A stretch of 55,758 nucleotides of DNA, the filler included, from Sphacelaria rigidula (lineage: Eukaryota): the NCBI GenBank assembly GCA_964200075.2. It is 4 parts of 4 records of this genome, joined end to end, with 100 filler letters (N's around TTAATTAATTAA, not from the genome) between each part and the next. Parts side by side here need not be neighbours in the genome. Positions count along the whole stretch, not along the records: positions 13,967 to 27,832 come from CAXNAA020002625.1; 3 more parts are not named here. The stretch is one strand, 5' to 3'. Shown here piece after piece: positions 1-55,758 of this stretch. How positions within the stretch are numbered: position 1 is the stretch's first letter; each line of letters begins with the position of its first letter. Both the position numbers and the translations under genes were made by a program. The notes beneath the pieces are model-generated. The model was not told the DNA's origin, ran no database searches, and saw only the letters and a program-made list of their open reading frames with translations.

Positions 1-746
1 CAATGTCGCCAATATGAGGCGCTTCATTCAGCCTGAACCCGAACAGTAGGCGCTGTATCGTCATTTGTTTCGTGACACTTTTAGCTGGTTTCGGGGGGGA
101 CTATCGTAGAAAGTGTCCAATGTCGCATGACAAGCCGGGAAATCTACATAATGTAGAATTCACAACACTGCACAGAGGCATCTTGACGAGATACATCGAC
201 CATGTACTCCTCACCTGGTAGCTGGAAGGGTATCGTCGAGTTCGTATTGAGTGGCGACGCGGTAAACTAGCACCATGCATGTGTGGGGTGATGGTTTATC
301 ACAACATGATTTTCGGACCTCGCGCAGTGAAAAACAACAGACCAGGAACGAACGCGCTAGTTTGAGCATTGCCTGTCACCACCCAAAGTGAGCCAGAGGT
401 CACCAATTAAAGAGTCCACGTAAAAGTCACCATGTGACGATGCATCGCAATGGTACCAACACCAGCGAAGACTACACTGACACCACCATCAACATAACGT
501 CTCAGGAAGACAAGGGATAATGTAGCCTGTGGCGCCATGCATCAAGTACACTATATGTCCCATGTAAGTGCGACAACGGGTTCTCGAGCGGCACGTTCAA
601 GTGTTCTATACGAGCTTGTAGAAATGATATCATAGCGCGTGTCCATATACACAGACCTACTCCACGATGACCGCATGATATTCGTTCCGTCTGACAGAGA
701 GTAGTGGAGTGGGACCCATCATAGATAGGGACGACTGCTCAAAGAT

Positions 747-3700
747 CTAGTCGTAAAAGTTCTCCCGACCCCCGACTGAGGGAGTGACGGAGAAGTACAA
801 AGAAAACACAGACTTGCCAAAAACAGCCATCACTATCAACACGTTCGCAACGGTAAGGATCACGTCGTACATCTGCTCCCCAGTTTCCGCTTCCTCTTCC
901 GAGTCTGTTCCCAACATCAGAGCAATGAGCATGCTCAGGAGCACGATCAAGTGTCCAAACCTCGACATCCAGCAGTCTTGCCAGCTCTTGTATGGGTCGA
1001 GCGCCTCGAACATCGCGAAAAACAATAGCGCCAGCAGAAACGCCGTGCTGATCTGCGCGACGCTACCCGGAGAGATGAACACGACGGCTCCGGTAAGCAT
1101 CAAGCGGCGCGCGCACTCCACCACCTCGTAGAACAGCCGGTCACGTTTGTACGGCTTCCAGAGGTCGCGCATCATTGACTTATGGTACTCATGACGGGTG
1201 TAGACATCGTCGCTGCCACCATGTCTATTCGGCACAGCGTGCACCCATGGGGGTTGAGCTCGCTCCGATGAACAGCCACCTTCGGCCGGCCACATCCTTG
1301 GCGGTCTCTTTTTCGGCTCCAATCGACCAGAACATTGGTTGCCATCCGGATGTCGATTAAAAGACTCCATGCTGTGCATGGAAGAATGAGCCACTCGGTG
1401 GGGAGGTCGCCGGCAAGCGGACCACACCAGGACCCCGTAAAGAATGGGAATGCCGATAGGATAGACTGCGATCATCAGCCCGGCATAAATCATGTATGCC
1501 CGGTGGACCGGGACTACGTTGCTCGTATCGTCATGGGTAATACCGTTGTTGTGATGGCAACGTAGACGATAGTCGGCCCTGAGGTAGTACAGATCGTCGT
1601 CGAGGTGGTCACACGCGAAGGTCTGGAAGACGGTGGATGATGCCGACGAGTAGACAAGAAAAGTAATGAGGATTAGAACTGTCCGATGCCTCCGTCGAAC
1701 CTGGAGGCGTGAATACGATGTCGACCGGTTGAGCGTGAATCGAGGAGGCAAAGAATGAGAGGTGTATGAGGGAGGCAGACGGCTCCGTGGTCTTCGGAGG
1801 GGGTGTGTCATCACGAGCGGTAATCAGTTATGGTGTAATGTCGACATAGCGAGTGCGCTTCTCAACGGAAGCACTCAGGGAAACAGACCATTAAATGTTT
1901 TTGACTTTCCCTTGCTGTATTTCCGTATTGTTTAAGTAGCCCTATAGATGTAGATTAAGCTCCATCTGCGAGTCCGCCCACTAGTTTGTGCGTAAGTGTA
2001 GTGAAAACCGTTACGGTCCACTGACCGGCAGCAAACTTCATGCGTTGGATTGTTTCTAGGGTACTGATGTTAAGGCTGCTTCGCAAAAAAAAGATGAGGG
2101 AGAAAGGGGATTCGGTAATTGCTATACTCGTGCATCATACCTCTGCTATTGCGAGGAGCTCACGATGTAGGCTGCATGTTGCCTCTTGGCACATTCACCT
2201 ACACCCAAATCGCACCGTACACTACAGTACATATAGTTACGCTGAATTTATCCGCCCTACTACTATCCTTTTGGGGACTAAAACCTCGGTAGATTTTGGA
2301 GAGATATACTACGTGCCGATAATACTAAACAGGAAAGAGTGAAAATACACGAATACAGTACAAACGTAGATACAAGTAAACAAGTCAAGAAAAGAAGGGG
2401 AAAAGAGTTACAGATTCGCAGCAGAAATCAATAGCACTCGTGGAAGTAAATATGATGGGTATGTCCTCGAGCACCTGCAACACAGCAACCAAGGGCACCG
2501 GACGGTTGCCCTGCAGGCCCTGTATAATGTCTTGAAAAACCATTTTGGCGTTATTCGGCCTCGACAACATGTAGAACGACGGGTGCTACATTCCGTATAT
2601 ACAGTCCCTGGGGATGTTATCCTCCGTGATAAAAAAAAAAACGGGGAGCGTATTCTCCAGAATGAAAACATAGGGGGGTTGGCGGGGTGCTACACCCATA
2701 TTCACCAATTATGTTGAGGTCTGTTATCGCTCGCACCTACAAATTTCCTGAGAGAGTTTTCGATGCTCCGTGATCACAATTGATGGGAGTGCGTTCTCCG
2801 TAGTGTGAAAAATTCACTGGAGGGGAACTCTATTCCGTAGGCAGAAACGTCGGGAGCAATGCCACGGTAGGGGTGCACTTTTGTCTCTGAGACTCTTTGT
2901 TGTAGGACTCTCTCGTTGACAAATATCTGGACCTTGGTGTGCAGCCTCGGAGGAGTTTTGGCCCAAAATATGCACTTCTACCGTGGCATCACTCTCGGGC
3001 GCAATCCTCCGTGGTCAAAAATTGCTAGAGGAGTGCTGTCGCCAACACGAGAAACACACGGGGGTGGTGTATTACGCAGTATCCTCAGTACGAAAAAACA
3101 CAGGTGGGTTGGGTGGGCACTTACAGATACGGAAAATTATACTTTTGGGGAGGTGCTATACCTCGTAGTCACAAACACCCCGGGGTGCTTATCCTCCTTG
3201 ATCATAAATCCCCGGAGAAGTGTTCAGCTCACGTGCGTTGGGGGATGACAAATTCCGTAGCCACAGACCCCCTGGGGATGGTACTCTACGTCCCTCTATC
3301 CGAGAACGTTCTTTGTTGACCGAGAACGCCCCTTGTTATCCGAGAGTGCCCCCTCGTCATCCGAGAAAGCCCCTCGTGTAAGCAGAGTGTTCTCAGTACA
3401 CCGAGAATGTCCCGTGTGTACTCGGAATACCCCCGGTGTTTAACCAGAACTTCCCCGTGTACGTGTAACGCCTCGTCCACGTCGACCATTGGTGCTGATT
3501 GGAAAAAAACGCTTCCGAAAATGGGTGGCGGAATGTGGTTTTCCTGCGGGGATACCCTTCACATGGGGAGGGAAATATATGCCATGGGCCGAGATTTCGG
3601 AAGAAGGACAAGGGAAAGGACTTGCACGCAGTACCAGGAATGGGTAGAGGGATTATGTCACATAGTTTGAGGGAGAATACCTGGCACGTGAATAAGGGAC

Positions 3701-6700
3701 GAAGTCGCCCAGTGTTCACTAAGAACGTCATTGTGTACTGATGACGCTACGTCTATTTCCAGGGATGGGCAATGATGGAATACCAATGATTTGAGAATGG
3801 GTGAGACTGTATTTTTCTCGTAGATAAGGGGGTGTTTTTTATAGGGGGAGAACGTGGTACAGGAATATGTGAAGGTACTGTAACAACACAAGACCGAGAT
3901 AGTTACTGGGGGGATTTTTCCGCATAGGTAGGAGTTTCACATCGATAGGGTTATCACACGAATGAGGCAATATTTTACAAATGGATGAAGACATATCTTG
4001 CATGGACAAAGACTGCGAAACAAGAACAAGCGACAACACTTGGGATGCAGATCCAGTGGGTGGCGACAAGAAAATAAAAGCTTGAGAACGAGAAAGACTA
4101 CAGAACCCCGAGATTGCAGCAGAAACCAGAAGCAAGCTACTGGAAAGCTCTGTAGACATCCGTGAGAGATTTCAGATGGAAAGTGGCGGTAGGGTGTGTG
4201 TTTGCGGTTGCGTTGTGGATCTGCACGTTCATCTCACCTCGATCATGCCCTGCGCATCACTCCAGTATCGACTCCGCGCAAACCAGAAGGTCAAGAGCAG
4301 CAGTAGGCCCAACACCAAGGGGGAAATCGTAATGGCCAGTAGCCTGTGGTAAAAGTCAACAGTCTGGAAGTAGCACTCCAAAGGCAACATCCGCGTCAAG
4401 TCGAGATTGAAGATTTTTACCGCGTTGAGGAAGGCCTTGTAGTACACCGGGTAGGACACGTTCGCAACCGAGGAGAACTTCAGGCACGTTCGAAGAGTCG
4501 AGATCAAACGGAGGGGGGGCTGGTGTAAGGAGGAAATATCGAGATTCCACAATTTGTTTACTTGGATATGCATCTTGGAAGCAATTTATCGTTTCAGACA
4601 TCAGCTATCAATAGACCCTCGGCGCCATAAGTCTAAGCGAGCGACACTATAGACTCCCCCCACCCGCGTCGATAACGCACGGCATTCTCTGAAGGCAACC
4701 GGTTGTTAGACACGGAAGGTGTCACTAAATCCATGTCGCTGCTGCAACATCTAGCACCTATCGCACGGTCAAGCTAAGTTTTCTCTGTACCACGAAGCGT
4801 ACTGATGAATGGCCAGCACAAGGACGAAAGAAACACCACCTCGGTGACGATCTGCCACGTGACGATGATGATCTTGATGGCTTGAAAAGGGATGGCCTGG
4901 TAAACGCGCCCAATGCACCTCCGCCAACCCAACATGCTTCTCCCCGCGTTTGGTCGCGGTAGCGACGTTAGGTACTGCCACGCGCAGGCGAACGTGACCA
5001 CCAGAAATATCACGGCAATGATCCCCAGGGCTTCCGTCGTGAGTGTCGAGCCCCCCTTACACTTGACGCAGGCGTGTCCTTGACCCCAGGTGTAGCCTTC
5101 CTCGCACACAGAGCAATCTGAGTGGCGAATCGGAAGTGGGTACAAGATGGGGAACAATGGGACCTCTGAGCGAATAGTCATGCCGGTAGGTTCTACAGTA
5201 GGTAGAGTTGTGGATCACTCACAGGGAGTGGTATACACAGCAGCACGTGCGCAGCTACAGCGCGTCTGGCAATGGCAAAATAATAAGAGGAGCATCACGA
5301 GTGCAGGGTCGGGTGGAACCAGAGCCGAGCGCCAGTGCCAACGGCGATTCAGGGGTATACATGTCACACATGTGTCGTGCACGAGCGTGGTCATCAGCCT
5401 CGAGACCTCATTAATGGCAGTGAAACACACTGTTACTACCATGAACTAGCGACTTCGTCCCCAATCATCAACACCATTCATTACCAATCTGAAGCGAGTC
5501 GAGCCACATACTGAAAGCCAGTCCAACCTGCCGATGATAGGTCCTGCCCAAACTCTTGTCCTGAAGCGACCACCATAATCTCCCAACTTGATGCTACTCC
5601 CCACTCACATGGTCCCGTGTAACCTGTGGCGCAATAGCCCCTTTCGCAGGAAACCCCTCCACACGTCTCGGCCACGCCACCCAGACACGCCCCCTTATGA
5701 TAACACGGCAGAATCTTTCGGCTGACGTTAGTTGCGCGCCAGTACCCTTTTTCCAAGCACAGCGACGCTAGGGTTCCGCTCGCGTCTGGACTATCGGTGT
5801 GATCCAAAAGAGGCTCGCATAGAGCCACGGTGTCGGGGTTGCTGATTATGCAAGTGTCGCACAAACTAATGTTGGTGCAAGAGTTGCACGCGGTCTTGTA
5901 GGCCAAGTTTTGCTCCGCGATTACATGCTGTAACGGTCCGGCGGCCAGGCGGCGAAGGAACGGGTAGCGCACAAACTGCTTAGTGTTTTCTCGAGGAGAA
6001 CAGAACAGTTCGACCATCGACGAGGGATGCAATGGTAGGGTCGCACGATTTTTTCCTCGGGTTCCTTACATTATGAGCCTCTCAATGAGAAACATCTGGG
6101 CCCAGGAATGCAACCTCAGACAAGTATTGGCCCGAAACATGTATCCCTATCGGGACACCACTCCAGTCCCCAAAATATTCGGATTGCAGACGAGGATGCC
6201 AGTTGCATACCCTGCTGAGGGTAGTGGCCGGTGTCATGCACGGTGTAGGGAGGTAGAGGTGGATCAGTTGCCAGTCTTCAAGGTACATACCTCCCCTGCC
6301 AGCTTGTACCAACCCACTTCACTCTACTAGTGATCGTTGTGCACGATGTTTGGCGAACACATTCTCAAGCGACGAGTGGAATGATGACGTGATATCGGCT
6401 TACGTTGGATTTCTCCGCGAGAAACTCCGTCGACCCGCACAAGAGCTCGTTGCCTGTGAAGACCACATCCTGGAACTCCAAACTTTCTCCGGTGTCATCT
6501 GAAGACTTGACGAGCATAACCGCTGGCCCGGTCGCAGCCCGGTTGTACGATAGCTCGCACCTATTGAGCTCTAGTAAACTCTCCGTGTACCCGCTATCTG
6601 AAAGGAACCCGCCCCCGGATTTTCCTGCAGAAGATTATCATTCCGGGCGTGTATTATGGAGGGGGTCGGAGGAAGCGGTCGGACGATGTGGACGTGTCGT

Positions 6701-8353
6701 TGGAGGCCACGGAAACAAATCTAAGCTCGGTCTGATACGAAGAAACGCTAGTTGAGCCAAGGTGGAAGTAAGTCATTTCAGCAAACACTGCTCCCGATGT
6801 TTGCTGAAAAAAGCTCGTTTGAGAAGTACACTTGAGCGACATTTCTCGTGGCCAATTTCGTAGAATGGTGTACACCCCAGCCTTCATTCAGCGAAGATCC
6901 GATTCACACCAGAGGGCCAGACCTGCAAATAGTTTCTGCATTCCGCCACTCTCGCATACTCTACACCCTCACGTGAAACATTTCCCACATGGAGCACTAT
7001 CGCAATGTATTACTCCCCGTGAGCATCAAGCCTCGAGGTACAGCTTCCTCCTTCAAAGAAATCTACCACAATGGGGCCGAGGTTCCATGGGGGGAAACTT
7101 AAGCGTGTCGCGGGGGGATACCGAGCGATTGCGGGAAACTTCATAAAAATGAAGACTGCATGGGGAAGTAAGGACCTTAGAAGGGTTGTGCCAGAGGGGT
7201 CGATACGGAATGATCGGAGGCAGACTCGTGGTTTGTTAAAACTTGAGGAGATTTGCGCGCCAAGGCCATCTATGCGTACGATTAGTGACGGACGGGTGAT
7301 ACTCGTCTGTCGGATGAATGGACAAGATCCCTAATGCCATGTGCTTGATAAGGTACGGTAGAGAGCACGATGTGTAACCGAAGAAAGCATGGCAACAAAC
7401 GTATATTCTCGCATGGAAGCATTGTGCATGCGCACGAGGGACGAGTGGGCACGAAACATACATACATGACTGGCGTTTTGTTCCCTCGCCTGCTGTGTTG
7501 TTCCTAATGATGGTGTCATTGATTCGCACATACCCAGCCGACACCACCACAGCACCGCCATCCCTCCCCGCGGTGTTGTCCTCAAAGGTGCAGTTGATCA
7601 TCTCAAGCGCGTTGCTTTTCCCGTCCTGGACGCCCGCACCTGGGCGACTCAGTACCATAGCTCCACCGTTCAGGGTCGCCGAATTAGATCTGAAGCGCAC
7701 CCCGCTGATGACACTATCGGAAGCACGTCCGGCGAGGTACACTGCCCCGCCCGTCGGTGCTCTGTTATTTGCGAACACGCAACTCTCGACTTCCAAAGTC
7801 ATTGACAGTTTGCCTTCAAACGAAAGTGCGCCACCAAACAACAGGACCGCAGTGTTGTTGAAGAACACAGCCGAGCTCCTGTCCCCGAAGAAGGCCAGGG
7901 TGCCATCGAAGGCAAGGACCGCGCCGCCCGAGTCACCAGCCGTGTTGTTGTAAAAGTAGTTGCTTCCCGTGAATACTGCTTCACTCTCATGTACGTATAC
8001 GGCGCCCCCATCCGAGCTCGCTACATTCTCGTCGAACGTTGACTTTCCCGCGAACGCCAACAGGGAACCCTCCGTCGCCGCAACGCAGCCTCCCTCCAAT
8101 CCGGCACTATTCCGACGGCAAACGGTTTCCCCGTCGAAGGAAACGTTGGACCTCATCACTGAGATTGCGCCCCCTGTTGCGCTTGCTCGATTGCCGAAAA
8201 ATTGACAGTTGTTGCAAGTCACATTCGCAAGGTCTCCCGCTATTGCTCCACCCATCGTACCGTTACCATGGTTCAGGCTCAGGTTTGACAGGCTGAGAGC
8301 AGCGGACGTGACGTTGAAGAGCAAACACCCACCATTTCCCTCGATTGTGGCAT
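747..8353 (-). CDS. Spliced gene: polymorphic-membrane-protein-like (GGA[I/V/L] beta-helix repeats) cell-surface protein with Cys-rich linker and multi-pass TM C-terminus; 5' end uncertain
   Basis: Hand-spliced, phase-consistent exons: 8353-7490 (GC donor), 6624-6404, 5927-5609, 5117-4840, 4477-4238, 1700-747 (TAG). Repeated FxxNxA...GGA(I/V/L) motifs, 'LEKGYWR...CLGG...YCATGYTGPYCSVCEEGY', then hydrophobic segments with 'FQTFAC...YLRADYRLRC', 'YPIGIP', 'YEVVECARRLMLTG'. Possible extra 5' exons at 13017-12994 and about 13200-13118 are low confidence. Confidence 0.88.
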
Positions 8354-8684
8354 CTGCTAATACAACGTCAAAGATGCAAGTGTTAGGGACGTAAAATTCG
8401 CAAGGGGTGAACGCCAAGACAAATATGGAAGACGGGTTATTTTACAATTTTTGAACATGTCGACGTTTACGATCGTTACATGGGAGATATATCTCTCAGT
8501 TTGTGCCACGCCGCGGAACGATAAAAGCGGAGGGGCGGGGGCGTTTCAAATTTTCTGGTTACCGTGACATAGCGGCTCGTCTGAGACGCATGAACTCGCC
8601 AACTCGTTTCCAAATTTCCGCGAAGTACGAGCTAGGCCAGCCAAAAAGCTCGCATTCCTTTGGGTACACCATAACGTCATCAGG

Positions 8685-10915
8685 TTCAACAATGTTTCCG
8701 TAAAATTGAGAGTAGAGCGTTGATTGAGAGTGGGTTTCATCATTCGCTTCAACTACTGTAGACCAATTTCTATTTCTGTGTGCGCTTTTTTTCGTCCGCA
8801 ACACTGACGTGTGCTCACAGCTACACATCGATATCAAACTCAGGGATATCAAAAGCTTTAGTGGCGAGGTACTACCGAAAGCGTATCGGGCCTCGTAACG
8901 AGGCATTTCGGAACTGAAACTATTAATTCATCAGTTGACCGCTTCTCACTCTCAACAGTATCTTTTACTCTCAATCTCGCGAAAAAAATGCTGTTCCCGA
9001 ATCGGCCCGATGTAAGTATATCGATGTGGGCTGCACACCAACCTGCCGATCGACGCTCTGTCGCTAAAAAAGAAAAGCATGTACGTAAGAATTTCTCTTG
9101 AGGACAGATCAAAATTATGCTCAAAACAAATCTGTCGGGATTCGAATTAGTGACCTTCCGCTCTGTAGTAAGTCTCATGTACCAGTTGGACCACGGGGTG
9201 CAGCGGTGTTATACAAAAAAGTGGAATGCCCTGCCCAATTCTCAGAGTGCTCGACGAGCTGATATTTCCCAGGGGCCTGCTACACGCAAGTTAGGCATTC
9301 TTCACGAAAGTAGCCAGAGTGTTTATAACTTATTATCCAATTATGACGTGTCTTTCCTCTGCGATGATTAATCGCTCGAATATTCCGTTCTTCATTTGTT
9401 TCGTGGCTACGTGCGCCAGGTTCCGCATCTTGATTATATGAATCTCATGTAAAGGTTTGAGCCGCTAACGCTAAAGATTGGGCAGAGAAAGATTGTTCAA
9501 CCTCCAATATGAATCCTTGGCTGGCTCAGCTCGTAAAACGAGTTGTGTTCTGCACATGCAACGAGATATTAACAGATTTCAGCTGGAAGTCTTTACACTA
9601 TTTCTTCCTTGCCGTATGTATGGGATAAAAAGTAAGAGAACAATCACAGGTGACCAAAGTGGCACCTTGTGTCTGGCATTTGTCGAAATATTCAGGTGCG
9701 TCATGCAGGAATTGACGACGTTATGAGGTGCCTTGTGCAGAAGTTAGCAACGCGCGTCAGACATAGTCTATCAAGTTTTGCGATGTTTTCCGGGCAGAGG
9801 TTAACGACGTTTTGACTATCATTATAATGGATTATATTCTTGATGGAAATGTTCTCAAAGTGTCCGTACTTGTCTTGAATTTTCCCATCAGCGACATTAA
9901 ATAACAGAGGACACTGGAAAGCCGGGTTGAGTTTTCGAATTGGGCTGAAGCCGCTTTCCGAACGAACTCCTGAGGGCACACAATAAAATGATCCGTCTTC
10001 CATGGAGCTACCACGCACTATCAATCAGGGTGGGACTTCCATACAAATGCGACTAAGATCGCCAAACGTTGCACTTACACCATATTTATGGCGACGAATC
10101 TCGACTTGTACAAATATAAGGATTTCAGTCCGTCTACAGGCGATTTCCTCCCGTGGATTCATTTTTAAACCCCACTCCGTTGGGCAATATGTCTCGGCTA
10201 CATGCGAAAAAATCGTATTAATTCTCCGATTCTCTGGGCGTTGACGTTTGATGTATCACCTTTTGGCTCAAATCGATAAACTCCCGCATCTCCCCCGCAT
10301 CTTCCCCGCTTTCGTAAAAGAGGCGTCAGCGAAATATAAATAATGTTTTCAAAAAATATTTATAAATTGAAAGAACAAATCAAGTAAGACAAACAGTCGA
10401 TTTGATGGTACGCGGGTCAAGAGAGGCCAAAAAGGCCAAAAAGGGGAACTGCACAGGTTGTCATACCGAACAAGGGAGGGTAGTGCAAGGCAACACAGCT
10501 CAATACAACCCAAGGCCACGCAAGACAAGACGCGACAAGAGCTGAAAAATAGTAGGGTCCGAGTAAAATCCTACGAAAAATAATAACAACAAATCAACAA
10601 AACAAAACAATCAACGTCAATAAATCATGTTTTCGTGAGATCGAGAGTAGAGGATAAGATTGAAAGTGACAAGCGGTCAATGAGTGAATTAATCGTATGA
10701 GTTTCGAAATGCTTCTCCAAGAGGCCCGATATGCTTTCTGTAGTAGCTTGCCACTGAGGTCCATATCCCTGAGTAGGATATCGACGTGTAGCTGTAAGCA
10801 CACGCCAGTGATGGAGGCAAACAAAAGCGCACAAGGAATGAAAAATTGGCTGAGTTGAAGCGAATGATCAAGGCCACTCTCAATCAACGCTTTACTCTCA
10901 ATCCCACGAAAACGT
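8685..10915. repeat. Old inverted duplication of about 300 bp (8685-8985 versus 10630-10915)
   Basis: 'ttgagagtagagcgttgattgagagtgg...tcattcgcttcaact...gtgtgctcacagctacacatcgatatc...ctcagggatat' at 8706+ matches the reverse complement of 10765-10902. Confidence 0.85.
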
Positions 10916-11959
10916 CGTTAATACGGAAATTGAGTAATATTCTGACCACAAGTGTTGCGCAACCAATCTCGATACGCAATTCATGACCATGTTTGGGTAA
11001 TCAGTATGAGTTACAAGGTTCCCCTTCGGGAGGTTGGCACGGGCCTCCCGGGGGTGACGCAGGTCAAAATATATATGATTGAGAGAGGCTCTTGCATCTC
11101 AATGTACATTAGTGATCGTGGCTGTACAAATCATTGCATGTGTTACCGGATGTCGTTCGTAAATGTGGAAATTCGGACGGAGGCCGACGGCGAAACCGCC
11201 GGAGTAGGACATGTGTGGTATTTCCGAGGTGCCAAAGCGCGAAGTAGCTCTCGTGCCACAAAGATATGACAGCGGGAGGCACTTCCGAAAAGTTGAAAAG
11301 CGTGGCTTCCACATCACCGCGCCTTTTTTAAAAACAGGGTGATTGTTTTTGCGGCAAAACATTCCTGTCCTGCCGTGCTGCGGTGCCTTGTTCAACTCGT
11401 CAACGGCCCATTGCACACGGTCTTGTGTTGCTGGTGACTAAGGCCAAGGCAGTGTTCAATTGTTTTCAACTGCTTTGCTCTCATGTTCTCGTGACATTAG
11501 CGGCATTACCGGTGTGTTCGTGCTCCCAAGTGAACGAGAACGCGACAACGAGAAACACGGGGGAAAGATACCCCACCGAAAGTAATCCTGTTCGAATATT
11601 TCCGTGATCTTCAACAGGAGTTTTTAGTGGTTCGGGTTCTTGTTTCAAGTTTTCCATTATCTTGAAAAGGCCCTTGTTTTGGGATTGACACCCCGCGAAA
11701 AAAAGCCAGTTTGAGCGACTTTCGGCGGCCAGAACACGCGCCACAGGTATCAGATGACACCCAAACCTGAACAGTAATGTACCGCTGAGCCTTCTCAGTG
11801 CGATGCAAAAGAAAGCGCGGGAAAACTTGTCTTGCCGCCAGAGAAAACTCGGCAAAGGTGGTGAAAAATGTGATGTGATACACGTACAAATGAGTCCTTG
11901 CATTTTTGAAAACCCTGTTATTAAATGTCGACCAGCACAGCCAATACTTGCGCGCGCGC

Positions 11960-12366
11960 CTGTGTGTCTTTTCGTCCTATTAATTATGGACACCTACAAC
12001 ACCTGCTCCGTGTATGGAGGCGCACCAGCCGGGGTCACACAGGAAGAAGGTCACACAGGAGGTTTTTGTGTTTCGAATTCTCCATCCTTCTTCTGCGGTG
12101 CTTCATTTTTGTCGCACTTTGAACCCCTAGCTCTCCTTCCTCGGGACGAGCCCGTGATCTACTAGTCTCAAGGGATAGGCCCAGCGCTCCCTCACTGCAT
12201 CAACTCACGTCGAACAAACTCTGTCGACTGCTTGGTTTACTCACGTTCTCACGCTTTGCACGGTGGAAATCTGATTGACGAAGGAAAATCCCAACGCATC
12301 GGGAATCGAACCCTCCTTCTCTCCACCGTAAATGGCGACAGTCGGACCATTACACAACCGGGGCGC
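11960..12366 (-). mobile_element. tRNA-derived SINE, type B (different head and body, same 3' module as type A)
   Basis: Minus-strand head GGTTGTGTAATGG ... GGTTCGATTCCC; 11960-12105 shares 'ggcgcaccagccggggtcacacagga...ggtcacacagga...cttctgcggtgctt' with type A, whereas 12110-12290 differs. Confidence 0.75.
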
Positions 12367-13866
12367 AGTGGCATGGCTGGCCTTGAATTTCATCGCTACA
12401 AGGATTCAGTCGTCCCTTTCCCTTATCGACAGTTGAATCGAAGTTTGTTTACTCACGAAATAATCGCTTCTAGCACTACTAGGCATATTGTTAGAATAAA
12501 GCACACCTCGTGTGACTTCAACCAGGGTCAAACTCATGACCTACCCGCCACCATGTTCTTGAGGTTACCAACTGAACCGCCCGGGCGAAAGGTGGCGTAA
12601 ACGAAGGAAAATACTCACACACACAAGCAGACGTTTCACTGACGCAAATAATATAAGACACCGTACCGTACAGTGTTACTTCTTTCCACTCGTACAAGTA
12701 CCTTGCCGATTACACGTGTTCGAGATGGGGTTACGTAACGGTGCGACGGAATCAGTATGTAGTCAACACGCTGGTGCTTTCGTTTGCTATCATGTGTGTC
12801 TCCCCACAGAATACGGAACCCAAGGTTTATCTAGGAGCAGCAAAAGTTCTTCAACAGCCATAATTAGCCGCTCTGCACACGGGTCCTCACAACGTGGAAG
12901 CTGTGGCCACCGTGCGGGGTAGGTTGAGGTAGCTTGGCCGTACGTTTGCAATGTCGACTTGAAAGATGAGGCTTCCAACATCCCGCAACGTACCCTTTTG
13001 GCCACCCGTGACAGAGGCTAAAATGACCAGGCTCGGATCACAGGCTCATGCAGGCGGGGGGGGGTGATTCCACATATATTTCCGCCGTATGTTGCTTATT
13101 CTTGACCTCTTACTTACACGAAAATATTGATAGTGGAATTCTGTTGAGGGGATCGATGTAAATCATTGTTGCCACATAGAGCAGTAGTCGCAGGCACAAC
13201 TATATTATTTGGCTCTGACACACACACTTTTGCTACGATGCGCACCCTGTCGTATGAAGTCCGCCCTTGTTCCTGGAATGCACATTGTGCAGTGGCGGAC
13301 TGCGTCTCCCGGAAGAGTTCATGCATGTGTAGTCGTGAAGTGATTTTGTTGTGACACCCCCTTCCATGGGAATGTGGAAGCTTTTCTGAATGGCAGTCAT
13401 GCACTCTCGCTGGGTTGGGTGCTGTACTGTACAACATATACATCCCAAAGAATGTGAACAGTACTCCTATGCTGTGTTGGGTTTATTTTGCCGTTCACCA
13501 GTCAGGTACGAGGTTGGATGGCCATTTGCCGTAAATTCTGCATAGAGCCGGCGGGGGTATGGCGTGTATGTTGGCTCATTTCCTCGGCATCATTGCACGT
13601 GATTCAACACAGTATTGCCTCAACATTTTTTTATTTATATGATGGGTCATCCTACGATAGGTAGGGGGCGAAGATGGTATTTGGGGGCCATTTCTTCGTC
13701 GAAAGCTTAAATGGCTGTTCGAGCGCGGTTGTTGCCGACAAGTAACATTTATTCATACTCATTGACACCATTTACACCCATATACAAGTGCACCGCGAGA
13801 GAGTACTAGGTAGTCTGACACGCCCATGACCTTTTTTTCGTGGAATCACCCCCCCCCAACTCTCCC

Positions 13867-13966
13867 NNNNNNNNNNNNNNNNNNNNNNNNNNNNNNNNNN
13901 NNNNNNNNNNTTAATTAATTAANNNNNNNNNNNNNNNNNNNNNNNNNNNNNNNNNNNNNNNNNNNN
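13867..13966. other. Assembly gap pad (44 N + TTAATTAATTAA + 44 N)
   Basis: Identical 100-nt construct at three positions. Confidence 0.97.
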
Positions 13967-14221
13967 ATTGACCACACATCCCTTTCGAGACGGAGCAGCA
14001 GGGGGGGGGGGGAGGGGGGGCATAGGGTTAGTGCTAAGGTTTAGGGTGATCATGCTCGGTTTACCTTGGAAAAGGGGTAAGAACAAACGCGGTGGTATGA
14101 CCCATGTCTTTGCGACAAAGCGGTTGACAGGCTTCCCAGCTTGTTGGATAATTTTGACTTGTGACCCTAGCTTCGTTATATTTTCGTTCCTCGGACGGCA
14201 AACGGACCTCGACACGTGCAG

Positions 14222-15339
14222 AATCCCTATTACATGGTAGAGTTCAAGCCGGCACTCGGATGGATCTTCCGACACTATCTGAAAAAGTACTCTCACTGGG
14301 CCTATGGAGATCTCGACGTGTTCTTCGGAGATCTGACGAAGGGCTGGCTCGAGCCGGAGGAGATGCGAGATTACGACATCGTCACATACAGGTACTCGTG
14401 TGAAATGTAAACTCAACACGTATTGCTTGTGTCCGGTCCAGTCTTGTGTAAGTCCTGCGGGTGAAATGATGCGTGTGTACTTCTCGTTTTCCTTGTTGTG
14501 TGTCCGAGCACGGCAGTACCGCCTGCGTGCTGATCCATTCACCTTGCACGGTTTGTGTGTGATTACTGGACTGCGGCAGCTTCGGGGATCAGCATCGTGC
14601 TTACCTTCGAGGTCAGCTGACGGTGCACAAGAGCATCCCTAAGGTCAACGACGTGTGGAGGCACTGCCACCACCTGTCGGACTACTTGTACCGCATCGAT
14701 GTAAGTTGTGTGTGGTGTTACACTGGGTATCGACACAGAGAGGTACCGTGTCGTGTTTGATGCATTAAAGGTAACACTCGCAGCTTCTGACACGGTAGCT
14801 GCCGTTGCTATGCATCATGGAGCACCACTACAGTGGGCTAAGTTACCCCCGATGCTGGAGCTTAGTCCTGTTCCCCGGGAAAATGACATGTGGGTTCAGA
14901 CCTCAAGGGGAATGAATCGCACTCCGCATCAAACATGCGTATGCAGTTGACCCTGAAGGGCCTTTTGAAAGCACGCGTCTTGAGTTTTCTTGTGCGTCCT
15001 TGTAATAGTGATGTGCGGTTGTGAAATGTGACGGACGATGCTGGCGCTGCCTCCGTTCACGTGCCCTTTTCAATTTAATCTGTCTCTGCTGCTCTTTGTG
15101 ACGGTGATGCTGGGTGCTGCTTTGTGTCCAGAGAACGAGAGTAACCAAGCGATACACCTTGGAGAGCGCAGAGGGATGCTACAGCGCGGCCCTTATGTTC
15201 TCCAGCGATATCAAGGCTAAATACGCCGTCAGGGTGCGAACATTGCGATTACGTAGTGTCACGATCACCGACCGTTCACATCACTTTCGTGTCATTGCTC
15301 TGCACTCTCTGAATTCTTTCGCCAGCCCATTCACGCGGC

Positions 15340-15379
<40 letters not shown>

Positions 15380-18300
15380 TCGCCTCATGTGTTCTGCACG
15401 CCGGGCTACACCATTCGGTATATGTGGGCGCACTAGCCGGGGTCACACACGAGAAAGGTCAACACAGGAGCTTTTTGTTTTTTTGTTTTTGTTTTAGTAT
15501 TCCACCTTCCTTCTGCGGTGCTTGCGTTTTATTTTTTTCGTGAGAGGGGTCCAGCAGTCCCTTTCCCTCGTTGAGCGTGAAGTCGAATTTTGTGTACCCA
15601 CGACATTGTCGCTCTCCGCTGTTGGGCATGTGTGTGTTGTCTCACTGTTGGGCATGGTGTGAGAAAAACACCCAGATCGCTCCGAGATTCGAACCCACGA
15701 TCCAACCGTCAAAAGGTTTCGAGGTTACCAACTGAGCCACCGAGGCGACCGGCCTTAGGGGGGTGGCGGCGGTATATGATAGTTCAAGGGAGATAAAGGG
15801 TTAGACCGGAGCACGACGTGGAGCGGTTGGAGATATCCGTACGCCCGACCCGCATGTGACAGATGGAGGGGGCCAAGTAGAATGGCTCGTGTCGTGAGCT
15901 ATTTGGCAGAGCTGCGGTGCGTCCTCCTGTCCATCTTGGCGTTTCATCCAATCCAGCTGGCTCATCTCGTTTTCCACCCCGTTTTATGGTCACAGGTTTT
16001 CACAGACATGCCCGGAGGCGGCTTTCAGGGGAACGAGATCGATGTCGTCATCACGGGTGACGCTCTCATCAAGAAATGCCCATCTGTCAAGAACCGAATA
16101 GGAGAAGAGGGCGGACCGCTGGCGTCCATGCCTCAGATGCAGGTGAGAGCCACTCTCATTATTTGGCGAACACTGCACCAGCTAGTTTGGCGCGTGCGGA
16201 GGAGGCATATCTGCATGGCGAGTACACTGTTCTGCCCGTCAAGGGGGTCCCGTGCTGCCGAAAATTATCGTCCGTGAATGCTACCTTTCTTGTCGTCATC
16301 TTTGGCCCACTGACTGGAGGGAGTGTCGACACCTGCTTCCGGTTGTGTATGCGGCCGAGCTTGGGGTACACGCACGCTGATGAAGTTTCCCGTGATTTTT
16401 ATTCGTCTTGTCCCTCACGCAGCACTGTGACGTACAGCCGTCATGTTAACTGTTCACCTTGTTATTTATGTTGAGAAATGCCTGCCTGTCTTATGCTGAT
16501 CCTGAAGCCAAAGGAGAGTTCGACTGTGACTGAACATTGTGCTGCGTTGTCGACCGCTACAAGCTGGTGCGCTGTCTTGTTCTCGGCATACTGGTGTTGC
16601 TTGTGTTCTGTTGGCATGGCGTGGCAGGTGGACGTGGGCAAGTTCGTCCTTGTACAACCCGCGGTGGAAGGCACGCACTGTGAGTACTGGATCAATGACA
16701 GGTTCCAGACGTGCCTCGACCTTGTGCTTGATAAGGAATCCAGCAACGTGTACCTCATAAACGGACAGTACTATCAGCGAGGTGAGCGCACTTTTTTCCT
16801 GTCACGCTTTTAACCCCCCCCGGGATGCGTGATCAACGGTCAAACGACTCAGGCAAGCAAAAAATGAGTACACCCCCCTTCCCCTTCCTGCTCCTTCCTC
16901 TCGTCGGGACGAATCCGTGGTCTCAATAGGTCAACTCACCTCTCCCCCAGTGTACGCCTTGCATTTTGGTACGACGAATTTCGTTTCTGTACGCGAAGGT
17001 AGAAGCTAGTCTTCCCAGCTTGTCCACCGGGAGGACTGCTTGTTTAATGAAGTCCTTGTTCTTGTATCCCGGTGTGGTGTCAAAAACCTCAGACGGAAGG
17101 CAAAGACCACATTGTGCTGCACTTCAGCATGATCCCGTTGTTTTAGGATCAGATTACCGATCAATCAGATCAATCAAATCATACATCGTTGCACCCGCTC
17201 AAGTGTTTATCCTGCTTTTAGGAATGGCGTGATCATCGTTGTTGCTGCCGCTCACCAGTGTGTCTGTTATTTTACTCGGGCAACGCATGCAGGGTTTACC
17301 AACTTGTGGAAGGGCGTCGTGGAGGAGGGCTGCGGAATGGGAGCTTTCCACCACTTCCAGGCAAGTGTTGACTATTTGTGCGCGCCGTCATCGACCGTTT
17401 GTGTGCTCAGTATTTGCGTCTGTTTTTGTTGTTGCGCCTCGTCACCTGCTTGACCGGCTGTCACTCCAATTTTTTTAATTCTGTTCTGGGCGTACAACAC
17501 AGTAGTTGCAATGTGAGGACTAATGTCGAGAGGAAAAAAGCTCGTGGTCGTGGGTGGTTGGGCCTACGAGTATAGGCCGTGTGTTGTCGAGACCGCAACA
17601 ATAATAAGATGAAGCGGGAAAAGGAGCAAGCGTTCAAAAGCTGCATGTTGATTGATTGCTGGGCGGGTCTATGGTCGCGGCGACCAATTAACATGATCAT
17701 GATGCTTTTGGGCGCTTGTTTCCTTTCCCGCTTTTTTTTATTCCTCATTGCCTCCATAGAGATATAGCCTTACGCCAACCGGTGTGGGATGGCGCGTATT
17801 TTTCCAACTGGCCACCGCTTCTTCCCAAAGTGTTTTGTGGTACTGCAAAACCGCAGAATGCAGGCCGCGATGCTTTTACCGACTGTGATGTCTGATGTCA
17901 CGCGGGTTTCGTCCGGTCGAAACACCAAGAGAGCAAGAAGAGCTACAACCACCGAAATACACCAAGCGTGGGAACTACCGTAATTATCTGCGCGCGTGAT
18001 ACCCCCCCCCCCACTCGCTCGGGCCCCCCGCCTGCCCGGCNNNNNNNNNNCGCCGCGCAACCACACAAGAAGCAAGAAAGACACCCACCCCCCCAAACCC
18101 CCCAGCCCGGGACACCCCCGAATTTTCTCCCCCCCCCCCCCCCCCCCCTCCCTGTGATGAAACAACGGTCTGCCTGTCGTACCACAAACTCGACCTGTTT
18201 GATTCGGTATCACAGGATTTCAAGGCTAACTTCCGACCTTGGAACACGCGCCCACCCATGCCTCCGACGCACATGGGTATGGTCGCAAGGGAGAGCGGAC

Positions 18301-21300
18301 TGGTGCCTTTGCCAAACGGAGACTGGAAGGCTATGGCAGTGGACCCCAACACCCCTCCGCCGTGGGTAAGCTAAAGTTTCGGCCATCTGCGTCGACTGCA
18401 CGTGGTACCTGCTGAATCGAAGTGTTGAAGTTTTTGTTCGTAATCTTCTGAGGCATGTCTTGTACCAGAGGTGGTCGTTCGTCTTTCTCAAGAATCAATT
18501 CATGATGCCTTCGCGCTCGCTCTGCACGCACCACGTGACGTGACATGTCTTTCTTTCAGTTCCTTCCGCTACTTCTAAAGCGCAACAAGCCGTGCGCCGC
18601 AAACTGTACACTGTAACCTGCGCTAAACTTATCCGCCGTTGCCCGTTCGCGTGCCGTCGCTGCAAGTAATGTACACGCAGCTTTTGTTCCGCATCTCTTG
18701 TTGATCCATGTCCACTTGTTGCTGCTGCCTCAATCGATGCCCCGCTTACCACTACTCTCTCATATACTGGACATTCACGTTTGGCCACTTATGTCGACGC
18801 TGGCGGGCGGGGCGGGAATTGTTTATCTCAGAACCGGGACCGGTTCACCCACCGGTACTGCATGGAGTGGTCCGTGGATGTGGACAAGGAGAAGAACGCG
18901 TACTCGTGCTTGGTGAGCGTAACCGCCACGGACGCTCTTAGGCCTATGTACGACTCTCGGACGGATGAAGCGAAACGACTCGGCGGGGTAGATGCCGTGA
19001 CTCTAGGCGGAGTGGGGAGCGTAAAGCACTTAGATGGATTGCTGCACAGCATGAGGGAGTGGACGGGTCCCAAGGTGTGTTGTGTTGAAACAGGAATTCT
19101 GACTCGCTTAGGATAGCGTCACGCTCTCTCTGTGCTCTTCATACATTTTATTTAATCGTGTGGGCATGCTCACGTCTTTTTTGCAAAAGCGTCGGGCTGA
19201 GGATCACAATACCATGTTGCCTCTAATAACCCCGTAGGAACTCGCAAACATCAGTACAAACTCCCATATGCGAGCTTCCGTCACTAGGAAAACGTCACTT
19301 GGAGTTCGGTGCACGAATCTGTCACATTAGTGTACTTGAACTGGGAGTGGCGCACCGTTTGGGTGGGCTAAAACGTCAACAGCTGCAGAAGAACAACCAT
19401 ATCTTGTCCAAGGAAACGTCACTTGTAAATCGCCATTTTTCCATCAACTGTCCCAAGAGGGTCAAGTACGTACCGTTTACAGTAGTTACTCGATTATCAA
19501 TCCACTAGAGAAGGTAGCTCAAAATTCAAAAGCAGGTTGAATAGCTGCGGGAAAACTCAAATCCAGAAGAGAGCAGGTTTGCGGCTACCCTCATGCGCAC
19601 CCGTCCGTTCATGATGTTTAGGTTGCTGTAATGTATTGTTTCAGGGCATGATAATTGGGATGTATCGCTCCTCCATAGTCGTAGTTGGACGTGTTGTGTT
19701 GCGGTAAAGCTGACCTCGTTGTGTCGGCCGTTTTTGTTCAGATTATCGTGCTGATTATGAGCGTAGACGATACCAAGAGTGTATGGACTAAGCTACACAA
19801 GGAGGAGAAAGCCGCGGATAGCTGTGGCATGGAGAACGCTCTCGTGATGGCTTTCCTAGTACCCAAGGATGACGAGAACATGCAGGGCAGCAGCCAACAG
19901 CCCCTGGGACTGGAAATGCCCATCAAGTCTCTGCTCAATGCGCTCAACGATTTGTGCCAGACGAGGTGTGGTCTAGCTACCCGTGGTTGGATAGATATCC
20001 CGCCTGTGAGTAAGCTAATATTCGTTATGCTGATCCATACTGCTGCACTGTGCTCTACCGTGCGTGACAACGTTCGCCGGGTAGCAAGATATTTGAGGAG
20101 TATGTTGTCTGGAGTAATGAGCTTATCACGTAGGCTGGCAGTCGATGGAAGTGGTGAAAACGATACGTGAAGTTGGAAGCCAAATGCCATGCCTCCAGCT
20201 TCCTTGTTCAAGCATGTTTGACAGTGCATGCTATTTGATCGTCTTTCATGATGTCCCCTTGATTCCCCTCCCCATTCAGACTCTTGTGTGGACAGTGCTT
20301 CGTTCGTGTTCCGCGCGCTGCAACCAAAGCATGACTAACTTCCGTGTCCAGCGTGATCGAAGTACGCAGCCTTTGGTTTGAGCGCCGAACACCCCCCCCC
20401 CCCCCTCCACCCCTCCACCCCTTCATGTACGTGCGTTCGTCCACAGACACCTCCTAACCCTGTCGCCTGGCTTCAGGATAGGGCGAGGTACCGAGAAAGT
20501 GGTAAACGATGCCGTCCGAACTCCCTCGTTGAAGCCAAGGGTATTGGTCATCCCGCAGTGGTGTATCGACGGCTCCCCCGATCCCTGGGTAGTGCCTTCG
20601 CTGGACGTGCAAGACGCGAAGACGCTGGCCATGGAAGGGACGGCGGGACTCTGTCAAGCACGAGCGACGGACCAAAAAGGAGCGCCCGACAATTCGTGGC
20701 TTGGTTCGTCGGCCAACGACGCAGTCGAGAATGGAGAGACAAACGGGGCAGTGTTGAGAAACGGGCGGTCGCTTCTAAGATCGGACGTCGTAAGCCCGAT
20801 ATTAGTGGTGGATCTGTGGTCGGCGCCCGCGTTATTCTTGCGGTATGTTGAGGTGAGTGACTGCTTACGCGAGACGGTGGTAAAAGGAATGGATGGGTCA
20901 TGAGGTGCTTCTGGGTGTTTCGTGTGTCCCCGGCTTTCGGAGCAGGGGCGGGGGCGGAGCAGCCTTGTGACATGGAGGTCGGTACAAGTGTGCGTGAACA
21001 CCATTCGGTGAGAGGGGTGGATGTGCTGTCAAGAGTTGAGAGCCGTGTACTACTGCTTTTATCACGTGGAAGGAACACGCTGATTGCTCAATATTCGTCC
21101 ATTTTGCCGTGGCCGAGCGCCGTCTTTTATTTGTCAGTTTACATCCCATGCTCCGCGCGAATATTAGGACTTACTTCCCACATATGGGGGTAACTCAAAG
21201 CGAATTGAATATTTTCGCGCGAAGTGCGATTTTGGCCGAGCGTCTACAATCGGCACCTAGCAAAATCTGAGGCCCCCTTCAAAATTGAGGGAGTAACTAA

Positions 21301-23707
21301 TGTAAGGAACATGTCCTGTTTCACTGTGCTGCAGCACAAACACACTCATGCCCTCTCTCATGCGCTGTAGCTGTCACTGTGCTGTGGTGTGTTTGAACCG
21401 TCGCAACGACGGTGGGACTGCCTGAGTTTTTTTATTGTCGTTGTGTTTGTTTTCATAGAAAATAATGATTCTATGCTTTCGTTTTTCGCTGTGCTGTTGT
21501 GCATTTAAACGCTCTACAAACACGGTGTAAAGTGCGGTGGAGAGTGCCTTCACAGCTACCCTGGTGCCGTGTTTGAGTCTGTACAGGATTGGGGTGCGAC
21601 CAAAGTGCCGTCTATACAAAGTTGAAAAAATCACGTGATAGCTGTACAGCTGTTCGTTGTGTGTTCTTTGATACTTCAATTGTACTTGGGTTCTGTGATC
21701 GGGTAAGACACGCAAGGCAGTTGCGTGCAGGTTGGGGCAAACAAACTTCGCCAGCACGGACTGCTTTATCCTTGATGGTCGCAGCTGTCTGTCTCGCAGC
21801 GGCGCAGCGTGGGGGTTAATCGGAGTCATTTTGTAACTTATATACATCTCACAGCTCTCATGTGATTCGCGGAAGGCCCCCGCATGTTCGTGGTTTGGAA
21901 TGCTCTGATAAGTCCAAAAATGTGAGTCATATTTTTTGCCTCGGATCTGTGGGAGGTATGCCAACATTTGATGTACTTCGGTCCCCTGCAGGAGTTCACG
22001 CGACCGCGATGTTTCGACGGAGCGTACGCACGGGGGCTGTGGTCAGCGGGGTTTGCTTTCGAGATGTTGCCCGGTGCCCTCGCGTTCGCTGTACGATCGG
22101 AAGTGCCGTCCAAAAGCTTGGGCTGCCGATCGGGGGCGCTGCTTCCAGCGAGGAGCTATACGCTGTTCCTCAAGGTACTGTAGTTGGTCTGCATGGTGTT
22201 TCTTCGAGCTCGGTCCTCTTGCTGGACTGATCCGAGGCATGGTGCGCGCATGCATGCGTGCGTGCGTGCTGTCTTTCCCTCAACATTCGATTGCTTTTGT
22301 GGGAGTTGTTGACGCGATACTTGAAGCAGCTGGATCGGTCTTGCGCAGCTCGTGTCTGACAGGGCGATGTAGCATTTGCTTGTCTTCGTCATCAATGCAC
22401 ATGATGAGTTTCAAAGAGTCCCCAAGCTCGCCTGAAGCAAGCTCTGTGCGGAGGTGCAAAGGCAAAAGTTGAGTATGACTTACCTCCCCGTTGAACGTAC
22501 GTTTGAGTGTTAATCAACCCCTCTTGTCTCTCAGGCATTCCCTGGAATGACCTCTTCCCCCCCCCCCCCGCCCCCCTCCATGGTGACTGGTAATCGATTG
22601 CAAGTCTAGTCCGGCGAAATTCCGGCGTGCTCCGTCCCGGCTTTGTAGGGATGCGCGGTAAATGGTCATATGACTACGGCGTGCAAGATAATGAGTACAC
22701 CCCTCCCACTACCTTTTGAGGACTAGCGTCGGTTGGCAACCACGCTGTAAAACAGTCACCCGCTGCGTAAGCTAGGTGACCGGGTTACCCTTTGTTGGAG
22801 AACCTAAACTTCGTGTAAAGAGGATGATCGTACTACGTAGTGTTCACGTGGTCAGTCATCCATGAGGCAGTGTGGAACCCGTGGCTGCCTCTGGAATGGA
22901 CGACGGTACCAGAAAATGAAGGACCTCGTTGTAGGCTGTCATCCATTCGCAAGATAATCAGTACGCTTCAGATCGAAAATCTTGGTGAGATACAGCTCAC
23001 CCTTCATGCGACTCGCCGAGCACATCATGGCCCTTCGCGCTTGGTTATTGCGAGCGTTTGGATTGATTGAGTGATTGTCGCACTTTCACTGACCCCCCCA
23101 GGGGTCCACCCGTGGTCTCGTGATAGACATGCCCTAAAAGAACAAAAGTGAAACACTTGCTGAGCGTGGTCCGGCGAAAACTCGGCGTGCTCCGTCCCGG
23201 TTTTGTAGGGGTGCGAGGTCAGGTGATGTCATGACTACAACATGCAAGGCCATGAGTCCCCCCCCCCCCCCCTCTCCCCCTCCAAGTCAGTACTTGGAGT
23301 CAAGTCGTGTCCTGTACTTGCGGAGGGTGTGTGACCTCCCCCCTCTATTCGCGTGCCCTCGTCGACGCACACAGTCCATCCGGGAGGTGTACTCCAACAC
23401 TCGCTCCCGAAACAACATCACCATGGATCAGCTGAGGCTTATGGACCATCGATTAGGCTTTGCGACAGGGCCCTCCGAGGCAGGGGAGCCGGACACAGTC
23501 TCGAAAAAACAGAAGCGCCAGGTGTACAAGAAGGGCTTCCGCAGTCGCGACGGCATACCGGAAGAGCAGCAGAAAGTTGCGCAGGCCCTGGCAGAACAGC
23601 GACGGCGTCCACCGGGGGTTGAATCCATGCTGGCCGAACGGAGGGGTCGAGAACCAAAGGGGAAGTTGAAACAGAAGCCGCCAGATACAGAAGCCGTTGA
23701 GGGTTAG
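14222..23707 (+). CDS. Spliced gene (5'-partial): putative two-domain glycosyltransferase, DUF6625-like domain plus divergent GT49/LARGE-type domain
   Basis: Phase-consistent exons 14222-14391, 14580-14700, 15132-15233, 15996-16142, 16628-16781, 17293-17360 (GC donor), 18216-18365, 18832-19074, 19742-19965, 20447-20852, 21992-22174, 23375-23707 (TAG). 'EFKPALGWIFRHYLKKYSHWAYGDLDVFFGDL' matches the DUF6625-type motif as I recall it. 'VTL...WTGP...MPIKSLLNAL...TRHLL...VLVIPQW...SPILVV...RYVEEF...GFAFEMLPGAL' follows the GT49 motif order. The start is probably lost in the gap at 13867-13966. Confidence 0.8.
15342..15752 (-). mobile_element. tRNA-derived SINE, type A, intronic, with expanded (CA)n tail
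   Basis: Same A/B boxes and body as 36140-36490; (GT)n tract at 15342-15378. Confidence 0.88.
22606..23260 (+). repeat. Two direct copies of a ~95-bp repeat in the last intron of gene 2 (22606-22705, 23168-23260)
   Basis: gtccggcgaaa..cggcgtgctccgtcccgg.tttgtaggg.tgcg...atgactac...tgcaag...atgagt in both copies. Confidence 0.8.
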
Positions 23708-25141
23708 ATAGCTTTTCCTGATATTCCGTTTTAAACTGGTTCGTCCGCGTGGGTGCGTGGGTGGGAATGGCTGTGTCTGTGGTGTATGCATGTGTGTATA
23801 TTTGTGTTGATGTTGGTGTTTCTGCTGATGGTGGTGCTTGTGCTTGTGCTTGTGTCAGTACGTGTTCTGTGTTTTCGCATGGTGTAACGGCAGTGCGTGG
23901 AGGGAAGTTCCAGACCGACGTGGCGGGTACATGGTTGCAGTGATGGCCACATTGCATCGTACCGCTCGATGTCTGTGCGATTTGCCGTTTCAGCCTTGAG
24001 ACGGAGGGCCGTACACCAGGAACGAAAAGTGCGTTGTGCAGCGATATATTCGCGTCCAAAAGGAGAGAAAGCGCAGGCCAACTCGAAGATATCGGTCTGC
24101 GCTCTTGATACTCGTGGACAAGCCACCACTCACGAGCAAGCAGTACGTCATACTCCGAGCCGTGTTGTGCGTGGTGGTTGAAATCATATAAATGCGGACG
24201 TCATGATATTCGTTTTCTGTGGTGCTTTCAACCCGGATTTGTATGTTTTGGAAGTTTTCTGTTGCTGCCCTAGCTGTTCTGTACTGTAGAATATCCGATG
24301 CGCGAGTCATTGCCCTTGGGGGATGAACTTTTCCATAATCGAACTCCTGCCGTTTTTTATTTTCTCTTGCGTTTATGACATCCCTTAGTCGTGGAGTGCT
24401 TGCCTGAACACGATCCCTTGATCAAATGTCGGTGCGGTCGTATGTGGCGAATAGTTGGCCCAAGTTCCCACAGCCGTTTCGCACCCCTGGGCACCGACGC
24501 CAACTTCTCTTCGAAGCGAGTCGCATTCAACATTCATGAAGCGCGTGGGTGTTGCGAATCATCAGCGGTTGTGAAAGGAAGTCGTTCTGAAGAGGCACGT
24601 TGTCATACCTGGGCTGGGGTCCCCGGGACTAAGATCACGGTCACTCACACCATGTTCATGCCAAGTACTGGAGTACGATTAGGCAGTGAGTTCGAAAAGT
24701 GGCCGTGGTTGCGCAAACTCCCCTTCTGTTCTGGTGCAGGCCTGCTTTTTCTTTCATCATTATGTATTGCTGTACACTACACCACGCAAAAGCTGCTATA
24801 GCAGTGTTTGTTTTTCATGATTGCGGAGATCATCGATCTCGGCGTGCATTCGGCCTTCGCGTATTTTTCAGGGTACTGGAGTCGAGTCGTATGCAGTTTG
24901 TGTTTGTGTTCCTCCGATCCATATGGGTTGAAAGCAAAATCCTGGGGCTATTTTCGGTCCAGGCAGTCGTTGAGTTGGTTGGGTGGGCTTTAGTGCAGAA
25001 ATGAACGGGTATGGGTGAAATTTGCACTCCTTTTACGTGACGTGATTTCTCCCAGCTGTTTGGTGGTGGTGGGGGGGGGGGCTATTCTCGCTGCGCGACC
25101 TCGGTCTCCATGGTGACGTTTTGTTAAATGTTTCAAGGGCA

Positions 25142-25321
25142 GGCCGAGTAGAGTATACCCAATTGCGGGGTATTTTGAAAGACGTACTTGGGGTACTCAA
25201 GTTAGGGTAGAGTATTGGGAGTCGTACCCAAAAAAATGCTGGGAAGCGATTCCTGGAATTCTACCCCCAATTTGTGTGCGACTTTCAAGATACCCCGCAA
25301 TTGAGTATACTCTACTCGACC
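25142..25321. mobile_element. 180-bp MITE with about 40-bp TIRs
   Basis: GGCCGAGTAGAGTATACCCAATTGCGGGGTATTTTGAAAG versus the reverse complement of the right end GGTCGAGTAGAGTATACTCAATTGCGGGGTATCTTGAAAG; TSD unclear. Confidence 0.82.
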
Positions 25322-27832
25322 GGAATGTTTCGCTATTTCACTGACATCGCATGAGTGCGGAAGGGTCGTATGTTCTCTCGCTCTTCCGGCATGTGTTTCT
25401 TCTTGAAACGTGTAGTGTGAGTTTCCCGATCTGTAGCGCGGTAACTATGAACGTGGCTACCCGTGATGCCGACGTTGTATGTTCGTTTTTTTACTGCATT
25501 ATGTGTGTTCAGCTTCGTTCAGTTTGTGGTTGCAATGGTTGACTGTGCTGGTCAAGTCGCAGCTGTTCCGGCTGCCTTTTAGTAGCAGGTCAGATTGATG
25601 TATGAATACACTTTTATCCAGCATCTCCCTGTCTAGCCGTGTATTGTCTACTATATATTCCCCGGGAAAGCTTCCCTGTGTTTTCTTCAGCTGGGGTCGT
25701 TGATTATTCTGATTATTCGTCGGCTCCTGTTGTTGATTGAATTGTTGAATCACTCTTCCCTCGTTCCGGGACTGGCTTGGAATTTCCCTGCTCGGAAAAC
25801 CATTGTGCTGACAGGGGTATCGGGGTTATTTTGTGCATGTATCGTGCGTCGTGAAGGCCGACCTGGAAATAAACGCGGGTCGTTATTGAAACCCCACGTC
25901 GGCACGAGAGGAGGCGTTTCGAGGTTTTCGGCCCGGAATGGCAAGAACGTATATTCTGGCGGCAGGCAGCGGCTTGTGTTGCTCTTGGATTACAGCATTT
26001 GCGCGCAGTGCTCAGCCGTGGGATGTTTCACATTGGGATCATTCTCTAGACGAAAGCACGCATCTCCGGTAGCAAACGCTCACCTATGGTGGTCACCGTT
26101 GGGCTCGTTTTTTTTTTTGTATTGCAGTGGCTGGGCTGCAGTTGTAGGCGGTGTGTCTGGGGACGTGAGTGTATGTCGAGCTAAGTATGATTGCCTTCGT
26201 AAGTATATGTATGCGTGCTTGCGCTTATTGCTTCAACTGTAGCAAGCTGCTACTTTAGGTAAATAGCAGCACTAGATGCAGTATGTCACGAGGTGGGGGT
26301 GGAACGTTTTTGCCGGCAATTTTGTCACCGGGGGACGACAAATCACAATACAGCTGGTGTGTACATTGTGTTCGGTTATATATTGTGAGTCGGGTTGGTT
26401 GTTAAAAATGGAATTTTCCAAGCCACCCAACCTATAGTTCATTGAATACAGAGCGTGAGACACCTGGAGTGAGTGTAAGCTCGCTCACGCTCTATATTCT
26501 GTCACCTATCATTATACCTCAAGCCGACTCGGGTTTCTGTTGGGTTTCTGTCGCATGAAGGACGCCTTGGTGTTGAAGTACCCGCTCCTGCAGCAATCAG
26601 TGTTGTCTGTATTTTCGCCCGGTGAGGTGCTCTCGAAATAAAGTCAGTGATGTGTAGGATAACATGCCGCACGAAAAAGACGACGTTCCAGCAATCGTGC
26701 ACCAACCAATATTTTCATATCGATATTTGAGCAGATCCAGACAACGTTGCATGATGCTTCCACTCGCATCATAATGTGACACGCACATCATGAGACTCCT
26801 CACTGATTCCAAGGAAGTAAACAGCTGTACGCCGTGTTGCGGCAGAAAAACAGAACGGCTTGTTGATCACCAGCATGATGACATGCCTTCCCAACCTATT
26901 CCAGTTGGTTCTAAACCCCAATACACCGATGAATCATCACCCCCCCCCGATGCAACCGACAAGACTCAACCGACAGAGAATACGCCGAAGGTAGAAACAA
27001 CACATGCTGGGTGATTCTTCTTGTCTAATTCCAGTAGTCAACAGCAACGCGCTTGCGGCTTGACTGGCGGGGTAATTCTATCACGTGATACTTGATATAC
27101 TTTTTCATCCCCCTGAGAGTCGAGATAAACCTACTGTGCGGCTACAGAGTGCTCTACGCGCAGGATGCGCCACGGGTCGGCCGCCCGACAACACGCTGCT
27201 TGCTCCCGGTTACACGAGTAACACTGCGGCCAGAAACCGTTCGGGAGGATACCCTGGAAGTCGCCCCGCTCCATGATTTCCCCTCATCATGCAGGAATGA
27301 ATCGATACCCGGATCACCACCGATTTCATGGGCGGCAAGCGGCGCCCGCGGTTGGGACCGGCTGCTTCGAGAGCGAGCATCGTCGGGGGTCAGTGGTGGT
27401 GTCTTTTTTGTTGTACCGCCATCAGTTCGGCTGCTGTGGTTTAGTAGCTTAGTGAGCTGTGGTGGCCACGGTTGACGGATCGTGGCATTGAGTCGTTGCT
27501 GGCCTGGTAGGGTTTTCATTGGGGACTCTGTTGCTCCCCTGCGTTCTTGGCCAAGCGTGTTGAATTTTTTGCTAACTCTTGTGCCATTGTCCTTGTGCAA
27601 ACTTGGTAGATGGGTCGAGGAGGGAGCTTGGCGACCGGGGCTGGTACAATCTGAAGAGAGAGAGATGGGGGTTATCAGTTCGCAACGCCATCGCGAGGAA
27701 GGTATACGCCAAAGTTTAGGTTGGAAACACTCGGAATCATCTCATCACCATTCAAGATAAGAGCGATGCTACGGTAGGGGTGCACTTTTTTCGCGAAATT
27801 TTGTCTGGTTCAGGGGCTCCTAACGATTCTAG

Positions 27833-27932
27833 NNNNNNNNNNNNNNNNNNNNNNNNNNNNNNNNNNNNNNNNNNNNTTAATTAATTAANNNNNNNNNNNN
27901 NNNNNNNNNNNNNNNNNNNNNNNNNNNNNNNN
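27833..27932. other. Assembly gap pad
   Basis: Same 100-nt N/TTAATTAATTAA construct. Confidence 0.97.
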
Positions 27933-29060
27933 ATTCTCATTTCAAAATACGTTCTCATTTTTCTGGCAACCCTGTTATATGGGGTGGTACGTGAGCAGAA
28001 CCAAATCAATGCGGCGAAAGTAGCCAGGGCAAACATTGTGTTGGATGATGCGGTAAGCAATCGTCCGGTGTGGAAAGGAGGTCAATGAGCATGGGTGTAC
28101 AACGATGTGTAAATCGTCACTCAAAGGGCTAGCTCCAATAAGTCTTCGTTAGGTAAGGTGTTGAAATCGAATCTATCGTTGAATTGAACTGGTCCTCGGA
28201 AAATCTTGGCAGTTGGGCCCTGCCATACCGCACCTGACAATAGTCCGGTAGGCGAGAAACTTTTGTTTTGGGATTTTCCCACTGATGAACCCGGCGTCAA
28301 ACCCAAAAACCGAGGTTCGATGCTTAGGTGTAAACCGTGTCTGCCCCCACATGACACAGTTGACATGCCCAAACAATTGTCAATGTGGCTCAGTCCAACT
28401 ATGCGGCCAAAGCTCCGCCGTATCGCATGACGGTTGAAGATGCCAACGGACTTCTTGAGCGTGTGGAGTGGATCTCATCTCGGACCATCAATTAGTCCGG
28501 GGTCGGGGAGGTAAAATAGCGACCATGTATCAGGCACACTGAAATGGTATTTTGGTGTCACGTGGGAACAGAAAGTTGATTTGCGCCATTTTCGAAGAGA
28601 AATGCTGTTGCATTGGGTAGGAGATGCTGTACAACACCGTCCGTTGAACAAACGCTATAGGTCCATGCGAAAGGGAGCAGAGGCTCGTGAGCTGGCACTG
28701 GAGTACTCTGTGCGGTTCGTCATCGCCGGCTATAGCCTTGTTTCTCGTTTGCAATACTTCGGCTCCTTTTGTAAGAAGCGCTTACCGAAAGGCGCGTATT
28801 TTTGGAACAAAGCAATGGATTCGCGGTGGTAGCTGGGAAAACTTCATTTATTTGATTGATCCTGCAGCGGAAAACTCCTACTTCATTTGTTTCCTCGGTA
28901 ACCCGGGGCCCCTCAAAATCCGCCTCGACGACGACTACTGTACAGAGGTGCCAACCGCCCGCCGAGGATCTTGGTGCCTACAGCGACACGACAAAGGGGA
29001 CATTGACAAACCTGTCTTACGCAATCCCGACACGGCGTGGGACACTGATGAAGCTTGATA
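27933..29060 (+). mobile_element. Decayed Ty3/Gypsy LTR retrotransposon, 3' end of pol (post-integrase/chromodomain-like region), cut on the left by an assembly gap
   Basis: Frameshifted pieces 'SLNxTGPRKILAVGPC...RCKPCLPPHD..DMPK', 'REMLLHWVG..QHRPLNKRYRSMRKGAEAREL', 'FLGNPGPLKIRL...RRGSWCLQRH' match the C-terminal pol motifs I recognise from brown-algal Gypsy elements; stops and frameshifts are present. Confidence 0.8.
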
Positions 29061-29896
29061 GTGCTCGTGCTTTCCGATTTCTTCGCCAAGCAAGGTCTAC
29101 ATCTGCAGTACAAGCCATTCGATGACCAGTTGCATGGAATTCATCATACCCATTCGTGTTCGTACTACTTTCACTCCAGACTGAACACAACGATCGTGGT
29201 GGCATACTGCCTAGTACAGAAGCGTGAGCTGTAGTTGTTAGCCCACCAATGCCAAGTACCGAGTTGTGGCTCAGTAAGAGTGGCTTGTAGAGTCCGCTAT
29301 GGCCGTCCCTGATAATGAAATATGTAAGGGTAACGGCCTAAAAAAGGTCGGCCTTCTCGTTTTTCGCGTAGAAAAGGCACGAAAAATGACCACAAACTCG
29401 AAAACGGCAAAACGAGTCGTTTCAAGCGATTTCGTTCTGAATTCGTCACGCACATCTTTCGGGGGGGTCATTGGCACCCGGACCTCGGAAAACCCCCCAA
29501 AAAAACAAGTTACTCCCGAGATAGGGCCACGCGAAAACGGACGTCTCGCCTCCAGAAACCGCTTACCTTTTCTAGGCCAGATTTCGGTCAGGTATACCTG
29601 ATCTAGGACTCTTGTTTCCGAACGTACCTTATCTAGGACATCGAGCGGCTGAGGACGTACCTGCGCTAAGTCATCGCTCTCTATACTGTACCTGATGCGG
29701 CACATCGCGCGCAAGGGAGTCTACGCGCCAACTCCAACCATGGCGCCCACGCATTCGGCTCTTTTCCCGCTCAGTTGCCGTCCACCGACGCCACAACGAC
29801 AACGCCCCTTTCTCCCGGGAAATGGTTCCCGTGTCTCGCCGCATCAGCACACTGATTGGATTCAAAACTTAAAGCGCGTCGGCCTTTTGTGATCCC

Positions 29897-31107
29897 GGGG
29901 GCTGTGGAACACCGCACCGTTGCGATCTCGGGGCCGGTGTCAGAGTCAAGCTAGGCTCTTCCGTCACCGACGGGCGATTGTCGCATCATCAATGGTTGGT
30001 TCAAGCAATAGATACAGTACTGGCCGTCACGCATATAGAAATAGGGACAGAACAGCAATAACATCAAATCAGCGCGCGCCTTCAAGTTCACGTAGTATTG
30101 CGATCCGACAAGGTCTGATCAAACAAAGTTCCAAACTGTACAGTAGTCCTGTCCTTCTCTGCACCTTTTAGTCATTCGCACATCTTCTGCGGACACTATC
30201 TGAACTTCTCGCTGGCCGTTGGTGATTGCTATGCACGGTCCCGATAGACGTGATGGGTGTGTCGACCCTTAGACCGCGACGATATCCGTCTGGGTCATGC
30301 ATTTTTTTTCTAGTGAAATCGATGCCGATTCAACAGATGACCTATTCTCGCCATCTAAGGATTAACCCTTGGACCGCTATGCGGGTAGTCAATTTGGATG
30401 ACAACACCTTTTTCAATTGAATTTGACGCTGATTCAGCACGTGACCTGCCATCGCGATCAATAGGTCGACGGGCGTTGGGCTAAAAATGTTCATGGCTGA
30501 TTTTACTTGGTTTGAGTGTGTACAACGAGAATCAGCTCTTTAGTAGGGCTGACGGTCCGGTGTGCTCCTCGCATGCGCTAAACGTGTTATCGTTGAAATC
30601 GGTGCCACAGGCCCCGATTTGGGGTCTATCAAGGCCGCACTTGGCCAGGGGAATGCTATGTACCGCCCTTGCCCGAGGATTCTCGGTATGCGATGGGTTG
30701 GGGTTAGGGTTAGGGGTAGTGACCCTTGTAGAATTACGTCAACCATGGATATTTGTAGCCCAACGCCAGTTAACTCTTTTACCGCGATGCGGGTAGTCCA
30801 TATGGATCACGCATACTTTTCCCAGTGAAAGTGATGGCGATTCAGCAGGTGACCTACCCTCGCGGTCTCAGGGTTAACTGACCTCGGTCCGCGAGTGTTT
30901 TCGTTAGGTGCACGTTACTCTGTGCTGTAGCGCTGGATGCTATTTTTGTTCTGTCCCTATTTCTATATGCGTGACGACCAGTACTGTATCCGTTGCTTGA
31001 ACCAACCATCGATGGTGCGACAATCATCCGTTGGTGGCGGAAGAGCCTAGCTTGACCCTGACACCAGCCCCGAGATCGCAACGGTACGGGGTTCCACAAA
31101 AGCCCCA
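29897..31107. repeat. Inverted repeat pair of about 170 bp (29897-30065 and 30937-31107)
   Basis: ORF-track entries 29920+ and 31099- translate almost identically (QARLFRH...SMVGSSN.YSTGRHAYRNRDRT). Confidence 0.9.
30263..30877. mobile_element. Cluster of about 100-bp piggyBac-like mini elements (TTAA|CCCT...AGGG|TTAA)
   Basis: Clean copy 30774-30873 between TTAA at 30770 and 30874; two head-to-tail diverged copies at 30263-30365 and 30362-30470. Confidence 0.78.
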
Positions 31108-34100
31108 GCGTTGATTAAATGTTTGAGGCGAGCCTGAGTCAGGTAATGCAGGAGCCATTAAAGGGCATGCTAAATATATTCCACTGTATACACCTATTTC
31201 TGTTGTAAGGGAGGCATCATCCATAACTGTAGTTCGACTGACTAGATCCGATCCAAATTCTGGCAAGAAGTTCGTGGACAAATCGTTTTGGCGATTGTGA
31301 GCAGCGGTTTTGAAATACGCACGCAGATGATCCTTTGGGACAAGATTTTTGTCCGAAGGTTGGTCGGGGCACGGAATGTCTTCTACAGTTGTTGGTGAAT
31401 CCGTTGAATGCTGAATTTCGTATACTGTAAGAGATGGACGATGCCTGGGGAGGGCAGTTGTCGTGGATGAACGCGACAACTGTTTCGTTTGGTTTGAGGT
31501 ACCTTGGTCGGCCGCAACATGTGGCGAAGCGTCAGTTTGCGCAGCTGGGAGGGTACAGGATCTAGGACGGGCAAACGAGGGGACGATTCGGCACAGGGCG
31601 GAGGAGATTTGGCTACACTAGTCAACGCGCTACCCGTGTTAGGTGGAGCCAACATTGATACATTAGGGGACGAGTGGTCAGACGTGGACGGCTCAGCGGT
31701 CACCACGCTATGTTTTCCTTGTGATGAAGGCTCAGACGGGGGGGTTTTCATGATAAGGAGACGAACGCCCAAATGGCAGCGAGGTAACCGACCCAAGAGA
31801 TGACAACGCTAATTCAGTGGTGGGTTCTAACATAGTGTGCGAGGGGTCGGGAGCAGTGTTGAGCTGTTCAAAATGTGGGAAAGACCGGCCTGGTCGACTG
31901 TACCGCCTTCATCTGATGAAACCCACACCCGCTTACAACCGTGGTGGGCGGGATCAACTGCGCCATCAGGGATATCTACTGTGCCATCCGGAGGAGCCCA
32001 CCGACGGTGACGCGTACAGCGCACCAAAGGTTCGGCTGCTGCGGGGGCTATTGGGAACTGGACAAGGATAGTACGCCCTCGGTCACGCTCATGGCGCTTC
32101 ACCGGCGCTGTTACTTGGGGTTCCTTCCCAAACCGCTGAGCTACGGAAAGCGAGGGTTTGTTACAGTTGCGCTCCGTGCACGAAATATTATGCTCACCAA
32201 ATAAAGGGGACCGGGCACAGACACAATTTCGTTCGTGGGTGTAACGGGGTTCGGCTCACCACCTAAGCCCGTTTGGGGGCTGGTGTGTGGCCTTGAGTTT
32301 AATATCCTACGATGAGCGGTCGCACGGGTAACAGCTACCGCGCCAAAAGATGTACCTGCTGACTTGGAGTTAAAACTGAGTGTACAGCTCCAGATTCAAA
32401 ACATCAGGGTTGATCATTATTGGGAGCCATGCAACGGCGCACGGGGTTCTGCTGCCATGGAACCCATCATGACAGTCTCATCGAAGCCAGCGTACCCGCA
32501 CCACAAATATGAACCTGTGCCGATCGATATTCATCCAGTTCTGTGATGTGTGTCTACTGGCCGAGCGAAAGAAAAGGGTGGGGTACTTCCGCGGAGTTGT
32601 GCTGATCATCGTTGGCTTCCTAATGTGGGCCTGTGACAGACAATGGGGAATGAACAGAAAATGTAATCAGAACGTTCAAAGGGGGACCGCTCAATTACGG
32701 TAACAGTCACACATTCGGGGTTATCCCACTGTGTGCTATTCGGAAACGCGGGATTTCGTACATTCCCAAAACACCGTCAGGTGGTGCGTTTGGCATCAGT
32801 GGAGGAACGTTTTTTTTCCAGGCAGGGTTCAGCCGGTGCGGCAGTTCCCGTTGTGAACGGTTGACGACCATCTTGTGACTGATTCTGCATTTGAGGATGA
32901 AAAGCGCCAGGAGGAGGACGGGGAAGGCTCATGCAGGCAGCGCCAGCCGGCTGAGTCTGCTAGTATGACTGTTGGTACTGGTTGTGGGGGCGCGAGGGTC
33001 ATCACCAAAGTGGCGATTTCCGCACCATGGGTGTTGGTCTGAATTGCGGGCGTCGCCAGATTGACGACTGTGGTGAGAACGCATACGCGCTTGACAAGCC
33101 CGCCAATAGTGTGAATATTGTGGTTCGAGGAACATCGGATTAAGTACACCAAAAGCAATCGTGAACGGTTCTTCACAATTGCGCATTGGGTAAATGAGGG
33201 GGCGGCCGGCCGTGGAGTACCTCGTCTGTTCATTGAACCAAATACCACAGTTTAGGCAGCAGTTTTTGCAACGGCGAATCAATTCAGTCCTCAGGTTAGG
33301 ATTCACATTACGATTTTTTTCATGCAAGTGCTAACTTGGAAAACCTCAGGCAACGTTTCTGCCGCGAAGGGCCAACTTAGGAATCGACTGACAAACGCGT
33401 CAGGGTGCTGTACAGGCGCTGTGGACATGGCCTCACCAGTTGTGGCCATGGAGCCAGGAACCCACGCAGGGTAACTCCCCTTAGCGCGAGTAGACTACGG
33501 TCGTGACGCAGTAGGTGCGGACACCGAAAGGACGGGAGAGTGGCGGAAACATGGGCATTGCCGCCGCTCGCAAGGGTGCCAATTTGTTGTGCATCCGTCG
33601 CATCTATCACCGGGGTCCGGTTTGACCGCAATCCATCTGACTGTCTCCACATACAGTTGAGGACGGGAAACGGTATCGAAGCGGTTGCCGTATCGCCCAC
33701 AAATACATTCGACATCAGACTAGGATACTGGCGTCCCATACTGGAACGAAAAATAGCCATGACCATCTCTTGTGTAGAGACTAGCTCATGCCCACTGTCA
33801 ACCGTGACAGTAATCAACGTACGACGCTGCTTTAGATACTGGTCGATTCACCGGTATCTTGAACGTAAGAAGGCGTTCGATTGATTCGCCTTCATAGTTG
33901 ATATCAAGTGAGGAACTGATCAATCTGAGTAGCAATGTAAAAGCGTCATATCCGCTGGTACCGAGCGTGAGGGTACGTGCGACTTGGTCGAAGTGAGTGT
34001 CGAGCATGGTGGACAGCTTGGTAGCCTGCGGGGAGCCAAAGTCGAGGGCATCCTCTAGCGCTTGGTGTAGCGGACGAAGCCATCCGTTGACGCGCGTACT

Positions 34101-34943
34101 AGACTCCAGGTCGACGAACTGCTTATCACAGGTTGAAAGGATAACATTCTTCACAGATTTCAAGGATTGTCGTAGTTGACTACATGACAGACCTACGCCG
34201 GATTCCGGTGGAAACGGAAGGGAAGGCTGAACCTTACCCACGAACGTGAGATCTAGATTTTGATATGAACTGCGCACGCTTGACGGGTTACGGGGCGGGA
34301 GTGGCGGGGACGGGCTGCTAGGTGGTGGAGAGTTTTTAGAGGATGTAGACTGTACACGTTCGGTGGTGTTTTTGGTTAAATCTTGCTCTTTCTTTACCTC
34401 GATCGCTGCATTTCTCTGTTTGCCGACATTAGAAGGAAGAGGGAGAAAATCGGCGAAGGTAGGCGGCGCAGAACGGGAGGGAGGGACACGCGTGTCATCA
34501 GAGGATCCCCCGGTACTGGCCGACTCACTGTCGGATTGGAAGGACACAGGCTTGGACTTGTTAGCCGATTTGCGAACAGAAGTTGAAGGAGGATGTCGCG
34601 ACCGCGGCTGGTTCGTCCGCGCGGTCACACCACTATCCTCAGTTCTGTTTTTCTTCTTGCCTTGTATGTGCCATCCATCGACACCATCTGACGACTTAGT
34701 CCCCATGCTACCTGTCTGGGAATTACTGAATGTGGAGCTGATAGGCGGAGCTCCACCATCGTAAAGGCGGTCTGTACCACCAACAGTGTTTTGCATTTGT
34801 TGTGCTGCCATGAATTGGTCGTGTTCGTAGACGGTCGTGCGAGTATGTTCGATCGCTGTGAACAATCCGATGAGAGGGTGTACACATCCTTGTTGGATTT
34901 CGCGACTAGTGTCGGAGGGAGGTTGGGATTGAACAGCTTGCAC
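30937..34943 (-). mobile_element. Decayed LTR-retrotransposon gag(-protease) region; may extend to about 37600
   Basis: 381-aa ORF 34943-33798 frameshifts into 'QYPSLMSNVFVGDTATASIPF...MWRQ...NRTPVID', then a zinc-knuckle-like 'CCLNC...C..PF...GVLNP...QARM' (about 33270-33080) and a protease-like 'DSGSPQTF' (about 31140). No RT visible. Upstream ORF 37535-36807 is co-oriented and degenerate. Confidence 0.6.
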
Positions 34944-36139
34944 TATCGCTGCGAGCGTAACTATTTTGCGGTGGTGAGGGAACCCGGTGAGGAGAGCGTA
35001 GCTTTCTCAGTAACGGGGACAGGGAGTCGCCGTGCCTGACACACCTAACGCAAGAGATTGGGGTAATCATTGACGGAAGTCATATAGAGGAACAGCCGTT
35101 GAGGTTTCCACACCGGAAAGGTCCAATGTGTTAGGGCGGGGGTTCTTGGCTACGATCTCAGGGGCTGACGGTGCCATAGAATTCGATTTGTTGGCCGCCA
35201 TGGCATATGTCGGAGGTCGTGGTTGGGGGGGGGGGGAAGGGGGGGGTTGCGTGGTGTTTGAGTTGCACCCCGGACAAAGTCGTATATCCCGTCGCAGTTG
35301 TCTGCAACGGGATCGGGGGAAGGTCTGTGGCTACCGTAGCTAAATGAGGCAGAGCGGGTGTATGTTGGAAATATTTGTGGCTCGTGGTGTTGGGTACTGT
35401 TCTCGAAATAGACCGACTACCGTCGCAGAGACAGTAGTATAGCAGAGGTTGCACAATTGCAGTCAAGCTACTTGCTTCTGCAGCAGACATAAAGTCCAAA
35501 GAAAATATGGTGTCTAGGGCTCTTCACTTCGGCCGAACAAAATCAAGCAGCTTCTTTTGCAAGCAGAGTGCTGAGGAAATGAAAAAGAGCTGGGTAAGCT
35601 GGGTAAGCTTGCGAGAGGGATTGCAAGGGTGATAGGAAGCACCGATTACAGACATGCTCAATCCTGGAAGAAGAAGCAAACACTCTACACGTACGTAGGG
35701 TCTAATCTTATCATTCGATTCAACCCCGCTACTGGTGACGCGGTAACCTTGTCAGTTCTTTAGCTTGGATCAACTGCAAAACTTGCACACAAGATATGTT
35801 TTAGCTCACGTGGCCCAAATACTCTGCTAGAGTATCTTTCATTGACAAATCATGGCAACACGCCTACTCCAGCAATATCCTACTTGGAGCGTCATTCAAA
35901 CAGTTAAGCCATACGTTAACACAAAAGAGGTAATCTCCGTGAAAAGGATACAAATGAAACGGTCTTGCATGGTTCGTTGTTTCGTTGAACCGTAACAGAT
36001 TGTACCACTATCTTTTGTTGCAACGACTTCATTCAAACACAATGAATATAGACTGCATCGTCTAGATTTTTGCAACGGTGTAGACGGGTGGAGTTAGTGG
36101 ATTAAGGGTCAGGTTTATCACTAGTCTCGACTTAATCTT

Positions 36140-36490
36140 GAGTGTGTGTGTTGTCGTCCCATCTATTCTGGGCGCCGGTCTACACCTTTCAATATACGTG
36201 GGCGCACCAGCCGGGGTCAGACAGGAAGGTCAACACAGGGGCTTTCTTCTTTTCCATTTGTTTTTAGTACCCCACCTTCCTTGCTTGCCTTTATGTTTTA
36301 CCGCGAGAGGGGTTCAGTAGTCCCTTTCCCTCGTCGACCGCTGAGTCGAATTTCGTGTACCCACGACACAGTCGCTCTCCACTCTTGAGCATGGTGTGAG
36401 GAAAAATCCCAGATCGCTCCGAGATTCGAACCCACGACCCAACGGTCAGGTGGTTTCGAGGTTACCAACTGAGCCACCGGAGGGACCGGC
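36140..36490 (-). mobile_element. tRNA-derived SINE, type A, full length
   Basis: Minus-strand head GGTGGCTCAGTTGGTAACC (A box) ... GGTTCGAATC (B box), shared body and CA-rich tail; homologous to 15342-15752 and 53281-53650. Confidence 0.88.
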
Positions 36491-39251
36491 TGAGTAAGTA
36501 GGCGTAACTGGCGTAGCTACTCTTCAAGTGTAGATTGTGACGACGAGATTCGCACGGTGGATTGTTCGGCAGTGAAATTGTGGTGGTAAATTGCCTTTGA
36601 TAGTGCAGTTCTGCCGCACGGAGGCTCTTGGCTGATTGACCAAGGAGGCGAGCCTCCTTGCGTTGGTCTTCCGCCAGAGCCTTTCGTTTTACGTCAGCTT
36701 CACGACGAACGGACGTCAGTATTTGAGCGCGTTCAAAGGCGTCACGGCTCTTACGCTCCGTCTGCGCTTGAGTGGTCTGGGCAAGTAAGTCGGCCCAACA
36801 TGCGGCTTATTTTGCGTGGGTAAATTTCTCCCATATGTGAGCTGGAATAGCCAAGGGGCGACTGTGTTGGAAGTTCGATTTGGCATTGTCTCTCACTTTC
36901 TTGGGATGGCGCGCAGACGGGAATGTTTCCGTCGTGCGAGCAATATCTAGAGTAACAGTAGCTGAGGTCCCCACAGCAGCAGAGCCGCCGGAGGCCGTTG
37001 CTGACGGGGAAATATTGACAGAGATATGGTTACCACTGCTGATGTCCGTCAAGATACTGTGGTCATCTGTAGCAGCAACGGTGGCAGCATTCAGGGAGAG
37101 ATCAATTCCTCCATACATGTCGATGGCTGCGCCTGTGGCTACAGCACCCGGATTAAGGATATGGGCATTAACGTTCTCCTCACTATTCTCGGCCAACTGA
37201 TCATGAGCGTAAATGTCCAACCTAGTAACTGATTCCCCGCTTTCCGAGGAGTGCAAGCCGTCTTCGATGGAACCGAGAGCAGGAGAAGCCGATGAACTGT
37301 CGGCGTCAGACATGCTTTGCTTACCTGCGCGTTTGCGCAATACAGGCATTGTAGAAATCAGGACGTTGATTAGTGATCGAAGCGTTGTATTGTGGAAAAA
37401 AGGGGGGTTCACGTTACTACCCGGGTGCGAAAGGGTGGGCAGGGGCGGCAACTCAATCCGAAAACGTACTGCAGACTGGGCTACAACTACATCGTGAGTT
37501 GGTACCTGTGAATCTGCTGTCCAGACTGGCACCACGACACGGACTGTATTATTACTGTGGAGGGAAAAGGGCGCGGCACAGGAGGATCATGTACTATAGA
37601 TGGGGGTGACATGCAAAGTGTACAGAGCGGTTGGGTGTACGAGAGTGCCTCTGAAATCGTTTGAAATGTCAGTGCGGGCGGGTGTAGACGCGGTAAAATC
37701 GTCTACAGACAGACTCTGAAGGCTCGGAATCACAGAATGTGAATCAGGCTGGTGCGCAAGAGGTGCCGCGCCGCAGACGAAAGAGTTCTTGTACAGGAGG
37801 GCGTCAGGTCGAAAACAGAAACGTGGTATGTTGGAGTGTGGGGCCAACCGACGTGGAAAAGTGGTTGGGGGGGAAGGAGGGAGTCGCGTTTAATACGAAA
37901 AAGTATATGATCGGGTGACAACACAACAGTGTAAAGAGTCACAAAAGTATGTACTTGTGTAATGACTGTGTTACCGGAGTTGGGGCGGGCACGCGTATGT
38001 GTATCTTCACCAAGTGCACACGCACGGGTGCGTTCACGACGAACGCGGCGCATTATGCGTGCATCGATGTCAAGGGGGGGATCACGTGACACATCCTTAC
38101 TCATTGCGGAGGCTGTGTGCAATCTTACAAGGGGCCGAGCTCAGCAGTCCGGACAAAAACAAAAACACACGGGCGGAGGGTTGCACACTCACTGAACAAG
38201 AGCTGGGAGCTGCGCAGTCAGACAGAAACACCTACAAGCCCCTTGCACAGGCGAGACAATGAACCAACCACCGCCAGTGCAAAGCACTAGAGATACAGCA
38301 ACTCAAACATACTATGCAGACAGAGAAGGTTAAGCTGAAAGCCCCAAGCGTCAAGTGTCAAATGGAAACGGTTGTCACCCTAGCTGCTCAAAGACAGAAG
38401 CATGATATCTTCCAAGGATCACGTCTTCTCTTACTGTATGCTTGCGGGCTGTGTTTGCTGGCCGGGTGTTATTCATCAACGTGTACGAAATATGAAAAAA
38501 GCAATAGAAATATAAAATACACTCAGGAACCTACTTAGTCGTCTTGTTTCTGAGGGTTCAAACACCAAAGCCGGGGACAGTTAAATGAGCAGTAGTATCA
38601 GACGCTGAAAGAAGTGATTGATTAACCACTACTGTACTGCTGAAAGTCAAGGAGACGAAGAGAGAGAGTGCGGACGGGAGGGGGGTCGTGCAAAGACCTG
38701 GTATCCGACCCCGAAGACATGTCTTCACTCAAAGTTATAACTCAATATCTTGTAACAAAGCTACTTTAAACCCCCAATCCGTATATATCTATTGTTCACT
38801 CTGATCATTCCACGTCATACCACATCCAATAGTGACCATTGCGCACTTGTTTCCGAAGCTGGGCGCTCAACTATAAGCCCAAAATATACACTCTTCGTAC
38901 CCGCTGGTCTGTATGCAGAAACGTCTCAGCACCTGCAATCTTCATCACATAACATCGCCCCAATCACGACCATCAAACAAAGCCGAGACATAACCCACAG
39001 CAGCATCCACGATTTTCCAACAAGTAGGTATTTAGTACGTGTTCGGGGGATGGTGTGCATTACGACCATAATAATTGAAGGGGGAAAGGCATAAGGAAGA
39101 AAATGTAAACTAAACGAAAAATTACGTTTCGTCCCTTCGAGGAGGAGAGGGTGCGGGGGGAGGTACGCAGGTGTGCGGCGCTGCGGTATCTTTTACCGTG
39201 CACCCCTGCGGATACTGACGATTTTCGGTGTGAGCAATCCCTGCAGCACTG

Positions 39252-39696
39252 AACACGGGATCTTACAAAATGGGGATGGATCTTTTACTGGGGATGAGAA
39301 ACCCGGAGGATTAAAATCTCCGTATCCACACCAAATCTTCGAAATATGGTTCCATTTCTTCATCTACCAAAAACTATTGACAACTGCTACACGCCATAGA
39401 AGTTTGAATTTCGATCACCGAAATTTTGGGGTCCTAGGTGAAAAACCGGTTTTGGGGAATTCCGTGTGTCCAAACGGACGCCAAAATGGTTCCGAAATTG
39501 GTTTTTTCACCCAGGACCCCAACATTTCGGTGATCGAAATCGAAACTTCCACGGCGTGTAGCAGTTGTCAATAGTTATCGGTAGGTGAAGAAATAGAACC
39601 ATATTTCGAAGATTTGTTGTGGATACGAAGATTTTAATTCTTCGGGTTTCTCATCCCCGATAAAAGATACATCCCCAATTTGTAAGATCCCGTGTT
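39252..39696. mobile_element. 445-bp foldback MITE with about 200-bp inverted arms and 4-bp target-site duplication (ACTG)
   Basis: AACACGGGATCTTACAAA... at the left and ...TTTGTAAGATCCCGTGTT at the right; arms complementary up to about 39450/39497; ACTG at 39248-39251 and 39697-39700. Confidence 0.92.
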
Positions 39697-39787
39697 ACTG
39701 GGGGAAACGATCGAAACGTTCACCTTCACCCAGCGAGTTATCTGTCGAGAGATATGTCACGTCATTGCAACACGGAAGGCGACTTTG

Positions 39788-39980
39788 CGGTCGACGAGGG
39801 GGACGGAGTGCTAAACCCTTTTCGCGATAAACCGGAAGGTGAGTGCCGCAGAAGGAAAGTGTAGTGCTAAAAATATGAGAAAAATCCTGTGTTTGACTTT
39901 ACCGTGTGACCCGGTTGATACGCCTACATATACCGAAAGGTGACGACTGGCGTCAAGATAGGATGGCAACACACGCACTC
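39788..39980 (+). mobile_element. 5'-truncated, diverged type A SINE
   Basis: Colinear similarity to 53430-53640 (ggtcgacgaggg...tcgcgata...gcagaaggaaag...cctgtgtttgac...gtgtgacccgg...gatggcaacacac). Confidence 0.7.
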
Positions 39981-40099
39981 GTTGGTTTACAATACACATG
40001 CTCACAATCGCACGACGAGTGAAAGCGTTGGAGTTGTCCCTGAACCATTCGTGAAGACAAGTCTACGGGTGAACATCCGTATACCCTAACCCTATATTT

Positions 40100-41750
40100 C
40101 CGTGGCTTGCTTGTACTGTTTCAGAAATATTCCGGATGTGGATCGGCGTCATGTACATAAATCGTTATCATACACTAGCGACGACGAGTCAGATGGGGAG
40201 TCAAAGGACCTGTTGAGGGGGAAGAGGAATTTGTTGAGCGGGAATAATAGGAGTCGTGGAACTCCAGCGATTCTTGCTGTTGCGACAGCATCCCGCTGAC
40301 ATGGAGGTTGAGGATCCGCGGGTCCACTGCTCCGATGTTACTGAATGTGATGATCGATTCATCGTAAAAGACGGTAGCGCCTGTGTTTTTAGACCTCTAT
40401 CACTCAAGATCAGATTGCCATGTGGACTCCTCCCATCACGGGCACATGGACTTCAGCAGCTTCAGTTATTTATGCATTAACCCTCAGCATAGTGCAGGAG
40501 AACAAGACCATATAGCCTCTCTCCACCAGAGTAACAAAACCGGCTGTACTCGTAATGGAGGTCACCATCACAGAGTCTGGCAATCAGACCCGCAACTCCA
40601 CCTACACAATGTCCCTGACCTTAGGTAACAATGGTGGCTAGGTCTACAGCACCCCCAAAGCTCTCTACTACCAACAAGTAGTTACATCAGAGCTTGACAA
40701 ACTCAGACATCATTGGTGCCTGATAGTACCGGCGTTTCCCGCAAAGAAATGCAATCTCTTCGCTGCTTTCGACAACATCTCCATACAAGCTTGCCCCACT
40801 TTCGAACAACTCGCAAGAGATTCCAAGAAAATATCGTCCACCATGAACATGCAATCACGCTACTTGCACCACTTCGAGTTACAAAGCGATAGCTAGCGCC
40901 AAAGTCTCAAATCTTCGCCCAAAACAAGTATCTTGACTCTTCATCGGCACAAAACCGGAAATGTCAGCAAACGTCAAATTCCAGAGCATTCGTGACTCAT
41001 CGCCTCTCTCTCATCCGAGAAAAGGTTCTTCTCAACAGACAAAATGCACTCTTTGTACGTTCAACACCTGCGCAACGGAGTGCAATAGGCAAATGATACA
41101 TCATTCTTACCCTAGAAGGAAATAATGCACCTAACACGTCTAAAACGCACCTGACCTTTTGCTGCACCACCGTAAAAGACTTATGCATCGCATGCCTCCC
41201 CGCCGTCAAAGCTCCAATGCTTCAACTTGCCACAACAGCAAACACCTCAGGAAATGCCTCCTTTGTAGTCCTCCAGCCCGCTCCTGAGAAACAGCAGCAC
41301 TCGAACCACAACCCCGTGCACAGCGTTGAGCAGCCTTTCCTCTCGGACACTCCCTCCTTGCAACTTCAGTCTAGCTACATCTGGCACCTCCATGGTGTAG
41401 CTCAACACGCCTCTAAAAGGTATATTCGCACCGCCAAACCAATGCGACAGATCCTCTGCCTCCACAGATACTTGGGCAGGACTGAACACCTGCGCTTCAG
41501 TCGGTTTTACAGAGAAAACCAGAGGCGAAACGGGAACAGCTACACAGTCCCGAACAGCAATGCCTCCTGATGGCACACTATCCTCCTCAAACACCCCGCG
41601 GCGAAACGGTGGAGACACCTCCGTAATCGCCGCCAAATACGTCAAAGCTGTCCATGTAAACAGCAATGCACACGACCACCCCAACACCACGCGACGCTTG
41701 TCGTCGCCGTCAGAATTGTGATCGCTAACAGCATCACGAGCTTGCAACTC
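40100..41750 (-). pseudogene. Degenerate coding-like sequence of unknown origin (probably a TE remnant)
   Basis: Consecutive minus-strand reading segments (41747-41247, 41209-40997 and further stop-riddled pieces) without clear splice structure or recognisable motifs. Confidence 0.25.
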
Positions 41751-41797
41751 GCTCTGCGTACCCGCTTCACGCGGGTCACACGCCCCTGTTGTTTCGA

Positions 41798-41897
41798 NNN
41801 NNNNNNNNNNNNNNNNNNNNNNNNNNNNNNNNNNNNNNNNNTTAATTAATTAANNNNNNNNNNNNNNNNNNNNNNNNNNNNNNNNNNNNNNNNNNNN
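41798..41897. other. Assembly gap pad
   Basis: Same 100-nt construct; a separate 10-N gap lies at 18041-18050. Confidence 0.97.
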
Positions 41898-43478
41898 AGG
41901 AAGGCCCCCCAGGAAGTTTCGCCCCCCCCAATTGTTCCCGCCTTCCACCCCCCCCCCCCCCCCCCTCCCTCTCTATGAGCCTCTTTTCATACGTCTTTGA
42001 CGAGAAGAGGTGTGTGTGTTGTGTGTGTTGCCATCCCATCAATTCTGAATGCCAGTCTACACCTTTCGGCATATGTGGGAGCATCTGGCCGACGCCTTCT
42101 TGTTTGACGTCAGTCAGCGGTCAAAAAGGGATTTTCCATCGATCAGAAATTCCCGTCTACAAAAAAACGACCAGTTAGCGAAATACCGGCACTTTCTCAC
42201 TCGTCTCATCGTTGATACGCATTATTTTACAAAAACAAGACAACCAAAGAACCACGTTGGACACAAACTCAAACGCCAAAGGAACTGCACGACCACCAGT
42301 CGCCTTGATGCAGGATGCCTACGACTGCCGTAACTGGTGATCACAACAACACAGAACAAATACGAGATACGCGGAAATCAACACAGTGCCTCACGTAGAT
42401 TCATCCTCCCACGCAGCGTGTGACTCTTCAACTCTTACCGAGAAATAACGCAACGAGCGTACACCCGAACCTCTTGAAAGGGAAACCAGTACGATATCAG
42501 CGGCAATCCATAACCGTTTGCCAGCACTCACACCCTTCCTTCTTTACTGTGCCAGAGGAGACGGCGAGCACCAGATCGGCAGCAAATTCGAAACAAATTC
42601 GAAACAAATTCGAAACAAATCAATCCACAGAGGGAAAGGCTCTCACTGGACAAAGCGATGCCCTCCGCTCCCCAACTCAGCGCGGGAACTCCCACACGAG
42701 AACTCCCCAAACTCAACACAACCCCCTTCGAGTAGCACTCAATCGAGCGCATTTCTTGCACCGTATATAACCGTACAAAATCATCCAGGTATACGAAACA
42801 TCAAAAATGGCATGGTGTCAGCCAGCCACGGTGCCAAACACGCCGCGTGACCTCAACATCCCCACAGCAAAACGGATAATTAACAGACGCGTACACTAAA
42901 CAGAAGGTAAACTCGACATTTCGAAAGACACGGGGTGGGTGATGAACGACAAGACATTTTATTTCACACTCGGTACGAAACGAACAAAACTAAACAATTC
43001 GTGCGCTGCAAAGTAAACGGATAATAAAAATCGCTTACCCTCTCGCGGCAATGTATTTTCATCTCTCTTTCCCACGCAAAGCAAAAGCTTTGCAACACGA
43101 TAACCTGCAATATACAGTGACCAACGAAGCATACTGTACTTTGCTACCGGTTTTGTCGCGACGAGCGCTCGCGAACCACCCAATTTTTTCTAGCGCTGAT
43201 ACCAGGTATTCAGCAATCAATAATTATATATCGTTCAATATCACACAGTACGAAGGCCTGTACGCTCATTCCACAAGGTTTGTGGCGTCCGTTCGTCACC
43301 AACGCAGTGAAAAAACTGGAGGGAAAACACAAACAAAATAAATCATTGCACCGCCACGCTGCACGACATTCTTTTGAACTGCTCTCACTGAATCTCATTC
43401 ACGCAAAGTACCTGCTACCGACTCTTCAGCCATCATAGCTTTCGACAAAAAAAAAAAATCCATAACAGCTGCCATGCT

Positions 43479-46400
43479 TTACATCACTACACAGCAACCA
43501 CCACCACTTGCCCGTAATTTACGGCCAGCCTTCTTTCCCGGCGGCATTGCATCGCCTCCTACTTGTACCTCTTCTTTGCCGTAACGCACCGAGGTGGCCA
43601 CGCCGCCGTCGCCTTCCTCAACCAGACCGCCTGGAGATGGTAGTGCTGCAGCGTGGGAAGGCGCAAGGGCGTACTCGTCACGCTTACGGGTACCTTCACC
43701 TCCCGAAGTTTTTTCCTGACCGTTCTGGGTGTCCGCATCAGCCTTCACGGACCCTCCTGTCGACCGCGTCTCCACGGGGTCGCAACCGTCACTTGGCATT
43801 CCCAAACCCGTCGCATCATCGCTACAAGCCCCTGCTGAGGCGATCTCGTTCCCAGTGATGTCGCTTCTGCTGCTCGCGCGGAAAACTGTCCCTCGCGCGC
43901 TCTCTAAAATAGCGTACAGGTCGTCCTCTTCTTGGTTGGTTTCGACGGGCGATGACATGGCCGCGTTCTCCTCCCACCAGCGGCGGGCGGCCTCGACACG
44001 TTCCGGTTCCACCGCGCGGACGGGTGAGGCGGGCTTTTCTTTCTCCACGGTGACAGATGGTGCATGAACGCCTTCGAGATTGCCGCTCGCGTCCGGCGAT
44101 CGAGCTGCATCACCGTGGGTCACGGGGGCTTCGATGTTGTTGTCCGCTTCGTTGTGCAAGTTTGCGACGCCGTCCACCTTGATCATCGAGACAGCGTCAC
44201 ATGTCGCAATCCCGCCACATTCCACGAGTACACCCTCGTCGCTGTCCGCTTTGTCCGACGGAACGTCAGCGCCGCCGTCTACCTCGGTGTCTGCGGCGGG
44301 AATCCCCATGACTGCATCTAAGACACCAGACGACGAATCATCGACTACATTTTCCATGTCTCCATCGCTGGCATGCGTCGATGCAGCCTCGTCCATGTCT
44401 ACCTCCGAAACCACGGCGACTAGGCCGTTCGCGTTTGGTGGCGTACTTGTCTGGTGCTTTTCAAACTGCCCACCCACCCTGCTCGCGATGCTCTCCTCGC
44501 CGCTAGCCAAAACGTCCATTACGTTCGAACTCGAGCCCTCGCTCTCGACGGGATCCCTCTTGTGGGAGATGACTGAGTCCTCGACGCAAGTCCCTGCTGC
44601 CTTGTCGTCCAACTCCTTCGGTCGGTCAGCACCGACGGGCGAGCTGATACCAGTGGCTGTTTCCTCGGCCTGATCGCCGGAAACCACACCATAATTCTTG
44701 TCGAACTCGTCCGCCGTAACTACATCGCAGCCGTTGGTGCTGAGTCCTTCCTCTTCGCCTGCCGCCGTAACCCCGATGGTTTCATTGTCTGAAGCATCTT
44801 GGGCGAGTTGGTCTTGCGAATGCGTCGACGTGCCCTCGAATGCCATTGAGAAAAGTTCGTTGTAGCTTGGCGGTGGTTCCGACTCGTCACTCGGGCCCAA
44901 CGAGTCAACAATTTCTTCCTCAGAACTTGAACTTGTGGCATCCATATTGTCCCCACTGTCTTCCTGTGGGGTCACAGATTTGGAGCATCTCCCGGTGATA
45001 TACTCGGTGGTTTCGGGTACTCCATCCTCCACAGCGAAGGAGGCCTCCTCGTCAGAATTTCCAGCGACTTTCTCGCCAGTACCTGACGGTTGTAACGGAT
45101 CAACGTCGGTGCCCACAACGCCATCATCAGGTAGTGCTCGACCCACCCTTTCCTCCCTAGACTTTGCCAGCAGCAACTCCTTCGAATCGGTTTCGTGATG
45201 CGACGCACCATCGGAACAACTTTCTGCAGGACCATCGCTTATGCTAGGTGCCGCATCCACGACGACGGGCACCTCCTCCACAATTTCTCCGGCGTCTTTC
45301 TCGCTAGCACTTGATGGTCTGGATGAATCAACGTCCGCGCTAGGTGCGGTGTCCTCTACTGCAACCGCCGCCTCCTCAACAATATCTATGACGTCCTTCT
45401 CGCTAGCACTGGATGGTCCGGACGACCAAAGGTCAGTGCTCGAGAAACAATTTTGGGCTGGGATATCTGTGGCGCTGGGCAGCGAGTGCTCCACGGCAAC
45501 CAGCGCCGTATCCACACGATCTCCGAGGTCTTTCTCGGTAGCACTGGACGATCCAGATGAGACAACCACAGTGGGCGAGGAGCAAGTTCCTGCGGGATTC
45601 TCGGTGGCGCTAGGTGCCGCATCCTCCTCAGCAACCGGTACCTTCTCCGCAGTTTTTCCGGCGTCTTCCTCGCTACCGCTAGACGGTTCGGACGAGGCAG
45701 CCTCAGTGCGCGAGGAACGACTTTCTACGAGGCTCTCGGTAACGCTGAGTGCGGTGTCCTCCACGGCACCCGGCGCCTTCTCCATAATATTTCCAGCATC
45801 CTTCTCGCTAGCAGTGGACGGTCCGGACGAGCTTACGCTACTGCTTGAGGAATAAATTTCGGCGGGAACATGGATGGCGATGGGTGGCGCGTCCTCGACG
45901 GCAATCAGCGCCTTCTCCACAATATCTTCGGCGTCTTTCTCACTAGCATTGGACGGTCCGGACGAGACAACCGCAGTGGGCGACGAGCAAGTTCCTGCAT
46001 GATTTTCGGTTACACAACTTACCGCCTCTCCCACAGTTTCTGTGGCGTCTATTGTGTCGCCAGCACTAGACAGTGAAGACGGACCAGAGTAAGTGCTCAA
46101 GGGATTATCTTCCACGTGATTCTCGGTGGCGCTAGGCGCCGCGTCCTCCACGGGAACTGGAACCTTCTCCACAGTTCCTCCGAGGTGTTTATCGCTAACG
46201 CCGAACGGCCCGCACGAACTTGCGTCAGTACTCGAGGGACAGGGTTCTACGGCAATATCGGTGGCGCTCGGCGCCGCGTCCTCCACGGCAAATGGCACCT
46301 TCCCCACTGTATCTCTGGCGTCTTTCTCGCTAGCACTGGATGGTTCGCACGAGCCAACATGCGCGCTCCAGGAACAACCTTCGATGGTAACATCGGTGGT

Positions 46401-49400
46401 ATTATGTGCGATGTCTTCCACAGCAAACGGCGCTTTCTCCGCTCGATCCGAGTACGTGCTCGAGAGATTACTTCCTGCCGGATTCTCGGTGGCACTAGGT
46501 GCTGCGTCCTCCACGGTAACCGGCACCTTCTCCACAGTTTCTCCGGCATTTTTCTCGCTAATACCGGACGGTCCGGACGAATCAATATACGTGCTCGAGG
46601 AACAACCTTCGGCGGGAAGATCGGTGGCACTACGCGCGACGTCTTCCGTAACAACCGGTGCCTTCTCCACGCACTCTCCGACATCTTCCTCGCTAGCACT
46701 GGACGGTCCGGACGGACCGGCGTCAGTGGTTGAGGGATAAGTTTCTGCTTGATACTCGGTGACGCTAGGCGCCTCGTTCACCACAGCAACCCGTGCCTCC
46801 TTCACGGCGAGCGATGCCTCCTCCGCGGTATCTCCAGCGTCCGTCTTGCTAGCACTGGATGGTACGAACGAAGAAAGGTGAGTACTCGAGGAAACACTCT
46901 TGGGGAAGTGCTCGGCGCTAGGCGCCTCGTCCACCACGGCGAGCGGCGCCTCCTCCGCACCATTTTCGGCGTGTTCCTCCCTAGCACTGGACGGTCCGGA
47001 TGGATCAACCTCAATGGTCGAGGTTTCCAGGCCCTCCTGTTTCAACACACCGTCAGACGCCACAGCTCCGCACTCCTCTCCCCTCTCGGCCGGAACGCCA
47101 TAGCCGTAGCGAGAGGAGATTTGCCGGATTCGCGCAATATCGACAGCGAGCTCTGCAGATCCCCGTGCGCCTGGCGATAAGGCGCGGTACTCTTGTAAGA
47201 GGGGTGTAAGGCTTTGGCTTCCGGCTTCTGTGTCAGCACCGCGATCGCCTCTCCCCCCAACGGTTCCAACTTCCTCGACCACTGCAGTGTTGGCGGCGGG
47301 TGTCTGATCCTCCAAGGTATAAGACACTTCACCCTTTTCACTTTCGCTGTCCGAACACTCCCATCGTCCAGCACTGTCAACAGATTCACTGTCTGAGATT
47401 TGAGCCACGCGATCAAATCCTTCCATCATTCCACCAGAGAGAGGTCTTTCTGGTTCCGTGAACCCTGGCGTGAACCGCTCTCCCGCGATGTCGTCGTCTT
47501 CGGATTCCACCTCATCGTGTACGCCGCTCGGACCGAGGTCTTGGGCAGGGAATATCTTATTGTTGCTGTGATCGTTCCCAACATGTTGATGGCGTCCACC
47601 ACTGCTCGGTTGAATCCTAGCCGGCTCTACATGCAGCAACTTCGGGCGGCGAACCGGCGAATGCCACGCCTGGTTCCCTGGAGCTTCTGGACATGCGACG
47701 CCGTCGTCGCTATGCAAGCTAATGCTACGCGGTCTGTCCTCTCCCGGGTCGTCAACGAAACTTCGCGGCTCTCCTGTCCGACTCCAATCCTTGCTGCGTG
47801 GGGGAGATTCAGGCCATGAGAACACAGGGACTGTGGTGACGTCATCAATCTCCAGCCCCTCCGTCGGAGATACCGCGTCCTGATGGGGCAATCGCAGGGA
47901 AGCGGAGTGGGGGAAAGTGGGGGTGACAGCAGGCCGGGAAAGGGTCAAGAGTCGGAGCTTTTATAACGGCGCATTGAGTCGTCACGGGCGGAAGAGGAAA
48001 AGACGTTTTGTTTCGTTGCCTTAAACTCGGCTTGGGGATCAACGTCGATCGGGTGGGGGATAACAACAGTACATGATGAATGCACCCGTGATTTTTGGCT
48101 GGCGTTCCGGGACGCTTCTCTTCGCCTCCACGCTTTGGCCGGCGAGTGACAAATATACGAGAATAAACTGGGGATGGTCACAGGTCATTTCAGTGAACCG
48201 GGTTCGATTGCTATACACGAATGTGATGAGCAGCCTCACACCGACGCGGCTTCGGCAGCATCTACATGTGGTTTAAAAAAAAGACTTCTCGGGTCATGAA
48301 GATCATGATGACCAGTCAAGGCCACCGTGGGGGCAAAAAAACACGTCACCCTACACCAACAGCTGCGCAACTTGCTGTAACCTGCCTCGATAAATAAGGC
48401 TATGTGGATGCGCAGCTGTGAAGAGTGGAGGGGAAATTGTAGGAGCCACACATCGAAGAAACGTGATAGATCTAGGTTGAAAGAGGGTTGCACTCAAGGA
48501 ATTGATTTTAGTGATGGGCGGGCGGGTATGATATATAACTCGTGGGGCGAACATGGAAATACCACGAGGACACGCGTTCAAAAGGTGGCCCTGGCATACA
48601 ACACAGAGGAGAGACAGCACGCGTTGGGAGCAAGTGATGTTCGAATGACACATTAGTAAAAGGAGAAAGACCACACGAACAAGGCAACGATCATGACCCC
48701 GCTCCGACAAAGGATCCACAAGTAAGTTGTGGCTACACAGGCCGGATAGGTGCCCAGTTTGGCTTTGCTTAAAGTCAGAGCCACACAGAAAAAAAACAGC
48801 TGATGGTTGTCCGAACTGGCAGCTAAACCATGTGCCAGACCTTCGTCGAACTCTCCGTCGAACTCCTTGTTGATAACACCTCGCAATACCCACCAACCCT
48901 GTGACTGCCAGTCACTGTGAATCATGTAGGTACTTGAGGCACTGTTTACGTGAAGATACCATCGACTCAAAAGCAAGACCACCCCTGGCTGTCAAGGGGA
49001 TAACCTACTCGATAACTTTCAGACACTGTACTACCGTAATGTACTCTGCCATCGCTACAAGCGAGACGCACCGTAAAACAAAAACGAGAGTTGCTCAGCC
49101 CGGGAACCAACCTCGCAGAACGCATGACTGTCGAATCCGGTCTTGCAAAGCACACACGAGTCACCCATGCACGAAAACACAACAAATAGAGAGCGACAAC
49201 AATTCTCGTACCCTAGTACTTGGTACTCACGGCCTCGTCTCCCGAACAACCATTGCTCGAAGCCACCTGCTCATCAACAACGCCACTCAAGTCCACGCCA
49301 TCCCTGCAGTCGCCAGCACCTTCGCCACCATCCCCCCCGCTGCCCCGAGGCGCCGCGTTATTGAAAAAAACTTTCGTGTCCCCAGGGATAACAAGGCACT

Positions 49401-49773
49401 CTTCCAGGGTTGGGCCATCCTTGCTGGGTAACGGCGGGGTGTCCCACTTGAGCGGTTTGCGCGCCGATAGAGCCCCGAACGATTTAGTACCCGACAGCCC
49501 CGGAGTCGTCAGTACATCTATATGCACCGGTTTCGCTGGCTCGCTTTGACGGCGCCCACTGTCCACAGATCCCGCGCGCGCGCGATCGCCTGTCGAACAA
49601 GTTGACGAGGAGGACGAGCTGAACATCATCGGAGAGTACGGGGAGAAGCTGCCACCACCCGTCGTCCTGCGGCGGGTACTGCTGCCGCTGCTCACGGTGC
49701 TCATGCTGCTGATACTGCTACTGGTGCGCCTGCCGCGTGCGGGCACCGATCCACCTCGCGAGGATCTCCTCGC
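43479..49773 (-). CDS. Spliced gene: large acidic, Ser/Ala/Glu-rich disordered protein with 45-aa tandem repeats and C-terminal CaaX (CCVVM)
   Basis: Stop-free 4.4-kb terminal exon 47879-43479 (acceptor CATCAG|GAC). Phase-consistent upstream exons 49773-49231, 48898-48841, 48132-48086; weaker candidates 50236-50136, 50602-50540, 50997-50815. Ends KKAGRKLRASGGGCCVVM*. Confidence 0.82.
44975..47010 (-). repeat. Coding tandem repeat, about 14-15 diverged copies of a 135-nt (45-aa) unit
   Basis: Consensus approx. SSGPSSASEKDAGxTVEKAPVAVEDAAPSATExPAExCSSST; 'ggacggtccggacga' recurs at 45816 and 45951 (135-nt spacing); some units are shortened in frame. Confidence 0.9.
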
Positions 49774-51297
49774 CTGGCGAGAGAAATGATTGCGCGCGGA
49801 GCAGGGCAAGCCGAGGGTTGAAGGTGCGTGTATTTTGGATCCCAGTTCGTTCGTAAGTGTCCCGTGTTCTGCGGCGCGGGGAGGGTGGGGGGGGGGCAAT
49901 ACTGATACTGGGTTGATATATTTATTTCGATGGATTGATGGTGGCTCATGACCTGATCTTCAACTAGATAGACGTACCCAAGGTGCACAAGACGGGGACA
50001 CTCGTGAAGCAAATATATATATATATATATATACGATATATACCGGAAGTCTACATCACTCATCATTCTGCTCAGGTTCAACCGGGCATGGGATGAATTT
50101 GGTTCAAATCTGAACCACGACACAGGCGACTTGACCCTTAGACAGCGAACGTCGCCTCCGAACACAGGCTGATGGTCCAGGGACATCCGGCGGTTTCCAG
50201 AGGCGGGGGGGGTGGTTCCTGTCAGGGGGTGGGGGCCTGTTCGCACAACAGCCGGAAAGCTCACCATGTCAACCATGTGTGTGTGTGTGTGTGTGTTGTC
50301 GCCCCATCTAGTTAACCATGTGTGTTTAGAAATGTCCAACGGAAAATTATGGGTCAAGAACGAGGCCCGAGAGGAGTGGAGTGATAATTGTGGCCAACCA
50401 CGGCTATCAAAATTGTCACTGTGTTGCCGTACATGTGGACTACAGGTTAACTAACTACTTCGCTGTCTAGCAATATTTCTCATTTTGGTTGTAACAATTC
50501 AACCATAGATAGCATGGGCACGAGTAAGATGCGTTTTACTCTGCTCGTGTTCTACGCCGCCTGTCTGACCCCTGATGTGTTGCCGGCATACTTTCACGCT
50601 GTCTGCGATGTTGATGTGAAACACTCGGCAGAGACATCAGCAGCGTGCAGTTGACTGTGTTCGGTGGAGAGCAATGCCACGCTGGTCCTGTCCTGCATTC
50701 GTATGCAGCGAAGACATGCAGAGCACACACTGACTCTGCACGCGATTGACTGCAGGGTCAAAACCGGTCAGGTGTTCCCCGGGACTACTTCCTCTATAGA
50801 TGCCCAACATACACATGCCCAGCGAGAAAAGAGCTGTTGTACAGCAGAAGAAGGATTGGAGTTTTCAATCGCTTCCGCAGCTGTGTGCCCTTTTGTCGCA
50901 TCCACGCCCGGGATGTTGTCGACTGGTTCAAAGTCTGAACCGTGTCCAAGTGGGTTCTCAATTGAAATCCCATTGTCGACGCCACAGTAAAAGGGACCTG
51001 TAGACGGAGGCCATGTCTTATCTCATCCAGAACGTGGGTGTGCGTGTGTCGGTGATGACTTCTCAGTCAGTGTAGGGGAACGGGGCGTGTAGAGACGCGA
51101 CGTGGACTTGGACTGGACGAGCTTTGCAAGGCAAGGGTTGGGGTTGGAGAACAGAGTGGCCGATAGGGGCACCAGGACGGGGCACTTCCAACTGAAGAGT
51201 ATGACTAGCCCAGACTGTTTTTAGAGGACGACAGTCTCAGGGTGACATGCCCGGGGTTTTTAGGAAGCGGGTCCGGTCGGATAGAGGTCATCATCAC

Positions 51298-51425
51298 GGT
51301 CGCCACGATGGCTCAGTTGGTAACGTAACCTTCTGACCGTTGGGTCGTCGATTTGAATCTCGATGCAGTCACACGATCTGGGATTCTTTCTCACGCCATC
51401 CCCAAATAGTTCCGGAGAGCGTCTG
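51298..51425 (+). mobile_element. Type A SINE head fragment
   Basis: TGGCTCAGTTGGTAAC...CTGACCGTTGGGTCGT...GATCTGGGATT matches the heads of the other copies. Smaller fragments at 12520-12590, 42010-42085, 50280-50310; another tRNA-like head at about 9125-9200 (-). Confidence 0.7.
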
Positions 51426-52045
51426 ACCGGTTCTGACTGTGCAGTCAATAGCGTACAGAGTCAGTATGTGTGCGGTGTGTCTCTGCTGGATACAACGGCA
51501 AGAAACAGTCAGCGTATCATCGCTCTCCTCTGAGCACTATTCACTTGAAAAAAACTATGCATGATCTACATGGACTATCCTCGCGGTCTAAGGGTTAAGG
51601 GTGGCGGAATACACACTATGATGTCGGCGGTGATGTCCAGTAGAGATGAATATGCTGGCCTATTGAGTCGGGGTCAACCTTTTGACTGCAAGCGGTGGTC
51701 CATTGCAATGTTGCGCCAGAAAAAAAAAGCCAAATTTATGCGGATTTTCGCGTACAAGAGTCATCAATAAAATATCAGCTTAGAGCATACTCAGAGTAGG
51801 TATATAATCCACACGAGCGAGGAGCCCCTTGGGAAGGACCTACGGCCCAAGACGCAGCATATCTGAAAAGCGATATTCAAGGCTAGATCGTCGGCGCAAG
51901 TTGCAGGCTGAAAACGTGATCATGTCCCGCGTTCGGTGGTGTGAATGGTGTTGTTCGGTAAGGGTGCCTTGCGGGCTCCATGGTACGCCGATAGTTGGCG
52001 GCCACGGTTCGCGTTCCCGCCCATCACCACGGCTAGGGTGTAGTA

Positions 52046-52963
52046 TAGTGGGGGGCTCTCAGTAGTGCCGGTATGTCCCCACTACGGACACCGGCACTAC
52101 TCTGAAAAGTGCCAAAACAGGTGCAATTGAGGGCTCTGAATACCTCAGTAGTGCCGGTTCCGGCTTTTCTGACGACCGTCCGTTCGTACAGTGCTACGCT
52201 TGCCCTTCGTGGGACCAACGGAAGCACAGAACGGACGAGGACCTTTGTTTCAAGGGGTTTCGATAGGAGACGTCACGTGAGGTTTCGGGGTAGAAGAACT
52301 AAACCCGATGTTTTTTTGGTTTTCACATTCAACTTGATTGATCCTGTTCACAGGTTGATCATTTCCTTCCCTACTAGCACAACAGCAGCAGTACGGCCAC
52401 AAAAGTTGCCCATGCCGAAAGACCTTCCCGACAAGAAAAACAAGGACACATCTGCACCCAACGCAACTATGGAGGTGCGGCATCTGGTGTGGAAAAAAAA
52501 CTCACGAAAGAGTACAACGCCCACCAAAAGGAGTGAGCGAGAAAGAATGAACCACACTCCTCTTCACTTCCTACCGGCTACCGAGACAAGGAGAGAGAGA
52601 AACAAATGATCTCGAAAAAAAACACACCGATGCAGCAAAACTAGACACGACTCCTCCCGTGGCTGTGCTCGGGCGAAGACGCTACGGGCTACCCGATAGA
52701 AAACAACATCAGTGAAGCAACCACCAGCACGTACTCTGCTGTACCCCTACTGGTGCTTGGTTGGTGGGGGGTAAGGCGTGCGTGGGTGTGTTCGGAACCG
52801 GCACTGTCGAGGGTACAAAACCGTTCAAACCGGCACTACTGAGGGTCATCTGTCAGTAGTGCCGGGCGGCACTACTGCAAGCTCTGGCTGTGCCCGGAGA
52901 TTTTACCGGCATTATGTAGGTCGTTGGCACTATTCAATTGGCACTACTGAGAGCCCCCCACTG
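52046..52963. mobile_element. Tc1/mariner(pogo)-type non-autonomous element
   Basis: 24-bp TIR (T/C)AGTGGGGGGCTCTCAGTAGTGCC at both ends, TA on both flanks, several subterminal CCGGCACTACT/AGTAGTGCCGG motifs, no transposase ORF. Confidence 0.88.
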
Positions 52964-53280
52964 TATATGGAGTGTGCAATTCGCCTGAAAAACAAGCATA
53001 TCAATCGCTTTCAGCACAAATGAGAACGGCATGATCGTTTGCATGCATGCCTCGCGGCGCAGCTGATGGCTTTCAAATTTGAAAACCCCGTCTCGACCAT
53101 TATAAAGTGCAGTATAATTGCTGATGCAATGTACTGTCTGTACTGCATTTGACGGTACAGTATTGTCATACTGTGTTACAGTATCCGTACCGTAATACTG
53201 CGTAACCGCATGTCATATGCGGCGTAACCAGGGCGTAACCGCATCTCGTATTTATTTCGATACTTTTCTAAGGTGAACTC

Positions 53281-53650
53281 TGGTCGCCTCGGTGGCTCAG
53301 TTGGTAACCTCGTGACCCTCTCATGGTTGAGTTGTGGGGTTCGACTCCCGGAGCGATCTAGGATTTTTTCTTACATCATGCCCAACAGTGGAGAGCGACT
53401 ATGCCGTGGGTACACAAAATTCGACTCAACGGTCGACGAGGGAAAGGGACTGCTGAACCCCTCTCGCGATGAAGCGAAAAAAAAGGCAAGCAGCGCAGAA
53501 GAAAGGAGGGGTACTAAAAACAAAAAACAAAAAAAAACTCCTGTGTTGACCTTTCTCCTGTGTGACCCCGGCTGATGCGCCCACATACATCGAAAGGGGG
53601 AGACTGGCGCCCAGAATAAATGGGACGACAACACAACACACACAACACAC
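53281..53650 (+). mobile_element. tRNA-derived SINE, type A, full length
   Basis: GGTGGCTCAGTTGGTAACC ... GGTTCGACTC head, shared body, tail GACAACACAACACACACAACACAC. Confidence 0.88.
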
Positions 53651-54299
53651 TCCCAATTTTCAGAGCAACTTTCCTTGTGGATTTCTCACCTGCGACGTCG
53701 CGTTCCCTCATGAAACTTTGCGCACGAGTCGGACACAACACAGGCAACATATACGCCAAGCTCCCGCACGATTGGGCCCCGCACAAATTACTAACATGGG
53801 CACAACGACCTCGGGGAATGCCGTCGATGCGCCCTCAAAGCGGCTACCCTGCAGTCCAGACTTCGTGCACTACAGGTGAATGCATATATGCACGCGCAGG
53901 TCCCCTAACTTCGACATTTCGAGCGGCTGGTCGGCCGATGTAGTAGTAAACTGATACCGGTGACCCTTTCTGGATCATGACCATCGGCAGTGTACCGATC
54001 GGCGTATAGTCTGTAGAGGTGCGCTGTTCATGACGCACGGCCCTACGCCGCTGTAGCCGCTGCAAGGCGCTGAAACTTCGGTAATCTATTATGCGAACCA
54101 CAGCCAATAGTTCCCCGTCGCTACATCCGGTGCTGTGCATTGCAGCAGGGCGGACTAGGGCGGAACGTGGTCAGATTCTGTTCTGAAAAAAAAAAACTTT
54201 TGGCGCAACTCTGTTTCGTGATTCGGGATCATTTTCTTTCCTTTTTCAGGTGAACGTGATGCTGATTCTACAGAAGGAGCACCTCCCGCGGCCAAGGGA

Positions 54300-54631
54300 A
54301 TAACCCTTGGACGGCGAGGGTAGTCCATCTGGATCATGCATACTTTTTCCAAGTGATACTAGTGCCGATTCGACAGATGTCCTACTCCTGCCGTCGAAGG
54401 GTTGACCCTCAGACGGCGAGAGTAGGCTTGACCCCTAGACCACGGTGCGGGTAGTCCATCTGGATCACCTATATTTTTTCCAAGTGGAATTGATGCCGAT
54501 TCAGCAGGTGACCTACCCTCGTGGACAAAGGGTTAACCCTTTGACCGGGACGGTAGGTCACCTGCTGAATCGGCATCAAATTCAAGTACTGTAATCCAGA
54601 TGGACTACCCGCATCGCCGTATAAGGGTTAG
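54300..54631. mobile_element. Array of the same piggyBac-like mini element: two direct copies, a fragment and one inverted copy
   Basis: Units 54300-54405 (+), 54428-54536 (+), 54533-54631 (-), joined at shared TTAA/TTGA. A further partial inverted copy lies at 51535-51598. Confidence 0.82.
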
Positions 54632-55758
54632 TTAATACAACATTCGCACTGACACAACAACTTCACCAACATGGACACCTCGCAGTCTCGGTACCTCCAG
54701 TAGGCCTCAAGCTTTGGTCGTATATCTATGGTTGACAACATGACTACTTGATTTTAGACTTGAGAGTTTTGAGAAAAATTGTGGTTTGGGGCAGGTGAGC
54801 AGTGGACCCAGCTCGTCCAGAACATGTCTTGGTCGAAATCGGCGCCTGCAGCGTCGATTTCAGGTCTGCCAACGCACACTTTGCCAAGGGGAATTTATGC
54901 GCACCCCTTGCCCCGAGGGTCTCGTGCGCCTTGGGTCGGGGTCAGGGTTTTAGCGTTCTTGTTAGTTTGTTCGAAACAATCAACAGTTGATAACTACGCC
55001 TGCCGCTCTGTACAGGCAGCGGCCTACATGTCTGCGATAATGGACCTAGTCGGTCTTTCGAGCTTACGAACGGAAAACTGTCCTTACGTGGATATGCTCA
55101 ACAATCCGATTATTGCCCCGCGACACTTGCACGGCTATGATGGACACTTGTTCGGATTTTTCGGTGTCAACGCATTCCCAACCTCTCCAGGACCTTGTGC
55201 TTCACATTCAAGTACACCAACAAACATTTGTCGAGTTGACATGGGGGCGAGGAGGGCATTGAACGGCAGGAGAGGGCGAAATAGACGTCGCCCCGTCCGG
55301 GATGGTATCGGCCACAAATTTTTAGGGGTGGTATATACCGTATCTATTCATTTACTCTCTTGTGCCGTTACACAGAAGTGCTGGCTGAATTGTTCTCTGC
55401 TGTATGTACAGCTCCGCTGCAGCGTGCTTGATGGGAGGAGCTTTTGCAGAACCTCTATGAACTCGACATTCTCTATGATGGGCTCCCCCCCCAAAGTGGC
55501 TGGTTTGGGGAGACAAAATGTACACGTAGATCAAAATGAAGAAAGCCGAACACAACGAGCAGCTGGGAATTCTCACGCTTGGGTTCGTTTCCGCTAATAT
55601 CGCTCATATGAGGCGCTTGATGCAATCTGAAACCGCACGTCAGACTCTGTGTGACCATTTTGTTCGGGAAAGTTTTAGGCTGGTTTTGGGGGAGGGGGAG
55701 GGGGAGGGGGGGGGCGCGGAACCATCTATTGCTGGTCTTAGGCCGTTGACCATCGAAC

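Follow-up and report, generated by a model that had tools for sequence, protein, structure and literature searches.

A candidate LARGE-like two-domain glycosyltransferase gene in Sphacelaria rigidula, with a DUF6625 first domain and a non-canonical GT49-like second domain

In animals, matriglycan is polymerised by LARGE1 and LARGE2, which unite a GT8 Xyl-T domain and a GT49 GlcA-T domain, and LARGE is to our knowledge the only eukaryotic co-polymerase of the matriglycan type. The chondroitin polymerase K4CP and CHSY3-CHPF likewise have a pair of GT-A domains fused in a single chain and make an alternating disaccharide, although there both domains are of the GT2/GT31/GT7 type and both carry a DxD motif. 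LARGE1 requires Mn2+, and its DXD motif is Asp563-X-Asp565, as stated in passages of PMC9746966. For most matrix glycans of brown algae and diatoms the polymerising enzymes are unknown; a passage of PMC11468063 says of the genes for sulfated glycan synthesis that they ‘remain unknown’, and another describes diatom glycans as essentially glucuronomannans. A gene from a brown alga is described here whose product, judged by the predicted structure of an orthologue, is collinear with LARGE1, and whose two domains depart from those of LARGE1 in different ways.

The window, that is, the whole stretch of 55,758 nucleotides of Sphacelaria rigidula DNA (assembly GCA_964200075.2) that was analysed, consists of four equal pieces separated by spacers of the form N44-TTAATTAATTAA-N44, and the piece with the gene begins at 13967. 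On the + strand, 12 exons between 14222 and 23707 join into a frame of 2,301 nt, or 766 codons, whose sole stop is terminal. All 12 exons are preceded by AG acceptors, and ten of the 11 donors are GT, the one GC donor (CAG/GCAAGT) being that of intron 6. The outer coordinates and the exon number exactly reproduce the 12 phase-consistent exons of the original prediction, and the motifs it had named (EFKPALGW...HWAYGDLD, FHHFQ, LSPGF and a basic tail) are all present in the translated model. Four proteins from brown algae also align collinearly with the model, covering 595-664 of its residues with an identity of 53-56%. The 5' part of the gene, comprising the membrane anchor and the start of domain 1, lies outside the piece, and because that piece begins at 13967 and the others are joined to it by spacers, the 5' exons are not recoverable from the window.

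Exon 1 of the piece (14222-14391), which is not the first exon of the gene, encodes the DUF6625 core with HWAYGDLD (GDLD at 14306-14317, D-L-D at 14309-14317), and its junction with the next exon (14391/14580) was found in RNA contigs of four out of four runs. Exon 2 (14580-14700) contains SFGDQ...LRGQLTVHK, in which the Asp of G-D-Q is invariant across a family alignment of 133 sequences. Exons 3 (15132-15233, with an ESAEGCYS motif), 4 (15996-16142, VFTDMPGG...) and 5 (16628-16781, CEYWI...QTCL) are spliced in the RNA contigs, as is exon 7 (18216-18365), which encodes the inter-domain region WNTRPPMPP...LPNGDW. The DUF6625 domain ends in exon 6 (17293-17360) with FHHFQ (17346-17360); the contigs place the joint of exons 6 and 7 at 17357/18213, which can be shifted by up to four bases and is compatible with 17360/18216. 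Exon 8 (18832-19074) encodes a Cys-containing beta-hairpin and, after it, the first strand and helix of the GT49-like domain (AVTLGG, WTGPK), and exon 9 (19742-19965) encodes strands 2 and 3 with a SLLNAL..D..QT motif. In exon 10 (20447-20852), LSPGFRIGRG comes directly behind RHLLT, the fourth strand, at the place of the GT49 DxD (LSPGF at 20460-20474); the same exon has IPQW and SPILVVDLW, the latter with a conserved Asp within 20805-20819. The C-terminal conserved block, RCFDGAYARGLWSAGFAFEMLPGALAFA, is encoded by exon 11 (21992-22174), and exon 12 (23375-23707) contributes a poorly conserved basic tail, with 24 Lys and Arg among the last 110 residues, and the stop codon.

Between the two halves, intron 6 (17361-18215) holds a 10-N assembly gap (18041-18050), and the ORF track shows short pieces only, both of which could suggest that two separate genes, or a pseudogene, have been misread as one unit; a split near 18041 was one of the outcomes that the original prediction had named as telling against it. 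The transcripts leave that reading with next to no credibility, and it was rejected. One spliced contig in each of the four runs carries all 11 junctions, including that of the intron with the gap (17360/18216), which a single contig per run bridges, and the locus is hence one gene. The frame is open across 766 codons, and in three genera the orthologue is predicted to be one undivided protein, 967-994 aa in length. The gene is thus expressed as a single transcript. The contigs that bear the junctions are 4,396-4,745 nt long and reach 659-960 nt 5' of exon 1; they also cover the 3' UTR (23708-24600) continuously and, judged by their own lengths, continue 541-589 nt past the compared 3' stretch. 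All four runs belong to one study and their RNA type is a guess, but the contigs must come from spliced RNA, since all 11 introns have been removed. The introns themselves contain some very deep segments; Rfam at its gathering thresholds and ARAGORN found nothing over 13967-27832, and for this reason the segments are regarded as unexplained repeats and not as known small RNAs.

Orthologues of about 990 aa, none of them named, occur in Ectocarpus, Pylaiella, Ascophyllum and Scytosiphon. In those of 967-994 aa a basic N-terminal tail is accompanied by a hydrophobic helix that spans roughly residues 21-41, and in the orthologue model the helix (21-41) is followed by a disordered region (42-127). 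A type II (Golgi-type) membrane topology may be inferred for the window protein from these orthologues, the anchor itself being encoded outside the piece. The wider family that combines domain 1 with a GT49-like domain gave 1,601 representative hits, among them diatom proteins of about 900 aa and several brown-algal paralogues, and at least 62 of 167 homologues carry the extra GT49-like domain beyond DUF6625. Five family members matched no NCBIfam family at E<=1, a literature search for DUF6625 or PF20330 found no paper naming the family, and a search for stramenopile Glyco_transf_49 or diatom glucuronomannan glycosyltransferases found no paper on the two-domain family.

The N-terminal half is a true member of Pfam DUF6625 (PF20330), as had been proposed. 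Exon 1 alone (ORF 14171-14407) matches the family with an E-value of 1.2e-13 and 52 bits, above the cut-off of 27 bits, and the four orthologous proteins match it at 66-81 bits (E 4e-18 to 1.5e-22). Across the 133 sequences the signature KPALG...HW.Y.D.D...GDQ..Y.RGQ is invariant or nearly so, D306 being invariant and D304 at least 90% conserved, and the D-x-D is kept in 60 of the 61 two-domain relatives, the 61st being a sequence without the N-domain. All structures considered here are predictions for the Ectocarpus orthologue (53% identity with the window protein); its whole-protein AF2 model is a confident one, with a pLDDT of 78.9 and a pTM of 0.79. In this model the N-domain forms a Rossmann-like alpha/beta/alpha sandwich with strands at 160-165, 189-195, 208-212 and 299-303, the fourth of which is followed directly by D304-L-D306, the arrangement that characterises the GT-A fold. 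Its fold neighbours in the predicted structure belong to retaining GT-A families at Z 9-10: BoGT6a (10.2), XXT1 (9.8), GTB (9.6), PBCV-1 A64R (9.6), UGGT (9.5) and LgtC (9.1). These matches cover model residues ~151-561 and were taken from the whole-protein model, and the Z values may be underestimates because the domain was folded only within the whole protein. The GT8 member LgtC fits no better than GT6 or GT34, and PF01501 (Glyco_transf_8) had no match at E<=1 on the four orthologous proteins. An Atlas search with the N-domain, PF20330 clusters excluded, returned DUF6492 (0.90, 124 shared features) and Nucleotid_trans and GT8 (0.88); these leads are weak and were given no weight. Domain 1 would accordingly be the Mn-dependent catalytic domain, using a nucleotide sugar, a proposal based on the D-x-D, which is intact behind the fourth strand, and on the likeness to retaining GT-A families.

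Taken as a whole, the model finds its best matches in LARGE1 (Foldseek 5e-13; VIA Z 23.4 with 487 residues aligned), and residues 159-952 are collinear with LARGE1 137-752, in keeping with the LARGE-like two-domain architecture that was predicted at the outset. The order of the two GT-A domains is the same, a retaining-type domain preceding one of GT49 type, and LARGE1 too has a long stem and type II membrane topology, features to which the orthologues point here. The two differ in several respects: sequence identity is just 12-16%, the relative orientation of the domains is not that of LARGE1 (rmsd ~19 A over both domains), domain 1 belongs to DUF6625 instead of Pfam Glyco_transf_8, and domain 2 both escapes PF13896 and has no DXD. 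The architecture is therefore LARGE-like, but the first of its domains is another one and the second is non-canonical.

The relation of the C-terminal half to GT49 is one of structure. Folded alone, the C-half of the Ectocarpus orthologue (pLDDT 79.0, pTM 0.82) has LARGE1 as its top five Foldseek matches (1.8e-12 to 1.3e-10; the next stands at 1.4e-6), and against 48,161 chains its best match is the LARGE1 chain 7ui6_A at 434-756, with Z 22.0, an rmsd of 3.9 A and 15% identity over 310 aligned residues, followed by TarS at Z 15.5. In language-model features, PF13896 accounts for 24 of the 30 nearest clusters, with a score of 0.94. The profile of PF13896 itself, by contrast, had no match at E<=1 on 16 ORF pieces of the window or on the four orthologous proteins, 50 long homologues likewise showed none at E<=0.01, and the C-half matches no Pfam family, Glyco_transf_49 included; the Pfam model of DUF6625 spans the first domain only. 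Queries of the PDB chain sequences with the orthologue, a 133-row profile and a 61-row profile brought up neither of LARGE1 and B4GAT1 at E<=10, a further search with the 61-row profile yielded 28 hits, none with PF13896, and a word-index search with the orthologue C-half returned only the four known orthologues. As sequence searches found neither LARGE1 nor B4GAT1, the link depends on the predicted fold. The description of the C-half as GT49-like thus stood as regards the GT-A fold, which is nearest to the GT49 domain of LARGE1, but not as regards a match to Pfam Glyco_transf_49.

It might be supposed that this likeness is convergent or generic, two unrelated GT-A domains having been fused and the C-half being a divergent GT2-like domain. 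Many GT2-type enzymes do fit the C-half at Z 13-15.5, the link to PF13896 is absent at the sequence level, and other fused enzymes with two GT-A domains (K4CP, CHSY3-CHPF, LH3) are also among the matches; K4CP and CHSY3-CHPF fit the C-half at Z 14.6-15.4, and CHSY3-CHPF fits both domains at Z 12.5. These scores are, however, well below those of LARGE1, whose GT49 domain exceeds the best GT2-type match by 6.5 Z units and by six orders of Foldseek E-value; the prevalence of PF13896 among the nearest feature clusters and the order of the C-half motifs, which agrees with that originally described, point the same way and make a generic resemblance a decidedly improbable explanation. By its predicted structure, then, domain 2 is a divergent GT-A domain whose closest solved relative, by a wide margin, is the GT49 (GlcA-T) domain of LARGE1. 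It shares fold, motif order and language-model features with Glyco_transf_49 proteins such as B4GAT1 and the LARGE C-domain, and differs from them in that it gives no HMM match, has no DxD and, behind the last conserved strand, lacks the His that GT49 has there, the family consensus reading GAFA.S. Stand-alone GT49 proteins of ~330-480 aa occur in Atlas clusters from diatoms, green algae and fungi, and the supplement of PMC11468063 lists 44 brown-algal proteins as GT49, which may or may not include the product of this gene.

At the DxD place of domain 2 the window protein reads RHLLT-LSPGFRIGRG and has no acidic pair. LSPGF had been put forward as standing where DxDF is expected, and in this protein the acidic residues are indeed missing; the equivalence is one of position after the fourth strand and of motif order, without residue-level superposition, and two alignments put the acidic pair 1-2 residues apart. 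The whole orthogroup lacks the pair: its members have PSD, PIG, AQG, PPG, PLG, PYD or PSG, followed by F/Y-R/S-I/L/V-A/S/G-R-G, as read for further orthologues in a small, patchy C-only alignment of database fragments. Among the two-domain relatives at large, for which the original prediction had left the state of the motif to be checked, 33 of 61 keep the acidic pair as E-x-E (E/D-x-E/D). Given the loss of the pair that binds the metal-nucleotide, domain 2 would not be a canonical Mn-dependent GT49 enzyme.

Some metal-independent GT-A enzymes neutralise the diphosphate by means of basic residues, and this raises the alternative that both domains are active, the protein being a bifunctional co-polymerase like LARGE1 whose GT49-like domain works without the DxD metal and uses the Arg in G-F-R-I-x-R-G instead. 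Nine of the 61 two-domain relatives, namely the window orthogroup and six more distant ones, have Arg at the first acidic position, 56 of 61 retain the Asp of SPILVVD (P0007 D860), the ALLN..D..TR block is likewise retained, the C-domain core is 46-53% identical between brown-algal orders, and the fold matches include 4ayl, a GT-A enzyme that works independently of metal. The kept Arg and the conserved Asp could possibly leave a metal-independent active site in domain 2, and the sequence features just listed are signs that constraint persists, which argues against a dead domain. On the other hand, Scytosiphon has Ser in place of the Arg, the C-domain has changed more rapidly than the N-domain, whose identity is 64-69%, and LARGE1 needs Mn2+, as stated in the passages of PMC9746966 mentioned above. 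The alternative of two active domains is for these reasons considered rather unlikely. We know of no metal-independent GT49 enzyme.

The reading that we consider probable is that this one expressed gene encodes a membrane protein of type II topology whose two GT-A domains follow the order of LARGE1, and in which domain 1 would be catalytic and domain 2 a non-catalytic or altered partner. Domain 2 might serve as a module for holding the acceptor or glycan, or for dimerisation, much as the original prediction saw in it a possible pseudo-enzyme or glycan-binding module, and domain 1, so partnered, would build an extracellular-matrix or cell-surface glycan. We infer that domain 1 is active and that domain 2 is inactive or altered in what it does, and the same applies to any substrate.

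A broader and more tentative proposal, which we regard as doubtful, is that the proteins with DUF6625 and a GT49-like domain are the stramenopile counterpart of LARGE, that is, Golgi co-polymerases of alternating alpha/beta disaccharide backbones in wall or mucilage glycans. The clade with E-x-E would have both activities, and the window orthogroup would be derived, its second site being metal-independent or regulatory. If this were so, possible products would include diatom glucuronomannans and, among the fucose-containing polysaccharides of brown algae, the fractions of glucuronomannan or xylofucoglucuronan type. The stramenopile family has the architecture of LARGE, and as a large unannotated family whose second domain is invisible to Pfam it offers a concrete set of candidates for makers of algal wall glycans. 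It also provides a natural series for how GT-A sites lose or replace their metal, with the acidic pair present in 33 of the 61 two-domain relatives and replaced in the rest, the window gene among them.

The second of the four pieces of the window (13967-27832) robustly carries one expressed gene for a LARGE-like protein with two GT-A domains, in which DUF6625 (PF20330) is followed by a divergent GT49-like domain without a DxD motif. The 5' end of the gene lies outside that piece. The window, 55,758 bases in all, is not contiguous: each piece is about 13,866 bases long, and N44-TTAATTAATTAA-N44 spacers with stops in all six frames divide one piece from the next (13867-13966, 27833-27932 and 41798-41897); the neighbourhood of features is not to be assumed across these spacers, and genes at piece ends are cut. 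A script that tested GT/GC...AG pairs at each junction for an intact frame and the greatest similarity to the orthologues placed twelve exons on the plus strand, at 14222-14391, 14580-14700, 15132-15233, 15996-16142, 16628-16781, 17293-17360, 18216-18365, 18832-19074, 19742-19965, 20447-20852, 21992-22174 and 23375-23707, the same count and outer limits (14222-23707) as in the original prediction, whose quoted reading-frame pieces are likewise present in the plus-strand stop-to-stop listing. The joined exons comprise 2,301 nt (766 codons plus a stop) with no internal stops. Brown-algal orthologue proteins used as tblastn queries gave 11 collinear blocks at 14216-22270, and over 595-664 of its residues the gene model shows 53-56% identity with four orthologues. 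A 10-N gap (18041-18050) falls within intron 6, the donor of which is GC (CAG/GCAAGT, 17360/17361), a junction confirmed by transcript contigs; the other ten introns begin with GT.

A search for sequencing runs listed eight runs from two studies, and four runs of one study (X1-X4), for which the RNA label is only a guess, were placed on 13967-24600. The fraction of sampled words present in these runs was 0.24-0.28, and the exonic share of the stretch is 0.24. In all four runs a single contig (4,396, 4,632, 4,745 and 4,706 nt) carried all 11 joints of the model, all in agreement with it when the shift given for each (0-4 bases) is allowed, and with GT..AG ends except at intron 6, where the unshifted joint reads CA..CA and a shift of 3 (4 allowed) yields the model's GC..AG. 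Since all 11 introns are removed, the contigs represent spliced RNA. The alternative that two separate genes are split near 18041 is ruled out by these four runs of one study, because in each the same contig bridges the intron with the N gap together with all other joints; the prediction of one gene holds. The contigs reach 659-960 nt 5' of 14220, corresponding to upstream exons beyond this piece, and the orthologues have about 272 residues upstream of the part covered by the window gene. The same contigs cover the 3' UTR to 24600 and, from their size, continue for 541-589 nt more; by this extrapolation the transcripts should end at about 25141-25189, at the first arm of an inverted repeat of 46 nt (25142-25187 / 25276-25321, 89% complementary, 88 nt loop). 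Five sites differ from the window in run X1 only (T>C at 15194, 16723 and 18957; C>T at 20579 and 24542), X2-X4 having the window sequence there; a strain or allele difference seems more likely than editing.

The assignment of the N-half to DUF6625 was borne out by Pfam, as the open reading frame at 14171-14407, which includes exon 1, matched this family with an E value of 1.2e-13 (52 bits, cut-off 27 bits), and four orthologue proteins matched it alone (4.4e-18 to 1.5e-22); no other family gave a convincing match among the 16 window ORF pieces scanned. In an alignment of 133 proteins W300, D306, G310, D334 and C360 (numbering of the 994-aa Ectocarpus orthologue) are invariant and D304 is present in at least 90% of rows, so that, judged from this alignment, the D-L-D singled out in the original prediction (14309-14317) is the most conserved feature of the family. 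The N-domain D-x-D is found in 60 of the 61 rows of an alignment of two-domain relatives, the sole exception lacking the N-domain altogether. An AlphaFold2 model of the 994-aa orthologue, built with the 133-row alignment (mean pLDDT 78.9, pTM 0.79), has a hydrophobic anchor helix at 21-41, disorder at 42-127 and, beyond that, two alpha/beta domains that are well modelled; within the first domain, D-L-D directly follows the strand 299-303, which is its position in GT-A folds. When model residues of about 151-561 were compared with 48,161 representative chains without a Foldseek pre-filter, the neighbours were BoGT6a (Z 10.2, rmsd 3.5 A, 198 aligned), the xyloglucan xylosyltransferase XXT1 (Z 9.8), blood-group GTB and PBCV-1 A64R (both Z 9.6), the UGGT catalytic domain (Z 9.5) and LgtC (Z 9.1), the Z values being moderate and taken from the whole-protein model. 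These neighbours all come from what we take to be retaining GT-A families (GT6, GT34, GT24 and GT8).

No sequence method used links the C-half to GT49. PF13896 (Glyco_transf_49) was absent at E<=1 from the 16 window ORF pieces and the four orthologue proteins, at E<=0.01 from 50 long homologues (49 with DUF6625 only, one with no family), and from the 28 matches of a search with the 61-row profile (27 with PF20330 only, one with none); PDB sequence searches with family queries returned neither LARGE1 nor B4GAT1 at E<=10. The GT49-like label of the original prediction thus finds no Pfam match in sequence, but it stands for the predicted fold, where LARGE1 leads by Z 22.0 to 15.5. A language-model feature search with orthologue residues 576-960 placed PF13896 in 24 of the 30 nearest clusters (top score 0.94, 206 of 256 features in common), with LARGE1 clusters at 0.90. 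With the whole model, Foldseek ranked LARGE1 entries as the best five (5.0e-13 to 3.3e-11, then 1.5e-05), and a second aligner gave LARGE1 9e1t_A (Z 23.4, 487 aligned, model 159-952 against chain 137-752), followed by single GT-A domains at Z of about 15 on model 625-973. Residues 557-980 folded alone (pLDDT 79.0, pTM 0.82) again matched five LARGE1 chains in Foldseek (1.8e-12 to 1.3e-10; next GalNAc-T2, 1.4e-06), four of them with rmsd 4.4-5.8 A over about 322 columns at 15-16% identity and the fifth, 7ui7_A, with 10.6 A over 397 columns. Over the 48,161 chains, 7ui6_A came first (Z 22.0, rmsd 3.9 A, 310 aligned, model 34-400 against chain 434-756) and TarS was next after LARGE1 (Z 15.5). As modelled, the C-half is a GT-A domain and, among solved structures, stands nearest to a GT49 domain by a wide margin, because these top matches are to the LARGE1 C-terminal domain, which is classed as GT49.

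The expected place of the DxD motif follows the fourth strand of the C-half model, RHLLI(L) at orthologue residues 725-729, after which the orthologue reads P-S-D-F-R-I-A-R-G and the window RHLLT-L-S-P-G-F-R-I-G-R-G (LSPGF at 20460-20474). Other members of the orthogroup have PIG, AQG, PPG, PLG, PYD or PSG, followed by F/Y-R/S-I/L/V-A/S/G-R-G. The consensus of the 61-row alignment is G-x-[ED]-x-[ED]-R-G, with both positions acidic in 33 rows; in the four orthogroup rows the first of these is R or S and the second A, and Arg occupies the first in 9 of the 61 rows, distant ones included. By strand position and motif order LSPGF lies where DxD is expected, as predicted, and the window protein has no acidic pair there in either possible register. 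The Asp of SPILVVD (20805-20819) is kept in 56 of 61 relatives, and the domain also retains an ALLN..D..TR block and several conserved cysteines. The window protein is 64-69% identical to the orthologues in the N-domain part versus 46-53% in the C-domain core, so the C-domain is evolving faster, not decaying.

According to PMC9746966, the LARGE1 N-terminal Xyl-T domain belongs to GT8 (retaining; Asp242-X-Asp244) and the C-terminal GlcA-T domain to GT49 (inverting; DXD Asp563-X-Asp565, Mn2+). The orthologue model has the same two-domain order, but DUF6625 stands in the place of GT8, and the divergent GT49-like domain lacks the DXD present in LARGE1. It is likely that domain 1 acts as the Mn-dependent transferase and that domain 2, which does not qualify as a canonical GT49 enzyme, has a non-catalytic or altered role. 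With an active, metal-independent site in domain 2 the protein would be a true co-polymerase; this is considered rather improbable. A type II topology with lumenal domains is predicted from the N-termini of the orthologues and the conserved cysteines. The computable parts of the original interpretation are all supported, and this tandem GT-A glycosyltransferase of the LARGE type, which belongs to an uncharacterised stramenopile family, is, as a candidate known from sequence, transcripts and predicted structures, of good interest for algal wall biosynthesis.

The orthologues are entered at NCBI as 'unnamed protein product', an old 264-aa Ectocarpus fragment (CBJ26313.1) as 'conserved unknown protein', and a full-text literature search for DUF6625 or PF20330 returned no paper. 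According to the CAZyme survey PMC11468063, GT49 is an unexpected family in brown algae; its supplementary table has 44 'GT49' brown-algal proteins, of which 32 rows give about 1-5 per species (two in Ectocarpus sp7, one in Ascophyllum, for example). With exon 1 as the query for longer proteins, 18 of 18 candidates were recovered, all with PF20330 and the named ones all brown-algal; orthologues measure 994 aa in Ectocarpus sp. 12, 992 aa in Pylaiella littoralis, 967 aa in Ascophyllum nodosum and 858 aa (partial) in Scytosiphon. The Ectocarpus orthologue, searched against the full set of 1.84 billion representative proteins, had 1,601 matches at E<=0.001, of which 447 reached E<=1e-10 and 154 reached E<=1e-30, and an iterative profile built from the orthologues recovered the C-domain in 62 of 167 collected proteins. 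The family is broad in stramenopiles and not specific to Sphacelaria rigidula, because an 896-aa DUF6625 cluster in the Atlas is commonest in diatoms, and the 61-row profile search matched a Pseudo-nitzschia protein and longer brown-algal paralogues (1,093-1,474 aa). These paralogues, P0188, P0189 and P0190 from Ectocarpus sp. 13, Scytosiphon and E. fasciculatus, show about 35% identity. Stand-alone PF13896 clusters of about 330-480 aa occur in the Atlas in diatoms, green algae and fungi.

Three segments around the gene, 13967-14321 (upstream of exon 1), 15387-15741 (intron 3) and 22487-23196 (intron 11), are very deep in X1-X4, with a summed contig depth of about 16,000-51,000 versus about 20-80 over exons, and contain many loose contig ends and odd joints. 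They resemble interspersed repeats of high copy number, transcribed elsewhere too; no Rfam family or tRNA was found at these segments. A (GT)n-type microsatellite in intron 3 (15334-15386), one frame of which reads CVCVCVCV, was skipped as a repeat when contigs were placed. Intron 11 also holds a 51-nt direct repeat (22609-22659 and 23169-23219, 88% identical, 560 nt apart), whose two copies probably represent a single short repeat element, and loose contig ends begin exactly at 22609 and at 23162-23167.
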